NCBI GenBank assembly: GCA_963785235.1
Contig: CAWAUM010000013.1
Span: 64,001-128,000 of the forward strand
Reading direction: 5' to 3'
Source: an uncultured delta proteobacterium
Lineage (GTDB): Bacteria > Desulfobacterota > Desulfomonilia > UBA1062
Length of the DNA stretch: 64,000 nt
Part shown: positions 1 through 64,000 of the stretch, piece by piece
Layout of the letters: every line of letters starts with the position of its first letter
Position numbering within the stretch: position 1 is the first letter of the stretch
The notes under the pieces: model-generated
The model's database searches: none
Told to the model about the DNA's origin: nothing
The model's input: only the letters and a program-made list of their open reading frames with translations
Position numbers and translations under genes: made by a program

Positions 1-3000
1 GGCTCGATCAGCTGCTTTGAGAACTTCTTTGATTTCTCTCTTTGCCTTCTGAGGTTCTGATACATCTTCTATAGCAAGCTCGGAATATCCGATGATAGCT
101 GAGAGGATATTATTGAAGTCATGTGCAATACCCCCTGCCAGCGTACCTATTGATTCCATTTTTTGAGCCTGTGTAAGTTGAGCTTCCAGCCTGTCTTTTT
201 CTTTTTCAGCCCGTTTGCGTTCTGTGATGTCCTGGATTACGCCCATAGCACCAACAACCTTACCACTAGAGTCCCGCAACGGCTCCGTTGAAACATTTAC
301 GTAGATAGCCCGACCATCCTTAGTCTGCCTCATGACCTCGCTATTACTGTATCCAGAACCTGATAACACTTTGGAAATAAGGGCCTTGAACTCACCCCAC
401 TTCTCTTCAGGTACGATGGGATTGTACTGGCCAATTGCCTCTTTTTTACTCCACCCAAAAATGCGTTCAGCAGCAGGGCTCCAGCTCGTGACTCTCAAAT
501 CATGATCAAGGGTGAAAATCGCCAGAGGTGAAGCATCAATGATTGCTTGCAGCGCCTGGTTTGTTTTTTGGAGATCTTCCTCCGCTCTCCTGCGGTCGGT
601 AATATCGACAAAGGTAACTACAATCTGCGCCAGTTCATTATTCTCATCTGAAACCGGAAATGCGCTCACTAAAACCCAAACATCTTCCTTTTTGGTGGAA
701 CGATGTACTCCCATGACAGCGTTCCAAAAAGGCTTCCTTGTAGCCAGTACTCTCATGACCGGGTATTCTTCCAGAGGCATGGCGGTTCCATTCTCCAGGA
801 AAAAATGCCAGTCCGGGTCGATTACCTGTTTTCCAAGGATCTGCTCCTCTGTAAGGCCGAGAAGCTCCTGTGCCTGTCGATTGCACGTCTGTATTTGTGT
901 ATCAACCCCATGCACGACAACTGCAGCCTGAATATTCTGAATCAGCTCACGATACTTTTTCTCGCTGCTACGCAGTGCTTCCTCTGCGTGCTTGCGCTCG
1001 GTGATATCTCGAGTTACGCCCATGATGCCTGAGGGCTCGCCATTCTTATTATAGACGATGTTCATGGTTGCCTCTGTCCAGACGGTGGAGCCATCCTTAC
1101 GGATCATCTCGAGTTCAGAGGTGAATGACCAATTGGGTCCGTGACGATGCCCACTTAACTCCAGAGTTAATTCTCTATCGAGAATAGTTTTGGCCTTCTG
1201 ATAGGATTCTGGTGTCAGGATCTGATCCATGGTCTGTTTCAATGCCTCTTCTGCGGTGTATCCTCTAAGTTGCTGCACAGACGGGGTCACGAAGGTGTAG
1301 CCCAGATTTATGTCAAAGAACCAAATAACATCACGAACATTCTCTCCAAGGATGCGGTATTTCTCCTCACTCTTTCGTAGTGCCTCCTCAGCGAGTTTCC
1401 GCTCGGTAATGTCAGTATTGGTTCCCTCAAAATACAGGATGTTCCCTTGTGTATCATGGACCACATGGACATTGATGGAAATCCAGAACCTGGTCCTGTC
1501 CCTTCGGAATATCTCCACCTCATACCCTTCCACCTTATCGTATTCACGGAGCAGGCGCACCATCTCCTGGCGGTCTGCTGGATTTACGTAGAGCTCCTGG
1601 CCGATATCCTTTACAGAATCGATCATCTCCTGTGGCGAACCGAATCCAGACATCCGCGCAAAGGCAGGGTTCACACTCAGATACCTGCCCTCTGGTGTAC
1701 TCTGGTAGATACCTTCGGTCGCGTTCTCAAAGATCGCCCGATACTTTTCCTCGCTTTCAGCAAGCGCCTCTTCTGCCCTGCGCTTGTCCGTAATATCCCG
1801 GATGCACTCGATTGCCCCGATGACTTGCCCTGAGAAATCATATATGGGATGCGCCCACCCTGAAAGGAATCGTTTCTCCCCCTTGACCACCGGCACATCG
1901 GTTTCACCGATGAGGAGATCGCCTTTGCGCATGATGTTGTAATATATCTTCTCGACTTCTTCCTTGGGCATGAGTACGAGATCGATAAGAATCGGCCGTC
2001 TTTCACCATAGAAGGGGATAGCATACTCATAATCACCCTTTCCGATCATGTCACTGGGGCTGTAACCAGTCATGTTCTCTATGGCCTTGTTCCAAGCAGT
2101 TATCCTGCCCTGTTTGTCAATGACCAGGGTTGCATCGGGAAGGAACTCAATGATATCAGATAGATGTCGCTCTGATTCTCTTAGCGCCTCTTCTGCTTGC
2201 CTACGCTCGGTTATATCTTCAAATGTAGTATATACCTGGTAGGGCTTATCTTCTCCTGGCTGGAATTGTGGTACTGCATCAATTTCAATCCATTTATACG
2301 TCACTTCCTGCTGATTTTTAATTCCCATGATTGAATTTAATACAGGCTTACCAGTCTGCATTACGATCATAGCCGGGTGTGTTTCACCGGGATATGGTGA
2401 TCCATCTTCATGAATAGCTTCCCAGTTGGGATCAAGAGAGGTATTTCCCTTCAATTGATCTAGATTACATCTAAGAATACGTTCCGCAGCAGGGTTTGCA
2501 TCGATGATCCGACCATCAGAAACCTGATAAACAACACCTTGTACCATTGATTCAAACAGATGACGGTGTTTTTTTTCACTTTCTCGCAAGGATATTTCAC
2601 GTGCATTGAGAACCATATGGGACTTTTGTAAGTAGACATAAAATATTAACAGAAACACCAGTAAGAATGTCAGGGACATGGGTAGGGCTGCATCGGAGAT
2701 CACATCCCATTTCCAGTCAGCTGCTTCGACATCCATCCCAATAACCAAGATCGCTTTTCCTGTGATAGGATCAATCACTGGTGAGAAAGCACTGACAAAG
2801 GTCCCATATTCATCTCTATAAGGACCTACAGTTATTGCTTTACAAGTTAGAAAAACTGATCTTAGTTTTTCAGGTGGATTTTTGTATATAGTTCCTGGTG
2901 GAGAAGCATCCGGATCATTTACTTGGAGATTTTCAGGACCAAAAATTATAGTACTACCTTTCTGAACCACACTATACAGGCTGCGGCAGCCTATATCTTT

Positions 3001-3243
3001 TGCTAACTTTTTCATCCAATCTTCCAGTTTCATAAAGCTAGGATTGGTACGATCGTTCAGGGTAAAAGAGAGGGCTTTTACGTCATTTTGATCCACACTG
3101 TCCGCTATAATCTGAATACGGAGAAGAAGATTTTCACGGAGTTGTCTGTCACTTCTTTTGGCTATCCACGATGAAAATAAGATTCCAGACATGGCTATTA
3201 CTATTACTAAGACCCATACCCATCCTTTTCTAAAGGAAGTCAT
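1..3243 (-). CDS. Membrane-bound multi-PAS sensor histidine kinase (3' end outside window; absent from ORF track)
   Basis: Manual translation from ATG at 3243 (GGAGG RBS) gives two TM segments around a periplasmic domain. About six PAS/PAC repeats follow (ending DITER/DITDK/DITDR), then the H-box QAQKMESIGTLAGGIAHDFNN near 100-170. Confidence 0.9.
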   Translation of the reverse strand, partial: MTSFRKGWVWVLVIVIAMSGILFSSWIAKRSDRQLRENLLLRIQIIADSVDQNDVKALSFTLNDRTNPSFMKLEDWMKKLAKDIGCRSLYSVVQKGSTIIFGPENLQVNDPDASPPGTIYKNPPEKLRSVFLTCKAITVGPYRDEYGTFVSAFSPVIDPITGKAILVIGMDVEAADWKWDVISDAALPMSLTFLLVFLLIFYVYLQKSHMVLNAREISLRESEKKHRHLFESMVQGVVYQVSDGRIIDANPAAERILRCNLDQLKGNTSLDPNWEAIHEDGSPYPGETHPAMIVMQTGKPVLNSIMGIKNQQEVTYKWIEIDAVPQFQPGEDKPYQVYTTFEDITERRQAEEALRESERHLSDIIEFLPDATLVIDKQGRITAWNKAIENMTGYSPSDMIGKGDYEYAIPFYGERRPILIDLVLMPKEEVEKIYYNIMRKGDLLIGETDVPVVKGEKRFLSGWAHPIYDFSGQVIGAIECIRDITDKRRAEEALAESEEKYRAIFENATEGIYQSTPEGRYLSVNPAFARMSGFGSPQEMIDSVKDIGQELYVNPADRQEMVRLLREYDKVEGYEVEIFRRDRTRFWISINVHVVHDTQGNILYFEGTNTDITERKLAEEALRKSEEKYRILGENVRDVIWFFDINLGYTFVTPSVQQLRGYTAEEALKQTMDQILTPESYQKAKTILDRELTLELSGHRHGPNWSFTSELEMIRKDGSTVWTEATMNIVYNKNGEPSGIMGVTRDITERKHAEEALRSSEKKYRELIQNIQAAVVVHGVDTQIQTCNRQAQELLGLTEEQILGKQVIDPDWHFFLENGTAMPLEEYPVMRVLATRKPFWNAVMGVHRSTKKEDVWVLVSAFPVSDENNELAQIVVTFVDITDRRRAEEDLQKTNQALQAIIDASPLAIFTLDHDLRVTSWSPAAERIFGWSKKEAIGQYNPIVPEEKWGEFKALISKVLSGSGYSNSEVMRQTKDGRAIYVNVSTEPLRDSSGKVVGAMGVIQDITERKRAEKEKDRLEAQLTQAQKMESIGTLAGGIAHDFNNILSAIIGYSELAIEDVSEPQKAKREIKEVLKAADRA

Positions 3244-3484
3244 TTGGTAACCCTCCTATGAAACATAGGTGGTAAATTTTATAAAGGCACAACATCTAAA
3301 TAATATACATTCGGTTGTATCTTGGAAGTACTACTTATTGGAGTCAAAAAAAGAGTAAAACCGATTCATATAAATTCATTATAACTAACACTATGGATAT
3401 TAACAAGTATGGTTAAGAAATTACTTCGAACATATGTTTTCTAATCTATGGTATCCAGGCTACTAGTTCAGATCGCCGGGTTTC

Positions 3485-3560
3485 GCATGTTATCAACGCT
3501 TTTCCATGCCCCGCTTTTTCGATGATTATCAGAATAAATCTAGGCTCTGGAATAACCATT
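3485..3560 (+). repeat. 76-bp degenerate direct repeat, copy 1
   Basis: Ungapped alignment with 4375-4450 gives 57/76 identical by hand count, core CTTTTTCGATGATTAT. Confidence 0.8.
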
Positions 3561-3586
3561 GGTCTGAACGAACCCTATCATTGCTA

Positions 3587-3856
3587 TCAGGCAAACAAGT
3601 CTGCATGTGTCCCTGTCCGCTCAAAGAAAATCCGGTCTCCTTCTATTTTGTAAATGAGTAACCAATCAGGCTCGATGTGACATTCCCACCTGTATTGGTA
3701 GTTCCCTCTGAGCTTATGATTCCTATAACGGGGATTCAGATTTTCTTGATTGATCAGGGCTCTTAGCACTTCTTTGATCTTGCCGAGATCGTTCCCTCTT
3801 TTCTTTGCCCTGGTAAGGTCCTTCTCAAATTTTTTCGTGTAAACAGGTGTGAGCAT
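3587..3856 (-). CDS. yafQ: Type II toxin, YafQ/RelE family mRNA interferase
   Basis: Motifs HKLRGNY..WECHIEPDWLLIY and RTGTHADLF; 89 aa; directly after the antitoxin. Confidence 0.95.
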   Translation of the reverse strand: MLTPVYTKKFEKDLTRAKKRGNDLGKIKEVLRALINQENLNPRYRNHKLRGNYQYRWECHIEPDWLLIYKIEGDRIFFERTGTHADLFA

Positions 3857-4114
3857 TTAAAGGCCTAGTTTTTTGAACATATCATCTGCATCTCTGCATT
3901 CAACAAGATTTTTGCCTTCATCAGTTTCTTGAAAGACCTTCTGAGTCTCCTCATTGGGAATCATCACATCAAAGGGGAGTCCCCTCCTTAAAGATATCTG
4001 GTGGAAGAACAAGCTGATAGCCTGGGTGGTGTTGAGGCCTAAATGGTTCAATATATCCTCTACGTCCTTCTTGAGCCTACTATCTATCCTTGCTCGCACT
4101 GATGAATCCTTCAT
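3857..4114 (-). CDS. dinJ: Type II antitoxin, DinJ/RelB family
   Basis: Motifs VRARID..LK..V..IL..LGL...QAI.LF..QI....GLPF and PNEET. Confidence 0.95.
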   Translation of the reverse strand: MKDSSVRARIDSRLKKDVEDILNHLGLNTTQAISLFFHQISLRRGLPFDVMIPNEETQKVFQETDEGKNLVECRDADDMFKKLGL

Positions 4115-4132
4115 AAAATACCTCTAAACATA

Positions 4133-4161
4133 TTTGTAGTCCTGATGTGCTACATTGTCAA
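4133..4161 (-). promoter_or_regulatory. sigma70 promoter of dinJ-yafQ with overlapping palindromic operator
   Basis: TTGACA-N17-TACAAA on the minus strand. A TGTAG-N10-CTACA inverted repeat (4135-4154) fits autorepression by an RHH antitoxin. Confidence 0.7.
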
Positions 4162-4203
4162 GGGCCTTAATCCCTCAGAAATGAGAAACCTGCATATAAT
4201 GAT

Positions 4204-4311
4204 TTACCTGCTCTTCATCACATCAATGACCTCCAAAGGTGCACCAGGCCTGATATACCTGTTCGTGGTCTGCAAAGACTTATGTCCGAGGGCTTTCTGT
4301 AGTATATCATA
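4204..4311 (-). pseudogene. C-terminal remnant of a tyrosine recombinase/integrase
   Basis: Translates to YDILQKALGHKSLQTTNRYIRPGAPLEVIDVMKSR*, showing box II LGH..L.TT.RY with the catalytic Tyr. No start codon; upstream in-frame stop at ~4348. Confidence 0.75.
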
Positions 4312-4374
4312 AAACTGATGATCTTGGGTTGAAACATATGAAGCCTCTCACAGCATACCAGACCGTCACAAATG

Positions 4375-4450
4375 GCATGAAATCTTTAGTTTTCATTACC
4401 CCACTTTTTCGATGATTATAAAAAGCAATCTATGCTCTGAAATCACGATT
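4375..4450 (+). repeat. 76-bp degenerate direct repeat, copy 2
   Basis: Matches 3485-3560, 890 bp away. Confidence 0.8.
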
Positions 4451-4461
4451 AACCTTGGGGC

Positions 4462-4520
4462 AGGGAGGCGGTAGAGATCTTCACATCCGCAAGGATGCAA
4501 AGATCCACCGCCTCCCTTTT
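4462..4520. terminator. Long stem-loop downstream of the lipoprotein gene
   Basis: AGGGAGGCGGT...ACCGCCTCCCT arms with inner GATCTT/AAGATC and CATCC-GCAA-GGATG pairing; TTTT follows on the + strand. Confidence 0.55.
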
Positions 4521-4523
4521 GTA

Positions 4524-6656
4524 TCAAAATAAATCGTCGAAGGTTGTGAGAATGGTGCTGTCTATGGTGCCGTTAGCATCCGTATCAACCTCAAGCTTGA
4601 CATTCCCGCCAGTGGAGACCGTCATTTTCACCTTACTGTCATCTTCAGCCGTGATCTCGGCGTTCCCAGTGCTTGGTCTTATGGGGTCTGTTCCCAAGAT
4701 AGGAGGTAACACAGAAAGCGAGAGGTTGCCGGGTATGCCGGAAACCCGGTAGATCATGGGGTTGCCGGTGGAGATGCTGTATGCCCCGGTCGACAGGTTT
4801 GTATTTGTTATATTCCAGAAGGTGCTTAATTGTATTACAACACCATCTCCTGTTATGGAGAGCGTGCCGTCAGGGGTGTTGGTTGCCCTATCTACCACCA
4901 ATGTCACCGAGTCCTCCCTGTGCAGCAGGAGATCTCCTGCAAACGAAGTCTCCAGATCTTCGTCATCCTTGACGGTTACATCGAGGTCAGACGCGGTGAG
5001 TTCAGCCGTGTAGGTTCCACCTGTGGCAAGGGTTCCAGTGCAGCTGGTGATCAGCGCGGTCATAGTGCCGGTCAATGTGATATTGGCGCCACCATAACTC
5101 GTGGCATAGTTGTTCATGGTGATTACATAGGGGCCTCCTGCAGGGATCAATGTCGGTGCAGGATTTATACTCAGACCGCCTGTGCCGTTGAGCGCAGGGT
5201 TGTCCCTCACCTTGATGAGGGTGTCCAGAGCGAATCCGCCGACCAGGGTGGACTGGTTGATGGCGTTTACGCTCCTGCCTGCAAGGGAAGCGGCATTGGC
5301 GGAGTTGATGGTGCCCAGGGTACCGGTTACGGTCATGGTATAATCATTCTCGCCCAGGCTGATGGTATCTCCCGAACTGTCCATCTTCGCAATCATGAAG
5401 GAGCCTGCTGCTGCACCTGCAATGGCAAACCCACCGTCCGATGCCGCCACGACAGAGCCTGCCGATTCGAAGCTGCTTGGGGCCCGGCCTTTCACCTTCT
5501 GCCAGAGAGGATTTCCTGATGAATCGAGCTTGATGAGGTATACCTCGCTCGCTGGATTAGAGCCCAGGGGATCGTATGAATCCGTCGCCCCGGCGATGAT
5601 GTATCCCCCGTCGGAACAGAGGTCCACATCTCCGCCGGCATCGCCCGTGCTGGCTACACCGAACGACCTTTTCCAGTCCACAGTGCCCTGGGCGTTCACC
5701 TTGATCACCAGGACATCATTATATCGGAAATCATTATACGAGTCAGAGAAGGTGTTGCCCACCAGTATGAAGCCGCCATCCGGGGTTGTCTTCACCGAAG
5801 TGGCAGCCCCACCACCGAAATACTTTGGCCATCCCTGGAGGGATTCTCCATCGGCATCTATCCGGTTGACCCACACTTCATCGTCCGGATTGCCTTCCGT
5901 GCCGGCGATGATGAACCCCTGGCTGTCGTCCGGGACGATGGACGTGGCAACATCAGTGCCGAACTTCTTCGCTGCATAAGTCTTTTCCCATTGCAGAACG
6001 CCGTCCCGGTTGATCTTTGCGGCATAGAAATTCTGGTCGTTCCCCTCCTTGTTCATGGCATTACCCACGAACAGGAACCCGTCCGGATTGCCTGACCCGT
6101 CCTTGCTCTCGCACACCGAGGTAGCTCCACCCGAATATGAAACCTTATAATCCCACTTGGGCCATCCGGGAAGGGCCTCGCCATCTGCATTCATCCTCAG
6201 GACCAGAAACGTGCCGGGGTCGCTTTTATTGGTTACGCTCCGGTGCACGCCCCCTGCGACATATCCCCCGTCAGAGGTCCTCCGTATGCAATTGAGGATG
6301 ATAGTGTTGCCGGTGTCGTCATACTCCTTTTCCCAGAGGATCTTCCCTTTGCTGTCGACTCTGACCACTGCCCCCGTGGCAGCATTGGAGCCGTCGGCCT
6401 GCCTGAAGCCCGCGGCGATAAACCCGTGGTCAGAGGTTTCCAGGATCGACGCGGCGCCGCTGTACGCATTGCCCCCGAGCCTTGTCCAGAATATGGGGAT
6501 GCTGTTTTCTCCAGTGCCCGGGGATCCCCACTGATCCGGTTCCGTGTCCTCATCCACTCCGCCACCACCACCTCCTCCGCCGCACCCGGCAAGGATCAGG
6601 GCAAGGAGAAAGGTGGCAGCAAGAAGCACGATTCTGCCTGTACAGATTTTGTACAT
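4524..6656 (-). CDS. Lipoprotein with beta-propeller-type repeats and a C-terminal beta-rich domain
   Basis: Lipobox LAGC then a poly-Gly linker; about seven repeats of the form W.K..GG...A.S....DGG.I.AG. Confidence 0.8.
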   Translation of the reverse strand: MYKICTGRIVLLAATFLLALILAGCGGGGGGGGVDEDTEPDQWGSPGTGENSIPIFWTRLGGNAYSGAASILETSDHGFIAAGFRQADGSNAATGAVVRVDSKGKILWEKEYDDTGNTIILNCIRRTSDGGYVAGGVHRSVTNKSDPGTFLVLRMNADGEALPGWPKWDYKVSYSGGATSVCESKDGSGNPDGFLFVGNAMNKEGNDQNFYAAKINRDGVLQWEKTYAAKKFGTDVATSIVPDDSQGFIIAGTEGNPDDEVWVNRIDADGESLQGWPKYFGGGAATSVKTTPDGGFILVGNTFSDSYNDFRYNDVLVIKVNAQGTVDWKRSFGVASTGDAGGDVDLCSDGGYIIAGATDSYDPLGSNPASEVYLIKLDSSGNPLWQKVKGRAPSSFESAGSVVAASDGGFAIAGAAAGSFMIAKMDSSGDTISLGENDYTMTVTGTLGTINSANAASLAGRSVNAINQSTLVGGFALDTLIKVRDNPALNGTGGLSINPAPTLIPAGGPYVITMNNYATSYGGANITLTGTMTALITSCTGTLATGGTYTAELTASDLDVTVKDDEDLETSFAGDLLLHREDSVTLVVDRATNTPDGTLSITGDGVVIQLSTFWNITNTNLSTGAYSISTGNPMIYRVSGIPGNLSLSVLPPILGTDPIRPSTGNAEITAEDDSKVKMTVSTGGNVKLEVDTDANGTIDSTILTTFDDLF

Positions 6657-6954
6657 AACTTATCCTCCTGAATAATATGATGCGGGGGTCAAAGATGTGT
6701 CAGCTTTGCCAGTAACAGTTTATCTGGTCAAGCACAGCATCTTAATTATACAAGCAATCTAGGTGATCGTAAATACATATTATAAAATGACTATTTAAAA
6801 AGTGATCTATATTTTGGAAGAGGCATTGGCCCTGTACGAAATCTATTGTCTTGAGAAAAAAAGCCGTTGAGTGCTCCGGCGAAAGAGAAAACATTCTTCA
6901 CCAACCTCCTTTACTCGTGTATAATTGCTTAACTTTAAAAAGGAGAATGGACAA

Positions 6955-7614
6955 ATGAAGAAAAGTATAGTGTGGGCCGGGTGTTATATGCTGATATTAG
7001 CCGGCCTTTTAGCTTGCGGGACAAACAAGGGAGGTGTCGATGAAGACACGGGCAAAGTTAATCCACCTAATAACGTGCAAACATACGAGGTGACCTCATT
7101 TGATACTTGGACCATGACATCGACAGAAGGTGATAGTGCTTCACTTATGTTTTCTCATACCAGTGAAGTATTATCGTGGGCTGATTATGTTTATAATTCA
7201 GGCAGCATTGATATGACCATGTTGATATGGGCGAGAGTACTCCTGCAGTATCCTATTACAGAAGATGACACCTGGTTCGAGTCTGGAGGTTCCAACAACT
7301 TCACTCTCGACTCCACGATCGTGGTCGAAGATACCGATGCGCAGGTGGAAGTGCAGGCCGGTACGTTTACCTCCTGTGTGGTGACATCAGAGACCACCAG
7401 TGTCGATCCGGCATACAACAACGGCAAATATATTGAAGTACGAAAAAGATATTTCGCACCTGCCGTGGGGTTGGTAAGAGTAGAGGATACGTGGCATACA
7501 GGAGAAGTTACAACGGGTGAATTGATTGATTTTGAGGTTCATGATCCTGATCCGGATGATTATTTCCCCCTTGCGATAGGCGACTGGTGGAAATTCGAGT
7601 GGACGTCAAATTAG
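6955..7614 (+). CDS. Hypothetical lipoprotein
   Basis: AGGAG RBS before ATG 6955; lipobox LLAC; motifs AGTF..C, YFAPAVGLVR and DYFPLAIGDWW. Confidence 0.75.
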   Translation: MKKSIVWAGCYMLILAGLLACGTNKGGVDEDTGKVNPPNNVQTYEVTSFDTWTMTSTEGDSASLMFSHTSEVLSWADYVYNSGSIDMTMLIWARVLLQYPITEDDTWFESGGSNNFTLDSTIVVEDTDAQVEVQAGTFTSCVVTSETTSVDPAYNNGKYIEVRKRYFAPAVGLVRVEDTWHTGEVTTGELIDFEVHDPDPDDYFPLAIGDWWKFEWTSN

Positions 7615-7843
7615 GAAGACTTACCTCTTTATGATAAAACCTTATCACTGAACATCCAGATATCAACAACTTCAAAAAATCAGAGCATCCTTCAATACAC
7701 GAAACCCTTATTCAACAGATTCCAATAAAATCATTACTTTCATTGGCCCCGAGAAACTGAATAGTTCGTGATAATCAGCGCTCTCAGCTTGTTTCCTGAA
7801 TACCTTAGATTCAAATCCAAGATGTTCAGACTTCTTCAAGGCC

Positions 7844-10100
7844 TCATTCCCCAAATGGAAATATGTGCTTAAGGGCCTTCCATAAACCGGGCATACCTTC
7901 CTCTGAGGCCTCTTTCGGCTCGGTACCTTTCATATAAGGCAGCGTGACCGGGGAGTCTGTCCAGCTTGTGGCTCGTTTGCCGTTTATGGAATCAATAGCG
8001 CATAAGGTCACATCATCGGGTACGTCCCATGGTTTGGGCACGGCAAGTCGGGCAACAATCCTGGCGGCAAAAGGCATGGCCCCTGTTGCACCCGTATAGC
8101 CGATAGCCCTGAAGGCATCATCCCCGAGCCAGGTAATGACCACCATGTCTTTCGTATAGGCGGCAAACCATGAATCTCTCATCTCATTGGTGGTTCCTGT
8201 CTTGGCGCACATCCCGTCAGGCATACCAAAAGTCTTGGCCGACTTTGCCGTACCACTGCGGATTGTCTCCTGAAGTGCTGTGTTGATAAGATATGTGGGC
8301 CCGGGGTCGAGAACCCTCTGGGGTTGCTTGTGAGCTGACCGCCAGAACACGGCCCCATGTTCGTCTACAATAGCCTCCAGACTCCATGACTCAACCCTTA
8401 AACCCCCGGTGGCAAAGACCGAATACATACCTGCAACATCAAGGGGCGAACAATCAATGGCTCCAAGCAACAGTGCCGGCTGCTTGAGCACGGTTGAACG
8501 CGGAAGCACATTCTTCACCTCAGGAACAATGCTCTCAAGTCCCACAGCGAGCCCGAGCCGGACAGTAGCCAGATTGTAGGACTGGGCCAGGGCATTCAAG
8601 AGCAAGATGTTGCCGTGACTTACCTTGTCAAAATTCATTGGCGCCCAGATGTTCATTATCTCGAGCTTTATTGTCAGGGGGCTGTCATCCAGGATGCTCG
8701 ACAGTGAGTAGCCGCCCTTGAGGGCAGAGTAATAGATAATGGGTTTAATGAGAGATCCGATACTTCGTCTGATGGAGGTGACCCTGTTGAACTGGGATGT
8801 TCCATAGTCCCTGCCGCCCACCATGGCCTTTATTGCGCCGGTTGCAGGATTGACAATGACCGAGGCAACCTGGATGTTCTTTGCAAGTGATGCTGTTCCA
8901 CTTTCCAAGACGTCTTCCATGATCCTTTGCATATTCATGTCAAGGGTCGTGAAGATACGTAATCCGCCTTTTGTGAGAAATTCCTCTTCAGGATAGAGCG
9001 CCCGGGCCGAAGACAGGACATGATCGATAAAGAACGGGGCCTGCCTTGCAGGTTTGATGAAGGAGACTACGCTTAAGGGTTTGTGCACTGCCTGGTCGTA
9101 TTGGGCTGATGTGATCTTGCCTTGCTCTCTCATAACGGCCAGGACCGTATTTCTCCTCGCCATCGCCATCTTCGGATGCGTATATGGGGAGTAGATGTTC
9201 GGCGCACGAATGAGGCCCACGAGCAAGGCTGATTCATGCAGGGCAAGATCAGTGAGATCCTTATCGAAGAAGAGCTTTGAGGCCCTGCCGAACCCATAGA
9301 TGCCTGCAGGACCGAAGCGCCCAAGGTAGATCTCGTTCATGTACATGGTGAGGATCTCATCCTTGGTAAAGACAATCTCCATGATGGAAGACAGCCATAT
9401 CTCCTTGAGCTTCCGGCTCAATGTCCTCTCATGCGTAAGGAACAGGTTCTTCACGAGCTGCTGGGTTATGGTGGAGCCGCCCTCAACCACCTGGGCGTGG
9501 AACACATCCGCAAGCAGCGCCCTTAACATGGACCTTATATCGATGCCTGAGTGTTCGTAAAACCTTCTGTCTTCAACGCACAAGAGGGCATTAATCAATT
9601 GCTCCGGGCAATCCTACGTTTGATGAGCTCTCTGTCCTCAAACCCGGCATCGTAAACGGTTGCAATGCATTCAGGCTCCACACCGGGCCGATGCAATTTC
9701 CTGGCGGTTTTTTTCAGAGATGATCGTCTTTATCTGATTTCCATCCAGGAACACCCTTACCTTTCGAGCCTACCTGGACACCATCCGGATATTCGAATGG
9801 ATGGAGATAGATGATGATGCCATCTTTGAATAGATGATACTGGCCCGGCGATGCCACGGTGGAAGAACTGCGGTATCCCAGATGTGCAAGCCTGGATATC
9901 AGGCCCGTTCGTCTGATGTCCAGCCCTGGGGCAAGATCAAAGGGAGCGCTGTAGATCCTGGTGGGCAGATGCCAAAGGGACCCGGTGTTGATCTTCATCA
10001 TCTCCCGATAGACGTTGACCGTTACTACTGCCCCATAAAGAATACAGAAAAATCCCAGTGCAAGGATTATCGACAGGGCAATTTTTTTTGTGCGTTTCAC
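7844..10100 (-). CDS. mrcB: Class A penicillin-binding protein (PBP1b-like), split by ~3 frameshifts between 9600 and 9780
   Basis: TM plus UB2H-like N-terminus; glycosyltransferase motifs EDRRFYEH and GGSTITQQLVKN; transpeptidase motifs SLIK, SYN and KTG. Confidence 0.85.
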
Positions 10101-10209
10101 AGCCTAACTTCTATAGGCTCAGCGCTATTATGGTGTCAATGCTGCGGGATGAAGGCGAGAAAACCTAGCACACCTATAAATGGCCTTGGTTAAGCTCGGA
10201 AAAACCTGA

Positions 10210-10258
10210 CCTGTTGAAAGTATGCATCCAGCAAAGCTGAATGCATACTTTCAACAGG
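10210..10258. repeat. Near-perfect palindrome (18-bp perfect arms)
   Basis: CCTGTTGAAAGTATGCAT-cCAGCaaaGCTGa-ATGCATACTTTCAACAGG. Confidence 0.85.
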
Positions 10259-10308
10259 CTAATTTTTTTGCTTAGGGAAATTCAAAAGGTGATCTGATCA
10301 AACAACCT

Positions 10309-11136
10309 TTATGACTGCCTTTTCCTTAAGACCTCGCGCTGTCTTCTGAAGAGATAGCGTATGATATCCTCTTTTGTATCACCATCAACCTGGAGATATT
10401 TCACCGCCACGGCATAACGTCTGGCCTGTGTACTTGTGAGCCCTTTGACCCGGATAACCTCGCCTGCAAACCTGACAAAAAGGAGCGGAACCAGGGGCAG
10501 GATGAGATGGATCTCCACCAGATCACCAATCTCATATGCCTGCTCTGACAAAAACCGGATGCCGGTGGCCGAGATGTTGACATCCTTGAGCGTACTGTTC
10601 ATGAGTGATCGGAATTCTTCTGCAAGGAACATATGGATTAAAAGATCCAGTTTCCGGTTGATCTCCCAGAGATTCTGGTTCACCTGTGTCTCTTTCTGAT
10701 AGGCTGATTCATCAGCGCCAGGGTATCCGTATTTACCTTTGAGAAACGAATCTATGATGAGCTTGTTTGCATGAATGCGCTCCAGCGCAACAGGCAACAG
10801 GCGTGTCTTTTCGCTTGCATGGCATATCAAGCCCACGTGATGGTAAACCTTGTCATAAATCCTTACATCCTGGCGTCTTTCATGCCCCGGGGATAAATAG
10901 CATTCGATAGAGAGCCTGAAGCCTTTTCCTGTCCGCTCAATGATCTTGGCAAGCACGGAGTCGTTACCATCCGTCACCTTTAAGATCTCACCCAAGGCTA
11001 CTTCAATGCCTGATTCGGGCATAAAGATGAATATATCCTCTTCATTAAATTCAGTTACCGTGCCCTTTACCTTTTTCCCGTCAGGACCGGAGGCATAAAG
11101 CACTGTGCCCAGATCAAGCAGACTGTCAATATTCAT
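10309..11136 (-). CDS. PilZ-domain c-di-GMP receptor
   Basis: RxxxR (RRQDVR), NISATG and C-terminal IIRYLFRRQREVLR. Confidence 0.85.
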   Translation of the reverse strand: MNIDSLLDLGTVLYASGPDGKKVKGTVTEFNEEDIFIFMPESGIEVALGEILKVTDGNDSVLAKIIERTGKGFRLSIECYLSPGHERRQDVRIYDKVYHHVGLICHASEKTRLLPVALERIHANKLIIDSFLKGKYGYPGADESAYQKETQVNQNLWEINRKLDLLIHMFLAEEFRSLMNSTLKDVNISATGIRFLSEQAYEIGDLVEIHLILPLVPLLFVRFAGEVIRVKGLTSTQARRYAVAVKYLQVDGDTKEDIIRYLFRRQREVLRKRQS

Positions 11137-11155
11137 TCCATTATCCTAATAAATT

Positions 11156-12136
11156 TTAGATGTCCTTATAGATTTCTACGCGGTTTCGGCCTTTGCCTTT
11201 TGCCAGATAGAGCCCTGTGTCTACCTGTTTTACAAGATCCGTATGCGTTCGTCCATCCTGATATTGGCCGATACCGATACTGATGGTAATGGCAAGATCA
11301 CCCTGGAATCTCATCTTCTCAACTACGGCACGCAATCTCTCAGCCAGAAGAGATGCCTTATAGATCCCGGTCTGGGGAAGTAAAATCATGAATTCCTCGC
11401 CCCCATAGCGAAATACCATGTCGCTCTTGCGAAGCCTGCTCTGAAACTTGTTTGCAATAGAACTCAGAACCATGTCACCTACCTGATGACCATGCTCATC
11501 GTTAACTCTCTTGAAATGGTCGATATCAATCATCATGAGCGAGAAGGTTGTCTTATAGCGCCTTGCGCGCTCCCACTCCGCTATGAGGGTCTCGGAGAAG
11601 GCCCGGTAATTGAGCAGTCCGGTGAGCCCGTCCCTGAACGCCATATTCATGAGGAGTTCATTGTCCATCAATTTGGCAATGGCGGGCGTCAAATAATTGG
11701 CCCAATCCCTGAAAATGGCCTCATGAACACCGGGATTAATTGAGAGGATCACCTGCATATATGAACTGCTTACAAGAGAGATATCGATCCTGGATGGGCT
11801 GTATGGGGCCTGTCCGCCGGCCAGCACCCGTGTATAGGCAAACCGTTCGGACTTAAGAACCCTCATGGCATCATAATCCCCCCCATCTTTGCCTTCAAGC
11901 ACCGAGTAAGCCCTCAACTCCAAGCCTTTTGTGCTTGTATAGAGTGCAGGAGAAGCCAAGGGAAAGGTCTGGCCCATGAGTGATGCCAGTTCGGTAAAGG
12001 CGCTATGGGAATTATGGCTCATCAAGATGCTCATGATGCTCTCGGTGAACAACCCTAACGGCCTGTTACGGCTCTGATCGAGGGATATTGTCTTTCTTTT
12101 CATGGATGATTCTCTGGCTTCTCGTACGATCATCAT
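11156..12136 (-). CDS. Diguanylate cyclase
   Basis: DGLTGLLN, DIDHFKRVND, RxxD I-site (RKSD) and GGEEF. Confidence 0.92.
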   Translation of the reverse strand: MMIVREARESSMKRKTISLDQSRNRPLGLFTESIMSILMSHNSHSAFTELASLMGQTFPLASPALYTSTKGLELRAYSVLEGKDGGDYDAMRVLKSERFAYTRVLAGGQAPYSPSRIDISLVSSSYMQVILSINPGVHEAIFRDWANYLTPAIAKLMDNELLMNMAFRDGLTGLLNYRAFSETLIAEWERARRYKTTFSLMMIDIDHFKRVNDEHGHQVGDMVLSSIANKFQSRLRKSDMVFRYGGEEFMILLPQTGIYKASLLAERLRAVVEKMRFQGDLAITISIGIGQYQDGRTHTDLVKQVDTGLYLAKGKGRNRVEIYKDI

Positions 12137-12178
12137 ATCTCCCCTTATTGTTTGATCGTGTATAACACCATGGCATTA

Positions 12179-12194
12179 TGCAAAGTATGTGCCT
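12179..12194 (-). promoter_or_regulatory. sigma54 -24/-12 promoter for the GGDEF-PilZ operon
   Basis: AGGCACATACTTTGCA, a GG-N10-GC spacing, ~45 bp upstream of the ATG. Confidence 0.65.
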
Positions 12195-12515
12195 TGATTA
12201 ATCCCCGACCTTGATATATAGTGTCCTGGCATTGTGCATGCCAGCCACGAAGTGGAGATTCATGCAGCACAAACAAGGGAAACAGAGAGGACCAGCTCAC
12301 TTAGGAACCGCAACACATGGAAAATGGCCAAGATACTACCAGAGTGTTACACAGGAACTTTACTATTCGATTCTTTTCAAATCAATTCAACAGGGGTCAT
12401 GGTCGCAGCCATACCAGTGCCTCGCCCCTCATCGTCACAGGCAAATTGCGCCAGGAAATACCGGAAAAGATGTCAGAAACCTGACATAAAGACATATGAA
12501 GGCAGCAGGGAAACT

Positions 12516-13076
12516 ATGAAGAATGACAATATCGATATCAGGTGGCATGGTCGCGGCGGACAAGGCGCCATTACTGCGGCAAAGATCGTTGCCAAGGCCA
12601 TGTTTTCCTCGGGCTATGCGGGTGTGGTCATGGTGCCGACCTTCGGGACAGAGAGGAGGGGTGCTCCGGTATTCACCTCGCTTAAAATATCCAGAGAAAA
12701 GATCTATGACCTCTCCCCCATTGAAAAACCAGACATCATTGTAGTGCTCGACCACGTTTTACTCGAAGAGCAAAATATCACAAGCGGGCTTAAGGATGAC
12801 GGCCTCATTGTCGTCAATTCACCCTGCAGCATCGATGACTACCGGTTTGATGGCAGGAAGGTGGCTATCTGCGATGTGAGCTCGCTCTCAATAAAGGCAG
12901 GGCTCCCTGAGGGCATGGTGAATTCCGGCATCATAGGTGCATTTGCCTTTGCCAGCTCTATCATCGGCATGGATGCACTTGTAGAGGCCATCAAGGAAGA
13001 ATTCTCGGATCGCAGACCGGATAAAAATGCCCAGGCAGCCATGCTGGCATATGAAAACACGATTATCGGAGGGTGA
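12516..13076 (+). CDS. porC: Pyruvate/2-oxoacid:ferredoxin oxidoreductase gamma subunit
   Basis: IRWHGRGGQGAITAA and FGTERRGAPV; true start probably ATG 12516. Confidence 0.9.
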   Translation: MKNDNIDIRWHGRGGQGAITAAKIVAKAMFSSGYAGVVMVPTFGTERRGAPVFTSLKISREKIYDLSPIEKPDIIVVLDHVLLEEQNITSGLKDDGLIVVNSPCSIDDYRFDGRKVAICDVSSLSIKAGLPEGMVNSGIIGAFAFASSIIGMDALVEAIKEEFSDRRPDKNAQAAMLAYENTIIGG

Positions 13077-13079
13077 AAG

Positions 13080-13394
13080 GTGGGTACACGCCAATACGGC
13101 CACAAGACATCGCATAGTGAACCAGGCCCGGGTGATGGCGGCAGGACCGGCTCATGGAGGGTAGCACGCCCTATCATGGATGCAAGCACCTGCATCCCGG
13201 CAAAACGGGGCACGGCATCCTGCTTCATCTGCTGGCTCTACTGCCCGGACGGGGTTATCACCAGGACCGTACCCCCGACAATCGACTATGAATACTGCAA
13301 GGGCTGCGGGATCTGCGCAGAGGAATGTCCCACCAAGGCCATCACCATGGTGGAAGAGTCGTGTTTCATACAGACAGAAGAGAGGAAGCGGTAG
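13080..13394 (+). CDS. porD: 2-oxoacid:ferredoxin oxidoreductase delta subunit (2x[4Fe-4S])
   Basis: TGSWRVARP, CFICWLYCPD and YCKGCGICAEECP. Confidence 0.9.
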   Translation: MGTRQYGHKTSHSEPGPGDGGRTGSWRVARPIMDASTCIPAKRGTASCFICWLYCPDGVITRTVPPTIDYEYCKGCGICAEECPTKAITMVEESCFIQTEERKR

Positions 13395-13395
13395 A

Positions 13396-14601
13396 ATGCA
13401 CATCATCGAATCCGGCAATGTCGCTGCCGCGCTGGGAGTAAAGCTCTCGCGGGCACAGGTCATTGCAGCATACCCCATAACCCCCCAGACCCCGCTCACC
13501 GAGAAACTCTCGGAGTTCATCGAGTCCGGCCAGATGGATGCCCAGTATGTCCCTGTGGAGAGCGAGCACAGCGCCCTTGCGGTCTGCATAGCCGCTTCAT
13601 CCACCGGAGCCAGGGCCTTCACCGCCACCAGCGCCAACGGGCTGCTCTATATGCACGAGCAGATCCACTGGGCAGCAGGCGCCAGGCTGCCCCTGGTCAT
13701 GTGCGTGGTGAACAGGGGGGTCGGCGCGCCATGGACCATCTGGAACGACCACCAGGATTCCATCTCCCAGCGTGACACAGGGTGGATACAGATTTATGTC
13801 AATGACCACCAGCAGATCATAGACGGCGTCATCAAGGCCTTCATGCTCGCCGAGGAGGTCATGATCCCTGTCATGCTCTGCTATGACGGCTATCTGCTCT
13901 CCCATACCTATATGCCCTTCGAAGTACCGGGCCAGGAGCTCTCGGATGCATTTCTGCCTCCCTATAAACCGCCCTACGCGCTGGACCCTGCAAATCCGGC
14001 CAACTTGAATACCGTTACGTTACCCGATGTGAGGGTTGATGCGAAAGGCCGTACCGCCCACGGTTACATGGAGATCAGGTCCCTCCTCCAGGAAGATATG
14101 CAAGACGCAATCAATGTGATGAGCCGCGTGGAGGAGCGTTTCAAGGAACACTTCGGCCGGGGCGGCAACCCACATTATGAGACATATAAGTGCGAGGATG
14201 CAAGGTTCATCGCCGTAAGCCTGGGATCGCTCTCATATCACCTGCGCGAGGTTATTGACAGGCTAAGGGATGACGGCATCAAGGCCGGGATCATGAGCAT
14301 TCACCTCTACCGGCCTTTTCCGGCCCAGGTTATTGCACAAGGGCTTGCAGGCGCCGAAGGGGTGGTTGTCTTCGAAAAGGCACTCAGCTATGGATATGAA
14401 GGCGCTCTGTGCTCTGATGTAAAAGCGGCCCTGTACACCTTTAACGGATCCCAAAAGAAGAGGCCCTTTGTACATAATTATATCCTTGGCCTCGGCGGCA
14501 GGGAGATAAAGACCACTGACCTCTATGAAGCCTTCAAAGACTCCTGCCTCAACAAAGGCAAGGCAGGCGCCGGCCTTAAGTGGATCGGGTTGAAGATCTA
14601 A
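13396..14601 (+). CDS. porA: 2-oxoacid:ferredoxin oxidoreductase alpha subunit
   Basis: AAYPITPQT, VESEHSA and GLGGRE; start at ATG 13396. Confidence 0.92.
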   Translation: MHIIESGNVAAALGVKLSRAQVIAAYPITPQTPLTEKLSEFIESGQMDAQYVPVESEHSALAVCIAASSTGARAFTATSANGLLYMHEQIHWAAGARLPLVMCVVNRGVGAPWTIWNDHQDSISQRDTGWIQIYVNDHQQIIDGVIKAFMLAEEVMIPVMLCYDGYLLSHTYMPFEVPGQELSDAFLPPYKPPYALDPANPANLNTVTLPDVRVDAKGRTAHGYMEIRSLLQEDMQDAINVMSRVEERFKEHFGRGGNPHYETYKCEDARFIAVSLGSLSYHLREVIDRLRDDGIKAGIMSIHLYRPFPAQVIAQGLAGAEGVVVFEKALSYGYEGALCSDVKAALYTFNGSQKKRPFVHNYILGLGGREIKTTDLYEAFKDSCLNKGKAGAGLKWIGLKI

Positions 14602-14614
14602 GGAGAACAATGCC

Positions 14615-15530
14615 ATGCATATGAAGACCACCATCCTGAGCCTGCCTGAAGAGGAATTCGTACACCCCGGCAACAGGGCCTGTGCAGGCTGCGGCCTGGG
14701 CATCGCATACAGGATCGCGCTGAAGGCACTTGGCAATAACACCATCCTCGTTGTGCCTCCGAGCTGCCTTACGGTTCTTCAGGGGCTCTATCCGGTGGCA
14801 GCCACTAAACTCCCCTGCCTGAATGTCACCTTTGCCTCGACTGCCGCGGCATCCACAGGGATGGTTGCCGCACTCAAGGCGCTCAAGAAGGACATCAAGG
14901 TCGTGGCATGGGCCGGAGACGGCGGCACGGCCGACATCGGGCTCCAGGCACTCTCAGGAGCAGCCGAGCGCGGAGACAACTTCCTGTTCATCTGCTACGA
15001 CAACGAGGGCTATATGAACACCGGTGTTCAGCGCTCGGGAACCACGCCCCAGTGGGCCATCACATCAAACACCCCCATCAAGGGAAAGATACAGCAGAAA
15101 AAGGATGTCCCTTCCATTATGGCGGCGCATCATCTCTCCTATGTAGCCACCTGCTCCGCATCCTACCCCCTGGACCTCTATGACAAGGTCAAAAAGGCCG
15201 TGACGTTCCCCGGTCTTAAATACATCCATATCCAGATCCCCTGCCCTCCCGGGCTGGGGTTTCGAGGCCCGGTATGCCGTGAAGCTGGGCAAGCTTGCGG
15301 TTGAGACGGGGCTGTTCGAACTTTACGAGGTGGAGCAGGATATACAACGGCTTACCGGTGCATCCAGGAAGATCGCAGACAAACGTGCCCTTGTGCCTGT
15401 AGCAGAATTTTTCAAGGCACAGAGCCGGTTCAGGCTGATGGACTCATCCCGGATCGAAACTATCCAGGAGCAGATCAACAGGAAATGGGCCGGCGCCTTC
15501 GAGATCGCAGGCGATACGGACGAACCCTAG
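14615..15530 (+). CDS. porB: 2-oxoacid:ferredoxin oxidoreductase beta subunit, frameshift at ~15252
   Basis: ACAGCG and GDGG..DIG..YDNEGYMNTG TPP motif. An extra G at PCPPG|WGF shifts the frame, which continues into ORF 15279..15530. Confidence 0.9.
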
Positions 15531-16507
15531 CGCAGCGCAAGCTCCAGGTGCTCCCTGTCTAGATTGCCGCCCGACATGATGAGCGCCACCTTCTTGCCCT
15601 TGAGCTTTTCCTTTATCTTTATCGCAGCAATGAGTGAGGCCGCACCGGCGCCCTCGGCGAGGTTGTGCGTGGTGGTGAGAGCCAGGCGGATTCCCTCGAG
15701 AATCTCATCTTCGCTCAAGAGGACAACCTCTTTGATATGGTCCTTCATTATGACATAGGGGAGCTGGAATACACTCCTGGCCGCCAGACCGTCCGCTATG
15801 GTCTCCGCTTCATCCAGTACAACCCACTCGCCTTTTTGGAGAGAGTTATAGAAGGCAGCGGCCTTGGCTGCCTGTACACCTATAATCTCTACTGCCGGAT
15901 TGATGGCCTGTGCAACCCGGAGCAAAGAGGCGCATCCCCCGCCTCCTCCGATGGGGCAGATGATCACGTCCACGTCCGGCAGGTCTTCGAAGATCTCAAG
16001 GCCCATGGTGCCGATTCCATTGAGCATCGCAGGTTCATTTCCCTGTTCAACATAATAGTAGCCGGCAGCCGCAACCAGCTCATCACAATAGAACTGGGCA
16101 TCATAGAAATCATGGCCATGCACGATAAGTTCCGCCCCAAAGCTCTCAATAATACGATTGATCTCGGGGTTGTTGTTCTCCGGGACCACAACGGTGCATG
16201 GCGTGTGAAACCACTGGCCGGCCCATGCCATGGCAAGACCGTGGTTGCCTCTTGTGGAGACGAGCACGCCATTTGCCACATCCTCCTTGGGGATTGTCTG
16301 GAAGAAGTTCAAGGCCCCGCGGATCTTGAAGGAGCCTGTGGGCAGGTGGTTTTCATGCTTCACAAAGGCATCGCACCCGATGATCCTGCTGAGCTCCGAG
16401 TAATAAATGAGGTTCGTCCGGTGAATATAGGTTTTGATGGCTGTCTTTGCCTTCAGTATATCCTTGATTGTTACATGAGAGCTCAGTCGTTCGTACTTTT
16501 TCAGCAT
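15527..16507 (-). CDS. PLP-dependent threonine/serine dehydratase family protein (no ACT domain)
   Basis: TGSFKIRGA, STRGNHG, PIGGGGG and SGGN. Confidence 0.88.
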   Translation of the reverse strand: MLKKYERLSSHVTIKDILKAKTAIKTYIHRTNLIYYSELSRIIGCDAFVKHENHLPTGSFKIRGALNFFQTIPKEDVANGVLVSTRGNHGLAMAWAGQWFHTPCTVVVPENNNPEINRIIESFGAELIVHGHDFYDAQFYCDELVAAAGYYYVEQGNEPAMLNGIGTMGLEIFEDLPDVDVIICPIGGGGGCASLLRVAQAINPAVEIIGVQAAKAAAFYNSLQKGEWVVLDEAETIADGLAARSVFQLPYVIMKDHIKEVVLLSEDEILEGIRLALTTTHNLAEGAGAASLIAAIKIKEKLKGKKVALIMSGGNLDREHLELALR

Positions 16508-16530
16508 AGCACCACCCGCATTATTTCGGA

Positions 16531-17184
16531 TTAAAATTTGTATCCCGGTTTCTTGGGACGTGCCCTTACCATCTGGACAAACAGGCCTATCACGATGCCG
16601 AGGAAAATGAATATCCCTCCGATGAAGGTAAAGATCAATTTCTCTGATGTCTTTAACCTGGTATTCTCTGCATCAATGACACTTAGCTTCTTTGAGCATT
16701 CCCTTGAATCCTGCACCAGCTTGTCATAATCCCGTTTAAGACTGGGGCAGTCGGCGAATGCAACCTCCGGGGGGACTACTATGCCCTGCGTCCTGTCGTT
16801 AGGAGAAGCAGCACCGCCTGTTGTGTGGCTTGCGATCAGGCCGCGTAACCGCATGTTCTCGATCTGCAACGCACTGAACTTATCCTCCAGCTGTTTCACA
16901 TGGAGGGTTTTCGGTGGCTGAGCACTCAGGAAGCGCCCGGCGACCCACCCCTCTTTCCCGTCCTTGGTCTGGATCCGTATCCACCCCTTCCCTTCCTCAA
17001 GGACTTCCACATATTCATTGGTGCTTGCCGTGCCCATGGCTGAAGATGTTTCATCAGGGGCGGACCGGAGCGTAATAACGATCCAGTCCCTCACGTACAT
17101 GCTCTTTGCATACAGACAGACCGGGATAGAAAAGGCTACAAACGCGCAGATAAGAACTACGGAACCTACAACTCCTCTACTCAT
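16531..17184 (-). CDS. SH3-domain membrane protein (YgiM/TIGR04211-like)
   Basis: Signal peptide, SH3b (W.RI.T.DGKEGWV), coiled coil and C-terminal TM. Confidence 0.8.
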   Translation of the reverse strand: MSRGVVGSVVLICAFVAFSIPVCLYAKSMYVRDWIVITLRSAPDETSSAMGTASTNEYVEVLEEGKGWIRIQTKDGKEGWVAGRFLSAQPPKTLHVKQLEDKFSALQIENMRLRGLIASHTTGGAASPNDRTQGIVVPPEVAFADCPSLKRDYDKLVQDSRECSKKLSVIDAENTRLKTSEKLIFTFIGGIFIFLGIVIGLFVQMVRARPKKPGYKF

Positions 17185-17457
17185 TGCAGAACCTCATATA
17201 CACACTCTATAATCAGTGTGATCATAGAGTATCGTATAACTTGACCCCATGCAATACTTTCCATGTATATTTCTTTACCCCTTTCGTTTTCTTCTTTGAA
17301 ATATAAATGAATTTTAAATGTACAATAATCAATAGGCTTAGGGTAATTGCAAAAATCACACTATCAGTATGACCCCATCCGGAACTTCGATGGAGAGGCA
17401 CATGTAATCCAGACTTATCATCATCTGACAATGCAAGTGATCATGGGTCTGCTCATG

Positions 17458-20400
17458 TCAATCATTTCTGTCTGCAATGGATACCTGGCTTTTAGGGGGG
17501 CTACCACTTGAAGATTCCCCTGGAGGAGATGACACTCCATGTTTCTCTTTACGCCGATCAGCGAGTTTATCAAATATGTAGAAAAACAGCGGCACATAGA
17601 GCATTGCCAGGGTTGTTTCACCGATCATGCCGCCCATTATACCTGTACCTATAGAATGACGGGCATTTGCACCGGCACCGGTTGCGATCGCCAGCGGCAG
17701 CACGCCCAGGATGAAAGCGAGAGATGTCATGATGATGGGCCTCAGGCGTTCCTCGCCGGCCTGAATGGTTGCATCCATGACTGACAGCCCCTGTTTCTTC
17801 AGCTCCACGGCAAACGCCACCCTCAGCACTGCGTTCTTAGCGCCGAGCCCGATCAGCACCAGGAGGCCGATCTGGAAGTAGACGTCGTTGTTGAGGCCCC
17901 GCATCCAGTTGAAGACAAGGGCGCCGAAAATGCCGAAGGGTACTGCCGTCAAGACCGAGCAGGGCAGGATCCAGGATTCGAACTGCGCAGACAGCACGAG
18001 GAATACGATGATGATGCCGAAGATGAAGGCTATTGCCGAGGTGCTCCCCGACTTCTTCTCCTCGTAGGCCATCCCCGACCAGGCGAAGCTGTACCCGTCA
18101 GGGAGTACCTCCTGAGCAATTTCCTCCATTGCCTTGATCGCAGTTCCGGAGCTGTACTCGGTCGCCGCGGAGCCCGTGATCTGGGCGGCCGGGAACCCGT
18201 TGAAGTGCGGCACCAGGTCGGGCCCCGTCACGTAGCTGGTCTTCACCAGGGCGGAGAGCGGGACCATGTCGCCCTTGTTCGAGCGCGTATAGAGGTTGAT
18301 GATGTCGGACGGGTTTTCCCGGTAAGGGGCCTCGGACTGTAGCACAACGTTCCACACGCGGCTGTACTGGTTGAACTGGCTGACAGTGATCGAGCCGAAC
18401 TGGGCCTGCAGGGCGCTGTACACGTCGTCGACCGGGACGTCGAGGAGCACCGACTTGGAGCGGTCGACCTCGGCCTTGAGCTGCTGCGAGGTGGCGCGGA
18501 ACGTGGTGTTCATGCCGGAAAGCTCGGGCCGCTCCTTCGCCTTTGCGATGAACTGTTTGGTGACCTCGCCCAGGCGCACGGGATCACCACCCCCCTTGTC
18601 CTGGATCCAGAACTCGAACCCGCCCGTGGTTCCGATGCCCGGGATGGGCGGCGGAGCGATCGGGAGGAAGACGCCCGTGTTGATGTTGTGGGACCCTGCG
18701 TACACATCGAGGAGCACGGCCTTGGCGTTCTCCTTCTTGGCGCGGGCGATGGACGAGTAGCGCTCCTCGAAGTCCTTGAATGTCGTGAAGAAGGTGGCGA
18801 CATTCGACTTGTACTGTCCGTCGATGAGGCTGAATCCGTTCACCGTGGTCCGGTCCTGAACCGCCACGTTCTTCGCGAACAGCTCGTCTATCTTGGCGGA
18901 GGCCTCCACGGTGCGGGAGAAGCTCGTGGCGTCCGGCATGATGAGCTGCCCCATCACGTAGCCCTGGTCCTCGTTGGGCACGAAGCTGGTGGGGATGGTG
19001 AGGAACAGGTGTACGAGGGCATAGAGCATGAAGGCCAGCAGGACGAAGGCCACGGTCATGCGCTTGATCATGAGCACCACCGCGTCGCCGAAGCCGGCGG
19101 TGAAGCGGTCGAACTTGGCGTTGAACCAGTCGAAGAAGCGGTTGAGCATCCCGAAGACGCCCGTCCTGGAAGACTCGCTGTGCGTAAGCAGGATGCTGCA
19201 CATGACGGGGCTCAGGGTCAGGGCCACGAACCCCGAGATGACCACGGAAATGACGATGGTGACGGCGAACTGCTTGTAGAGCTGTCCGGTGGTCCCGGGG
19301 AGGAACGCGGCCGGGATGAAAATCGAGGCCATGACGAGCACCACGGCGACGAGGGCGCCCCCGATCTCCTCCATGGCCTTGATGGTGGCTTCTCTGGCGG
19401 GAAGCTTGAACTTGGTCATATTGCGCTCCACGTTCTCCACCACGACGATGGCGTCGTCGACCACCATGCCGATAGCGAGCACGAGGCCGAAGAGCGTGAG
19501 GAGGTTGATGGAGAAGCCCATGACCAGCATCCCGGCGAAGGCTCCGATCAGCGCCACGAAAATCGCCACGATGCAGATGATCGTGGAGCGGAACTTCTGC
19601 AGGAAGATATAGACGACCAGGATCACCAGCAGGATGGCCTCGAACAGGGTGTGGACCACCTCCTTGATGGAGATGCGCACGAAGTCCGTTGTGTCAAGCG
19701 CGATGGTGTACTCGATGCCCTCGGGCATCGATGCCTTCAGATTTTCGAGGGTCTTCTTGACGTTCTTCGAGACCTCGAGCCCGTTGGCGCCCGGCTGCTG
19801 GTACACGATGATGGGAGAGGCGTGCATGCCGTTGAGCCTGTTGTCATCGATGTACTGCTTGCGGCCCACCTCGGCCCGGGCTACGTCCTTGAGCCGCACG
19901 ATCGCGCTGCCGTCCTGGCTGGACTTAAGGATGATGTTCTCGTACTCCTTCGGCTGCACGAAGGGGGACTGCGTCACTACGGGGAACGTCAGCTGCACGT
20001 CCTTGCTGCTTGGCTGCTGGCCGATTTGGCCGGCGCCGAAGAGGGCGTTCTGCCTGGCCACGGCGTTCTGGATGTCGGAGGTGGTGATCCCCATCGAGGC
20101 CATCTTGTTCGGGTTCATCCAGATGCGCATCGCCTGGTCCGGTACGCCGAAAATCATCGCCTGGCCCGCGCCGTTCACCCGCTTGATGGCGTCGAGGACG
20201 TAGACGTTGGTGTAGTTGGTCACGTATTCCGGGCTGTACCGGCCGTCCTTGTTGAAGAAGGCGATGATCATCAGGGGGGAGGTCGATTTCTTCTGCACCG
20301 ACACCCCGTACTTCGTCACCGAATCGGGCAGGCTCGGCGCCGCCAGGTTGACCCTGTTCTGCACCTGCACCTGGGCGTTGTCCGGGTCGGTGCCCAGCTC

Positions 20401-20685
20401 GAAGTAGACGGTGATGGTCAGCTGGCCCGTGTTGGAGCTGGTGGATGTCATGTAGAGCATGTTGTCGATGCCGTTGATCTGGGCCTCGATGGGGGCTGCC
20501 ACCGAGTCGCCCACGGTCTTCGAATCGGCGCCGGGGTACATCGCGGTCACAGTGATCTGGACCGGGGTGATCGTGGGGTACATCTCCACGGGCAGGGTCT
20601 TTATCGCGACCAAGCCGGCGATGACGATGAGGAACGAAACGACGGTGGCGAAGATGGGCCGTTCTATGAAGAACTTCGAAAACAT
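17458..20685 (-). CDS. HAE1-family RND efflux permease
   Basis: FFIERPIFA, GMVVDDAIVVVEN and RLRPIIMTSLAF. Confidence 0.95.
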   Translation of the reverse strand: MFSKFFIERPIFATVVSFLIVIAGLVAIKTLPVEMYPTITPVQITVTAMYPGADSKTVGDSVAAPIEAQINGIDNMLYMTSTSSNTGQLTITVYFELGTDPDNAQVQVQNRVNLAAPSLPDSVTKYGVSVQKKSTSPLMIIAFFNKDGRYSPEYVTNYTNVYVLDAIKRVNGAGQAMIFGVPDQAMRIWMNPNKMASMGITTSDIQNAVARQNALFGAGQIGQQPSSKDVQLTFPVVTQSPFVQPKEYENIILKSSQDGSAIVRLKDVARAEVGRKQYIDDNRLNGMHASPIIVYQQPGANGLEVSKNVKKTLENLKASMPEGIEYTIALDTTDFVRISIKEVVHTLFEAILLVILVVYIFLQKFRSTIICIVAIFVALIGAFAGMLVMGFSINLLTLFGLVLAIGMVVDDAIVVVENVERNMTKFKLPAREATIKAMEEIGGALVAVVLVMASIFIPAAFLPGTTGQLYKQFAVTIVISVVISGFVALTLSPVMCSILLTHSESSRTGVFGMLNRFFDWFNAKFDRFTAGFGDAVVLMIKRMTVAFVLLAFMLYALVHLFLTIPTSFVPNEDQGYVMGQLIMPDATSFSRTVEASAKIDELFAKNVAVQDRTTVNGFSLIDGQYKSNVATFFTTFKDFEERYSSIARAKKENAKAVLLDVYAGSHNINTGVFLPIAPPPIPGIGTTGGFEFWIQDKGGGDPVRLGEVTKQFIAKAKERPELSGMNTTFRATSQQLKAEVDRSKSVLLDVPVDDVYSALQAQFGSITVSQFNQYSRVWNVVLQSEAPYRENPSDIINLYTRSNKGDMVPLSALVKTSYVTGPDLVPHFNGFPAAQITGSAATEYSSGTAIKAMEEIAQEVLPDGYSFAWSGMAYEEKKSGSTSAIAFIFGIIIVFLVLSAQFESWILPCSVLTAVPFGIFGALVFNWMRGLNNDVYFQIGLLVLIGLGAKNAVLRVAFAVELKKQGLSVMDATIQAGEERLRPIIMTSLAFILGVLPLAIATGAGANARHSIGTGIMGGMIGETTLAMLYVPLFFYIFDKLADRRKEKHGVSSPPGESSSGSPPKSQVSIADRND

Positions 20686-20688
20686 GGC

Positions 20689-21939
20689 CTAGCTTCTCCC
20701 GTGCTGGTCGTCGCCCTTGGCAGCCTCGGGCTTTTTATCCTCCGGATTCGGCTGTGCGGCGGGCGGTGCGGGCTGGTCGTTTGCGGCGGTGCCCTTGATG
20801 ACCACCGCCTGGCCCGGCGTCAGCGTCTGGCCGCCGTCGACCACCACGGATTCGCCGGCATGGAGCCCCTCGTTGATGAACCAGCTGTTCCCCAGCCATT
20901 CGCCGACTTCCACGGGCCGGTTTTCGACCTTGTTGTCCTTGCCCACGACCCAGACGTAATGACCCTTGGCCCCCTGCTGGACGGCCCGCTGGGGAACGAG
21001 GATAGCTCCCGGGCGGACGGCGCCGAGGATGTGCGCCCGCACGTACTGGCCTGGCCTCAGCACGTCGTCCGGGTTGGGGATCGTCGCGCGGATGAGGAAG
21101 GTGCCCGTATCCTGGTTGAACTCGGCGTCGGCAAACGTGATGCGCCCCTTGTGGGGGAAGACCGATCCGTCGGCGAGGACGATCTCAACCTCGTACTCGT
21201 TCGTCTTGGGCGTACGGACCAGACCGCTTTTCACCTGGCTTTTCACGTTGAGCATGTCCTCTTCGGACAGGCTGAAGCTCACCCACATGGGATCGATCTG
21301 GGAGACGTAGGTGAGGAGGCTGTTCTGCATGTTGATGTACGAGCCTTCCTGGACCCGGGAGTAGCTGGAGAGACCCGACACCGGGGTGGTGATGGTGGTG
21401 TAGCCGAGGTTGAACCTTGCTTGGGAGACATCCGCCTTGGCCTTCTGCACAGCCGCGGCCGCCTCCTGCTCCTTGCCGATCGCATCATCGAGGTCCTTCT
21501 GGGAGAGCGCGTTCTGCTTGGCAAGGGGCCTGACACGCGCAAGGTCGGCCTGGGCGGTTTTGAGCCGGGCCGTCTGCTCGGCAAGGGCGCCTTCCATCGC
21601 TTCCACCTGCGCCTGGAAGGGCTTGGGGTCCATCCTGAACATTACCTGGCCCACCTTGACAAAGCTGCCTTCGACATATTCCCGTTTGTCGAGGAACCCG
21701 TCCACCCTGGACCGGATCTCCACCTGGTGAGAGCTCTGGGTCTGTGCGACGAACTCTCTGGTAACCGGAGTATCCCGGGGCTCGATCTTGATCACGGTTA
21801 CCTGGGGTGTCTGCTGGCCCGGTAAAGAGGCCTTTTTCTGGCAGCCGGAAGCAAGAAGGGTGAATACCGATACGAGCACGATAAAACTCCATATGATTCG
21901 ATTAAAAGATTTCCCTGTTTTATTCATATCAATATTCAA
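20689..21939 (-). CDS. RND periplasmic adaptor (MFP) lipoprotein
   Basis: Lipobox ASGC; VEIRSRVDG, LGYTTITTPVSG and LRPGQYV. Confidence 0.93.
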   Translation of the reverse strand: MNIDMNKTGKSFNRIIWSFIVLVSVFTLLASGCQKKASLPGQQTPQVTVIKIEPRDTPVTREFVAQTQSSHQVEIRSRVDGFLDKREYVEGSFVKVGQVMFRMDPKPFQAQVEAMEGALAEQTARLKTAQADLARVRPLAKQNALSQKDLDDAIGKEQEAAAAVQKAKADVSQARFNLGYTTITTPVSGLSSYSRVQEGSYINMQNSLLTYVSQIDPMWVSFSLSEEDMLNVKSQVKSGLVRTPKTNEYEVEIVLADGSVFPHKGRITFADAEFNQDTGTFLIRATIPNPDDVLRPGQYVRAHILGAVRPGAILVPQRAVQQGAKGHYVWVVGKDNKVENRPVEVGEWLGNSWFINEGLHAGESVVVDGGQTLTPGQAVVIKGTAANDQPAPPAAQPNPEDKKPEAAKGDDQHGRS

Positions 21940-22339
21940 TATTTTTCATTATCCTATGTACTGAAAGCCCCCGTTTGTTAACGCCCTATCGACCTTATCA
22001 TTACTATCCCGGATTGTTGCAAGCTCTGACGAATCTGATTCTGGTTTTCCCCCATCCATACAATTGTTGCCAACCTGCCTTACACGTTTAACTATGACTT
22101 TGATAATTGATAATTAAACTATTATAGTTATTAATTGTGGCTGCTGTAAAAAAGCATAATCCAATGAATTATACTGATAGTATTCTAGCATAAATAGTAT
22201 TCTTATAAAATAAGATAAACCTGTTTCATGGCGTGGTCAATCAATGTTAATATCTTCACATGCTCAGGTTTTTTGTAAAAACATCACACCAGATAAAAAA
22301 AGATATACTACTTAATGAATTTCTCCAATCAGCGCTTGA

Positions 22340-22652
22340 GTCTGCCAAGATGGAGTATACATCGGACAAGCCCATCGCGGAGGCCGCTTTGGCCGGAACA
22401 CGGCTACGCCTGAGGCCCATCCTCATGACCAGCTTCGCCTTCATCCTGGGCTGCGTGACGCTGGCCACGGCTATGGGTGCAGGCATCATTGCCTGCAGGG
22501 TCATGGGAGCTGAAGTCATCCGTGACATGCCGGCGGCCACCGGCATCGCCATCTTCCTCATCCCGGTAACATTCACCCTGATCCAGAGACTCGCCCAGCA
22601 GGGAGATGACAGCAAAGCACCTGAGAATAAGGAGGTCAGCCCCCATGCATAA
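22340..22652 (+). pseudogene. Remnant of the C-terminus of a second RND permease
   Basis: RLRLRPILMTSFAFILG...A.GAG covers only the last TMs; the 5' part is replaced by AT-rich DNA. Confidence 0.8.
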
Positions 22653-24091
22653 AACCCTACTCATATCCTTTGTCGCAGTGCTGCTTGCCGGATGCGCCCT
22701 GGGGCCCGACTACATACGCCCGGCCGTTGATACGCCCCAGACATGGAGATATGAGGTGAAAGAGGCGAAAGAGGTGGCTAATACCCGGTGGTGGGAGCAG
22801 TTCGGCGACCCGGTCCTGAACGAGATGATTCTGAATGCGCTCAAAGAGAACAAAGACCTCAGGATCGCTGCCGCACGGGTGGATGAATACGAAGGCCGCC
22901 TCATGGTGAGCCGCGCCGACCTCTTTCCCAAGGCGGATGCATCGTACAAGGCCAGCAAGAATCGTATCTCCGAGCACAGCTCAAGTAGAATCTCATCACT
23001 CATTGCCAACCCCTATAACCAGTACCAGGCCGGCTTCGGCGCCTCCTGGGAGCTCGATATCTGGGGACGCTACCGCAGGGCCGACGAGGCAGCCCGCGCA
23101 GACCTCCTGGCCACCGAGGAAGCCAGGCAGGGGACGATCCTCTAGCCTCTGCTCGTCCGTAGCCGTGGGATATGTCAACCTCAGGGACCTTGACAACCAG
23201 CTCATCATAGCCAGGCGCACGGCAGAAAACACGAAAGGGACCCTGGATCTGTTCCAGAGCCGTGCGAAAGGCGGGGTCATATCCGACCTTGAGCTGAGCC
23301 AGGTGAAATCCCAGTATGCCCTCACGTTGACAAGGATCCCGGCCATAGAGAAGCTCATCAGCCAGCAGGAAGATGCGCTGTCCATCCTACTGGGCAGGAA
23401 TCCCGGTGCCATAGTCCGGGGAAAGACCATCGCCGAGCTTATGCTGCCGATGGTTCCCCAGGGCCTGCCGTCCGATCTCCTGGAGCGAAGGCCCGATATC
23501 CGTCAGGCGGAGCAGGGACTCATTGCAGCCAATGCACGCATCGGGGAGGCCCGGGCATTATACTACCCGAATATCTCTTTGACCGGCGCCTTCGGGTGGT
23601 CCAGCTCCCACCTCTCCGACCTCCTCACCTCTCCTGCCAGGGTATGGAACTGGGGCGGCGCCATCGGCGCGCCGATCTTCGCGGGCGGCGCCATCAGAGG
23701 ACAGAACAAGGCGGCTGAGGCCATGCAGCAGGAGACCCTTTTCGCCTATCAGAAGACCGTCCAGAATGCCTTCCGGGAGGTGAATGACTCCCTGATGAAT
23801 CAGAAGTATACCCGGGAGCAGCTCGACGCCCAGAAGATGCAGGTGGATGCGCTCCGCGATTATGCCCGCATCGCCAGGCTCAGGTTCGACAACGGTTACA
23901 CGAGCTACATCGAGGTGCTCGATGCCGAGAGCAGCCTCTTCGAGGCCGAGCTCTCCTACTCCCAGACACAGGGCACCCTCTTCTCTGATCTGGTCGGAAT
24001 ATACAAGACCATGGGCGGCGGATGGGTGACTGAGGCGGACAGGCTTTCAACACCCCGGGACAACAAGGAAACTCAGAACATGAACCAGTGA
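22645..24091 (+). CDS. Outer membrane efflux lipoprotein (NodT/OprM family), frameshift at ~23143
   Basis: Lipobox LAGC, WWEQFGDP, SWELDIWG, PSDLLERRPDI and YKTMGGGW; GGAGG RBS. Confidence 0.9.
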
Positions 24092-24119
24092 ATGAATTCA
24101 TCCTCCACAGGGACGAACT

Positions 24120-25793
24120 ATGACACAGTATCTCATCACCATCATCCGGGAAAACCCTGAAGTTCTGGTTTTTTTATCGCTGGCCGTGGGCTATCTCATG
24201 GGGAAGATCAAGATCAGGGGCTTCGGCATCGGCACCACCGCCTCGGTGCTGCTGGTCGCCATGGCCCTTGGCCAGTTCGGCATCGACGTCCCGCCCATAT
24301 TAAAGAGCATCAGCTTCGCGCTCTTTGCCTTCTGCATCGGCTACCAGGTGGGCCCGCAGTTCTTCGGGGCACTGCGCAAGGAGGGCATGAACTACCTCTG
24401 GATCACCATCGTGGTCGTATTGACAGGACTTGCCACTGCAGTGATCCTGGGCAAGGCGTTTCATTTCGACAAAGGAACTACGGCCGGTCTCTTTGCAGGC
24501 GCCATGACCCAGTCTGCCGTGATCGGCACGGCCAACGGCGCGGTGGGCCAACTGGCCATCTCCGCTGCAGATAAGCAGGTGCTCAGCAACAACATAGCCG
24601 TCGCCTATGCCATAACCTATCTCTTCGGCGTCATCGGCGTCATCGTGTTCTTCAAGCTCCTTCCTAACATACTCAGGATCAACCTGAAGGCCGAGGCAAA
24701 TAAACTCGAGAAACAGATGGGTGGGGGCTCTGAACTCAGGAGCCCGGAACTGTTCTCCTGGTCGAAACAGGTGGGCTTACGGGCATATGAGGCAACAAAG
24801 GCCGTCGGCCAGAAGGTAGGCGAGGTTGAAGGCACGTTCCCTGCGCGTGTGGCCGTATACCATATCAGGCGTGCCGGGGCACTGCTTGAAGTATCACAGG
24901 ATACGCTTATAGAGCCCTCGGACATCCTGGTGCTGGGGGGCAAGTATGTGGGGCTCATCCATGCCCCGGACATCATCGGAAGAGAGGTGGATGTATCAGA
25001 GGTCATTGACATGATCGGCGAATCCCTGGATGTGTGCGTGCTCAATAGCGCCGTGGTGGGAAAGACGCTGGGCGATATCGCCAGAAACAAGGGCGCCCAC
25101 GGTATCTTCCTGGCAAGGATGACCAGGCAGGGACATGACCTGCCCATTCTGGCAGATACCGTGATCAATAAGTGCGACATCCTGCAACTCGTCGGCACGG
25201 CTGAAGATGTGGAACGTGCTGCCCAGGCACTTGGCTATCCGGAGCGGCCCACATCAGTGACTGACCTCGTCATGGTAGGCCTGGGATGTGTTGTAGGGAC
25301 ATTGATCGGCATGATCGTCATCCCGGTAGGGGGCATCCCCATCACGCTGGGCACGGGTGGAGGGGTGCTTGCGGCAGGTCTTGTGTGCGGCTGGCTGCGC
25401 TCGGTCCACCCGACCTTCGGCCAGATCCCTGACGGCGGCCAGTGGCTGTTGAACGACCTGGGTCTGAGCCTCTTTGTGGCCTGCATAGGACTGAGTTCCG
25501 GCAAGGCGGCACTCCAGGCGCTTCAGAGCAACGGCATCACCATATTCCTGGCAGGCATCGTCATGGCCCTGGTGCCCATCATGGTGGCAGCCCTCTTCGG
25601 GAAATTCATCCTGAAGATGAACCCCATCCTGCTCCTGAGCGGTCTCACAGGCGCCCGGGTCATCCCCCAGGCCATGACCGCCCTGCAGGAGGATGCCGGG
25701 AGCGCGACCCTGGCCCTGGGCTTTGCCGCACCTTTTGCCTTTGCAAATGTGTTTCTCACGGTCATGGGCAGCATCATCATCAACATCATGTGA
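24120..25793 (+). CDS. aspT: AspT/YidE/YbjL family antiporter with two TrkA-C domains
   Basis: IGYQVGPQFF, GLFAGAMTQSAVIG and AVAYAITYLFG; duplicated membrane halves. Confidence 0.85.
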   Translation: MTQYLITIIRENPEVLVFLSLAVGYLMGKIKIRGFGIGTTASVLLVAMALGQFGIDVPPILKSISFALFAFCIGYQVGPQFFGALRKEGMNYLWITIVVVLTGLATAVILGKAFHFDKGTTAGLFAGAMTQSAVIGTANGAVGQLAISAADKQVLSNNIAVAYAITYLFGVIGVIVFFKLLPNILRINLKAEANKLEKQMGGGSELRSPELFSWSKQVGLRAYEATKAVGQKVGEVEGTFPARVAVYHIRRAGALLEVSQDTLIEPSDILVLGGKYVGLIHAPDIIGREVDVSEVIDMIGESLDVCVLNSAVVGKTLGDIARNKGAHGIFLARMTRQGHDLPILADTVINKCDILQLVGTAEDVERAAQALGYPERPTSVTDLVMVGLGCVVGTLIGMIVIPVGGIPITLGTGGGVLAAGLVCGWLRSVHPTFGQIPDGGQWLLNDLGLSLFVACIGLSSGKAALQALQSNGITIFLAGIVMALVPIMVAALFGKFILKMNPILLLSGLTGARVIPQAMTALQEDAGSATLALGFAAPFAFANVFLTVMGSIIINIM

Positions 25794-25842
25794 ACAGGAC
25801 AGACGGCTTGGCACGCAGGCAGTGCCAGGAAACGGATTGTAT

Positions 25843-26553
25843 ATGTGGAAAAAACTGATCAGATATCTACTGAGCGATCCCCGGGATCACATCATGAGTG
25901 TCTTCCTCGGTCTCCTGTGCATCGAGGTCTTCATATTCGGGCCTCTGGCGCGCGCCGAAGGGTCCATGGTTGTCATCTTTAACGGCATCGTATTCTCCTT
26001 GCTGCTCATCATAGGCGTCCTTGCCATGACACCGACCCATATCATAACCCAGGTTGCCTCTACTGCAATCATTGCCTTGGCTATAGCGCTACGCTGGATG
26101 GCAAATCTTTCAGGCTCTTCAACACTCTATCTCTGGGACAAGGTCTCCTCCCTGGCTGCAGCGCTGACGTTTTTGGCCCTTGTGTTATGGCAGGTCTACA
26201 GAGAGAGCCCGGCAACGGTGCACAAGATCCGTGGGGCCATAGCCGCCTATCTGCTCATGGCAGTGATCTTCGCCTTTTTGTACAACATCACCGAGCTGGT
26301 GCTTCCGGGTGCCTTTACCCTTGCCCAGCAGGGCGGAAACCTCCGGTATTCCCAGGTGGAGCCGTTCCTCTATTTCAGTGTCTCCACCCTGACTACGGTC
26401 GGGTTCGGCGACATCACTGCCGTCCATCCTCTAGCCCGTTCCCTCGTGATGATGGAATCCATCATCGGCATCCTTTATCCGCCTGTCCTCATTGGCGTCC
26501 TGGTCTCCCTGCATATTGAGTGGCTGCGGGAAAGAAGTGGGAAACAGGGATGA
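25843..26553 (+). CDS. Potassium-channel family protein (Ion_trans_2)
   Basis: YFSVSTLTTVGFGDI selectivity filter; start probably ATG 25843. Confidence 0.85.
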   Translation: MWKKLIRYLLSDPRDHIMSVFLGLLCIEVFIFGPLARAEGSMVVIFNGIVFSLLLIIGVLAMTPTHIITQVASTAIIALAIALRWMANLSGSSTLYLWDKVSSLAAALTFLALVLWQVYRESPATVHKIRGAIAAYLLMAVIFAFLYNITELVLPGAFTLAQQGGNLRYSQVEPFLYFSVSTLTTVGFGDITAVHPLARSLVMMESIIGILYPPVLIGVLVSLHIEWLRERSGKQG

Positions 26554-27894
26554 ACTTCCAGGAAAACATGGGCTCTGAAGGATCCCTTCACCGCATCCTC
26601 ATCGTCCGCCTTCTCACGGTAGGAGCATGTCATCTCCATAGCCGTGATGGCCCTTGTCCTGTGGGTGGAGCTCAGGAACATCAATGAGCGCGTGAAGAGC
26701 CAGGCATCGGTTGCCTCCGAACGTCTACGGTGGACCCTCATGGCTGACCTCGATGCGCCGGGCCTCGGTGACCATGCCCGGATCCAGCGCTCCCTTGAAA
26801 AACCCCTGTCCATACCGGCACGGCCCGCAGAAGGATCGTTTGTCTATGCGCGCATCACGGATCCAGGCTTCACTGTTATTGCACAGGTGAGCGACCCTGC
26901 CTATGCACATATGGGGGTCATCACCTCCCGGGTCCTTTCGGGCCTGGACCGGGCCGCACTCAGGGAACAAGGCGTCTGGGAAAAGGTCTCCCGGGTGGAG
27001 GGTGCCCCTGTCATCCACATGGGTTATGCTTTGAAGAACAGTTCCGGCAAGCGGGTAGGCTATATCGAAGGGGTCTATGCCATCTCACGGAAGTACCTAG
27101 CCCAGGCGCGCCTGCAGGCGGCCGTGACTGCGATCATTGCCGCGGGCATCGTGCTGCTCACCACCCTGATCCTCTACCCTGCCATCAATCGGCTCCTGGG
27201 AAGGGTTTCAGGCCTGACAACAGGCCTGCTCCATGCCAACCTGGAGATCCTGAACGTGCTGGGAAGCGCCATTGCCAAGAGGGACAACGACACGGATATC
27301 CACAACTACCGGGTCACCATCTATGCCATCCGTCTCGGGCAGGAGCTGGGCCTGTCAGGCGCAGAGATGCGCTCGCTCATCAAGGGGGCGTTCCTCCACG
27401 ATGTGGGAAAGATCGGCATCAGGGACAGCATCTTGCTGAAGCCCGGGCGTCTGACGCATGAGGAGTTCGAAGAGATGAAGCAGCATGTGCGGCACGGACT
27501 GGATATCGTGGGCCGCTCCGCCTGGCTGAAGGATGCCTCACCGGTAGTGGGAAACCACCATGAGCGCTATGACGGCACCGGCTATCTCGAGAGTCTGAGC
27601 GGCAGCGACATACCAAAGGTAGCGCGTATCTTTGCCATAGCCGATGTCTTTGATGCGTTGACCTCCAAACGCCCCTACAAGGCAGCCATGGGCTATGAGG
27701 AATCCATGAAGATACTCCAGGAAGGCAGGGGCAGTCATTTCGACCCGGAGATCATGGACAGCTTCGCGAAGATCGCGCCGGAGCTCTATGATACCTATGC
27801 CAACCGGGACGACAAAACGCCCAGGGACGACCTGAGACGCATAGGTGCGCCATATTTCGGGCCCGATCTTGCCCAAGTCGTCTCCCGTGATTGA
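26550..27894 (+). CDS. Membrane-anchored HD-GYP c-di-GMP phosphodiesterase (probable frameshift near 26630)
   Basis: LHDVGKIG, HHERYDGTGYL and ADVFDALTSKRPYK. An ATG at 26550 overlaps the upstream stop but is out of frame with ORF 26644. Confidence 0.85.
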
Positions 27895-28087
27895 GGGACT
27901 TGTCTTTTACTGTGATGGACCAGGGATGAGATGGTACAGAAGAGAGGGTATACGGATAACGTACGTCGTCGACCTGAGGGTCTTGTTCCGGAATAGAGGC
28001 TATCATCCCATGCGCTGTTTTCTGAAATGATCCGGGCCACATGTTAGATCTGAAAAGATACTTAGGATACCAGAAGAGGAGGATCAC

Positions 28088-29378
28088 ATGGATCTCTTAA
28101 AAGAAATCTTCACGAATGAGGTGTTCCCGGCCATAGGGTGTACCGAGCCCATTTCCTGCGCATACACAACGGCGGCTGCTGTAGAGCAGTTGCAGGCCCC
28201 CCCGGAGAGTATCGACCTCATCGTGGACCCCGGCACCTTCAAGAACGGCGCTGCTGTAACGGTGCCGAACAGCGGCGGGGAAAAGGGCAATGTTATTGCC
28301 GCTGCCCTCGGTGCAGTTATAGCCAGGTCCGACATGAGGCTGGAGATCCTGAAGGAGGTCACCCCTGAAGTGCTGAAGAAGGCGAAAAACCTCCTTGAGA
28401 AAGGGGCCGTCAAGTATATCTGCAAGGAAGATGAGAAGAACTTTCATGTGGAGGTGTCGGCTAGGAGCAATGGTTCACATGTCCGCTGCGTGGTGTCTGA
28501 GGGACATACCAATATCACCTCCCTGGAAAAGGACGGGAAGTCCATTATTGCCACGCACCCCCATGGACGTGCAAATGCACAGGGATACCGGGATGCCATG
28601 CGCACAATGAAACTGGAAGAGGTGCTCCGGGAGGCGATAAAACTCGATGATGACATGCGGGCATACATCCAGCGCGGCATCGACATGAACATGACCATTG
28701 CGGAAAAGGGCATAGACATGAGGCGTACGGGCTACCAGATCAGGCAGATGATGGTAGACGGCCTCAAGGCGGACGACCTCTTCTACCAGGTGAAGTCCGC
28801 GTCGCGTGCGCCGTGGATGCCCGCATGGGCGGTATGCCGGAGCCGGTCATGACCTCGGGAGGATCGGGCAACCAGGGTACGCTCACTATCATAGCGCCGT
28901 ATGTAGTGGGCCGCCACCAGGGGATTGAGATCGGCCGTATACAGGAGAGCATCGCCATCAGCCATGCCGTCAACTCGTATGTCAAGTGCTTCACCGGCGA
29001 GCTCTCGGTCATCTGCGGCTGCGCCATAGCCGCCAGCATTGCATCAGCAGTCGCATGGTCTACCAGAAGGCGGGTATCGACATGGCAAAGATCAACCTTG
29101 CCATGGACAATGTCATCGGCGACCTGTGCGGCATCATCTGCGACGGCGCCAAGCCCGGGTGCTCCATGAAGATCATGAGCGGCGCGGAGACGGCCATGCG
29201 TTCGGCGTTCATGGCCCTTTCCGGATACGGTCTCTCATCGGATGACGGGGTGCTCGGCAGATCGCCGGAGGAGTCCATCCTCAATATCGGCAAGGTATCG
29301 CTCCAGGGCATGTTCGCCGTGGACCCCACCGTGGTCCATATCATTCAGGACAAGTCAAGCCGGAGCGGCCTGGCCTGA
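28088..29378 (+). CDS. YhaM/CdsB-like (UPF0597) Fe-S L-cysteine desulfidase / serine dehydratase-like protein, frameshifts at ~28795 and ~29055
   Basis: PAIGCTEP, DARMGG..PVMTSGGSGNQG, LSVICGC and GIICDGAKPGC, spread over three ORFs. Confidence 0.85.
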
Positions 29379-29559
29379 TCCTGGCGGTTCCCGTAACCAT
29401 CATGGGGCAATGGTCACAGCTGTTTCGTTACCGGCCCTATCATATATGGAGATAACCGGATTGCGCACAGCCTCCATTAAGCGAGGCTGCCCCGCCGTTA
29501 TCCAACGCAGGAAGTCAAGGCAGACAGGGAAACCGGTTGGATAGGTGCTGAAGCGTCTC

Positions 29560-30930
29560 CTATAGCTTCCCGTTTCCCAGGTCACGGATGATGTCATCCA
29601 GTCGTCCCCTGGTATCGGCCTCTATCTCTTCAAGGGCGTTCTTTTCGCGCGCCTCAAACCGCAGCACGATTACAGGCTGCGTGTTTGACGGTCTCACCAG
29701 CCCCCATGTGTCTCCCCTGGTAAATCGTACGCCGTCGATATCCACACATTCGTCGTATTGACTCTTTGCATAGACCTTGAACCTCTCTACCGCTTCAAAC
29801 TTGATCTTATCAGGACATTCAATGCGGATTTCCGGGGTGTTCTCAACCTTGGGAAGGTTATCGAAAATCGCCTGGGGGTCTGCCTGGTTGGACAGGATCT
29901 CCAAAAGCCTGGCAGATGCATAAATGGCGTCATCGAATCCGTACCACCGGTCGAGAAAGAATATGTGGCCGCTCATCTCGCCTGCCAGGGCTGCCTGCTC
30001 AAGATAAAGACGGGCCTTCATGAGCGAGTGGCCTACCTTGCCCATTATGGGGATACCGCCCGCCCTGGCCACCTCATCGAAAAATGCCTTGGAGCACTTC
30101 ACCTCACCGATGATCTTCTCTCCACTCTTTTCCCGTAATATGTCGCAGGCAAGTATGGCGGTGATCATGTCGCCGTAAACAGTATTCCCTTTTGCATCTA
30201 TGACACCGATACGGTCAGCATCCCCATCATACCCGATCCCAATGTCCGCCCCCCTGCTCAAAACCTCCGACTTCAGCATGGCAAGACCTTCTAAGGTGGT
30301 CGGGTCCGGGTGGTGGTTGGGAAAATTACCATCGGGATCCAGACAGATGCCGCTCACCTCCATGCCGAGCGCATTGCATATCGCCATGCCGGGTGCGCCG
30401 CCAACACCGTTTCCCGGGTCAATAACCACCTTTAACCGCCTTTTGCCGGGTTTAATGCGGGATACGATGTCGTCGATATACTCGGGCATGATATCGTAAC
30501 ACGTGCACTGTGCCTGTCCATTGATGACGCGGCCCTCTTCCATGAGGCCCCTGATCTTCTGGATCTCCTCTCCGTAGATGGTCATCTTGCCAAGGGCTAT
30601 CTTGAACCCGTTGTTGTCAGCCGGGTTATGCGAGCCGGTCACCTCTATGCCCCCATCAACATTCAGCCTGAAGAGAGAAAAGTACATCACCGGCGTGGGG
30701 ACCATGCCGAGATCGACCACCTCAATACCGCTTTCGGTGAGGCCCTTCTTCAGAATCTCTTTAAAGAGAGGGGAACTCAACCGCGCATCCATCCCCAGGC
30801 TGATACGCTTGACCCGGTGATCATGGAAATAAACGCCTAGCGCACGGGAAAGCCCTTCAACAAACTCTTCATCCAGATCCGTGCCAACAACCCCACGGAT
30901 ATCATATTCCCTGAAGACTTCAGGATTCAT
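29560..30930 (-). CDS. Phosphomannomutase/phosphoglucomutase (AlgC-like)
   Basis: FREYDIRG, TGSHNP, DGDADR and GEMSGH. Confidence 0.93.
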   Translation of the reverse strand: MNPEVFREYDIRGVVGTDLDEEFVEGLSRALGVYFHDHRVKRISLGMDARLSSPLFKEILKKGLTESGIEVVDLGMVPTPVMYFSLFRLNVDGGIEVTGSHNPADNNGFKIALGKMTIYGEEIQKIRGLMEEGRVINGQAQCTCYDIMPEYIDDIVSRIKPGKRRLKVVIDPGNGVGGAPGMAICNALGMEVSGICLDPDGNFPNHHPDPTTLEGLAMLKSEVLSRGADIGIGYDGDADRIGVIDAKGNTVYGDMITAILACDILREKSGEKIIGEVKCSKAFFDEVARAGGIPIMGKVGHSLMKARLYLEQAALAGEMSGHIFFLDRWYGFDDAIYASARLLEILSNQADPQAIFDNLPKVENTPEIRIECPDKIKFEAVERFKVYAKSQYDECVDIDGVRFTRGDTWGLVRPSNTQPVIVLRFEAREKNALEEIEADTRGRLDDIIRDLGNGKL

Positions 30931-31294
30931 TATCCCTCCTCATGCTGTCCTTATGTGCTGACCTTTTTGACACTTATCCCTGAAAACTGTCGAAAACATA
31001 CTAGTTCACCCATGAAAGGCTCGTCAAGAAACAACACACTTTTTTGGATTACTCTTGTTGAGGTTATTTTGTAAAAAATCGGTTTCCCCCATTGTCTTTC
31101 ATCATTTTCATTCTTCTCAACAGGCTTTATTCTGGAGAATCATGAAGGGATCATCTTGAAAATATCGCTATCTATGATATCTCCAGCCTGATTTTGTATT
31201 AATTCTGCAACGAAATAAAAAACCCTGTGTAGTACATTTTCAACATGAACGGGAGAACCAATAGATATTCCTTTGATTATACATATTTTTATCA

Positions 31295-31311
31295 TTGGCA
31301 TGCAAGTTGTA
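31295..31311 (+). promoter_or_regulatory. Putative sigma54 promoter (variant -12)
   Basis: TTGGCATGCAAGTTGTA, GG-N10-GT, upstream of the porin-like gene. Confidence 0.5.
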
Positions 31312-31436
31312 TAAGAAATAATGGAAAGATATGAATTATCGGCGTTTTGAGGGAGAACGGCCTTGCCAGGACAATAGATTAAAGTCGAGCAGGGCAAAAA
31401 TCGAAAAGAGGGAAAACCACTAAGGAGGAAGATAGG

Positions 31437-32879
31437 ATGAAGAAGGTTTTTTTAGCAGTACTGATTGTCTTCTGTGCCACGGCAGCATACGCCGGGACAT
31501 ATGTAGACCCACTTACAGGCCCCCTGACAAACAGGGATAAGGTTTATCCCACATTTGGCACACCCCTGGTACAGTTCGATATCAGCGGTGAATTCGATGC
31601 CAGGGGCTATTACTGGGATAACGCTGCAATGAGAAAGGATTCAACAACCACACCGACCGTGCAGAATTCCTACATGAGAGGCTATCTGGATCTGTGGCCC
31701 AAGCTGAAGATCGGCGACACCCAGATCATCACCAAGATTCAGATGAGGGACCAGAACCCCTGGGCTCCTTTTTACAAAACCAATGGTACTGAACTTTTAG
31801 ACGTAACCTATGATATTCCAACACCCAAGGCGAACGACAATATCTCGGTGGAACGCGCATACATCCACCACAATTTCAATGAGAAGTGGTTCACCGAGAT
31901 CGGCCTTATGAGCGGCCAGTACTGGGGCACTAACTTTGGCGATAACATGTTGCCCAGGTGGCGTGTGAAGTTCCAGGGCATGACCGATTTCGGCGCTGTA
32001 GGTGCTATCTATGAGAAGATGTCCGAGGTTGGAAGCACAACAATAGAGGATTCCGAAAAGGACGACTATAACGCCTATGCCCTCTACGGAGTCACCAAGG
32101 TGGGCGACCTCACCATCGAGCCCCTCTTCTATTATCATGTGGACAGTGCTTTCTACCGTACACCAAATGCAGCCGTCACCTATACCGCCCAGGATAATGG
32201 CAATGACGGCTTTAGAATCCTGTACATTTCCCTTGCATCCAAAGGCAAGCTAGGCCCCCTGGGCATGGAGGCAGAGGTCTCCTATACAAAAAGAGATGGA
32301 AAAGGCATATCTTACACGGCATTGACAGGCCTGCAGCCTCCTGCACCTGCTTCACTGACAGGGACTTTTGACAACGATTGGGTAGAGTTAGGCGCTTACC
32401 TGAACCTGTGGAACGACATGGACTTCGGCAGAATGGGCGCCAAGCTTGCCTATGGCAGCTGGGACGAAGATGGCGGCTTGAAGAACCCCGCAACAGGGAA
32501 ATTCACAGGTGCCGGTCAGGACTTCCGTGAGGATTTCAAGTCCAACCTCATCCTTGGCGATGAGATCACCTTCGGCGGCGGCGAAGACCTCGTGGGTATG
32601 ACCCTGATCCAGCCCTATATCAAGAGCGTGAAGCTCGGCATGGACAAGTTAACGGGCAGCGCATCCTTCGGCTACATAATGTCCAACCAGAAGGAAACAG
32701 CCCTTGAAGACGCAACTGCTATGGAACTTGACCTTGGTGTGCAGTACAAACTCACCGACAACTTCCTCTATAAGGTTGACGCAGGTTATGCAGACATCAG
32801 CACGGAAAAGAAGTACTATGGCAACTCCGGTCCGGATCCAATCATGGTCCTTAGGCATGAGGTCATAGTAACCTTCTAA
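31437..32879 (+). CDS. Outer-membrane beta-barrel (porin-like) protein
   Basis: Signal peptide (AYA), alternating beta-strand pattern rich in G/Y/D, C-terminal Phe; strong AAGGAGG RBS. Confidence 0.75.
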   Translation: MKKVFLAVLIVFCATAAYAGTYVDPLTGPLTNRDKVYPTFGTPLVQFDISGEFDARGYYWDNAAMRKDSTTTPTVQNSYMRGYLDLWPKLKIGDTQIITKIQMRDQNPWAPFYKTNGTELLDVTYDIPTPKANDNISVERAYIHHNFNEKWFTEIGLMSGQYWGTNFGDNMLPRWRVKFQGMTDFGAVGAIYEKMSEVGSTTIEDSEKDDYNAYALYGVTKVGDLTIEPLFYYHVDSAFYRTPNAAVTYTAQDNGNDGFRILYISLASKGKLGPLGMEAEVSYTKRDGKGISYTALTGLQPPAPASLTGTFDNDWVELGAYLNLWNDMDFGRMGAKLAYGSWDEDGGLKNPATGKFTGAGQDFREDFKSNLILGDEITFGGGEDLVGMTLIQPYIKSVKLGMDKLTGSASFGYIMSNQKETALEDATAMELDLGVQYKLTDNFLYKVDAGYADISTEKKYYGNSGPDPIMVLRHEVIVTF

Positions 32880-32898
32880 GGAAACTCCTGTTATCAAC

Positions 32899-32932
32899 AA
32901 AAAAGCCCGCCTGTTCAGGCGGGCTTTTTTTT
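32899..32932. terminator. Bidirectional intrinsic terminator
   Basis: AAAAAAGCCCGCCTG-TT-CAGGCGGGCTTTTTT between convergent genes. Confidence 0.9.
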
Positions 32933-32942
32933 ATTCTTTCTT

Positions 32943-33017
32943 TGTAGGAGCGCCTTCAGGCGCGATATTGAGAAATGCGATGATTTCAAAAAAATCGAGG
33001 CTTAAGGCGCTCCTACA
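32943..33017. repeat. GTAG-family REP doublet (REPIN-like)
   Basis: TGTAGGAGCGCCTTCAGGCGCGA ... TCGAGGCTTAAGGCGCTCCTACA as an inverted pair. Confidence 0.8.
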
Positions 33018-33051
33018 TAGTGCACCATAAACCGTGTGACGCTTACAACCC

Positions 33052-34766
<1,715 letters not shown>

Positions 34767-34770
<4 letters not shown>

Positions 34771-36505
34771 CTCTTCTCAAAGACCTCCATCACATGCGAG
34801 CGCAGGTTCATTTTCTTGTGTTGTATCTCCTGTTTATGTCTCTGTAGCTCGTTGCGTTTGTTTCTGTCTTGCGTCTTCTCGGCATTATTCAACTCACCTT
34901 GAATCTTTCTGAGCTCTTCGTCGAACGCTAGACTCATAAACCGGCACACCGTATCAATCAAGGCCTTTTTTGCATCTCCGGGAAATTCTCCTAGTGCCAT
35001 GAGGCGCGATGCCGTCATCCTCACTTCATCAGGGCAGTCAGAATCGTTCAATACACTACCACCGTTCTTTAGGATATAGTCAAAAAGCCTTGCAAACACC
35101 TTGTTCTGGAATTCAAAGGTCATATGAGAAGCCCTCATGATGTCCACAGCCCTTACATCCAAGAGCATGAGCCTCGTTAAGGTCGCCTCAAGGGCATCCC
35201 GCTCATTTCCTGAACGTGACATGTCCTGCTGATATGGCGGACTCCCTTCGGGTCTGATCCTTTTCCCCACGACTTCAGCAGATACTCCGAGCTTAACTGC
35301 AAGCCTTTGTGTCAGGAGATCGCGCATGACATTATCATGGAGGCGTGCAAACATGGGCGCAAGTTCCTTTAGTATGGCATTCTTACCTCCCAGTTTTGAT
35401 GGATCATTCCGGGAAAACGATTCAAAGAACATCAACTCCCAGATATCCTGGGCCGATGACAGGAGCTCATTCCAGAGGCTGATCCCTTCGTTCGCGATGT
35501 CATCGGGGTCTTTGCCCTGGGGCAGGATAACGATTTTAGGTATGACATCGCTTGCCAGAAACGGATCCATGGCCCTCACCATGGCATTCCTGCCCGCAGA
35601 GTCACCATCAAACACAAGGGTAATATCATCGGTGAAACGGCGCAACAGCCGGACATGGTCCTCTCCAAGGGCGGTTCCCAGTGTTGCAACCGCTGCAGGA
35701 AAGCCGGCATTTGCCAGGGACACGACATCCATGTACCCTTCCACCACCACCGCACCGCTCTGCCTGATCCGGCTCCGCGCAGAATGGAGGTTGTACAGGA
35801 CCCTCTTCTTTTCAAAAATCGGGCTTTCAGGGGTGTTGAGATATTTCGGCTCGCCTTCACCCATAATCCGGCCGCCAAACCCGATGACCTCTCCTGATAA
35901 ATCAATGATGGGAAAGATTACCCGGCCTCGGAACCTGTCGTAAAATCCGCTGCTCTTTCTGGGTGCTATGAGCCCGGCCTTCTCTGCTGCCACCTGGGGG
36001 ATACCACTGCGTTGAAGAAAAGAGGTCAGAGCTATCCCAGGAATCAGGCGCAAACCCGATATGAAACGCCCTGATGGTGTTCTCGGTAATGCCCCTGCCT
36101 GCTAAATACCTCCGCGCATCCTCGCCCTTTACCGAATTGAGCTGCTGCTCGAAAAAGGTCATGGCAGCCTTGTTGGCTTCGTAATAGATCTTTTTCTCGG
36201 ATGATGGTTGCCTTTTATCGGGTTCAAGGGTGATACCGGCCTTAAGGGCAAGTTCGGTAATGGCCTCGGCAAAGCTGAATCCTTTTTTGTCCATGACAAA
36301 GGAAATAACGTCCCCACCCCGGTCACACCCGAAGCACTTGTAACTCTGCTTGTCCGGGTCTACGGAAAATGATGGTGTCTTTTCTGAATGGAAGGGGCAG
36401 AGCCCCCAGAAAGACTTTCCCTTCTTCTTGAGCTGTACATACTCGGATATGACTGTAACGATATCACTGACAGCCTTGATCTGCTCGACCTGAGGATTTA
36501 TCCAT
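34767..36505 (-). CDS. dnaG: DNA primase, frameshifts near 36493 and 36050
   Basis: CHC2 zinc finger [22 protein letters not shown], and TOPRIM EGYMD and FDGD. ATG 36505 abuts the mutS2 stop. Confidence 0.95.
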
Positions 36506-38773
36506 TTATTTCCCCCCGAGCAGCACGATGGTCTTGTTGCCTCCGCCTTCGACCATGGGGGCGTCATGCAGGGTCCTCACGCACGGCAATTCGTTGAGAT
36601 ACTCGCGGATGGCCTTCTTAAGCCTGCCGGTCCCGGCCCCATGGATGATCTCGAGAGAATCCTGGCCCGTGAGCATTGCCCGGTCGATGGCCCGCTCCAC
36701 AAGAGGGATGGCCTCATGGACCCTCATGCCTATCACCTTAATTGGTAAGACCGGAGAAGGGCCTTTCAGGCGTGAAACGGTTTCCTTCCTGATGCGGTTC
36801 TCCTCAGGCTGTGAAACGACATCCAGCTGGTCAAGGCCTACCTGCAGGCGTTTTGTGCCAAAGGCAACCTCCGCTGCATGCTGGCCTAACTCCATTACCT
36901 CGCCTTCCTGCTCAGTCCCTTTCAACCTCACCGTGCACCCCTTGCGGATATTCAGTGTCTGGGCAGGCGCGATCTCGGTGAGGACCTGTGCAAGCTCTAC
37001 GGCCTCGGGCATCTGTTTTACCAGATGCACAGCCTCGCGGGTCACCGGTCTTTTGGAAAGCTGTTCGATCTGTTCCAGCAACCTCTTGTACTTGAGCGCA
37101 CTTTCCATTTTTTCCTTCTGCGTGGTGCGAAGCTCCTGCTCGACCCTGGCCTTCATCCTTCTGGCATCTTCAAGGCTCTTCTCGGCCTCCTGCTTCAACG
37201 CAGACGCCTTTGAAATATCCTGGATGGCCTTGGCGAGCGGGGAATTTCCGGTACGACCGGCAATGCCCCGCGCCTCCACGATCAGGGCATGAGGAAACTC
37301 GATGGACTCCAGGATCTCAAAGGCCCTGCTCTGGCCGACCACCCCGTACTGGAGGGCATATAACGGCTTGAGGCCGGTGTCGTCAAAGGCCGTGGCTGCA
37401 TGTTCCACCCCGTCAGAGGTGATGCCGTAAAGCTTGACGAGGTCTGAATGCGAGGTAACCACCACGGTTGCGCCCTTTATGCGAAGCGCATCGATACAGG
37501 CCACAGCCAGGGCCCCGCCCTGGTCGTGGTCCGTTCCCGAGCCGGGCTCGTCGAGCAGCACAAGATCGCCGGGGCAGGTCTGTTCATAGATGTTTTTCAG
37601 GGAAATGGCATGGGCGGTGAATGATGAAAGGTCATGGGTGATGTCCTGGTTCGTGTCCATCTCCACCCTTATATTCCCCATGGGCGTGATGACGGAATCC
37701 GCCCCTGCGGGAATTGCCAGCCCGCTCTTTGCCATGAGGATGAGGAGACCCAGTGTCTTCAAAGCAACGGTCTTGCCGCCTGCATTGGGACCGGTGATGA
37801 TGAGGCAGTCCTTCCCCTTGGGGATCCGGATGTCAAGCGCCACCGTTGAAGCCCTTCCCAGCCTTTCGAGAAGGATGGGGTGCCGGGCACCATGAAGGCG
37901 GATCTCTTCCCCTTCTATCCGGGGAATGGTGCCTCCTGTGTTAATGGCCCACCGGGCTTTGGCGGACACAAGGTCAAGCCCGCCGTAGACAAGCAGGTTT
38001 TCTCGTATCTCGGGTGCGTTATCATGAACCAGCGAGGTGAGCTCCTTGAGCACCTTATGCTCTTCTTCAGTTATCTGTCCCTTGATCTGATTTAACGTGT
38101 TATTCTCGTCAACCAAGGACAGGGGCTCCACATAGGCTGTCCGGTTCGTCCTGGAGTAGTCGTGGATGATGCCTTTCATGTGTACGTGGTAGTCGTGCCG
38201 CACAGGAATCACATAGCGGTCATTCCTCTTGGTTATGAGCTCCTCCATAAGAACAGACTTGGTTTTAAGCTTCTCCAGGATATGCTCGAGCTTCTCCAGA
38301 ATGGAAGATCTCATGGCGCGGTAGCGGGAGCGAAGGTCTCTCAGGTATGGATATGCCTCATCCGAGATCTCACCTGTGGATAGAAGCATGGCATCGATAC
38401 CGGCGGATACATGACTAAGGGGCTCCATGGTTGCAACCGCCTCCAAGAGCAACCCGCCTGAGTCGGTAAGCACCCTTTTCAGTCTTGCCATATCTATCAG
38501 AGCACCTGAGATCTTGATAAGATCCTGCCCTTCAAGCGCTGAGCCTTCTCTGACGGAAAGCAGGGGCCGGATGTCGGCAATGGCGGCTATGGCAGGTGAG
38601 TTGCCTGAATTCATGAGTTCAATCATCTCCTGGAGCAGGGCGAGCCGATAGCGGGCATCCTCCCAGGAATCGCTTGGACTCAAGCCCGAAAGGGCGCTAA
38701 GGCCGATTTCGGAGGAAACAAAAGGTTTTATATACTCCTTCAGGGCGGAGAACTCTAACAGATCATTTCTCAT
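36506..38773 (-). CDS. mutS2: MutS2 endonuclease with Smr domain
   Basis: TGPNAGGKT, LSSFTAH, LLDEPGSGTD and IIHGAGTGRL. Confidence 0.93.
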   Translation of the reverse strand: MRNDLLEFSALKEYIKPFVSSEIGLSALSGLSPSDSWEDARYRLALLQEMIELMNSGNSPAIAAIADIRPLLSVREGSALEGQDLIKISGALIDMARLKRVLTDSGGLLLEAVATMEPLSHVSAGIDAMLLSTGEISDEAYPYLRDLRSRYRAMRSSILEKLEHILEKLKTKSVLMEELITKRNDRYVIPVRHDYHVHMKGIIHDYSRTNRTAYVEPLSLVDENNTLNQIKGQITEEEHKVLKELTSLVHDNAPEIRENLLVYGGLDLVSAKARWAINTGGTIPRIEGEEIRLHGARHPILLERLGRASTVALDIRIPKGKDCLIITGPNAGGKTVALKTLGLLILMAKSGLAIPAGADSVITPMGNIRVEMDTNQDITHDLSSFTAHAISLKNIYEQTCPGDLVLLDEPGSGTDHDQGGALAVACIDALRIKGATVVVTSHSDLVKLYGITSDGVEHAATAFDDTGLKPLYALQYGVVGQSRAFEILESIEFPHALIVEARGIAGRTGNSPLAKAIQDISKASALKQEAEKSLEDARRMKARVEQELRTTQKEKMESALKYKRLLEQIEQLSKRPVTREAVHLVKQMPEAVELAQVLTEIAPAQTLNIRKGCTVRLKGTEQEGEVMELGQHAAEVAFGTKRLQVGLDQLDVVSQPEENRIRKETVSRLKGPSPVLPIKVIGMRVHEAIPLVERAIDRAMLTGQDSLEIIHGAGTGRLKKAIREYLNELPCVRTLHDAPMVEGGGNKTIVLLGGK

Positions 38774-38826
38774 GAAGGTGCGAATCAGGCAGCAATGTTT
38801 GCGTTGCCGCTATAGAGTCTGTGATA

Positions 38827-39264
38827 TCACTGCAGCAAAGAATTTACTACGCCGCTGATGACCTTGCCGTCTGCCTGGCCTTCCACCCTGGCCATGACGA
38901 GTTTCATGACCTTGCCGAATTCCTTCTTGGTGGCGCCGGTTTCGGCAATGATCTCTTTGGTGATTGTCCTTATCGCCTCTTCATCCATCTCTTTGGGCAA
39001 ATAAGACTTGAGGATCTCGAGGTTCTTCTCTTCGAGCTTTGCAAGATCCACCCTGCCCCCTTTGGTGAACTGCTCCAGGGAATCAATGACCTGCTTTATC
39101 TGAGTACGCAGGACCTTGGTGACCTCCTGGTCATCAAGGTCCTGATTGAGGGCAACCTGCCTGTACTTGATCGCTGAAATCGCCATGCGCAGACAAGACA
39201 ACCTGTCCTTGTCCTTCGCCTTCATGGCTTTTTCTAAATCGGCTTTGATCTTTTCTATCAGCAT
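38827..39264 (-). CDS. yqeY: GatB/YqeY domain protein
   Basis: AMKAKDK.RL..LRM, YLP and FGKVMK..GQADGK. Confidence 0.93.
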   Translation of the reverse strand: MLIEKIKADLEKAMKAKDKDRLSCLRMAISAIKYRQVALNQDLDDQEVTKVLRTQIKQVIDSLEQFTKGGRVDLAKLEEKNLEILKSYLPKEMDEEAIRTITKEIIAETGATKKEFGKVMKLVMARVEGQADGKVISGVVNSLLQ

Positions 39265-39467
39265 CAGTAGTATGATCTTATCTTGCTCATTTTCTTTACT
39301 GCTCTCTTCCGGGCTGCAATGGCCTTGCGTTTCTTCTTTACGCTGGGCTTTTCGTAGAATTCTCGTTTGCGAACCTCAGAGAGAACACCCGCCTTTTCCA
39401 CCTGCTTTTTGAAGCGCTTAAGTGCGCCCTCAAAAGGCTCGGTCTCTCTCACTTTAATTCCGGGCAT
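39264..39467 (-). CDS. rpsU: 30S ribosomal protein S21
   Basis: [34 protein letters not shown]; true start ATG 39467. Confidence 0.95.
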
Positions 39468-39558
39468 GCGTTGGTCAAACACCCCCTCTCTGTATAGCTG
39501 CTCTGTACAAGAAGGAGATTGTATATAGAAACCCCCAGGTACTGTCAAGCCATTAAGT

Positions 39559-39963
39559 TCAATTGGAACTTCTCTTCTTAGTTTTCATATATCCGGCCAG
39601 CCCGATTAATCCGGTACCCAGCAATATCATAGTGGCAGGCTCGGGTACGGGTGCAGGGGTATCATGATCATTCCTCAGGTTAAACAGGACTCTGTTAGAA
39701 TTCCCCCGGTTCGCAACAATAGTATTCCAAGGGTCCATGGCAGCGAAATTTCCCTGCGCACCTTCCCATAAGGGGGCGTCCCAATTCGTCCCGGACAAAG
39801 CCGGGATAAGGTTTGTATTAATGAATTGCTGAGGCCGAATGATATTGTACTCTACCGTGTAATTGACATAATTACGAAGATTGATCGGTGCCGCTTCAGC
39901 ATGAGTCAGGAAACTCGGAATTATCATAAGTGAAAGCAACAAAGTTATTCTCTTCATCTCCAT
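39559..39963 (-). CDS. Small PEP-CTERM sorting-domain protein
   Basis: Signal peptide plus [20 protein letters not shown] and a basic tail; AGGAGG RBS. Confidence 0.9.
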
Positions 39964-40078
39964 GTACCTCCTTTTTTTGAAAAACGAGGGAGGGATTTAG
40001 GGCTCCCTCCCTCAATAGAAATGAGGGGTTTAGCTTCTACCTTTTCTCTAGTAGTACTTTGTCTTTGAAGGGGTGTAA

Positions 40079-40094
40079 TTCAATAGGCATGCCA
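40079..40094 (-). promoter_or_regulatory. Putative sigma54 promoter of the PEP-CTERM gene
   Basis: TGGCATGCCTATTGAA, GG-N10-GA. Confidence 0.55.
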
Positions 40095-40179
40095 TAGCCA
40101 TCAATGGAAAAAACATCTATGATATCATTCTAGTACATATCCAAAGATTTCCATACCCGTAAAATAATTGGACGGATTG

Positions 40180-40216
40180 TCTTATGAGAAAGGATAAGTC
40201 CTTTTTAACAGGAATA
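40180..40216. promoter_or_regulatory. Tandem palindromic enhancer-like sites (UAS A)
   Basis: TCTT-N7-AGGA-N4-TCCT-N7-AGGAATA, with the same layout as 47711-47747. Confidence 0.65.
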
Positions 40217-40229
40217 CCGCTCACAGAAC

Positions 40230-40472
40230 TCATTGATGACTGGAAAGGGAGTGCTTCTTGAGCAAGGCGTATAACCTGGATCGTGAGAGGCCGGAGATCC
40301 TGCATGCCAGATCAACATTACCATCAGTTTGTCTCATAAGTTCAGATAGATAGACGTTCTCCATCTTCACAATGTATCGGTCTCGCACACCTTTGAGAGG
40401 ATGGAGGTCTGAATGCAGACTACGTTTCAAATCGGCAAAAATCCGGCTTGATAGAGATCTTGGTTTGTACAT
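40230..40472 (-). CDS. Stand-alone Fis-type HTH protein paralogous to the C-terminus of the adjacent sigma54 activator
   Basis: Shares YL.ELMRQT and an identical ACRISGLSRSRLYALLKKH with ORF 40520..41962. Confidence 0.7.
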   Translation of the reverse strand: MYKPRSLSSRIFADLKRSLHSDLHPLKGVRDRYIVKMENVYLSELMRQTDGNVDLACRISGLSRSRLYALLKKHSLSSHQ

Positions 40473-40483
40473 ATCAATGGAGT

Positions 40484-40499
40484 AACAAGTTATGTGCCA
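40484..40499 (-). promoter_or_regulatory. Putative sigma54 promoter with predicted +1 at ~40473
   Basis: TGGCACATAACTTGTT, GG-N10-GT; the predicted start site falls next to the ATG at 40472. Confidence 0.55.
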
Positions 40500-40519
40500 G
40501 CAATACTTCCTGATATTAT

Positions 40520-41962
40520 TCAGGTGATATTGTGTTTCTTCAACAAGGCATAGAGGCGCGAGCGTGACAATCCCGAGATCCTGCAGGCTGTCTCAATGTG
40601 TGTCTTAGTCTGCCTCATCAATTCCTGGAGATAGTGCTTCTCTATTTCTGCGATAGAATCTTCCCGCACTTCCTTGAGACTGGGAAGCGATGTGCTGGTG
40701 AAATCCCGGGTCGGTTTCTTCTTTTTGCCTGCAACGGCATTTTGTTTCACCTGCACATGAATATGATGGGGAAGGTGCTTGGGAACGAGGATTGAACTAT
40801 CTTGTGCAACAGTAATCGCGCTTTCGATTGCATGAATCAACTCTCTGACATTACCCGGCCATGAGTACTGCACGAGGGTATCACAGAAAGCGGCACTGAG
40901 GCGTTTCGGCTTCATGCCGGATTTTCTGGTTAGTCTGTTCAGGTACAGATCCGTCAGACCGAGAATATCTTCAGGACGCTCCCTGAGCGGGGGAATATGG
41001 ATGGTTATGGATTGCAGCCTGAAGAGAAGATCCTTCCTGAATCCGTCTGTTTCCACCATCTTGTCGAGATTCCGGTTGGTTGCGGATATAACCCTGAAAT
41101 CACTGTCCACCTCGCTCGATTTCCCCACAGGGCGGAAGCGGCCTTCCTGGAGGATTCGGAGGAAATTTTTCTGGGTGGCCAGGGGGAGTTCACCAACTTC
41201 GTCCAGAAAGAGGGTACCCTGGTGGGCCTGGGTAACAAGGCCGTGCTGTGATCTGTCCGCACCCGTATATGATCCCTTCTCATGGCCGAACAGAATGCTC
41301 TCCACCAGGTTCGGGGGCAATGCGGCACAGTCCACAATGACAAACTCATTTCCTGAACGCGCCGAGTTATTGTGGATCGAGCGTGCAAAGAGCTCCTTAC
41401 CTGTGCCTGTCTCACCCGTCAGCAGCACATTGGCCTCACTCTTAAAGGTCTTGCTCAATAATGCCAGACATTCTTTCATCCTGGGGCTCTTGGCGAATAT
41501 CCCCTCTTTCTCAAAATCAACAGCTTTGACTGGCTGTTTATTGCTCCTATGATAGATAACAACATCTTTGAGCAGTGTAGAGAGTTCGTTTTTTGAAAAG
41601 GGTTTTTCCAGGTAATCCCATGCCCCTTTGGAAAGGGCTGCCTCAACCGAATCCGGATCACCGTAACCGGTTATGACAATCACTTCCGGCCTGCCGATAT
41701 TCTGGGAGATTTGCGGGAGTTTCTCAATACCGTTTCCATCAGGCATATGCACATCGAGAAAAACGACATCATATGCGTCTGCGTGTGCCGCCCCGAGTCC
41801 ATCCTTCAAGGTCAAGGCTGTTGTGGTGGTATAGCCCAAGGTCTTGGCCACGTTGGCTATGGAATTACATACAAGGCTGTCATCATCAATGATGAGAATC
41901 TTTTCCTGATTATCTATAGGCACTTGAGAATAATATAGGCTTTCCATTGAGATGTAAAGCAC
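40520..41962 (-). CDS. NtrC-family sigma54-dependent response regulator (REC-AAA+-HTH)
   Basis: REC (IIDDD, FLDVHMPD), GETGTGKE, ESILFGHEKGSYTGA, LFLDEVG and WPGNVREL. Confidence 0.95.
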   Translation of the reverse strand: MLYISMESLYYSQVPIDNQEKILIIDDDSLVCNSIANVAKTLGYTTTTALTLKDGLGAAHADAYDVVFLDVHMPDGNGIEKLPQISQNIGRPEVIVITGYGDPDSVEAALSKGAWDYLEKPFSKNELSTLLKDVVIYHRSNKQPVKAVDFEKEGIFAKSPRMKECLALLSKTFKSEANVLLTGETGTGKELFARSIHNNSARSGNEFVIVDCAALPPNLVESILFGHEKGSYTGADRSQHGLVTQAHQGTLFLDEVGELPLATQKNFLRILQEGRFRPVGKSSEVDSDFRVISATNRNLDKMVETDGFRKDLLFRLQSITIHIPPLRERPEDILGLTDLYLNRLTRKSGMKPKRLSAAFCDTLVQYSWPGNVRELIHAIESAITVAQDSSILVPKHLPHHIHVQVKQNAVAGKKKKPTRDFTSTSLPSLKEVREDSIAEIEKHYLQELMRQTKTHIETACRISGLSRSRLYALLKKHNIT

Positions 41963-41964
41963 TC

Positions 41965-44900
41965 TTAAGCCAGTAAACGGCCTATGGCTTCTTGCATCTG
42001 GGAACGGGAAAAGGGTTTGAGAATGAACTCATTAATGCCGGTATTCTTTTCCTGCAGTTCCTGCATGATTTCTTCTGAGCCCGAGCAAAGTATTACCGGG
42101 ATGTCCTGACGGATCTGACGGATATGCCCTGCCAGTTCATGACCTTTCATCCGGGGCATGACCTGGTCCGTTATAACCAGGGAGAACATCTTCGGTTCGT
42201 CTCTGAAGATTTTGAGCGCCTCCTGGGGATCGGATGTTGATGTCACTTGATATCCGAGATGGATCAGCAACTGGTGGATGCTGCGTAAGTCACCGACATT
42301 GTCGTCTGCAAGGAGGATATGTTTTTCTCCATGACCTTGAGATTGCCTGAGCTGCCTATGGGCTTGATCCTGGGGATCAGTGTATTGAGGAAAATACACT
42401 TCGAATTTTGCCCCTTTCCCGGTATCGCTTGAGAGAAGTATCGATCCATTCGCATTCTTGACCAGTTCGTGCACTACAGCAAGCCCCAACCCGGTGCCCT
42501 TGCTTGACTTCTTGGTAGAAAAGAATGGATCGAATATCCTGTCCCTGATATCCGGGCTTATTCCGGTTCCGGTATCCCGGACTGTCAGTTTCAGATATTT
42601 TCCCGGCTTGAGGTCGGATACGAGGGCCGCGGTATAGGAAGCTATTTCAGTTTCCTTGAGGGAAACACCAAGAAATCCTTTGCCTGATTTCATGGCCTGG
42701 ACAGCATTATTGCACAGGTTGAGAATGAGTTGATGAATCTGGGTCTGGTCAACCCTGACAAGGCCTTCCCTTGCATTTATCCATTGTTTGAAGGTAATTC
42801 GTGAAGGGATCGACCTTTTCATGAGGTTAAGCGCATCCTGAACAACAGGACCTATGGTAATAGGCTTGCAGAAAGATCCCTTTCTGGAGCCGAACAGCTT
42901 TATCTGCCTGATGAGATTCTTCCCGAGATGGGCTGCATCAATGATCTGGTCCAAGTATTCCCGCTCCTGCGTTCCGTGAGGGAGGATATCCGAGATGAGT
43001 TCCGAATTGATGAGGATGGGCTGGAGCACGTTATTGAAGTCGTGGGCAATACCCCCTGCAAGCTTGCCCAGGGCCTCTATTTTCTGGGCTTGTATGAGCT
43101 GGTTTTCGAGCCTCTTCTTTTCTTCTTCGGCCAGCTTGCGTTCGGTTATATCGCGGGCCGCTGCAAATACGCCGAGCGCTCTGCCTTCCTGATCGTGATA
43201 GAGGGATGCGTTGTACAGGACAGGGGTAATGAGACCATCGTGATGAAGCATATCAAGGGGATAGTCCTGTATCTTTCCTTCACTGAATACCTGCTCATAT
43301 CCGGCACGGGCCTTGTCCGGTTCGGTGAAATAATCGGAAAAATCAGTGTTGATAAGCTCTCTTCGGCTGCGGCCTGTCACCTTTTCCGTAGCCATGTTCA
43401 CGTCCGTGATCCTGCCGTTGACATCAATGGTCACCAGGGGATCAAGGCTCGCCTCGATGAGGCTTCTGTTATAGGCGCCTGCCAGCCTTAAGGCATTCTC
43501 CGCCTTTTTGCGCTGGGTTATTTCAGCTACGAGTTGCCTGTTTCTGGCCTGCACTTCAGTTGTGCGTTCCTTTACGAGATCTTCCAGTTTATCCTTATGC
43601 CTGCATAATTCATCCTCCGCGAGTTTTCGCTGGGTAATGTCCATGAATATGACGGCAAACTGTTCCGGAGCAGGACGATAGGCAAATGCCTCATAGTGCC
43701 GATTGAGGACCGGAGAATAATTTTCAAAGTGCACAGGTTCTCCGGTGAGCGCGACAGAACCATAGGCCTTTACCCATTTTGGGTCATCATCAGGCAGAAC
43801 CTGCAGCATGGTCTTGCCCACCACATCTTCCCTTTTGAGGCCGGTGAGCCGTTCAAAGGCCGGGTTCGCATCGATGAATCGATAATCACAGGGTATGCCT
43901 TTCTCATCGCATATGATCTCGTGCAGGGCAAACCCCTCGGACATGGAACTGAAGAGGTGGTGGAAGCGCTGCTCGCTCTTCCTGAGGGCCTCCTCGGCTA
44001 TTATCCGCTTGCTTATATCTCCGTAGGTTATTGCAACGCCATATTCTTCCAGGGGTATGGGTGCAGCAGTGACATTGATCCAGGTAATGTCACCATTGCC
44101 TTTCACAATGCCCATTTCAACATTCTCCACAAGGCAGTTGTTTTTGAGTGCAATGACGCTGGCATATTCATCTTCGGGCATGTCACTGCCGTCTGGCCTG
44201 ATAACCCGCCATTCCTGACCTGCGATGCCCCTGTTTTCAAGTTCCTCCCGAGAGATCCCAAGCAACCGTTCAGCTTCCTTGCTGCTTTCGATAATGTTGC
44301 CAACTTTGTCTGTTATGGTGATCCCCAAAGGAAATGAGTTGAAGAGCACTTTGTATTTCGCGAGACTGATCTTATATTCCTTATCGATCTGCCTCTGTTT
44401 GGTGACATCATATGCAACCTCCCCCGCCCCCACCACAGTGCCATTGGCATCCCGCAGGGGTGTCTGGATCACGCTGTAAACGCGACGGTAGCGACCGGGA
44501 TCGCCGAATTCAATGGTCTTGATTACACTCTCACCACCCAGTATTCGGCCCCACGCCTCTACAGCGAGCTTCCGCTGCCCGGGCATATGGGCAAAAAGTT
44601 CGATCATGCTCATACCGATATGGATATCCTTGCCGGTGAGCCGCTTTAACTCTTCCTGATATGTTGTATTAAAGTAAGTGTAGCGGAAGTTTGTATCCAC
44701 GGCTGCGATAATCACTTCCGTTCCTCTCGTTATGGCCTCCAGCAGTTCGTGCGTCTGCTTCAGCTCCTTCTCAGAGTGTTTCCGTTCGGTGATGTCGCGG
44801 ATTATGATCTGGATGGCAGGCTCGCCCTGGAAGTCGATTGTGCCGCCCACGGTCTCCACATCGGTGATGCGACCATCCAGGCTCACCATTTTTGTTTCCC

Positions 44901-46149
44901 GTAATGGCGCTTTATGTTCAAGTTGAATCTGCATTATACGTGCTTCTATTGCAGCCCGGTCGTCTTGATGAATCAGGTCCAGAACTGTTCTGGTCTGCAA
45001 TTGTTTGAGTGTTCTGGCGCCATAGAGTTTCAGTGCAACCGAATTGGCATAGAGAAAATACCCGTCACGATGGACGATGATGCCGTCAGGGGATGATTCA
45101 ACCAGAGACCGGTAACGCACTTCGCTTTCACTCAGGGCAACCTGTGTCTGGATGCGCTGCATGGCTATAGCCACTTGATCGGCAACGGTCTTCATTATGG
45201 AGATCTCATCGCTTGAGAAGTGAGGACGGGTTCTGGTGCCGAAAGAGAGCGTGCCTATTACCCTGCCCTGGGCCAGGAGGGGATGGCAGCAATAGGCCTG
45301 GATCCCATAAGATTTTACCAGATTGGTCCTTGGATCAGCGGTACTGGCGATATCCTCGGCAATGATTCGGCTGCCCTCCTGGGCTGCACAGCCGCAGACA
45401 GCCACTCCGTAATCCAGCCATTCGATCTTCCGGGCTTCCTCCTCGGGGATGCCTGCAAATGCATTCAGGCGGAGACGCCCTGACTCATCATCCGCCAGGA
45501 AATTGAAGAATGCCTGACAGTCCAGGTGTTCCATCACCCGGGGGCACAGTTCATTGACAATAGCCTGCGGATCATCAGATTCCAGGAGCCGTTCTGCCGT
45601 CTCGGAAAGCATCTTGAACCGGGCTTCACTCTTTCTCAGTGATTCCTCGGCCAAGGTCCGTTCGGTAATATCATGCCAGACCGTGACCGAGCCTGTGATG
45701 CTGTCTCCCATACACATGGGACCCGAAGAGGCCTCCACTACCCTGTCGGTATTGTCTGACCTCTTTACCAGGAAGCATGCACCAGTCACCTTTTCTCCCC
45801 GCAGCGCCCGGGGTGTAGGCTGTTCCTCCAAAATGAACGACCGACCGTCCAGCCATCGGCAAGAAACACGCTTTATAATGTCTTTGATATTGAGGCCAAC
45901 AGGATCGAATCCATAATTTTCCAAGAACGACTGATTCGCCCGGAGAACATTCATGTCCGCGCCGTAGATGAGCACAGCATCGTTTTGAGCCGCAAAGACT
46001 GCCTCCAGCTCGGCAGCACGTTTTAAAAGCTCCTGCTCGAAATGGGCACACTCAGCATGCATCCTTTCGAGTTCAGCAATTCTCTGGCGTGCTTGTGCAA
46101 GCTCCTTCAGGAGTTGTACCTTTGATTTCTTTCCTTCAGACATGGCCAT
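41965..46149 (-). CDS. Cytoplasmic hybrid histidine kinase (PAS-GAF-multi-PAS-HisKA-HATPase-REC)
   Basis: Repeated DITER-type PAS ends, Cys-rich GAF (VCGC, YCCHP), LAGGIAHDFNN, GTGLGL and a C-terminal receiver (TDQVMP). Confidence 0.95.
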   Translation of the reverse strand: MAMSEGKKSKVQLLKELAQARQRIAELERMHAECAHFEQELLKRAAELEAVFAAQNDAVLIYGADMNVLRANQSFLENYGFDPVGLNIKDIIKRVSCRWLDGRSFILEEQPTPRALRGEKVTGACFLVKRSDNTDRVVEASSGPMCMGDSITGSVTVWHDITERTLAEESLRKSEARFKMLSETAERLLESDDPQAIVNELCPRVMEHLDCQAFFNFLADDESGRLRLNAFAGIPEEEARKIEWLDYGVAVCGCAAQEGSRIIAEDIASTADPRTNLVKSYGIQAYCCHPLLAQGRVIGTLSFGTRTRPHFSSDEISIMKTVADQVAIAMQRIQTQVALSESEVRYRSLVESSPDGIIVHRDGYFLYANSVALKLYGARTLKQLQTRTVLDLIHQDDRAAIEARIMQIQLEHKAPLRETKMVSLDGRITDVETVGGTIDFQGEPAIQIIIRDITERKHSEKELKQTHELLEAITRGTEVIIAAVDTNFRYTYFNTTYQEELKRLTGKDIHIGMSMIELFAHMPGQRKLAVEAWGRILGGESVIKTIEFGDPGRYRRVYSVIQTPLRDANGTVVGAGEVAYDVTKQRQIDKEYKISLAKYKVLFNSFPLGITITDKVGNIIESSKEAERLLGISREELENRGIAGQEWRVIRPDGSDMPEDEYASVIALKNNCLVENVEMGIVKGNGDITWINVTAAPIPLEEYGVAITYGDISKRIIAEEALRKSEQRFHHLFSSMSEGFALHEIICDEKGIPCDYRFIDANPAFERLTGLKREDVVGKTMLQVLPDDDPKWVKAYGSVALTGEPVHFENYSPVLNRHYEAFAYRPAPEQFAVIFMDITQRKLAEDELCRHKDKLEDLVKERTTEVQARNRQLVAEITQRKKAENALRLAGAYNRSLIEASLDPLVTIDVNGRITDVNMATEKVTGRSRRELINTDFSDYFTEPDKARAGYEQVFSEGKIQDYPLDMLHHDGLITPVLYNASLYHDQEGRALGVFAAARDITERKLAEEEKKRLENQLIQAQKIEALGKLAGGIAHDFNNVLQPILINSELISDILPHGTQEREYLDQIIDAAHLGKNLIRQIKLFGSRKGSFCKPITIGPVVQDALNLMKRSIPSRITFKQWINAREGLVRVDQTQIHQLILNLCNNAVQAMKSGKGFLGVSLKETEIASYTAALVSDLKPGKYLKLTVRDTGTGISPDIRDRIFDPFFSTKKSSKGTGLGLAVVHELVKNANGSILLSSDTGKGAKFEVYFPQYTDPQDQAHRQLRQSQGHGEKHILLADDNVGDLRSIHQLLIHLGYQVTSTSDPQEALKIFRDEPKMFSLVITDQVMPRMKGHELAGHIRQIRQDIPVILCSGSEEIMQELQEKNTGINEFILKPFSRSQMQEAIGRLLA

Positions 46150-46433
46150 GCAAACCACCACCCATTGTAGTTATTCTTCATGATGTTCAATGGGGATTCC
46201 CCATTACTCAGTCCCTTAAAAGCAATTAACACTGCATCAAGCAAAACAGGACAATCAACATGAAACCTGGTAAAGAGATATTATAGTACGGTTTCAAGGG
46301 AATGGAATATGTGCAAAAGGATTTTATCTTGATTGTTACCCCATGACCTGGATTGCATGGTTATTGAATCCCCAGCCCATACCCTCATCACCCTGGAAAC
46401 AGTCGAATCATATGATAATGATCACCACAACTT

Positions 46434-47219
46434 TCAGTTCTGAATCTCTCCCTTATGCATATAACCAATCCGACAGGTTCTTTGCGCCTGGGAGGAATCA
46501 AGGGTGTTCGACTTAAAAAAACTACCTGCCTGATCAACAAAAACCTGTTTCAGCTTTTCCATAGATCTTGTCTGGATCTGCCTCACGCGTTCCCTGCTCA
46601 CACCGAGTTGCATTCCAATCTCTTTGAGCTTTACAGGAGGATCTGAAAAATATCGCTGTTTGAGGACAGAGACCTCTCTTTGTGACAGGAAGGAAAAACA
46701 GTGCTGGAGCAGGGTTGAAATGTTATATGATGCCTCCCTGCCATTATAGAGTATCTCAGGGTCCGTACCATCGGTTACAAAATCTATCCACCGATCCTTG
46801 TCATTATCATCCTTACCAAGATGTTCATCCAGTGAGAACAGATTCTTGGCATGACTCAGGCTTCCGGTATTCACCTTTCCGCTCTTGTTCAAGAAGGCCT
46901 TGATGAAGGCCTCTATCCACCAGACCGCATAGTAGATAAATGGTATTCCGCGTTCAGGATCGAAACGGTTCAGTGCTTTTATCAGCCCAAGATTTCCTTC
47001 CTGAATAATCTCGAGACAATTATGACCGCAATAAAAATATTTCCTGCTCACCTTCACCACAAACTTCAAGTTAGATTGGAGTATCTGCTGCCCGGCAGTT
47101 TCATCTCCCTTCTGATACCGCTTTGCCAGTTCAAATTCCTTCTCGTGGGTAAGGGTCGAGTAGTGCTGTATCTGCCGGTAGTACTGCAGAAAATCTCCAT
47201 AATCAAACAATTTTTCCAT
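46434..47219 (-). CDS. RpoH-like alternative sigma70 factor with domain 3 largely missing
   Basis: Region 1.2, SNLKFVVKV, IQEGNLGL, FDPERG..YYAVWWI, and region 4 LKEIG..LGVSRERVRQI. Confidence 0.88.
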   Translation of the reverse strand: MEKLFDYGDFLQYYRQIQHYSTLTHEKEFELAKRYQKGDETAGQQILQSNLKFVVKVSRKYFYCGHNCLEIIQEGNLGLIKALNRFDPERGIPFIYYAVWWIEAFIKAFLNKSGKVNTGSLSHAKNLFSLDEHLGKDDNDKDRWIDFVTDGTDPEILYNGREASYNISTLLQHCFSFLSQREVSVLKQRYFSDPPVKLKEIGMQLGVSRERVRQIQTRSMEKLKQVFVDQAGSFFKSNTLDSSQAQRTCRIGYMHKGEIQN

Positions 47220-47252
47220 GAAGATCCCCTTCTCTTTTGTGTTGTAACATCA

Positions 47253-47525
47253 TCAAATTATAAACAATTCAGCATATTTTTTTCTGATGTCCAGGGTATT
47301 TCTGAATCTGATCTGTCCCGACTCAAACATGTGGGCCACCCTTTCTATTGCAGAAGAGGTATGACCATGATTATTCGGCCTTTGACCATCAACGCCCTTC
47401 TCAGCCCTTGATTGATTGCCCTGTTCTGAATCAATGACTGTCATGAGATCGTACAGGGTAGTGGTTATGGTTGAGGTCGGTAAAGAGTTATGTGATCCTG
47501 TTTCATTGAGCGTATTCATTGGCAA
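47253..47525 (-). CDS. Small hypothetical protein
   Basis: GGAGG RBS; TTTLYDLM...VAHMFESGQIRF; sits between a sigma54 promoter and the sigma gene. Confidence 0.7.
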   Translation of the reverse strand: MPMNTLNETGSHNSLPTSTITTTLYDLMTVIDSEQGNQSRAEKGVDGQRPNNHGHTSSAIERVAHMFESGQIRFRNTLDIRKKYAELFII

Positions 47526-47606
47526 CCTCCCGTTGAATAAGATGAAAACCTGACATCGTTTTCAATGACTCCACATGAACATTCTTATCTCACAGACATA
47601 GACGTA

Positions 47607-47622
47607 TACAATTGGTGTGCCA
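47607..47622 (-). promoter_or_regulatory. Putative sigma54 promoter for the small protein-sigma factor operon
   Basis: TGGCACACCAATTGTA, GG-N10-GT. Confidence 0.6.
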
Positions 47623-47710
47623 CTGGTTGGTATTTTTTATTTATTATTTGGTGTCAATATGTTACAAGCACTCATATCCTGATTGATTTTCTTTGTACTG
47701 TCACTATCTG

Positions 47711-47747
47711 TCTTGCTCAACAGGACTAATCCATCTTCACAGGAATA
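47711..47747. promoter_or_regulatory. Tandem palindromic enhancer-like sites (UAS B)
   Basis: TCTT-N7-AGGA-N4-TCCA-N7-AGGAATA; a possible third site TCCA-N7-CGGA at 47753-47767. Confidence 0.65.
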
Positions 47748-47820
47748 GGCATTCCAGATGACCCGGATCAATCAGGATAAGATGTCGAATAATAATTCCC
47801 CAGACAACCCTTATGCATTA

Positions 47821-48615
47821 TCACACAAAAGGCTCGCTCTTATTCCATCCAAGGCGACTGAAGTATTTCAGGGTTCCCACATGGCCGGTCATATCTCCTG
47901 AATCGCTCGATGAGAGGAATGTAACCAGATCTGCCACCTCTCTGGGATCCTTCAGAATGCCCTGCTCCTTATACTCGATCATCTGGTTGAACAAGCCCTC
48001 GCCAAGCACATCAGGTCCCATGGCACGGATATCGTTTCCTATGGATGTATCCATCAAGCCCGGATCGACTGCATTGACCTGAATATTCAAAAGTTTCAGC
48101 TCCTCGGACAGTGACCTGGTGAGCTGGATGAGCCCGGCTTTGGACACTGAATAGGCACAGAATCGGGGGAATGGCATCTGGCCGAGGCCAGATACGATGT
48201 TGATGATCTTGCCGCCGCCATGGCTGACCATGTAGGGAAGCACTGTGCGGCAGAAAAGGTAGCACCCGGTAAGATTGATATCCAGAGTCCGTTTCCAGAC
48301 AGTGGGTAGCGCATCCTCAAGGAACCGTGCAGGACCCATAATCCCTGCGTTGTTCACGAGGATATCGATCCTGCCGAAACGACTTATGGTCTCGGCCACA
48401 ACAGACTCCACGTCCTGCTTGTCCGTTGTATCACCTGTATGGAGGAGATAATCACCCCCGAGCTTATCTAGTTCTGCAGAGACATCATCAAGCTCTTCCT
48501 TGAGAAGGCTGAACAAGGCCACATTCGCCCCGGAGAGTTCGAATGCGAGTGATATAGCCTTGCCGAGGCCCCTGCCGGCACCGGTGATGATGGCTACTCT
48601 TCCTGTGAGGTTCAT
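47821..48615 (-). CDS. Short-chain dehydrogenase/reductase
   Basis: TGAGRGLG, NNAG and YSVSK. Confidence 0.93.
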   Translation of the reverse strand: MNLTGRVAIITGAGRGLGKAISLAFELSGANVALFSLLKEELDDVSAELDKLGGDYLLHTGDTTDKQDVESVVAETISRFGRIDILVNNAGIMGPARFLEDALPTVWKRTLDINLTGCYLFCRTVLPYMVSHGGGKIINIVSGLGQMPFPRFCAYSVSKAGLIQLTRSLSEELKLLNIQVNAVDPGLMDTSIGNDIRAMGPDVLGEGLFNQMIEYKEQGILKDPREVADLVTFLSSSDSGDMTGHVGTLKYFSRLGWNKSEPFV

Positions 48616-48727
48616 GAGGTTTCTCCTCTTTTTCCGGTTATCAATAAAATACCTGGCATTAAGAGTTGCCTGTTGAAAATCTCATATATTTTTCATCACA
48701 TGAGCTACCATGTGTGCTGGGTAATCC

Positions 48728-49594
48728 CTATGTCCTTCTTGTTTCCAGCAGGGATGCAATTTTTTCACGGTTCACTCCATATTGGTAGAGTGGCCTGGGA
48801 TTGATTCTGTAACTATCCTGACACTCATGGAATGTTGGCTTTTCAGAAGCTGTATATAATACGCCCAGGGCAAACTTATCTGTCCGGACTGCAGTGGAAA
48901 AAGCGGTATATCTGTCAGTTGGATTGTACAACTCATCGATATAATAGGTATGCTCTTTGAACCACTGGTATGTATTGACCCTGTTAAAGGACACACATGG
49001 CTGGAAGATATCCAATAAGGCGAACCCTTTGTGAGTGATTGCCTTTTTCAGGATCTCCTTTGTCCTATCCTCATCCCCTGCAAATGCCCTTGCAACAAAT
49101 GAGGCGTCGAGGGCTATGCCTATGGCAAGGGGGTTGAAAGGGTCCTGACACACTCCTGAAACCTGTACAGGTGTAACAAAACCCCGCATGCTTGTTGGAG
49201 ATGCCTGTCCTTTGGTGAGGCCGTAAACCATATTGTTGTGGATGATTGCCGTAATGTCAGGATTTCTCCTGATTGCATGGAGGAAGTGATTGCCCCCTTC
49301 TCCATACATGCAGCCATCGCCGCTTTCAGCGATTACCGTAAGCTCAGGGTTTGATACCTTCACAGCAGCGGCAACGGGGAGCGATCTACCATGAAGGCCA
49401 TTGAAGAAGTTTGTCTTCAGATACTGGGGGGTCTTGGCTGCCTGGCCGATTCCGGATACGAAGACAAGGGAGCCGGGCCGTATCTCGAGTTCCGCAAGGG
49501 CGGCCTTGAGGGCCGCAAGAATACGGTAGTTGCCGCACCCTGGGCACCAGGCGATATCGCGCGGGCCATCGAGGTCAAAATCGGTTGTACCCAT
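48728..49594 (-). CDS. korB: 2-oxoacid:ferredoxin oxidoreductase beta subunit (KorB-type)
   Basis: [13 protein letters not shown] and [15 protein letters not shown]. Confidence 0.9.
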
Positions 49595-49609
49595 TGGCAG
49601 GCCTCCTTT

Positions 49610-51331
49610 CTACAGCAGAGCCTCCAGTTTCTCCACGACTTCTTCGAGCATGAAGGGAAGGCCATCATATTTGAGGATCCTCCCCTCAAACTCAATGCCT
49701 GTCTGCTGCCTTATCAATTTGCCGAACTGGGCAGTAGCGTTGTTTTCTATGATGATCCTTTTTTCGAAGCGCCTGATGATCTCCGCGGCCTTTGGCCAAA
49801 GGGGGTATACCTGGGAGAAATGCAGGAAAGCGAGGTCACCCCCCTTCAGGATATCCAGCGACTCTTTGACCACATTGAATGTTGATCCCCAGCCGACCAC
49901 AAGATGCCTGGAATCTTCACTGCCTATGAGTGTTGGAGGTATGCTTTCGGGCTCCATGGACTTGAATTTCCTGAGCCGTTTATCCACCATGGCCGTCCGC
50001 ATCTGTAAATCTTCGGTTATATAGCCTTCTTCGTCATGCTCATCACTGTCCACGCAAACAAATCCGCTCCCGAAACCGGGTATGCCCCTCGGGGAGACTC
50101 CGTTATCCGTGAGCCGGTATCGCTTATAGCCTGCATCAGTCTCTACTACAAAGCCTTCATGCAACTGGGCCGGGATATCAAGCATCTCCACGGTGTAGGT
50201 AGATTCCAGGTAATGCTGGTCCGTGAGGATAAAGACGGGGATCTGGTACTTATCCGCCATGTAGAAGGCATGTCGTGCCAGGTCGAACCCCTCTTTAACG
50301 GTTCCCGGGGCAAGTATGAGCCTGGGGAATTCTCCATGGCCGGAGTAGAGTGCATGCTCGAGGTCTGCCTGTTCGGTGCGCGTAGGGAGACCGGTGGCCG
50401 GCCCGGGCCGCTGGCCGAGATGAATCACCAGGGGAGACTCTATGCCTCCCGCAAGGCTCAAGCCCTCAACCATCAGGGCATAACCTCCTCCCGAAGTAGT
50501 CACCAGGGCCTTCCCCCCGGCATACCATGATCCTAAAGCCATGTTGACGGCGCTTATCTCATCTTCTGCCTGCTCCACCACAAGCCCGAACTCTTTCGCA
50601 TGCTTTGAAAAGAATATCAGGAGGTTTGTGGATGGGGACATGGGATAGGAAGAGACGAATGTACACCCCCCCAGGAGCCCGCCGATACCGATGGCATCGA
50701 CACCATTCATAAGGAGTTCTTTTGTCACCTGTTCGGATCTTTCAAGAATGGGAAGGACCTGACCCGCTTTCAGCAGGTGTGATCCCTGGTCGTAACCTTT
50801 CCGGACTGCTTCTATGTTTTTCTGTGTGCGATCATCACCTGCCTTGCTGAAGAATCGGCCTATCTGATCCTCGATCAAGTTTTTTTCCAAACAAAAGAGC
50901 CCGGAAAATAAACCGACCAGGATGACATTGATGTAGACCTCTCCTCCAAGTTCTTTGGCTATGCTGACAATGGGGACATCAATGATTGGATGGGTCTTGT
51001 CAGTATACGAGCTGTTCATGGATGTACTATCTCCCAGGATGACCGTCTCGGGGGTTATCCTGTCATGGAAACGCTCCAAGGCCCCTGTATGAAGTGGTAC
51101 GAATATATCGATCCTCCTTCGATAGGAGGCAACCCTTTTTGCAGATATCCGGATCTGTGTGGAATTATTCCCGCCCCTTATCCTGGACATGAATTCGCTG
51201 TATGAAAAGACATAGTACCCCGAGAGCTTGAAAACCCTTGTAATCAGCTGCTCCAGGGTCTGCAGGCCCTGACCTGCTTCGCCTGATAGGACTATGGAGA
51301 AATCTTCTTTTGTCTGGACGGATTTACCCAC
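49610..51331 (-). CDS. korA: 2-oxoacid:ferredoxin oxidoreductase alpha subunit (KorA-type)
   Basis: GEAGQG, YPMSPS, QAEDEI and QRPGPATGLPT. Confidence 0.9.
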   Translation of the reverse strand: MGKSVQTKEDFSIVLSGEAGQGLQTLEQLITRVFKLSGYYVFSYSEFMSRIRGGNNSTQIRISAKRVASYRRRIDIFVPLHTGALERFHDRITPETVILGDSTSMNSSYTDKTHPIIDVPIVSIAKELGGEVYINVILVGLFSGLFCLEKNLIEDQIGRFFSKAGDDRTQKNIEAVRKGYDQGSHLLKAGQVLPILERSEQVTKELLMNGVDAIGIGGLLGGCTFVSSYPMSPSTNLLIFFSKHAKEFGLVVEQAEDEISAVNMALGSWYAGGKALVTTSGGGYALMVEGLSLAGGIESPLVIHLGQRPGPATGLPTRTEQADLEHALYSGHGEFPRLILAPGTVKEGFDLARHAFYMADKYQIPVFILTDQHYLESTYTVEMLDIPAQLHEGFVVETDAGYKRYRLTDNGVSPRGIPGFGSGFVCVDSDEHDEEGYITEDLQMRTAMVDKRLRKFKSMEPESIPPTLIGSEDSRHLVVGWGSTFNVVKESLDILKGGDLAFLHFSQVYPLWPKAAEIIRRFEKRIIIENNATAQFGKLIRQQTGIEFEGRILKYDGLPFMLEEVVEKLEALL

Positions 51332-51633
51332 AGGAACATAGTTAATAATGAGAAATCTGCAGTCAACCCCCTGACGAGAGATATAAGCCAGGATTCACCA
51401 AGTCCCGGAGTATGGGCCTTGGCGCGTGAAACTTTAACTATTAATATTAGATAATTGAGAAATAATCATCTCTCAGGTGCTTGCCCAGGAATTTTCTTTG
51501 ATTATTAAAAGGCAGAGTTAATCATGATGAGGACATCAGGAAAAATTTAAATCTACCTTGATGTCTGAAAATGGAGCTTAGAAACGTTTATCCCGACAGG
51601 TTCACATAACTCGGCAACGGAGGATTCAAACAC

Positions 51634-51822
51634 ATGGTAAAGGCGATGGAGAAAGACATAGTTGGGATCCATGGCAAGAACGGAGAGCATTACTGTCTGG
51701 AGTGTGTACCTGATGATCTCTTCAGGGAGGTAACGCTGGATTCACTCATAACCAGAGGTGAGGTAGAGAAAAATGATGGGGGATACTTCTGTGATTCCTG
51801 TAAAAGGCAGATATCCGCTTAG
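51634..51822 (+). CDS. Small CxxC...CxxC metal-binding protein
   Basis: GGAGG RBS; YCLEC-x28-CDSC. Confidence 0.7.
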   Translation: MVKAMEKDIVGIHGKNGEHYCLECVPDDLFREVTLDSLITRGEVEKNDGGYFCDSCKRQISA

Positions 51823-51883
51823 GCTCAAAAATAGCAGTAACAACATCATCAGGTTCTGAACACATTTTTCCAAAGGAGGCACT

Positions 51884-52708
51884 ATGAGTTATTCAAAGGG
51901 CATGATGACTTCCATGAAGAATATGTTGATAACCGGTATTTGTTGCGCACTATCAATAGTAGCGTTTGCATCTGTTTCTTCCGCCGCCATAAAAACTGAA
52001 GCGATCACATACAAACAGGGTGACACCCGACTCATAGGCTACCTGGCGTATGATGATTCATTGAAGGGCCGGCGGCCGGCAGTCCTGCTTGTTCATGAGT
52101 GGTGGGGGCTCAACGATTATATCAAAAGACGGGCAGTGCAGGTGGCGTCCTTAGGTTACATCGCCTTTGCTGCCGATATCTACGGTGATGGTTTTTCCAC
52201 AAAAGATCCTTCCGAGGCTGGCGCGCTTGCAGGAAAATTCAGGGGCGGAGACCGAAAGCTACTGCGCGAGCGCGTTAATGCAGGGCTGCAGGTCTTAATG
52301 GATCATGGCCTTACTGATAAAAGTAAGATTGCTGCAATCGGTTATTGCTTTGGAGGCACGACCGTCCTTGAGCTTGCCAGGAGCGGTGCTGATATTGCGG
52401 GCGTAGTGAGCTTCCATGGGGGGCTTGATACCCCTGACCCTGATGATGCCTTAAATAGAAAGGCCAAGGTGCTCGTACTCCACGGCGCTGATGATCCGAA
52501 CGTCCCGGTTAAGCAGGTGAACACATTTCAAGATGAAATGCGTAAAGCAAAGGTTGACTGGCAGATGGTCAGCTACGGAGGAGCCGTCCACAGCTTCACC
52601 AACCCCGACTCGGGTTCTGATCCTTCCCGAGGCATTGCATATAACGAAAAGGCTGATAAACGTTCATGGGAACATATGAAGGTGTTTTTCGCCGAGATAT
52701 TTAAGTAG
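51884..52708 (+). CDS. Secreted dienelactone hydrolase family protein
   Basis: HEWWGLN, GYCFGG and HSFT; signal peptide. Confidence 0.92.
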   Translation: MSYSKGMMTSMKNMLITGICCALSIVAFASVSSAAIKTEAITYKQGDTRLIGYLAYDDSLKGRRPAVLLVHEWWGLNDYIKRRAVQVASLGYIAFAADIYGDGFSTKDPSEAGALAGKFRGGDRKLLRERVNAGLQVLMDHGLTDKSKIAAIGYCFGGTTVLELARSGADIAGVVSFHGGLDTPDPDDALNRKAKVLVLHGADDPNVPVKQVNTFQDEMRKAKVDWQMVSYGGAVHSFTNPDSGSDPSRGIAYNEKADKRSWEHMKVFFAEIFK

Positions 52709-52956
52709 GCATTCTTTTCCCTTTGATCCTCCATGGCTAGCTCTCGGTGATGCCGAGGCTACCCTTTCCTTCCCATAGGCCGTGAAGGGGCATTTCCGTC
52801 TCACCGGCAAGGGCATCAACTATCCCATCGGTTCGAGGTCAACCTTCCCGAGCTTTATGTTTGAGGCCACCAAAATCTCATAGAGTATTCATAAATACAT
52901 TCACTTGTGAAATCATGAGTCCAACCAACCAGGTACTAATCTATAAAGAGTACTCC

Positions 52957-53001
52957 TTGACAGACGGAATCTGTCCCCTTAATAGAGTAATTGATATTAC
53001 T
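52957..53001 (+). promoter_or_regulatory. Putative alkB promoter with operator-like palindromes
   Basis: TTGACA overlapped by GACAGA-N5-TCTGTC, with AGTAAT-N4-ATTACT downstream. Confidence 0.4.
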
Positions 53002-53036
53002 GTAAAGAGAATTCACTTCCCCCGGAGGATGAAGCC

Positions 53037-54094
53037 ATGACCTTGATGCCATATAATTTGATCTTCCTGGTGCCGTTCAGTGTGGTGATGGGTTACAGCC
53101 TGGGCGGAGCATTCAACTTTATGACACCCGTCTTTGTTTTCGGTGTGATCCCTGTGGTGGACATTCTCATCGGCAAATCCAAAGAGAATCCCACCGAGGC
53201 ACAGGAAGTGCTTCTACTGATACGTTCTCCTACCGGGCCATCACCATTATCTGCGTACCGCTTCAGGTGGCAATGGTCATCTGGGGTGCCCATGTCGTAA
53301 CGTCTGTTGCTTTGAGTCCATGGGAAACAGCCGGGTTCATATTCTCAATGGGTGTTTCTTCCGGGGTGATGGGAATCAACGTCTCCCATGAACTCCAGCA
53401 CCGGATAAATCTCAAGCTTGAGCCTTTCCTTGCGCGAATCATGCTCTGGACGGTGTTGTACATGCATTGGGCCATTGAACATGTGGCTGGGCACCACAAG
53501 AATGTGGCGACCCCGGAAGACCCGGCTACGGCCCGTTATGGCGAGATGTTTTATGCCTTCTGGTTCCGCACGGTCTTCGGCGGCATGGCAGACGCATGGA
53601 ATATCGAGGCGGCACGCCTCAAGAGGAAAGGGATCAAGGTCTTCAGTCTCAGAAACCGGGTAATCTCCTATGCCATTTCAGAGCTGGTGCTTGTTGGTGC
53701 ACTCTACGTGGTGTTTGGAATCCAAGCGGTCGGTTATTTCATTATCCAATCAATCATTGCATTTACGTTGCTGGAAATCGTCAACTATGTGGAGCACTAT
53801 GGTCTCCTGAGGAGAAAGGACAGCGAGGGTCGTTATGAGCCGGTCAGCTTCCTGCATGCCTGGAACTCAAGCAACTGGCTCACGAACCGATTTCTCTTCA
53901 ACCTCCAGCGGCACTCGGACCACCACTACAAGCCCGACAGGCGCTATCAGATCCTGCGGCACTACGATGAGAGCCCTCAACTCCCCACTGGATATGCAGG
54001 CATGATCTTGCTGGCTGCCCTCCCCCCGTTATGGCGCAAGGTAATGGATCATCGCGTGAGAGAATACCAGGTGAAGGTAAAGAAAGCTGCCTGA
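53037..54094 (+). CDS. alkB: Alkane 1-monooxygenase (membrane di-iron), frameshift at ~53215
   Basis: His boxes HELQH, EHVAGHH, NYVEHYG and LQRHSDHH, plus TPEDPATAR and PQLPTGY. Confidence 0.9.
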
Positions 54095-54335
54095 GCATCT
54101 CCAATTATAAGACTAAAGACCTCGTTGTTTTAAGCACCTGGCTTTCTTGCAATTTGTCATACTGGGTATTATCATAATCATCTATATGTTCCAAGGCATC
54201 TGACTAGTTGACGGATGTATGCATCCCATGCCGGGATGATGTATTTTTTCATGGGCTTCGATGCATAAAGATAGTGTGGGGCATTCATTACAACCCCCAA
54301 GACAAACAGGCCGGTAAGGCTACACAGGAGCGGAT

Positions 54336-56780
54336 ATGTCAGGCAAACTACCCCCGGAGAAATTGCATTGTATTTGTGAGCCAAGTGTTTTCGGATGTGC
54401 GGACAGCAGGAATGCCGAACCCCTGCAGACGATCCTCGGTCAGAAAAGGGCGCTGAAGGCGCTCAACTTCGGCCTGAGGATAAGAGACAAAGGGTTCAAC
54501 ATCTATGTCTCAGGGTACGCAGGATCCGGAAGAAAAACGGCTCTGAGAGGCTACCTGAAGGAACTCGCAAAGGATCAGCCCTCGCCCCCTGACTGGTGCT
54601 ATGTGAACAACTTCAAGGACGCCTACCGGCCGAACACCATATCCATGCCCGCAGGCCTGGCACACGAATTCAGCCGTGACGTGGATGGATTCGTAAAGGC
54701 CGCCCGCAAGGGTATCGTCAAGGCCTTTGAGAGCGAGGAATACGCAACAAGGAGGAACCAGGCTGCAAAGAAATTCCAGGAACAGCGCGATGAACTCTTC
54801 AGCAAGGTCAATGAGGACGCACGGAAAAAGGGCCTTCTCATCCAGGCTACCCCTATGGGGCTGCTTGCATTTCCCATGGTTGAAAACAGACCCATGACCG
54901 AGGAGGAATTCCGTGCCCTCGATAAGAAGACACAGGATGCATTCACCCGCAAGCAGGGAAAGCTCCAGGAGCTGATCAAAAAGTCGGGCCGTCAGGTGTC
55001 TGTGCTCGAGAAAAAGGCGAACGAGATGATCGCCAAGCTCGACCGGGATATCGCCTCGTACACCCTTGAAAACCTGCTGGACGACCTGATGGAGAAATAC
55101 CGCGATCAGACAGGGATCATCGCGCATCTGAAGGCCATGCTTGAAGACATGGTCGAGAACCTGCCCCTGTTCAGGAGTGATGAACAGAAAGCCCAGGAAC
55201 AGCCGGAGACACCGTTTACGATGAATGGAGAGCTGAGGTTCAGGAAGTACAAGGTCAACGTGCTTGTGGATAATTCCAAACTCAAAGGCGCCCCCATCGT
55301 GACAGAACTGAACCCCACCTATAACAACCTTTTCGGTCGGATCGAGAAAGAGGCGCAGTTCGGTGCGCTCCTGACCGACTTGACCATGATCCGCTCAGGC
55401 TCATTGCACCAGGCAAACGGCGGTTACCTCATACTGCCGGTGGAGGATGTCCTCATCAATTACTTCTCCTGGGACGGGCTCAAGCGCGCCATACGCAACC
55501 GGGAGATCCGCATCGAGGAGGCGGGAGAGCGCATGGGTTTCATGACCACCAGGAGCCTCATGCCCGAGCCCATACCCTGGGACATCAAGGTCATCCTCAT
55601 CGGGACGCCTTACCTTTATTACCGGCTCTATGAGCTGGACCAGGACTTCCAGGACCTCTTCAAGGTAAAGGCCGATTTCGATACCGTCATGGAACGCACC
55701 GATGAGAACATGAAGAGCTATGCCTCGTTCCTGTGCAGCCTCTGCCAGGAAGAGAACCTGCTCCACTTCGACAAGGACGCCATCGTCAAGGTGGTGGAAC
55801 ACAGCTGCAGGCTGGCATCCGACCAGGAGAAACTCTCCACCCGCTTCGGCGAGATCGCCAACGTGATCCGCGAGGCGAGTTTCTATGCATCCCAGGAGAA
55901 TATGCCCCTGGTAGGGGAAAGGCATGTGAAACAGGCTGTGGAAGAGCGTTTTCTCCGTTCGAACCTGCTCATGGAAAAGGCCAAGGAGATGATCTCTCAG
56001 GGCATGATTAAAATCGATGTGGATGGCGAAAAGACAGGACAGGTGAACGGTCTGTCCGTCATCGACCTGGGCGATATCATGTTCGGCAGGCCCAGCAGGA
56101 TCACGGTAAGCATAGAGCCGGGCCACGACGGAATCATAGACATCGAGCGCGAGGCCAAGCTCGGCGGGCCCATTCATACCAAGGGGGTCATGATTCTTTC
56201 TGGTTATCTTGCCCATACCTATGCACAAGAAAAACCCATCAGCCTGTCGGCCAGGCTCGTATTCGAACAGAGTTATTCAGGTATAGAAGGTGATTCCGCC
56301 TCCTCCACGGAGCTCTATGCCCTCTTGTCCGCACTGTCGGGGAAACCCATCAGACAGGGTATCGCAGTGACCGGGTCGGTAAATCAGAAGGGCGAGGTGC
56401 AGGCTATAGGAGGTGTGAACGAGAAGATCGAAGGATTTTTCGAGGTATGCAAGGTCAAGGGCATCACCGGGAGACAGGGGGTGATAATCCCTGAAAGCAA
56501 TGTCAGGAACCTTATGCTCAAGGATGAGATCATCGAAGCGGTAAAAGCAGGTAAATTCACCATATGGACCGCCACGAGCATCGATGAAGGCATTGAGATC
56601 CTCACGGGCGTGAAGGCAGGAACGAGGCACAAAGACGGCAGCTTCGAGAAGGGAACCATCCATGACCTCGTTGACAGGGAACTGCGCAAACTGTCCGAAA
56701 CCTGGGTCAGCTTTGCACAGAGCCAGGGCACAAAAGGCGCCATCATGAAAGGCAGGAAACCAAGGGAAAAACCGAATTAA
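54336..56780 (+). CDS. Lon-like (S16) ATP-dependent protease, LonB/LonC-type
   Basis: DWCYVNNF, GSLHQANGGYL, EGDSAS catalytic Ser and GGVNEKIEGF. Confidence 0.9.
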   Translation: MSGKLPPEKLHCICEPSVFGCADSRNAEPLQTILGQKRALKALNFGLRIRDKGFNIYVSGYAGSGRKTALRGYLKELAKDQPSPPDWCYVNNFKDAYRPNTISMPAGLAHEFSRDVDGFVKAARKGIVKAFESEEYATRRNQAAKKFQEQRDELFSKVNEDARKKGLLIQATPMGLLAFPMVENRPMTEEEFRALDKKTQDAFTRKQGKLQELIKKSGRQVSVLEKKANEMIAKLDRDIASYTLENLLDDLMEKYRDQTGIIAHLKAMLEDMVENLPLFRSDEQKAQEQPETPFTMNGELRFRKYKVNVLVDNSKLKGAPIVTELNPTYNNLFGRIEKEAQFGALLTDLTMIRSGSLHQANGGYLILPVEDVLINYFSWDGLKRAIRNREIRIEEAGERMGFMTTRSLMPEPIPWDIKVILIGTPYLYYRLYELDQDFQDLFKVKADFDTVMERTDENMKSYASFLCSLCQEENLLHFDKDAIVKVVEHSCRLASDQEKLSTRFGEIANVIREASFYASQENMPLVGERHVKQAVEERFLRSNLLMEKAKEMISQGMIKIDVDGEKTGQVNGLSVIDLGDIMFGRPSRITVSIEPGHDGIIDIEREAKLGGPIHTKGVMILSGYLAHTYAQEKPISLSARLVFEQSYSGIEGDSASSTELYALLSALSGKPIRQGIAVTGSVNQKGEVQAIGGVNEKIEGFFEVCKVKGITGRQGVIIPESNVRNLMLKDEIIEAVKAGKFTIWTATSIDEGIEILTGVKAGTRHKDGSFEKGTIHDLVDRELRKLSETWVSFAQSQGTKGAIMKGRKPREKPN

Positions 56781-56832
56781 TACATACCCTTTCTGTCTGC
56801 CTTCAGCCTGTTATTGCCTGAGCGGAACCACA

Positions 56833-57633
56833 TCACAAGCGATCAGATAAGAGGATGACTCCATCAGCAGATGTGGCCAGACAGGTTTGTGGAAGGATGT
56901 TCATGCACGCGAGCGTAGGGTCTTTCAATCCCAGAAAGGTGAGGTGATCGATATCGAGGGCCAGCGGCAGGCCCCTTTCAATGGCTCCGGGCCATATGAC
57001 AACAGAGAATGGCCTCAGCGGCTTAAGGTAGTCGGCCATGGAAAGGTGTCCATCATGTGACCACTCGACATTTTTAAGAACATGGGAATTGCCCACGATA
57101 ACCAGCCCCTTGGAGCCGGGGTGGGTTGCGAGATAATCAGAGACACGCGATGCCATCCACTGATCCCTTGTGACCTGGCTGTTCTCATCATTGTCAATGG
57201 CTATGATGTCCATCCCGAGGGCCTTCGCCCCGGCAATCAGCTTGAGATAGGCATGCGAGGCTATGATCTCATGTATCTTAATATCGCTTACCGGACAGAG
57301 CCCATTCGTGAACCGGTCAATTACCCCTTGCTGGTTCGATGGTATCTCGACAAAAAGGGTAGTGATTCCTTCTTTCTTGACGAGACCGGGCAGGATGTCG
57401 GAAATCAGGTCATGGATCTGTTTGTTATCATGTCTGGTGCCAAGCAGGATGAGCCTGTGTGAAGCGGCCTTTTCCGCAAGGTATGATGCAGGATTTTTCC
57501 CGCAACTCATTGCCAGTTCATTTATTGTCGGGCGTGCCTTGACACCCATGCAGAAGAGAAAGGCAATGCACACAAACAAGGATACGATGCGTATTCTGTG
57601 ATCCGTTAACATCTTATCCTTATATATCGACAA
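56833..57633 (-). CDS. Secreted ChaN/EreA/TIKI-like fold protein
   Basis: LILLG.RH, LFVEI, IIAID, RDQWMA and IVGNSHV pattern; start uncertain. Confidence 0.55.
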   Translation of the reverse strand: MSIYKDKMLTDHRIRIVSLFVCIAFLFCMGVKARPTINELAMSCGKNPASYLAEKAASHRLILLGTRHDNKQIHDLISDILPGLVKKEGITTLFVEIPSNQQGVIDRFTNGLCPVSDIKIHEIIASHAYLKLIAGAKALGMDIIAIDNDENSQVTRDQWMASRVSDYLATHPGSKGLVIVGNSHVLKNVEWSHDGHLSMADYLKPLRPFSVVIWPGAIERGLPLALDIDHLTFLGLKDPTLACMNILPQTCLATSADGVILLSDRL

Positions 57634-57766
57634 ATGCTTGAAAAGTAAAGAGAGGCAGGAACATAAAGAGAGGCAGAGTCTTGACTATCTTGACGAGCAG
57701 GCTATCTAGTCCCTGTATGTACTGAGGCTGTAAACAGTTCCCATGAAAAGGCGGATAGGCATATCC

Positions 57767-58726
57767 ATGGGTGAATGGAAGGAGAGGAAGGTCGTTATTG
57801 TCGGGGCCGGTTCAGTCGGTTCGACCTTTGCGTATGCGCTTGCTCAAACCGGTATTACCGACACTATTGTCCTTCTTGATCAGAACAAGGAGTTGATGAA
57901 AGGACAAGTTCTCGATCTAGAGCATGGATTTCCTTTCTGGCCTACAATAAACATCCGGGAAGGCTCACAGGATGATTATCAAGATGCCCATGTTATCGTC
58001 ATTACCGCAGGGGCGAAACAGCAGCCAGGGGAGTCACGATTAAACCTTCTCAAGAAAAACATCACCATCATAGAACACATTGCCCAGGACATTGCAGCTC
58101 AAGGCTCGCAGGCTGTCATTGTGGTTGTAAGCAACCCTGTGGACCTGCTGACGTATGCACTATTAAAAAAATTAGACTGGCCGCGAGGTCGAGTGATCGG
58201 CTCAGGCACCTTTCTCGACAGTGCTAGATTCCGATATCTGCTCAGTCAACATTGCGGAATTGATGTCCATAATGTTCATGCATATATTCTGGGAGAACAT
58301 GGCGATAGTGAATTTGCCCCATGGTCCATGACCCATATTGCCGGTATGCCCCTTGATCAATACTGTCTTATCTGCAATGAATGTGGTGACTTGAAAAAAG
58401 TACAGCAGCAGATCGAAGACGAAGTCAGAGATTCCGCCTACCATATCATTGATTATAAGGGATCCACCAATTTTGCCATCGGATTGGCCCTGGTTCAAAT
58501 TGTTGCAGCAATTGTGCGAAATCAACACAGTGTACTGACCGTCTCTACACTTCTGAACGGGGAGTATGGGCTGCATGATGTCTGTATAAGCATTCCTTGT
58601 ATACTCTCCCAGCATGGCGTGGAACAGATTATCGTGGAGAAGTTGACAAGGGATGAATTGCAGGCATTGGTGCACTCGGCCACTGTTTTAAAAAAAACAT
58701 CCGACGAAGTGCATGGTGTATCTTAG
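57767..58726 (+). CDS. ldh: L-lactate dehydrogenase
   Basis: GAGSVG, TAGAKQQPGESRL, NPVD, LDSARFR and GEHGDS. Confidence 0.93.
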   Translation: MGEWKERKVVIVGAGSVGSTFAYALAQTGITDTIVLLDQNKELMKGQVLDLEHGFPFWPTINIREGSQDDYQDAHVIVITAGAKQQPGESRLNLLKKNITIIEHIAQDIAAQGSQAVIVVVSNPVDLLTYALLKKLDWPRGRVIGSGTFLDSARFRYLLSQHCGIDVHNVHAYILGEHGDSEFAPWSMTHIAGMPLDQYCLICNECGDLKKVQQQIEDEVRDSAYHIIDYKGSTNFAIGLALVQIVAAIVRNQHSVLTVSTLLNGEYGLHDVCISIPCILSQHGVEQIIVEKLTRDELQALVHSATVLKKTSDEVHGVS

Positions 58727-58952
58727 CCCGAATCCTACGTATATGGTTGTTCCCTTCCTGTAATTTGATAATCAAATAAACCCAGCTTTTGCAATTGAAT
58801 GTAGAGATAACTGCTCCGTACTCTTCAGGTGTCCTTCAACGTAAACCCTGGGGTATATATGCATACGGAATAAGCCAGAACCCATTAGCATGCCAATGGC
58901 ATCTACAAACTAGTGAGGGAATTAAATGAGTAGCAATAAAAGGAGAACTACC

Positions 58953-59306
58953 ATGAAAAGACAATCGATGATTTTAATAATACTCATGGTTGTGATGGCA
59001 ATATCAACATCTCTGCTTGCCGGTGAGGCCAACCGCAGAGATGTAAGAGACCTGAGTTATCTCAAGGCCAATCCTGGTGTAACGGTATCAGAACAAGTGA
59101 CGTCAGGTCTGATTGATAGAAGGGACGCAAGAGACCTGAGCTATTTGAACAGTACCGGCATGCCAGGGGTATCGAGCCCGGATGTCGTCGTACAGGTAGA
59201 TAGCAACAGAAGGGATGCAAGGGATCTTGCGTACTTGCTTGGCAATTCTCAAGATATCAGGGTTGATGAGCCAAACAATACGATCCTGATGTGTTGCCAG
59301 AGGTAG
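58953..59306 (+). CDS. Small secreted protein with three RRDxRDLxYL repeats
   Basis: AGGAG RBS and signal peptide; repeats begin at 59031, 59115 and 59205. Confidence 0.8.
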   Translation: MKRQSMILIILMVVMAISTSLLAGEANRRDVRDLSYLKANPGVTVSEQVTSGLIDRRDARDLSYLNSTGMPGVSSPDVVVQVDSNRRDARDLAYLLGNSQDIRVDEPNNTILMCCQR

Positions 59307-59347
59307 AGATACAGGAAGTTGAAACTGACAAAAAACCAACCGCATCT

Positions 59348-59387
59348 CAAGACGGCGATGCATCCTGAAATCGCCGTCTTGTTTTTA
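59348..59387 (+). terminator. Intrinsic terminator
   Basis: CAAGACGGCGAT...ATCGCCGTCTTG followed by TTTTT. Confidence 0.75.
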
Positions 59388-59886
59388 TATCCATGTGGCA
59401 TGGTCTTTATGAAAGGACCGTACCCGATTTAATCCACTTAATGTTCACCATATCATCGTTTAAAAATAAAGCACCACATGTAAAGAATAGAGCCATAATG
59501 AGAAAACAAAAAGAGGACGTTTATTTGCAAAACCGGAAAGGGTAAAGGCAGATTTGCAACGATGCATTATTGCATAGTATATGCGTAACCGCATCGATTA
59601 GGATAAGGTCTTTTTATCAGTCATGATAAAATATTCCAGATAGGACAGCGGTGTTCTCTTTGATATGAATGTTATTTTAGTGAGTTAAACGAAGGATCTC
59701 TTTATACTCCCAGCAACTCTTCAATCGATAGTTTTGTTCATGAAAGACCAGATGAAAATGAATGTGTTGCAGAAAAACTAATATCCTGTCTCAAGGTTGC
59801 AGCGATTCTTAAAAGACATTTTAATATCTTATAACAAATTGCATGTAAGTTCCGTACATTATGTTATTTTATTTATAATCGTATAA

Positions 59887-59904
59887 TTGGTACGATGTTT
59901 GCTG
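59887..59904 (+). promoter_or_regulatory. sigma54 promoter of the second porin-like gene
   Basis: TTGGTACGATGTTTGCT, GG-N10-GC; AT-rich spacer and candidate UAS at ~59765-59803. Confidence 0.65.
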
Positions 59905-60123
59905 GACGATGTATACAGATCTCTGTGAATTTACTCTGTTCTAGAGGTGGCCGTGACCGATTTTTTTGTACCAAAAGGCTCGCAACGCTGATAAAAAGGA
60001 AAACAACATAATCTCATAGAATTTGGCTCATTGAAGAATATCACCAGAGATTGTTTAACAAAAGTTCTCAATAAGGGGAACCTAGACTATATACGGATCT
60101 GAAAAAAACACTAGGAGGAGAGC

Positions 60124-61275
60124 ATGAGGAAGTTTATAGGATTCTTGCTGGCAGTAGGTTTGGTTTTCGCCTTTTCCGCTTCTGTCTTTGCAGCAACGGT
60201 AGAAGAGCGTCTCAAGACTTTGGAAGACACAATAGGGGCATGGTCTTTCTATGGAAGTGCCCGGATGGCCACTTTTTATGAGGACTCAGATAGTAAGTGG
60301 AACGATAACTATGGCGTTACGGAGGGTGTTGCTGATGGGCCAGACACCAAGGGAACACGTTTTGGTTTGGCCGGCAACTCGCGAGTTGGTGCACGGGTAA
60401 AAAAGGGAGATTTTGGTGGCCGGTTCGAGATCGGACTCAGAGAAGACAAAGTTGCAAATCGCCTGATCTATGCAACCTATACCAATAATGACGTAACATA
60501 TTTGTTTGGTCAGGATTATGCGCCCCTGGGTGACTGGGGCAACAGCAACCAGGTCTTTTATTGGGATAATGACATGGCCGGTTTTGGTATAATTGATGAA
60601 GACCGGACCCCTCAGGTCAAAATCAGCTATAAGGGACTCCAGGTAGCATTCGTGCAGACTCAGAGTTCTGATGTCAGCACACTCGGTCTGACAGCGAGTG
60701 ATGCAAAAACAGAGACACTCTTCCCTCATCTTGAGCTCAAGTACAGCCTTGCCACCGATAAATTCTTTGCCGATGTCTTTGGCGGATTTGGTTCCTATAA
60801 AGTTAAAGCAGACAGCCTGGATATCGATGAGTCAGTCAGCTCATACGCACTTGGTTTAAATGGGGGCGTAACCCTCAACCCGTTCTATGCCAATGCCATG
60901 GCATGGATGGCACAGAACGGCCCACAGATGGGTCTGAATCAGGCTGATGCTGCAGGCGCCCGGATGGATCCGATAACAGGTGATCTCACCGATGATGATG
61001 AGTGGGGGTATGCTCTGGTTGCAGGAATGAATATACAGAAGATTACTGTTGAAGCAGGTTATGGCTATGTTCAGTCCAAGCTCGATGAGAGCGGGGCCGA
61101 TAAGAATAACGCCCAGAACTACTATATACAGGCAGTGATCCCGATAGCAGAAGGGAATGGAGCAAAATTCTCAGTTACACCTGAAATTGGTCAGTATGAT
61201 TATATGAAGGATGAAACCGGAGCCACCGAGGGCAAGGCATGGTATGCCGGTGCAAAGTGGCAGCTTGACTTCTAA
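60124..61275 (+). CDS. Outer-membrane porin-like beta-barrel protein
   Basis: Signal peptide (VFA), FYGSAR, SRVGA, YAGAKWQLDF C-terminal Phe motif; AGGAGG RBS. Confidence 0.8.
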   Translation: MRKFIGFLLAVGLVFAFSASVFAATVEERLKTLEDTIGAWSFYGSARMATFYEDSDSKWNDNYGVTEGVADGPDTKGTRFGLAGNSRVGARVKKGDFGGRFEIGLREDKVANRLIYATYTNNDVTYLFGQDYAPLGDWGNSNQVFYWDNDMAGFGIIDEDRTPQVKISYKGLQVAFVQTQSSDVSTLGLTASDAKTETLFPHLELKYSLATDKFFADVFGGFGSYKVKADSLDIDESVSSYALGLNGGVTLNPFYANAMAWMAQNGPQMGLNQADAAGARMDPITGDLTDDDEWGYALVAGMNIQKITVEAGYGYVQSKLDESGADKNNAQNYYIQAVIPIAEGNGAKFSVTPEIGQYDYMKDETGATEGKAWYAGAKWQLDF

Positions 61276-61298
61276 GATTGCTTTACTAGTTAAAAAAG

Positions 61299-61328
61299 AA
61301 GCCGGGGGATAACCCCGGCTTTTTTTTA
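61299..61328. terminator. Intrinsic terminator, probably bidirectional
   Basis: AAGCCGGGG...CCCCGGCTT with a T-tract after and an A-tract before. Confidence 0.9.
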
Positions 61329-61476
61329 TTCATGGCATAACCTATATACATTATTTTAAAGTTCATCTAACCTCTTCTATATATCTTTTGAATTTATGAA
61401 AAAAATTTATTCATTTATCATATCATTGAATACCGGAGACTGAGATTTCGGTTTGTTTGATGTGTATCAAAAAAAA

Positions 61477-61558
61477 TGCGAAAGGCGGGACTCGAACCCG
61501 CACGGAGTTACCCACTAGATCCTAAGTCTAGCGCGTCTGCCAATTCCGCCACTCTCGC
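61477..61558 (-). tRNA. tRNA-Leu (anticodon TAG), CCA not encoded
   Basis: GCGAGAG/CTTTCGC acceptor stem, D-arm GGCGGAATTGGCAGACGC, CTAGA-CTTAGGA-TCTAG anticodon arm, long variable arm and GTTCGAGTC T-loop. Confidence 0.97.
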
Positions 61559-61647
61559 ATGCTCAGGTATTCTACCTTGATCACGTGTGTCTTGTCCACC
61601 ACTTGGAACGCCTGGATGCCAAGATAAGGGGGGCAGAAACCATCTGA

Positions 61648-63077
61648 CTATTCCGACCTGAGGTCAATGATCTCCATACAGTGGTTTGCAGACGGGTTAC
61701 TACGGGATGGCCCCTGGGCAAGGATGACAAGGTCTCCCTTCATCCCATGTTCATGGAGCCATGACTTCACATATTCTCTCCAGTCATTTGGCGGGTCGAC
61801 TTCATGGGTGGGAAGGACGCCCGACGAGAACTGGAGCTGTTGACACGTGAGCTCTGAACGGCTCAGGGCAACGATCCACACCGGGAGCCTGAACCGGGCA
61901 ATACTCCTTGCCGTGGCCCCACTGTGGGTGGGGACAAACACCGCTGCAGGCGAGATATGCTTGAAGGTAGCCTCTATACTGAACACGACCATGTCACTTG
62001 CCCTGCTCGTCTGTGTTTCCGTAATCTCCTTGAGCCTTTCCCTCAGGCGATATCCCGGGCCGTAAGGCTCGGTGGCTTCAGCGATACTGGCAAGCATTGC
62101 TGCAGCCTCCACGGGATACCTGCCCATAGCGGATTCACCGGACAGCATGACGCAGTCCGTGCCGTCTAAAATGGCATTTGAAACGTCCGTTACCTCGGCC
62201 CGTGTGGGCCGGCGGTTTTCCGTCATGGATTCGAGCATCTGGGTTGCGGTGATCACCGGTTTTCCATGCATGATGGCCTTTGCCATGAGCTCCTTCTGGA
62301 CCATGGCAATGCGCTCGATGGGTATCTCCACACCCAGGTCTCCCCTTGCAATCATGACGCCGTCCGTGACCGCCAGGATGTCTTCCATATGGGTCAGGGC
62401 TGCAGATCTCTCGATCTTGGCAATGATAAAGGGATAATAACCAAGATCCTCTGCAGCCTTCCGCACTGACTTGATATCTTCACCTGAGACCACGAAAGAT
62501 TGACAAACCGCGTCCAGACCATGTTCGGCCGCAAATTTCAGACATGCATGGTCCCTTTCCGTAAACGCGCTGATGCCCAGATCAATGCCCGGCAGGTTGA
62601 GTCCCTTGCGGGAGCGCAGCTCTCCCCCACGAGTACTGAGCAGATTACATCGCTGCTTTGCACCTTGATAACTTCGAGCTGGATGATACCGTCATTCAGA
62701 TAGAGCATATCCCCGGCCTTTACTGCCTGGGGGAGCTTTTTGAAGCTTACCGACACCCTTGACTCATCACCGGTTATTTCATCGCTCGTGAGCGTAAAGG
62801 TATCGCCCGGTTTCAATTCGATTGCGTCCTGGACCAACTCGCCTATACGCATCTTGGGTCCCGGCAGGTCGGCCATGATTGCCAGCCGCTTCCCCACGGA
62901 CCTCGCCGTAGACCTCAGGTCTTTAATCACCTGGGAATGGGAATCAAAATCGCCATGGGAAAAATTGAGACGGGCAATGTCCATTCCTGCCCTGATCATC
63001 TGCTCCATTACCTCAGGGGCCTGGGAGGCCGGACCGATAGTGCATACAATCTTGGTCTTGTGCTGAGGCAGCTTCAT
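61648..63077 (-). CDS. pyk: Pyruvate kinase, frameshift in a G-run at ~62625
   Basis: TKIVCTIGPAS, RLNFSHG, IAKIE, MIARGDLG, ATQMLESM and LSGESA. Confidence 0.95.
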
Positions 63078-63100
63078 TGTACCTCCAGCCTTTCGCGGCT

Positions 63101-63154
63101 TGTAGGAGCGCCAACAGGTGCGATTGCTTCATCGCGGCTGAAGCCGCTCCTACA
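63101..63154. repeat. GTAG-family REP doublet (REPIN-like)
   Basis: Minus strand reads TGTAGGAGCGGCTTCAGCCGCGA...TCGCACCTGTTGGCGCTCCTACA. Confidence 0.85.
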
Positions 63155-63176
63155 TGTCATCATATCTTCATGACAA

Positions 63177-64000
63177 TCACGCCCAGCAGATCAATCCCAT
63201 ATCCACCGGGTAGATGAGGTTCGGGTGAGACGGCAGTATCCTCACGGAATACCCGAATCGTCCGGTGTTATCGCAGGTGATGCGGGACTCAAAGACATGG
63301 AGACCCTTGCCAAGTCTCCTTGATGTGGTCCATCATCACGTCCTTTGCCTCATAGAGGTTTCCTGCATCATCGATGTTCCCGTAATACACCCGCACACTG
63401 ACGTCCGATGGGCTTATGGTTCCAAGCTTTACCTCGGCCCGGATAGTGATGTCGCTGTGCACCGCCACCTCATCGCCCCCTTCATGGCTGATATCCTGCA
63501 CCGCCACATCACCCCACCTGGAAGCAAGCGAATCCTTCCACTTGACCACCTGGCGCACGGTCTTGTAGTTGTCGGACATCAGTGTCTTCACATTCAGGGC
63601 TGCGGCCATGTAGCACCTGTCCGTGTATTCCTCCACCATGCGGTTGGAGTTGAACACCGGGCACAGGGTACGCATGGATTTCTTCATCATGGCTATCCAT
63701 CCCCTGGGCAGCCCGTCGAGTCCTCGTTCATAGAACAGGGGGATGACCTCGCGCTCCATCAGGTCGTAGATGGCCTTGCTTTCCACCTGATCCTGGTAGT
63801 CGTAGTTGTCATAGACCTCGCCGTCTCCAATGGACCACCCGAGATCAGGGTGATACCCCTCCACCCACCAGCCATCCTGAACGCTCATGTTGATGGCACC
63901 GTTTGCCGTTGCCTTCATGCCTGATGTGCCGCATGCCTCTAAAGGACGTCTGGGGCTGTTGAGCCACACATCCACACCCTCAACAAGGTAGCGTGCGATG
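63177..64000 (-). CDS. glgP: Alpha-glucan (glycogen/maltodextrin) phosphorylase, 3' part, frameshift at ~63315
   Basis: DVWLN.P.RPLEACGTSGMKA, DGWW.EG and FNSNRMV.EY; the shifted tail reads GRFGYSVRILPSHP...LICWA*. Confidence 0.92.

Follow-up and report, generated by a model that had tools for sequence, protein, structure and literature searches.

The window, by which we mean the whole 64,000-nucleotide stretch of DNA analysed here, carries six co-oriented genes, all on the minus strand, interspersed with promoters of the sigma-54 type and enhancer blocks (UAS; Table 1). A sequence-only reading of this DNA had listed the same six genes, and Pfam and NCBIfam searches bear out the domains it assigned: GAF, several PAS, HisKA, HATPase and REC in the hybrid kinase; REC, Sigma54_activat and HTH_8 in the NtrC-type activator; HTH_8 (PF02954, 24.9 bits versus a cut-off of 22) in an 80-aa stand-alone copy of the activator's helix-turn-helix, the mini-HTH; and a PEP-CTERM domain (PF07589, 30.2 versus 20.7 bits; TIGR02595, 24.2 versus 16) in the last, mini PEP-CTERM protein. 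The first gene is likewise present, but its product, given earlier as 90 aa, is 88 aa long from the conserved start ATG at 47519.

Table 1. Genes and regulatory features of the cluster, in order of transcription (positions in the window).
Feature	Position	Strand	Description
UAS of P1	47711-47744 (genome C13 111744-111711)	-	Two TCC-N9-GGA/AGA palindromes, 19 bp centre to centre
IHF-like box of P1	47650-47664	-	TAACATATTGACACC, between UAS and P1; conserved block TAAnATATTGATATCATT
P1	47607-47622	-	TGGCACACCAATTGTA; sigma-54 type, ~75 nt before orf88 ATG
orf88	47253-47519 (frame 47253-47525)	-	No Pfam/NCBIfam family; partner gene of trimmed sigma
Sigma-70-family sigma, RpoH/RpoS-like	46434-47219	-	Sigma-1.2/2 and sigma-4, without sigma-3
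Conserved TATAAT box	46280-46285	-	Sigma-kinase spacer; candidate basal promoter of kinase and activator genes
Cytoplasmic hybrid histidine kinase	41965-46161	-	PAS x5-6, GAF, HisKA, HATPase, REC
NtrC-type enhancer-binding protein	40520-41962	-	REC, AAA+ (Sigma54_activat), HTH_8; GSYTGA loop
P3	40484-40499	-	TGGCACATAACTTGTT; sigma-54 type, ends 11 nt before mini-HTH ATG
mini-HTH, 80 aa	40230-40472	-	DNA-binding-domain-only paralogue of activator; Fis/NtrC-DBD fold
UAS of P2	40180-40213	-	Begins 17 nt past mini-HTH stop codon
IHF-like box of P2	40118-40134	-	Between UAS and P2; from promoter-region alignment
P2	40079-40094	-	TGGCATGCCTATTGAA; sigma-54 type, before PEP gene
PEP leader element	39979-40028	-	ACCCCTCA box, 11-bp G/C hairpin (GAGGGAGGGAG...CTCCCTCCCTC type), T-run
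Mini PEP-CTERM protein with signal peptide	39559-39963	-	Likely start ATG 39957, from RBS spacing

The cluster recurs beyond this genome. A trimmed sigma with at least 50% identity is encoded in 24 of 52 genomes of the family. In 20 of the 24, it shares a contig with an activator that has the same HTH and lies no more than ~6 kb away; orf88 is present in 21 genomes, adjoining a trimmed sigma gene on its upstream side in 20. The proposed gene-neighbourhood check thus shows that the genes co-occur elsewhere. The system is best read as a conserved sigma-54-dependent two-component circuit in an uncultured family, whose members' records are labelled Desulfomonilia.

The sigma factor is, as had been claimed, RpoH-like and devoid of domain 3: the domain searches recover regions 1.2, 2 and 4 only. 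Its alignment to RpoS falls into two blocks (residues 13-113 on 66-167 and 126-228 on 223-323), so that ~43 residues are absent, and full-length RpoH-like sigmas of the same genome carry ~45 extra residues at this gap. The RpoH profile (TIGR02392) likewise matches in two stretches, over profile positions 3-109 and 168-268 with 110-167 unmatched, and its 160 bits stay below the cut-off of 323. In the AF2 model, helices at 7-114 and 154-234 flank a low-confidence join (116-151), a predicted two-domain layout as in ECF sigmas; region 1.2, the absence of which defines ECF sigmas, is however present (PF00140, 5.1e-7). A K-x-L-F remnant, cf. the RpoH-box motif, is visible. When this sigma was searched against 1.84 billion database representatives, the best 150 included only about 11 full-length colinear cluster representatives (235-277 aa), plus 6 shorter fragments. 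Relatives of orf88 form 97 database clusters, every one named hypothetical, and an ESM Atlas search with it returned no usable match. A complex prediction of orf88 with the sigma scored 0.00, which gives no verdict and is evidence neither way; on the basis of gene linkage, orf88 is a candidate anti-sigma factor or co-factor.

Promoters, enhancers and regulon

A sigma-54 promoter is defined by GG at -24 and GC at -12, 10 nt apart. The generic -24/-12 consensus with 2 mismatches occurs at chance in the whole window (33 found, 34.9 expected), and was therefore not used as evidence. The three sigma-54-type promoters predicted earlier, P1, P2 and P3, nevertheless stand above chance by conservation and context. 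GG and the TTG of the -12 element are kept at all three and at their orthologues, with the canonical C replaced by T or A (TTGT or TTGA, not TTGC), so that conservation, enhancer and IHF-like box have to carry the case for sigma-54 use. The genome encodes RpoN, which also supports such use, and eight HU/IHF-family proteins (the IHF consensus is WATCAANNNNTTR). Both of the matching enhancer blocks noted from the sequence lie 85-88 nt upstream of a promoter. The whole architecture, with two TCC-N9-GGA palindromes as sites A and B, then an IHF-like box and finally YGGCAC-N5-TTGWAT, can be aligned across 10 genomes in 13 promoter regions, that of P1 and 12 others. P1-type promoters precede orf88/sigma homologues in G037 (the closest relative), G034, G036, G035 (two loci), G049, G042 and G040.

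In the 3.9-Mb genome, the 16-nt promoter pattern has three matches: P1, P2 and C5:577084. A loose double-UAS pattern gave 14 strand-hits, against 1-10 in each of ten shuffled controls, and just these three loci among them have a -24/-12 site 85-88 nt downstream. The genome-wide scan suggested earlier thus ends at exactly three sites, before the orf88-sigma operon, before the PEP-CTERM gene and, found independently of the window, before a distant operon of a zinc-ribbon-like ORF and a hemerythrin-domain gene; ESM Atlas places the zinc-ribbon-like protein in unnamed clusters only. Since one enhancer type serves both the orf88-sigma operon and the PEP-CTERM gene, the postulated sigma-54-to-sigma-70 cascade holds at the level of gene arrangement.

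No terminator-like site separates the sigma gene from those of the kinase and activator, which makes a cascade with positive autoregulation likely. Autoregulation is not certain, because the kinase and activator genes may have a promoter of their own: the TATAAT box in the preceding spacer, within a block (CACTATAAT) kept in this locus, G037, G035 and G014, could act as their basal promoter. A scan for sigma-70-type promoters was at chance (12 found, 10.5 expected).

P3 differs from P1 and P2 in context. TTGGCAY-N5-TTGTT stands 11-15 nt before the mini-HTH ATG in 13/13 stand-alone loci, with GG and TTG conserved and the spacer variable (in G033, TTGCT lies 11 nt before the ATG). Because P3 ends this close to the start codon, with no Shine-Dalgarno sequence in between in any of the 13 loci, the mini-HTH mRNA is probably leaderless or nearly so. 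Among sequencing runs, the locus is listed in DNA runs, at a share of at most 0.41, and in no RNA run. A double UAS upstream of P3 is absent in 10/10 loci, with single sites in 2/10; the nearest double UAS lies 286-559 bp downstream of P3, after the mini-HTH gene, in 9/10. In the window, one single UAS site is located inside the activator gene. With no UAS upstream, firing of P3 by this activator would need looping from the downstream enhancer, or else another activator would act here.

The PEP-CTERM protein is one of 9 PEP-CTERM ORFs in the genome, which has a single exosortase-family gene (C3:173693), as expected of a PEP-CTERM/exosortase substrate. As another reading of P2, its transcript could be a Qrr-like small RNA that stops at the hairpin; the PEP-CTERM gene has no room for its own promoter. 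At E values up to 1, Rfam gave no match in 39300-48000. The earlier claim that a surface protein is an output holds insofar as UAS and P2 precede the gene. Nevertheless, the gene directly follows the mini-HTH only in this genome (G000) and in G037: it is one lineage-specific output among several.

Proposed wiring of the circuit and probable role of the mini-HTH

The activator has the domain set of the NtrC class (PF00072, 2.3e-24; PF00158, 8.9e-64; PF02954, 2.1e-4, the last at 21.4 bits, slightly below the 22-bit cut-off) and a Walker A motif, GETGTGK, at residue 183. Its sigma-54 contact loop reads GSYTGA rather than GAFTGA, the only such loop among the 20 activator loops found in the genome (16 GAFTGA, 3 GSFTGA); orthologues have GSYTGA, GAYTGA or GAFTGA. 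The kinase lacks a membrane helix (top 19-residue hydropathy 1.08) and lies immediately upstream of the activator in G037, G035, G014, G042, G040 and G017, an arrangement in which it would act on the activator. Counting against the circuit are two genomes (G034 and G036) with no kinase between sigma and activator, and the kinase's own receiver, as befits a hybrid; the locus yielded no Hpt protein.

Short mini-HTH frames occur in 15 of the 52 genomes, in 3 genera, and adjoin the activator in 14 of the 15; in genera other than that of the window, they are followed by the orf88-sigma operon. The stand-alone 80-aa family also exists in the database. The protein corresponds to the activator's last ~95 residues minus the linker, and its helix-turn-helix stretch, ACRISGLSRSRLYALLKKH, equals that of the activator at 19/19 residues, with 11 synonymous and no non-synonymous codon differences, against 19 non-synonymous differences in the 35 preceding codons. 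With 10 synonymous codon differences between G000 and G037, and 6 non-synonymous ones, its dN/dS comes to 0.16, similar to the 0.15 of the sigma. In a tree, the mini-HTHs and the activator DNA-binding domains split on one branch (support 85/89; 88% of bootstrap trees). By these comparative measures purifying selection acts on the mini-HTH gene, which has a single old origin. In the openly accessible literature searched, we found no published description of an activator paired with a stand-alone copy of its DNA-binding domain, a pairing that recurs in related bacteria; we likewise found there no DNA-binding-domain-only paralogue of an enhancer-binding protein, no sigma-54-dependent leaderless gene and no sigma-54 in Desulfomonilia.

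We propose that the PAS/GAF hybrid kinase controls the activator, which would bind the two palindromes 19 bp apart, ahead of the IHF-like box and promoter, in three units: that of orf88 and the sigma-3-less sigma with the kinase and activator genes downstream, that of the mini PEP-CTERM surface protein, and the distant zinc-ribbon/hemerythrin operon. The mini-HTH, made from a predicted leaderless mRNA that would start at a sigma-54 promoter of its own, would most likely occupy the activator's enhancer sites, or form mixed dimers with its DNA-binding domain, and thereby limit or time activation as negative feedback. A selected copy of the same HTH stretch behind its own sigma-54 promoter makes the earlier notion of a self-competitor a reasonable reading; what weakens it is the absence of a UAS upstream of P3. 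Competition for the activator's sites is a putative role, and a helper role is compatible with the same observations. A pulse or switch is what the wiring predicts. We assign the circuit as a whole (kinase, activator, UAS regulon, sigma cascade and mini-HTH feedback) a probability of roughly 0.55. The narrower proposal, that the mini-HTH is an 'anti-enhancer' pulse generator, which blocks the very enhancer that fires its leaderless transcript and forms with the sigma and orf88 an undescribed module, is more tentative and falls somewhat short of even odds.

The role of the circuit is a separate matter from its wiring. The surface or developmental programme envisaged from the sequence agrees with the mini PEP-CTERM genes that recur near the system, in G000 (the C1 paralogue), G034/G036 and G014, and that make surface change a repeated output. 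The other outputs (zinc-ribbon-like protein, hemerythrin, desulfoferrodoxin and Lon-like protease) point at least equally to stress or redox. The programme could instead be a redox or oxygen stress response, with the PEP-CTERM protein a minor, lineage-specific output: under or beside the same enhancer or sigma lie desulfoferrodoxin (G014, G040), a Lon-like AAA protein (G042) and hemerythrin (G000 C5), the sigma is RpoH/RpoS-like, the sensor is a cytoplasmic multi-PAS/GAF kinase, and a PEP-CTERM gene right after the mini-HTH is confined to two genomes. Against it speak the recurring mini PEP-CTERM genes and the PAS/GAF domains, for which neither a ligand nor a cofactor emerged. We regard this role as a serious contender, if not quite an even bet; as to the physiological signal, the neighbouring genes suggest redox or oxygen stress.

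A positive role for the mini-HTH, as a Fis-like architectural helper that would bend or pre-mark the DNA of the enhancer and so favour looping or the assembly of the activator, appears unlikely. Fis bends DNA and has N-terminal beta-hairpin arms. Fis proteins are the closest solved relatives of the mini-HTH: a profile search of the PDB aligned it to Fis residues 53-97 (E 8e-4), and Foldseek with the predicted model placed Fis on top (E 0.04, probability 1.0, TM 0.58), with the NtrC4 and NtrC1 DNA-binding domains at rmsd 0.8-1.1, although no Foldseek match reached E 0.001. The gene also lies beside an enhancer that bears an IHF-like box. However, the identical 19-residue stretch predicts binding to the activator's own sites rather than to neighbouring ones; the model has, at a pLDDT of ~55 that makes it weak evidence, a helix at 7-17 where Fis has its arms; and the activator works without a mini-HTH in 13/28 genomes with its HTH type, so that the mini-HTH is dispensable. 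These 13 genomes, and the correspondence to the activator's C-terminal end with the linker deleted, would also suit a remnant without function, left when the 3' end of the activator gene was partially duplicated, a view we strongly disfavour given the selection described above, the intact 80-aa frames in 3 genera, the conserved promoter and the single old origin.

Equally improbable is membership of the cluster in the PrsK/PrsR-type PEP-CTERM regulatory systems, which the scores refute, in line with the earlier statement that the two are distinct. In the PrsK/PrsR layout (Haft 2006, PMC1569441), a PEP-CTERM gene is preceded by a sigma-54 motif and accompanied by an NtrC-type regulator, which the cluster fits. 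Nevertheless, the activator scores 304-305 bits against the TIGR02915 cut-off of 502.6 (27th of 30 in the genome) and the kinase, without a membrane segment, 60.7 bits against 300 for TIGR02916, whereas the true pair lies on contig C12 (C12:234000-235331, 567 bits with TIGR02915; C12:231856-233883, 339 bits with TIGR02916), adjoining two PEP-CTERM genes.

Significance and comparison with known systems

The partners known to restrain enhancer-binding proteins act on ATPase or sensor domains. If the proposed circuit is true, control would here follow a different and very simple principle: a copy of the DNA-binding domain would serve as an enhancer-level decoy, close to eukaryotic dominant-negative isoforms, and as a self-limiting pulse generator built into the enhancer. 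It would also provide a living, experimentally tractable example of the step by which NtrC is proposed to have given rise to Fis. Two further oddities are open to testing, the leaderless mRNA predicted to depend on sigma-54 and the RpoH-like sigma that lacks sigma-3 and comes with an orphan partner. Through its motif, the enhancer marks out a small regulon, which could be tracked in wetland and sediment metatranscriptomes of this uncultured anaerobic lineage.

With NtrB/NtrC-type systems (glnAp2, DctB/DctD, ZraS/ZraR), the cluster shares a REC-AAA+-HTH_8 activator adjoining a histidine kinase, a pair of dyad sites ~90-135 bp upstream, an IHF-like box, a promoter of the -24/-12 type and a probably autoregulated activator operon; it differs in the soluble multi-PAS/GAF hybrid kinase, the GSYTGA loop, TTGW at -12, and the inclusion of a DNA-binding-domain-only paralogue and a sigma-factor gene. 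Like PrsK/PrsR systems (PMC1569441), it has a PEP-CTERM unit of one gene, preceded by a large intergenic region with an activator site and a sigma-54 motif, but its activator and kinase belong to other families, the kinase is soluble, the enhancer motif is different and there are further, non-PEP outputs. The trimmed sigma is most similar in regions 1.2/2 and 4 to RpoH/RpoS but lacks the sigma-3 of group 3 RpoH, and shares the two-domain layout of ECF (group 4) sigmas yet retains region 1.2.

Cascades from sigma-54 to an alternative sigma include Borrelia Rrp2-RpoN-RpoS, flagellar FlrA/FlrC or FleQ to FliA, and E. coli rpoH P6. Here, too, a sigma-54 promoter and an enhancer-binding protein would drive a sigma-70-family gene, but the target lacks sigma-3, travels with an 88-aa orphan and, in this genome, stands in an operon-like string with the activator. 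In the pairs PspA-PspF, NifL-NifA, HrpV-HrpS and FleN-FleQ, anti-activators act on AAA+ or sensory domains of targets to which they are not related. The mini-HTH resembles them as a dedicated neighbour gene that would restrain one activator; unlike them, it is a copy of the DNA-binding domain of its target, and its point of action would be the enhancer or the dimer of that domain. Finally, Morett and Bork reportedly proposed in 1998 that Fis derives from the DNA-binding domain of NtrC. Like Fis, the mini-HTH is a small stand-alone HTH_8 protein (80 aa versus 98 aa), and its best PDB matches in sequence and fold are Fis and NtrC DNA-binding domains. Unlike Fis, a global nucleoid protein, it is lineage-restricted, has no predicted beta-hairpin arm, is predicted to be expressed from a sigma-54-dependent, leaderless mRNA, adjoins its parent activator and keeps that activator's HTH stretch.

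The gene cluster and its conservation

Six head-to-tail genes lie on the minus strand among ordinary neighbors, with an SDR dehydrogenase on the upstream side and, downstream, genes that we take from their translations to be rpsU-like, yqeY-like and mutS2-like. The domains assigned by Pfam and NCBIfam match those that a sequence-only reading had given to the same six genes. We found no membrane helix in the kinase, the maximal 19-residue hydropathy being 1.08. The sigma-54 contact loop of the NtrC-type activator reads GSYTGA (residues ~226-231), unique to this protein among the 20 loops in the genome (16 GAFTGA and 3 GSFTGA).

Table. Features of the cluster, the z110 family and the G/C hairpin. 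Positions refer to the window unless a contig (C) or an extracted locus (L) of the window's own genome (G000) or of a relative is named.
Feature	Position	Strand	Length	Content
orf88 (orphan)	47253-47525 (ORF); conserved start ATG 47519	(-)	88 aa	
Trimmed sigma	46434-47219	(-)	261 aa	regions 1.2, 2 and 4 only
Kinase	41965-46161	(-)	1398 aa	GAF, five to six PAS, HisKA, HATPase, C-terminal receiver
Activator	40520-41962	(-)	480 aa	REC-AAA+-HTH_8
Mini-HTH	40230-40472	(-)	80 aa	HTH_8
PEP-CTERM protein	39559-39963	(-)	134 aa	signal peptide
G/C hairpin	39979-40028	(-)		
G/C hairpin	G000 C1:626462-626491			
G/C hairpin	L044:3295-3322			
G/C hairpin	L045:3862-3886			
z110	L048:10659-11039 (G000 C5)			
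z110	L009:12538-12972 (G000 C1)			
z110	L044:2876-3196			
z110	L045:3976-4308			
z110	L042:4761-5126			

A sigma factor at least 50% identical to that of the window occurs in 24 of the 52 family genomes. An activator sharing the HTH is encoded no more than ~6 kb away on the sigma contig in 20 of them, the remaining four being fragmented or without a match. Homologs of orf88 are present in 21 of the 52 genomes; 20 of the 21 have one immediately 5' of a co-oriented trimmed sigma gene, and the two orf88 places without sigma, out of 22, are both contig ends. The expectation that the genes would be found together elsewhere is thus borne out. All six genes are kept in the closest relative, G037, in which a ~225-nt insertion containing a long inverted repeat (GTTCAGAACCCCCTGTC...GACAGGGGTTCTGAAC), absent from the window, separates the activator stop from the mini-HTH promoter (L040:8790-9035). 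Gene order is orf88-sigma-activator in G034 and G036, sigma-kinase-activator in G014 and G035 (in the latter followed directly by the rpsU-like gene), and kinase-activator-mini-HTH-enhancer-orf88-X-sigma in genus g14.

Promoters, enhancers and candidate targets

A generic scan of the window for TGGCAC-N5-TTGCW with two mismatches returned 33 matches against 34.9 expected, and, being at chance, proves nothing by itself. It is conservation across relatives, together with a genome-wide scan, that marks as real sequence features the enhancer blocks and the three putative sigma-54-type promoters proposed from the sequence: P1 (before orf88), P2 (before the PEP-CTERM gene) and P3 (before the mini-HTH). 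The -12 element is TTGT or TTGA in all three, and the GSYTGA loop possibly co-varies with these elements, which lack the usual C. The pattern YGGCAC-N5-TTGWAT precedes orf88 or sigma homologs in G037, G034, G036, G035 (two loci), G049, G042 and G040. On the 5' side of these sites are two dyads (TCC-N9-GGA, 4 nt, TCC-N9-RGA) and the block TAAnATATTGATATCATT, which is in keeping with the IHF consensus; 13 such regions from 10 genomes can be aligned column by column. The same enhancer and IHF-like box lie upstream of P2 and the PEP-CTERM gene, the two 34-bp double sites of the window being at 47711-47744 (P1) and 40180-40213 (P2).

Genome-wide, a 16-nt promoter regex matches only P1, P2 and a site on another contig, C5:577084. 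With a loose double-dyad pattern, 14 strand-hits were obtained, compared with 1-10 in ten shuffles, and a -24/-12 site follows 85-88 nt downstream only at the same three, so that the scan for the enhancer near a -24/-12 element yields these sites alone. At the sequence level, the putative enhancer motif, its conservation and its uniqueness in the genome are thereby demonstrated. The genome encodes rpoN and eight HU/IHF-family genes. The P1 enhancer is bracketed by a 16-nt inverted repeat with 94% complementarity (ATCAATCAGGATA type; 47672-47687 and 47767-47782), which includes ATCCTG half-site-like words; these copies may be extra weak activator sites.

Genes for a paralogous PAS kinase and for a single receiver precede the C5 site, which heads z110, a zinc-ribbon-like ORF of 113-126 aa, and the hemerythrin-domain gene 3' of it. 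An IS110-family transposase directly follows the hemerythrin gene, and the paralogous kinase has a phage-integrase-family gene on its upstream side (L048:8662-9687 and 15506-16123), placing this distant target operon in mobile-looking surroundings. The uncharacterized z110 family (about 110 aa; motif YHxFKCxxPGCNEIIPVES and a second CxxC) recurs in G000 (C5 and C1), G035, G014, G034 and G036, repeatedly adjoining the regulatory system and mini PEP-CTERM genes; it matched no Pfam family and, in the ESM Atlas, unnamed clusters only. Mini PEP-CTERM proteins recur near the system: they follow the activator in G034 and G036 (120-122 aa), one of 225 aa is present in G014, and a 38% identical paralog lies on G000 C1, ~2.5 kb upstream of a 68% sigma paralog. 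Desulfoferrodoxin adjoins sigma in G014 and G040, and a Lon-like AAA protein does so in G042. Considered with the RpoH/RpoS-like character of sigma and with a PAS/GAF sensor that is cytoplasmic, this set of genes suggests that the system might serve a redox or oxygen stress program with a surface component.

A G/C hairpin (GAGGGAGGG...CCCTCCCTC) with a T-run, the 5' arm of which can pair with an ACCCCnCAT box ahead, has just two copies in the 3.9-Mb genome, each immediately 5' of a mini PEP-CTERM gene. Relatives carry it 3' of z110 (G035) or between z110 and a PEP-CTERM gene (G014). Covariation is slight (1 compensated pair among 10), and the hairpin may act as an attenuator or as an intercistronic terminator.

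The trimmed sigma factor and the mini-HTH

The absence of domain 3, noted from the sequence, is confirmed by several comparisons. Sigma residues 13-113 and 126-228 align to residues 66-167 and 223-323 of RpoS structures, implying that ~43 residues of region 3.0/3.1 are absent. The RpoH profile matches at positions 3-109 and 168-268 (160 bits against a cut-off of 323), and two full-length RpoH-like sigmas of the same genome (285 and 287 aa) carry ~45 extra residues exactly at the gap. An AF2 model from 22 family sequences (mean pLDDT 74) places helices at 7-114 and 154-234, with a low-confidence linker (116-151) in between. Trimmed-type sigmas are present in 50 of the 52 family genomes, with three paralogs in G000 (100, 68 and 46% identity). 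Among the best 150 matches from 1.84 billion cluster representatives, colinear single-stretch alignments are limited to about 11 full-length proteins (235-277 aa) and 6 shorter fragments, whereas the remainder are RpoH-sized and align in two or more stretches; outside the family, the type is apparently scarce among these 150. At the locus of the 68% paralog (L009; C1:621210-631600), a canonical sigma-54 site (TGGCAGGCCCTTTGCT) lies ~130 nt upstream of the gene, and PilZ, DUF3108-like, z110, mini PEP-CTERM, Sel1-repeat and full-length RpoH-like sigma genes are nearby.

The mini-HTH belongs to an 80-aa family: its database relatives (P0002-P0010, P0012 and P0013) have 78-90 aa, with 47-57% identity and 86-99% query coverage. 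Short open frames (81-120 aa) occur in 15 of the 52 genomes, from three genera (g1, 3; g8, 1; g14, 11 of 12). Of these 15 genomes, 14 carry the frame immediately 3' of the orthologous activator, and the one that does not, G033, is 71% complete. The model (mean pLDDT 79.6) has four helices, and the best matches are Fis and the DNA-binding domains of NtrC4 and NtrC1, with no Foldseek E as low as 0.001. The protein is 59.6% identical to its own activator over 57 aligned residues. The 19 residues ACRISGLSRSRLYALLKKH are the same in both, with 11 synonymous and 0 non-synonymous codon differences, and the 35 preceding codons carry 19 non-synonymous differences. Between G000 and G037, dN/dS is 0.16 (10 synonymous and 6 non-synonymous codon differences), similar to 0.15 for sigma. 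As read from these codons, the shared helix-turn-helix stretch shows purifying selection. When 8 activator DNA-binding domains and 6 mini-HTHs were placed in one tree, a single branch split the groups (support 85/89); the split recurs in 88% of bootstrap trees, the alignment being short (~65 columns) and some branches long. Codon evidence and tree together point to one old partial duplication, after which the DNA-reading surface was kept equal to that of the parent. The mini-HTH of G033 (L090:7752-7991), with no activator alongside, has a diverged stretch (AVEISGLSRSQLYSLLKKH) and the longest branch, which would fit relaxed constraint after partner loss, in a genome only 71% complete.

In all 13 stand-alone mini-HTH loci, from named MAG records, TTGGCAY-N5-TTGTT ends 11-15 nt before the ATG; in G033, TTGCT ends 11 nt before it. 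The GG and TTG are constant and the five spacer bases vary. No Shine-Dalgarno sequence precedes the mini-HTH, and neighboring genes have strong ones. The usual sigma-54 geometry would put the P3 start 0-5 nt ahead of the AUG, and the mRNA is therefore predicted to be leaderless. No enhancer was found upstream of P3. The double site belonging to the next promoter comes immediately 3' of the mini-HTH gene, 286-559 bp past P3, in 9 of the 10 loci, from which we infer that both promoters may share this one enhancer.

The proposed circuit and known systems

The sequence-only reading had proposed that the kinase activates the NtrC-type regulator, which turns on sigma, the PEP-CTERM protein and a competitor of itself. 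Gene co-occurrence, motif conservation and uniqueness, and selection on the helix-turn-helix support this proposal in part; its functional steps are inferred. Adjacency suggests that a signal would pass through the hybrid kinase to the activator. Bound to the double dyad and aided by IHF, the activator would fire P1, P2 and the C5 promoter. P1 would yield orf88 and sigma and, because no terminator-like site was found between sigma and kinase, may also yield kinase and activator and so act as positive feedback. Basal expression of the kinase and activator genes may come from a conserved TATAAT (46285-46280). P3 would yield the mini-HTH, which might occupy the dyads or poison activator dimers, providing negative feedback.

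The system is set apart from canonical PrsK/PrsR control as described in PMC1569441, in line with the sequence-only reading: activator and kinase score below the cut-offs (304 against 502.6 bits and 60.7 against 300 bits), and the kinase lacks a membrane helix. A true PrsK/PrsR pair adjoins two PEP-CTERM genes on C12, which, together with both scores and the missing helix, rules out that identity. Sigma-54-to-sigma cascades are known, and the one proposed here is not new in kind; the circuit would work in the manner of NtrC-type sigma-54 systems. An abstract-level search, with subscription journals outside its scope, found no published description of a DNA-binding-domain-only activator paralog, of a leaderless sigma-54 promoter for such a paralog, or of a sigma-3-less sigma with an 88-aa partner. 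As far as searches of that literature show, these three features are what the system adds to known sigma-54 circuits.

Follow-up and report, generated by a model that had tools for sequence, protein, structure and literature searches.

A small gene derived from the DNA-binding domain of a neighbouring sigma-54 activator carries a conserved, putative sigma-54 promoter at its start codon

The DNA analyzed here (the window) is a stretch of 64,000 nucleotides from the genome of an uncultured delta proteobacterium. It contains, at positions 40230-40472 (-), a short gene with an ATG start codon and its stop codon at 40230-40232, which codes for a protein of 80 amino acids consisting of a HTH_8 DNA-binding domain only. 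A gap of 47 nt separates it from the upstream gene of a response-regulator bEBP (40520-41962, -), its parent paralogue, which carries REC, AAA+ sigma-54 interaction (PF00158, 214.7 bits), AAA lid and HTH_8 domains. Upstream from the bEBP gene lies that of a hybrid PAS/GAF histidine kinase (41965-46161, -), presumed from Pfam and synteny to be the partner of the bEBP. The genes of p90, a protein with no Pfam family (47253-47525, -), and of a sigma-70-family factor (46434-47219, -) are found upstream from the kinase (47525-46434), and the small gene is followed by a gene for a PEP-CTERM protein (39559-39963, -).

Pfam gave a single domain for the small protein, HTH_8 (PF02954, Fis-family helix-turn-helix; residues 37-73, 24.9 bits, cut-off 22); PF00158, by which a bEBP is recognized, was absent. 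About 22 residues at the N-terminus have no counterpart in the bEBP. This part of the protein is conserved, reading KPSFxQIISK in most members of the family, and the family-wide tail is SRHM or SSHQ.

The predicted structure of the monomer has four helices (residues 7-18, 24-48, 53-60 and 64-73), with pLDDT above 90 over residues 30-75. A search of the PDB with a profile of the small-protein family (A1) matched Fis (E 0.0048), and Fis was also the best Foldseek match of the model (probability 1.0, E 0.03, TM ~0.57). When compared with the NtrC4 DNA-binding domain, the model gave an rmsd of 1.2 A over 50 residues. A homodimer model scored 0.57, against 0.16 for the best control, and reached the mark set for this score, although this may reflect mere likeness to the solved Fis and NtrC dimers; in the calibration, 20 of 30 solved pairs and 1 of 23 single chains attained it. 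At least 75% of the contacts were common to three runs, with a partner pLDDT of at least 71, and the predicted interface comprises residues 23-48 and 59-62. The small protein is predicted, in fold as in assembly, to be a Fis-like dimer.

Within its own genome the neighbouring bEBP is the sole close relative of the small protein. BLASTP aligned residues 21-77 with residues 424-480 at the extreme C-terminus of the bEBP (34 of 57 identical, or 60%; E 7e-20); at the DNA level, 102 of 171 nt were identical over the 57 aligned codons. Both proteins contain the run of 19 residues ACRISGLSRSRLYALLKKH, for which 11 of the 19 codons differ, every difference being synonymous (42 of 57 nt identical). The initial annotation had given the same count of residues and codons, confirmed here on recounting, and had excluded a recent duplication of DNA; the latter claim is borne out by the synonymous divergence and by the dN/dS values and the single tree group described below.

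The recognition helix SRSRLYALL was identical between the small protein and its bEBP in 13 of 13 pairs, and turn and helix together (SG[LIV]SRSRLYALL) were the same in all 13. The small protein and the bEBP should therefore read the same DNA; since the helix is invariant, its covariation with the binding sites gives no signal. A conserved R32-Y33 is specific to the small proteins, the bEBPs having E-[AD] at these positions.

For a tree (65 columns; inner forks weak), 16 small proteins were combined with the DNA-binding domains of 14 neighbouring and 7 other bEBPs. The small proteins formed one group apart from the bEBP domains (support 91/81, 94% of bootstrap trees), which suggests that the domain was copied once, long ago, and then diverged alongside the bEBP. 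As judged from these sequences, the small protein is an old, single derivation from the C-terminal domain of the activator that has retained the same recognition helix.

Several searches were performed for relatives of the small protein. In a word-index protein search, 26 of 28 candidates had E values of 0.001 or lower, and 12 of these 26 were proteins of 78-90 amino acids with at least 86% query coverage and 50-93% identity. A scan of genomes, one per species, and a scan of metagenome contigs returned 79 and 80 loci, respectively, of which the 35 with a match beginning at query residue 14 or earlier were inspected: 19 contained a short frame of up to 118 codons, 13 were full-length bEBPs and 3 were other structures (a contig-end fragment, a 185-codon frame cut by the contig end and an unrelated 115-codon frame). 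A profile search against 1.84 billion representatives gave 1880 matches at E values up to 0.001; among the best 150, the whole profile was matched by three (P0010, P0027 and P0028, representatives at 50% identity) and the remainder matched the domain alone, mostly as bEBP ends or fragments. One representative, P0029, has 2242 amino acids and contains 15 separate stretches that match the helix-turn-helix region of the profile.

The species-level genome scan yielded 13 loci with the stand-alone form, all in metagenome-assembled genomes, whose titles name Desulfomonilia, Syntrophaceae or Deltaproteobacteria and, in one case, Bacteriovoracaceae. The family is narrow in distribution. Since all the genomes are metagenome-assembled and many loci are related, the counts given here and below are not counts of independent events.

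Orthologous coding sequences (n = 18, including those of the window and of genomes G018 and G005) were exactly 80 codons long in 17 cases and 79 codons in one. Nei-Gojobori dN/dS was 0.06-0.20 in the nine pairs with unsaturated dS; in the other seven pairs synonymous sites were saturated and pN was 0.18-0.37. Pooled over seven pairs, pN/pS was 0.35 for codons 2-22, the part with no bEBP counterpart, 0.17 for the long helix (codons 23-50), 0.064 for the helix-turn-helix (codons 51-75) and 0.08 for the five-residue tail. An in-frame stop 1-3 codons upstream from the ATG makes an earlier start impossible in two loci. By these measures the reading frame at 40230-40472 is a functional gene, real and under selection. 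The purifying selection proposed in the initial annotation is thus seen also in the N-terminal codons that the bEBP lacks, and the homologues of about 80 amino acids beside bEBP genes for which it had suggested a search were found (79-80 amino acids, 17 distinct loci).

In 17 of 19 related loci (the window not counted) the gene preceding the small gene encodes an orthologue of the bEBP (62-95% identity), with a PAS/GAF kinase upstream from this orthologue wherever the locus extends far enough. The conserved cluster is composed of histidine kinase, bEBP, small gene and sigma-54 target. There are two exceptions: in G005 the gene upstream from the small gene is divergent and unrelated and no upstream bEBP is present, and in locus L104 a sigma-70-family gene ends just upstream. 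The usual order in most genomes is small gene, p90, a Lon-like protein and a sigma-70-family factor; in the genome of the window, where p90 and the sigma factor gene are upstream from the kinase, the PEP-CTERM gene takes the place next to the small gene.

An intact small gene was found in 4 of the 41 genomes searched, that of the window included (G000, G011, G005 and G018). In G002 the bEBP gene, whose product is 89% identical, runs straight into rpsU, and the small and PEP-CTERM genes are missing. In G003 and G004 the bEBP gene is followed directly by the tandem dyads described below, a promoter and the PEP-CTERM gene, with no small gene. G024 has a remnant (L015 1357-1455, -) made up of the final 33 codons, including the family tail, with neither ATG nor promoter; downstream from it are tandem dyads, a promoter and the sigma factor gene. 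None of the relatives had a second full-length bEBP at the position of the small gene, the finding that would have spoken against an independent small gene: the position is occupied by the same gene, by nothing or by the 33-codon remnant. That relatives keep bEBP, dyads and promoter where the small gene is lacking suggests that the circuit works without the small protein. As far as gene content tells, such dispensability is more easily explained for a modulator than for an obligatory co-activator.

The start codon of the small gene is preceded by an element of sigma-54 type, TGGCAC-N5-TTGT (TGGCACATAACTTGT, 40485-40499, -), recognized by motif and by conservation. Its -24 element begins 20 nt downstream from the bEBP stop codon. 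Exactly 12 nt, TACTCCATTGAT, separate the -12 element from the ATG at 40472, and no purine-rich Shine-Dalgarno sequence is present in these 12 nt. The element, the ATG next to the deduced transcription start and the lack of a Shine-Dalgarno sequence are as the initial annotation had described them. The -24 element and the spacing match TGGCAC-N5-TTGC exactly, and the -12 element is TTGT, without the consensus C; among the family loci, TTGC is found in G005 only.

In the 64-kb window the motif TGGYAY-N5-TTGY was counted four times, where 1.03 would be expected, and 2 of 100 shuffled sequences reached four. With such a count a single site proves little by itself; it is the conservation ahead of the ATG of the family that lifts the motif above chance. 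TGG[CT]A[CT]-N5-TTG[CT] was found upstream from the ATG in 20 of 20 family loci, corresponding to 17 of 17 distinct sequences, always at 12-16 nt; for two of the loci the start had been moved two codons further upstream, to an in-frame ATG, and this restored the 80-residue length. The 15 motif columns held 1.61 bits per column, the corresponding figures being 0.26 for the 30 nt before them and 0.48 for the 22 nt after them, and the element was the sole strict match in 16 of 17 fetched loci scanned (2.2-8.2 kb long). The spacer between the bEBP stop codon and the -24 element varied from 12 to 366 nt and could not be aligned. Motif and spacing to the ATG were still kept in G005, where no bEBP lies upstream. 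The genome of the window contains rpoN (TIGR02395, 445.9 bits, above the cut-off; G000:C11:185691-187028).

The spacer of G011 (L006 1228-1475) measured 244 nt from the bEBP stop codon to the -24 element, against 20 nt in the window (within 40473-40519), and contained an inverted repeat with arms of about 20 nt by eye. As the two sequences show, DNA has been inserted or deleted here in one of two genomes with 95% identical bEBPs.

The start codon was ATG in all 17 distinct sequences, and neither GGAG nor AGGA was seen when the 12-16 nt after the -12 element were read by eye in these 17 sequences. In contrast, AGGAGG and a leader of about 85-115 nt were found for both p90 and the PEP-CTERM gene. 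In the usual numbering of sigma-54 promoters the C of the GC lies at -12, which would place the transcription start 1-5 nt before the A of the ATG in the family, and at this A or 1 nt before it in the window. A leaderless or nearly leaderless sigma-54 transcript of the small gene is strongly suggested, and the promoter and leaderless layout put forward in the initial annotation gain support from the 12-16 nt spacing kept in 17 of 17 distinct sequences. Among public sequencing runs no RNA run was found to contain the sequence: two RNA runs of a shared study had 0.00 of its words, and the best DNA runs 0.36 or less. Genome-wide, 151 sigma-54 motifs were considered; for 7 of them the ATG of an ORF encoding at least 50 amino acids lay 9-19 nt downstream, which is about chance by a rough estimate and so teaches nothing on the use of this layout elsewhere in the genome. 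A sigma-70-like site at 40543-40515 was at chance level (2 found against 2.0 expected), and Rfam gave two sub-threshold chance matches only over 39800-40700.

Downstream from the small gene, starting 16 nt past its stop codon and 119 nt before the next sigma-54 promoter, lie tandem dyads, TCCTGTTAAAAAGGA-N4-TCCTTTCTCATAAGA (40180-40213, -), which by their conservation are a candidate enhancer (UAS). The promoter that follows, P2 (TGGCAT-N5-TTGAAT, 40078-40094, -), is homologous to the p90 promoter of other genomes and serves the PEP-CTERM gene, which has a normal leader with the Shine-Dalgarno sequence AAGGAGG. A YGGCAY-N5-TTGAAT promoter was present downstream from the small gene in 16 of 17 loci, L103 being the exception, and across loci a conserved pair of dyads, TCCY-N7-RRGA, 4 nt apart, is found about 85-120 nt upstream from this promoter. 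A terminator-like hairpin of 11 pairs followed by TTTTT (39985-40014, -) lies in the PEP-CTERM leader, between P2 and the Shine-Dalgarno sequence with the ATG at 39963; it is found in G011 as well, has no Rfam match and may be an attenuator or a 5' stabiliser.

A second pair of tandem dyads in the window, TCCT-N7-TGGA-N4-TCCT-N7-AAGA (47711-47744, -), precedes a sigma-54-type promoter, TGGCAC-N5-TTGT (47608-47622, -), of the operon of p90 and the sigma-70-family factor. A regular expression for the tandem dyads matched seven times in the 3.9-Mb genome, and in four of the seven a sigma-54-type promoter was found 108-122 nt from the start of the pair: at 40213 of the window, ahead of the PEP-CTERM gene; at 47744, ahead of the p90 and sigma factor genes; at G000:C5:577203 (-), ahead of genes for a 126-amino-acid cysteine-rich protein and a hemerythrin-domain protein; and at G000:C11:215641 (-), ahead of genes for a small protein and a 4Fe-4S ferredoxin. 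A possible link of the C11 protein to p90 was dropped, no BLASTP alignment being obtained. The TCCT-N7-AGGA dyads, newly identified here, are probably the enhancer of this regulon.

A dyad with at most one mismatch was found at +280 to +294 from the -24 element of the small gene, that is, 10-25 nt past its stop codon, in 15 of 17 loci, against a background of 0.77 per kb over all loci. This dyad is kept even where the next promoter and its own dyads sit about 290 nt further downstream. No conserved dyad was found upstream from the small-gene promoter in the 17 loci. An upstream enhancer was rejected on the grounds that the spacers are unrelated in length and sequence and the dyads in them sporadic, for example at -186 in the window (a match in coding sequence) and at -410 in G011, with at most one mismatch. 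Activation of the small-gene promoter would thus need the dyads about 280 nt downstream, which is unusual.

The products encoded behind these promoters (hemerythrin-domain, 4Fe-4S ferredoxin and cysteine-rich proteins), together with a desulfoferrodoxin gene that follows p90 in G018 (L007 239-670), hint at an oxygen or redox stress response. The placement of a sigma-70-family gene behind a sigma-54-type promoter and tandem dyads (46434-47744, -) has the form of a sigma cascade under a two-component bEBP, which we take to be reminiscent of Rrp2-RpoN-RpoS in Borrelia. The p90 protein is conserved (88-102 amino acids, motif ITTTLYDLM) and its gene always stands behind a sigma-54-type promoter in the cluster; in the window its true start is probably the ATG at 47519, after GGGAGG. 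Every promoter assigned to the bEBP regulon has TTGT or TTGA at -12, without the consensus C. The bEBP loop is GSYTGA, as it is in the G018 orthologue, against the consensus GAFTGA; GAYTGA is described as natural in HrpS (PMC3105312).

Like Fis (factor for inversion stimulation), a nucleoid protein of the gamma-proteobacteria, the small protein is predicted to be a small homodimer with the same helical DNA-binding fold. Fis carries an N-terminal arm that activates invertases. Unlike Fis, with its 98 amino acids, the small protein has 80, and its model shows an N-terminal helix and no strand where the arm of Fis would be. No Fis model was among its NCBIfam matches, and its identity to Fis was 22-26%. 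Its gene, again unlike that of Fis, is tied to one two-component bEBP cluster, to a sigma-54 promoter and to a handful of Desulfomonilia-like genomes. The small protein is an independent derivation within the HTH_8 superfamily, neither a Fis orthologue nor a bEBP. Fis is itself said, in a proposal going back to Morett and Bork in 1998, to derive from the C-terminal domain of NtrC, which is the nearest precedent for the origin of the small protein. The predicted fold is the same as in the DNA-binding domains of the NtrC family (NtrC4, 3e7l and 4fth; NtrC1, 4l5e); unlike these, the small protein is not tethered to an AAA+ ring and has its own conserved N-terminus and tail.

The anti-activators NifL, PspA, FleN and HrpV work through protein contact with the AAA+ or regulatory domain of a bEBP and have no relationship to its DNA-binding domain. 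The outcome proposed for the small protein is the same as theirs, a partner protein limiting a bEBP. MphX, a repressor of MphR-dependent activation, was considered as a truncated-bEBP repressor and rejected: it is described as an unrelated protein of 293 amino acids.

In one report a leaderless mRNA is defined by a 5' untranslated region of at most 5 nt (PMC12754779), and the region deduced from sequence for the small gene would be of this size. Another states that all 171 leaderless starts of S. meliloti are AUG and that leaderless translation requires AUG (PMC3616915); the start of the small gene is strictly AUG, with no Shine-Dalgarno sequence. A leaderless mRNA described in the first report has a sigma-A-type promoter (PMC12754779), unlike the sigma-54-type promoter of the small gene. 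In the literature searched, which left subscription journals mostly outside and was in part available as extracts, no bEBP DNA-binding-domain decoy and no sigma-54-driven leaderless gene were described, which does not prove their absence; nothing combined leaderless, sigma-54 and enhancer-binding protein in the texts so covered.

The reading that we prefer is feedback by competition at the dyads. The kinase would phosphorylate the bEBP, which would assemble on the tandem dyads and open the sigma-54 promoters of a small regulon. The promoter of the small gene would also respond, the simplest source of its activation being the dyads just past the stop codon of that gene. The resulting leaderless mRNA would yield a dimer able to occupy the same TCCT-N7-AGGA dyads but having no ATPase, and this occupancy would damp the output of the activator. 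The result would be negative feedback, provided that the small-gene promoter, too, is fired by the activator from the downstream dyads. All steps from the assembly of the bEBP on the dyads onwards are ones that we infer, among them the transcription start, leaderless translation, the identity of the protein that binds the dyads and the sign of the effect. A dominant-negative anti-activator role, already suggested in the initial annotation, would agree with a recognition helix identical to that of the bEBP and with a gene that close relatives can do without. To the account as a whole (an old Fis-like copy, its own near-leaderless sigma-54 promoter and competition at the dyads that damps the activator) we assign a probability of about 50%.

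The opposite sign of action has to be considered: a dimer bound at the dyads, or to the DNA between enhancer and promoter, could bend it as Fis or IHF do and aid the contact between the activator ring and the sigma-54 holoenzyme. Such a positive architectural co-factor would suit the predicted Fis-like fold and the distance of about 110-120 nt between tandem dyads and promoters, over which looping is needed. Yet close relatives keep bEBP, dyads and promoter with no small gene, so that the protein is not required, and with a helix identical to that of the activator it would be expected to compete for the activator's sites and not to bind next to them; we regard this role as rather unlikely. The activator could also be disturbed by pairing instead of by competition for DNA, the long helix of the small protein engaging the DNA-binding domain of the bEBP in mixed dimers that upset the enhancer-bound assembly. 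The predicted interface at residues 23-48 falls within the helix common to the bEBP (LxxLKxVR...YLxELM), and the two proteins agree at several positions of the interface; the R32-Y33 of the small proteins, in that very helix, may however favour self-pairing, and this mode of action appears quite improbable.

A different doubt concerns the -24/-12 motif, which might be a roadblock formed by the sigma-54 holoenzyme or a remnant, the small gene being translated independently of a Shine-Dalgarno sequence from read-through mRNA of the kinase and bEBP genes. No terminator is present in the 47 nt between bEBP stop codon and ATG in the window, the -12 element departs from the consensus and no upstream enhancer was found, all of which would agree with read-through. 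It is difficult to reconcile with a motif held at 12-16 nt from the ATG while its distance to the bEBP stop codon varies from 12 to 366 nt, and with G005, in which motif and spacing persist with no bEBP upstream; we consider it unlikely. That the gene is a functionless, decaying stump of a deleted second bEBP, the alternative offered in the initial annotation, is rejected here as extremely improbable: a true remnant does exist in G024, reduced to 33 codons with neither ATG nor promoter, but the small gene has a length fixed at 80 amino acids, a dN/dS of about 0.1, a constrained N-terminus with no bEBP counterpart, and a promoter and synteny conserved across genera.

Competition at the dyads could be taken further. 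An activator with its own decoy, made from a leaderless sigma-54 transcript, with an enhancer downstream from the 243-nt gene that is common to the next promoter, so that the response shuts itself off, is a possibility that we put forward tentatively. If true, activation would at once make the competitor, with no recognition of a ribosome-binding site, and the locus would contain a built-in pulse generator. Both a sigma-54-driven leaderless gene and a bEBP decoy consisting of a DNA-binding domain would then be described for the first time. Should the protein be a mere helper, or the mRNA have a leader, the finding reduces to a new and narrow family of small Fis-like proteins.

Sigma-54 activators are normally restrained through their ATPase or sensor domains, and a conserved decoy made from the activator's own DNA-binding domain would shape the response by another route, at very little cost. 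With a sigma-54 promoter directly at the start codon, promoters of this tightly switched class would prove able to feed leaderless translation. The locus holds a complete small circuit from an uncultured lineage (kinase, activator, enhancer dyads, four target promoters, an alternative sigma factor and the small protein), the parts of which could be rebuilt in a laboratory host with sigma-54.

Follow-up and report, generated by a model that had tools for sequence, protein, structure and literature searches.

The CpxP/Spy LTxxQ proteins and the PcoE/SilE metal sponges are small, exported and partly disordered proteins that act intact via repeated motifs, and the functional-amyloid subunits FapC and CsgA combine a signal peptide with imperfect repeats and C-terminal cysteines. 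Among peptide precursors, the oxazolin precursor HvfA (NTHI1441) of Haemophilus influenzae is described as a protein of 95 aa whose signal peptide takes up 24 aa and in which a motif is repeated three times; this motif, AEGKCGEGKCG, is Cys-based and is modified by an MNIO enzyme together with a partner from the same operon (PMC11252979). The KEX2-processed repeat proteins (KEPs), which include the alpha-factor and ustiloxin precursors, are presented as eukaryotic (fungal) proteins cut by KEX2 at dibasic sites (PMC6339444).

Here, we describe a small gene located in a window (the whole stretch of DNA analysed, 64,000 nt) of a contig from an uncultured delta proteobacterium. A preliminary description had reported a signal peptide, three RRDxRDLxYL repeats, variable linkers and a terminal MCCQR, and had proposed either a precursor of signalling or RiPP-like peptides cut at dibasic sites or a multivalent linear-motif ligand. 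Compared with HvfA, the protein shares the small size (about 95-117 aa), a Sec-type signal peptide, 23-24 residues long and assigned to signal peptidase I, and a short motif in three copies between variable residues, whereas its boxes contain no Cys, no such operon is present, MNIO was found in 0 of 15 genomes of the genus, and there is no sequence similarity. The likeness to KEPs lies in secretion (an N-terminal secretion signal is recognised by inspection and by family conservation), in a near-identical repeated motif and in basic residues at the repeat borders; the differences are the bacterial host, the 12 of 50 modules lacking a dibasic pair, and a conserved part that is the box and not the peptide between sites. 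No sequence relation to CpxP/Spy or PcoE/SilE was observed, and the protein carries no His/Met-rich motif; a lead to PcoE from a protein atlas (score 0.85) was under the level counting as evidence. The explanation that we tentatively favour, at a little short of an even chance, is an intact, exported repeat protein whose three short, helical boxes serve for binding and whose C-terminus carries a pair of cysteines.

The features of the locus are collected in Table 1. An AAGGAG ribosome-binding site (58940-58945) is located 7 nt 5' of the ATG at 58953. An alternative in-frame start at 58926 would give a protein of 126 aa with nine extra residues; in a distant metagenome homologue (L002, 59% identical) the frame of this upstream ATG is closed by a stop only four codons on, and both the second ATG and the AAGGAG are retained, so 58953 is the likelier start. 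The 5' region of L002 is 75% identical at the nucleotide level over 77 nt, though its protein is only 59% identical. As promoters, a sigma-70-like site was rejected (the scanner's sole candidate falls within the coding sequence), TTAAAT at 58922-58927 fits poorly as a -10 box with contigs from RNA runs that begin at 58920, and the spacing of a sigma-54 promoter does not fit anywhere. Downstream, the terminator mentioned in the preliminary description was recovered 42 nt past the stop as a hairpin with arms at 59348-59359 and 59370-59381 (-28.9 kcal/mol, z -3.1), which a simple terminator scanner missed because the loop is 10 nt long. In the orthologue of a same-genus genome (L001 in G011, 86% identical), the orthologous hairpin is retained with changes on both arms, as read off the alignment without a count. 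With its own ribosome-binding site, its own terminator and a conserved 5' region, the gene is autonomous, and its neighbours are not conserved; the preliminary description of the locus held wherever it could be checked. The dN/dS values were 0.41, 0.37 and 0.34 (versus L001 and L002), and these sequence comparisons indicate a real gene under purifying selection.

Table 1. Coordinates of the features of the small gene and its flanks, given as positions in the window.
Feature	Position	Strand	Remarks
Coding sequence	58953..59306	+	117 aa plus stop; open reading frame
Conserved 5' region (promoter and/or 5' UTR)	58876..58952	+	Includes AAGGAG; from the alignment with L001 and L002
Intrinsic-terminator-like hairpin and T run	59348..59389	+	12-bp stem, 10-nt loop
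Dispersed intergenic repeat copy (5' ~85 nt only)	58773..58856	+	nhmmer E 5.9e-19; 97 nt upstream of the start codon
Predicted Sec-type signal peptide, aa 1-23	58953..59021	+	By inspection and family conservation
Module 1, aa 28-55	59034..59117	+	Box RRDVRDLSYL, aa 28-37, 59034-59063
Module 2, aa 56-85	59118..59207	+	Box RRDARDLSYL, aa 56-65, 59118-59147
Module 3, aa 86-117	59208..59303	+	Box RRDARDLAYL, aa 86-95, 59208-59237; ends CCQR, 59292-59303

The predicted signal peptide consists of a basic MKRQS, a 16-residue hydrophobic core and LLA followed by GE, with A at -1, and its presence agrees with the earlier description. Residue A23 is invariant across the family, and cleavage by signal peptidase I after LLA is probable from these features. 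As no Cys follows LLA (the junction reads LLA-GE, and the first Cys is residue 114), the sequence has no bacterial lipoprotein lipobox with Cys at +1. The hydrophobic core is unusually conserved (V13, M15, A16, I17) and could serve instead as an uncleaved membrane anchor. The predicted mature part comprises 94 residues (10.4 kDa, pI 4.95), among them two Cys and 11 each of Arg and Asp.

The three repeats were found where they had been reported, beginning at aa 28, 56 and 86 and spaced by 28 and 30 aa. Their codons vary while the residues are kept, as previously noted: the box pairs are identical at 22, 17 and 22 of 30 nt versus 9, 8 and 9 of 10 residues. Translated in six frames, the complete 3.91 Mb genome contains 7 matches to D.[RK]D[LIM].[YF][LIM], three of them inside this open reading frame, and the box repetition exceeds chance. 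Module statistics were drawn from 50 modules in 17 sequences. The box follows basic-D-x-basic-D-L-x-Y-L, in which the first basic residue (-3), the D, the second basic residue and the second D are present in 50/50 modules each, the L in 48/50 and the Y in 43/50. The residue before the box, which completes a dibasic pair, is basic in only 38/50 modules; in some lineages it is replaced by P, G, H, S, T, E or W, and the P0015 and P0017 lineages are without the pair (P, G or H there).

The boxes keep a nearly constant distance: boxes 1 and 2 are 28 residues apart in 13/16 sequences, boxes 2 and 3 are 28 or 30 apart in 15/16, and box 3 lies 28 residues from the C-terminus in 12/17. Homology between the first two modules extends over the full 28 columns (hhalign probability 97%), and module 3 matches them more weakly (82% and 89%, respectively). 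Homologous modules at near-fixed spacing describe the protein as one 28-residue module in three copies; its linkers drift in sequence and not in length. The linkers are Ser/Thr/Val/Gln-rich; the variability attributed to them in the preliminary description applies to their sequence, whereas their length is conserved across the family. At the C-terminus, the reported MCCQR was present in the translation, with C114 and C115 as the only cysteines. Across the 17 sequences C115 is invariant and C114 occurs in at least 90%, and the CC with two following residues is retained in 16/17.

Pattern and profile searches were carried out, and the resulting family contains 17 sequences of 107-149 aa in about 15 billion proteins, with one layout throughout. 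All of them originate from metagenomes or MAGs and carry no label beyond 'hypothetical protein'; the family is very rare and unnamed. A word-indexed search yielded 12 proteins out of 28 candidates, and an exhaustive HMMER search of 1.84 billion representatives returned 10 at E<=0.001, consisting of 8 small members and 2 large repeat proteins. A profile search at near lengths gave the same 16 clusters and no further member, and no longer or fused form (262-2000 aa) was found among 8000 scored candidates, which is weak evidence. Pfam gave no match (best E 0.091, 13 bits versus a cutoff of 32), and NCBIfam (with no precursor family at E<=1), PHROGs and PADLOC gave 0 matches each. The family profile matched 0 PDB sequences at E<=10, and the best protein-atlas score (0.87) was under the useful level. 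Literature searches with the motif strings retrieved nothing related, only unrelated antibody work. Among viral contigs, 7 pattern matches were obtained, none of them a relative, and a scan of a genome collection from a two-sequence alignment of distant members found no relative with patterns that fell in the signal peptide. A DNA pattern for the K-type box gave 7 loci with a single match each, which were judged to be chance (untranslated).

The gene is single-copy in its own genome (G000) and present in 2/61 related genomes, its own included: in 1/14 other genomes of the genus, 0/22 from other genera of the family and 0/24 from a second family of the class. Scanning one genome per species (185,579 species) found only the same-genus MAG (G011), and a metagenome collection contributed one locus (L002). 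A tentative pointer to the taxon is the nearby 2-oxoacid:ferredoxin oxidoreductase, for which the best named match was a Desulfomonilia MAG at 70%. DNA runs with shares of 0.20-0.51 were labelled wetland, freshwater, sediment, rock and soil. In 4/4 metatranscriptome runs examined (4 studies), one short contig each was found (157-271 nt), wholly within 58920-59273 and 92-99% identical to the window. As judged from these contigs assembled from RNA libraries, the gene or close relatives are probably transcribed.

In the window, the gene order is a Lon-like protease, a ChaN/Tiki-like gene (-), an L-lactate dehydrogenase (+), the small gene (+), an 817-nt spacer, a 383-aa outer-membrane protein (+), a tRNA (-) and two pyruvate kinase pieces (-). 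The ChaN/Tiki superfamily includes predicted proteases. In G011, the L-lactate dehydrogenase is missing, a rhodanese-domain ORF is located between the small gene and the porin, and the ChaN-like gene is present; L002 is flanked by a cyclophilin-like gene and a nitroreductase-HhH gene. These three loci, two of them from one genus, constitute the available context, and their contents differ. As stated earlier, no modifying enzyme is located beside the gene in 3/3 loci, and the same applies to maturase, peptidase-exporter and ATP-grasp/radical-SAM genes. MNIO (PF05114) was found in 0/15 genomes of the genus, including its own (93% completeness), and the control set matched in Caulobacter. The model of the outer-membrane protein (pLDDT 69.7) is a porin that has 16 strands and a helix at the N-terminus, closest in fold to DcaP (TM 0.73 on target) and then to OmpT/PorB/OmpF-type porins; on this model it is an ordinary DcaP/OmpF-like general porin. 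None of the genes around it in the window is found near its orthologues in G008 and G002, and the ChaN-like gene is kept at 84-86% identity beside porin paralogues in genomes without the small gene. Since the neighbours differ among loci, and the porin and the ChaN-like gene occur without the small gene, no adjoining gene is dedicated to it.

An AlphaFold2 model from the 17-row alignment had a mean pLDDT of 49.3 and a pTM of 0.20, with most of the mature part below 50, and gives no confident fold. A helix is predicted at 2-23 (the signal peptide), and elsewhere helices appear only on the boxes (30-33, 56-67, 92-95). The preliminary description had held that a known structural domain would speak against it, and none was identified, either in this model or among PDB sequences. 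Because the alignment is shallow (17 sequences), the low pLDDT is no proof of disorder, and the fixed 28-residue period with Val-rich linkers could equally reflect a folded pseudo-threefold domain hidden from AlphaFold.

The two large repeat proteins offer the nearest resemblances. P0019 is a 782-aa BlaR1/M56-type protein from a metagenome, whose C-terminal part (residues 410-770) contains 11 repeats, R-F-S-A-[RH]-D-L-x-[YF]-L, at an exact 30-residue period; these repeats match no Pfam model and have no solved relative, and a P0019-like protein is absent from this genome. What these repeats have in common with the small protein is a box of the form R-x-[SD]-A-[RH]-D-[LI]-x-[YF]-L, recurring every 30 residues in P0019, which differs in being a membrane protein with 11 repeats and helical-looking linkers. 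P0018 is a 2048-aa phage-fibre-like protein with repeats often 28 residues apart and a weak match to the PHROG 'virion structural protein'. In hhalign comparisons, the unit of the small protein matched the P0019 unit with a probability of 84% (score 20.8, over 17 columns; maximum of 60 column shuffles 16.6) and the P0018 unit with 79% (score 20.0; maximum of 60 column shuffles 12.9), the two matches covering only 17-22 columns. No match was obtained between the units of P0018 and P0019. Both proteins are the top picks from 1.84 billion, and given their short matches and the lack of a mutual match they are treated as leads and not as homology.

An exported protein working intact is consistent with four features, namely a gene that is autonomous, modules of fixed length, short helices on invariant boxes that are both charged and hydrophobic, and the lack of a maturase, and an intact envelope protein is more likely than a precursor cut into peptides. 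Under the favoured reading, the Sec system would export the small protein and the signal peptide would be removed, leaving about 94 residues (10.4 kDa, pI about 5) that would act intact in the periplasm or cell envelope. Each box would probably form a short helix, and the three boxes could provide equivalent docking sites whose spacing is fixed and to which a single partner, or else a repetitive structure of the envelope, would bind in a multivalent manner. The cysteine pair, two residues from the C-terminus, may tether or cross-link the protein or carry thiol or metal chemistry. We infer that the protein is exported, that its boxes are helical and bind, and that the cysteines have such a role. 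Among the points against this reading is the combination of an invariant box and a variable stretch, as multi-core precursors show the same pattern. If the reading is correct, a bacterium would have built a multivalent ligand from a triplicated 28-residue module, and the protein would offer a compact model in which to study short linear motifs of the bacterial envelope. Whichever reading holds, the family is small (17 sequences) and is of immediate use as a defined target for simple expression and mass-spectrometry work.

The nearest rival is a compact globular periplasmic domain with three-fold internal symmetry, in which each module would contribute a helix plus strands and the boxes would be structural; its main difference from the favoured reading is the exposure of the boxes. 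The strict 28-residue period of homologous modules, the Val/Ile-rich, strand-like linkers and the resemblance of the unit profile to the 30-residue repeats of P0019 (84%, 20.8 against a shuffle maximum of 16.6) argue for such a fold, whereas AlphaFold stays below a pLDDT of 50 over most of the mature part, a PDB sequence match is absent, and both P0019 and P0018 are best picks whose short matches leave their units mutually unmatched. We consider this fold unlikely, and a self-assembling fibre or functional-amyloid subunit, FapC- or CsgA-like and exported past the outer membrane, very improbable. Three imperfect repeats, strand-prone linkers and a C-terminal Cys motif are consistent with a fibre, as are the possibly high expression judged from contigs of RNA runs and the resemblance to the 28-residue repeat of P0018 (20.0 versus 12.9) with its weak virion structural match. 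Against it, the boxes are rich in Arg and Asp and not in Asn, Gln or Gly, no Fap- or curli-like operon with a dedicated outer-membrane channel was found, and the outer-membrane protein next to the gene has the fold of a general porin and is unlinked to the gene elsewhere.

The remaining explanation is a multi-core precursor, whose exported cassettes would be cut at basic residues, or modified by an unlinked enzyme recognising RDxRDLxYL, to yield signalling or RiPP-like peptides. This is somewhat more doubtful than the compact domain, although it retains some weight: the layout joins a signal peptide to three cassettes, in each of which the box is invariant and the remaining stretch varies, and HvfA is a Sec-exported RiPP precursor with three repeats whose layout (95 aa, 24-aa signal peptide, three repeated motifs; PMC11252979) is very near this arrangement. 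Furthermore, a basic residue lies ahead of every box (50/50 modules), and a ChaN/Tiki-superfamily protein adjoins the gene in the window and in G011. The analysis nevertheless added nothing in favour of cutting at dibasic sites or of a RiPP-like route. A conserved site at every repeat border was not observed, the dibasic pair being limited to 38/50 modules; maturase, peptidase-exporter and ATP-grasp/radical-SAM neighbours are lacking in 3/3 loci, MNIO is found in 0/15 genomes of the genus although the control genome set matched, no NCBIfam precursor family appears at E<=1, the ChaN-like gene persists at 84-86% where the small gene is missing, and linker length is conserved across lineages. A more specific form, in which each 28-residue cassette is a recognition box plus a lineage-variable core processed in the periplasm of an anaerobic Desulfobacterota-like bacterium by an enzyme encoded elsewhere, is slightly less likely again. 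In that form, Gram-negative bacteria would have a new class of exported peptides, signalling or RiPP-like, whose maturation system is unlinked. If the precursor reading in general were true, this would be a new peptide system with maturation genes located apart from the precursor, and neighbourhood-based genome mining would always miss such systems. Of the two readings in the preliminary description, the multivalent linear-motif ligand fits better, given a low-confidence model with helices only on the motifs, a strict module length and a lone gene with its own conserved 5' region; its interpretation is partly supported overall, and neither reading is proven.

The flanks of the gene were also compared. 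The repeat copy upstream of the small gene belongs to a dispersed intergenic family with 67 copies at E<=0.01 (nhmmer, 3.9 Mb genome), of which 58 lie mostly outside ORFs of at least 100 aa; 28 copies are in the same orientation as the next gene and 39 in the opposite one. Full copies measure about 150-170 nt, and a copy is also conserved upstream of the G011 orthologue. No Rfam match was obtained at the repeat, and RNAalifold found no consensus structure on either strand; the repeat may be a MITE-like element. The stretch from the ChaN-like gene to the porin is variable, with the L-lactate dehydrogenase before the small gene in G000 and the rhodanese ORF after it in G011 (L001 2236-2580 versus window 57743-58726). 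The spacer before the porin (59307-60123, 817 nt) is 88% identical over about 590 nt in G011 and 71% over 147 nt in G008. Unusual conservation of this spacer was considered and rejected, as the peptide gene together with the region upstream of it reaches 89-92% against 88% for the spacer, and it is the porin coding sequence that diverges instead. The porin gene (60124-61275, +) is 74.6% identical at the nucleotide level between two same-genus genomes versus 88-92% in the flanks, and this fast divergence may reflect selection on a surface protein. Further downstream, pyruvate kinase is split into two pieces (61648-62493 and 62538-63077, both -). The 179-aa piece matches the barrel profile at 2-151 and the 281-aa piece matches it at 201-327 together with the C-terminal domain; the split could result from a frameshift, a pseudogene or an assembly error.
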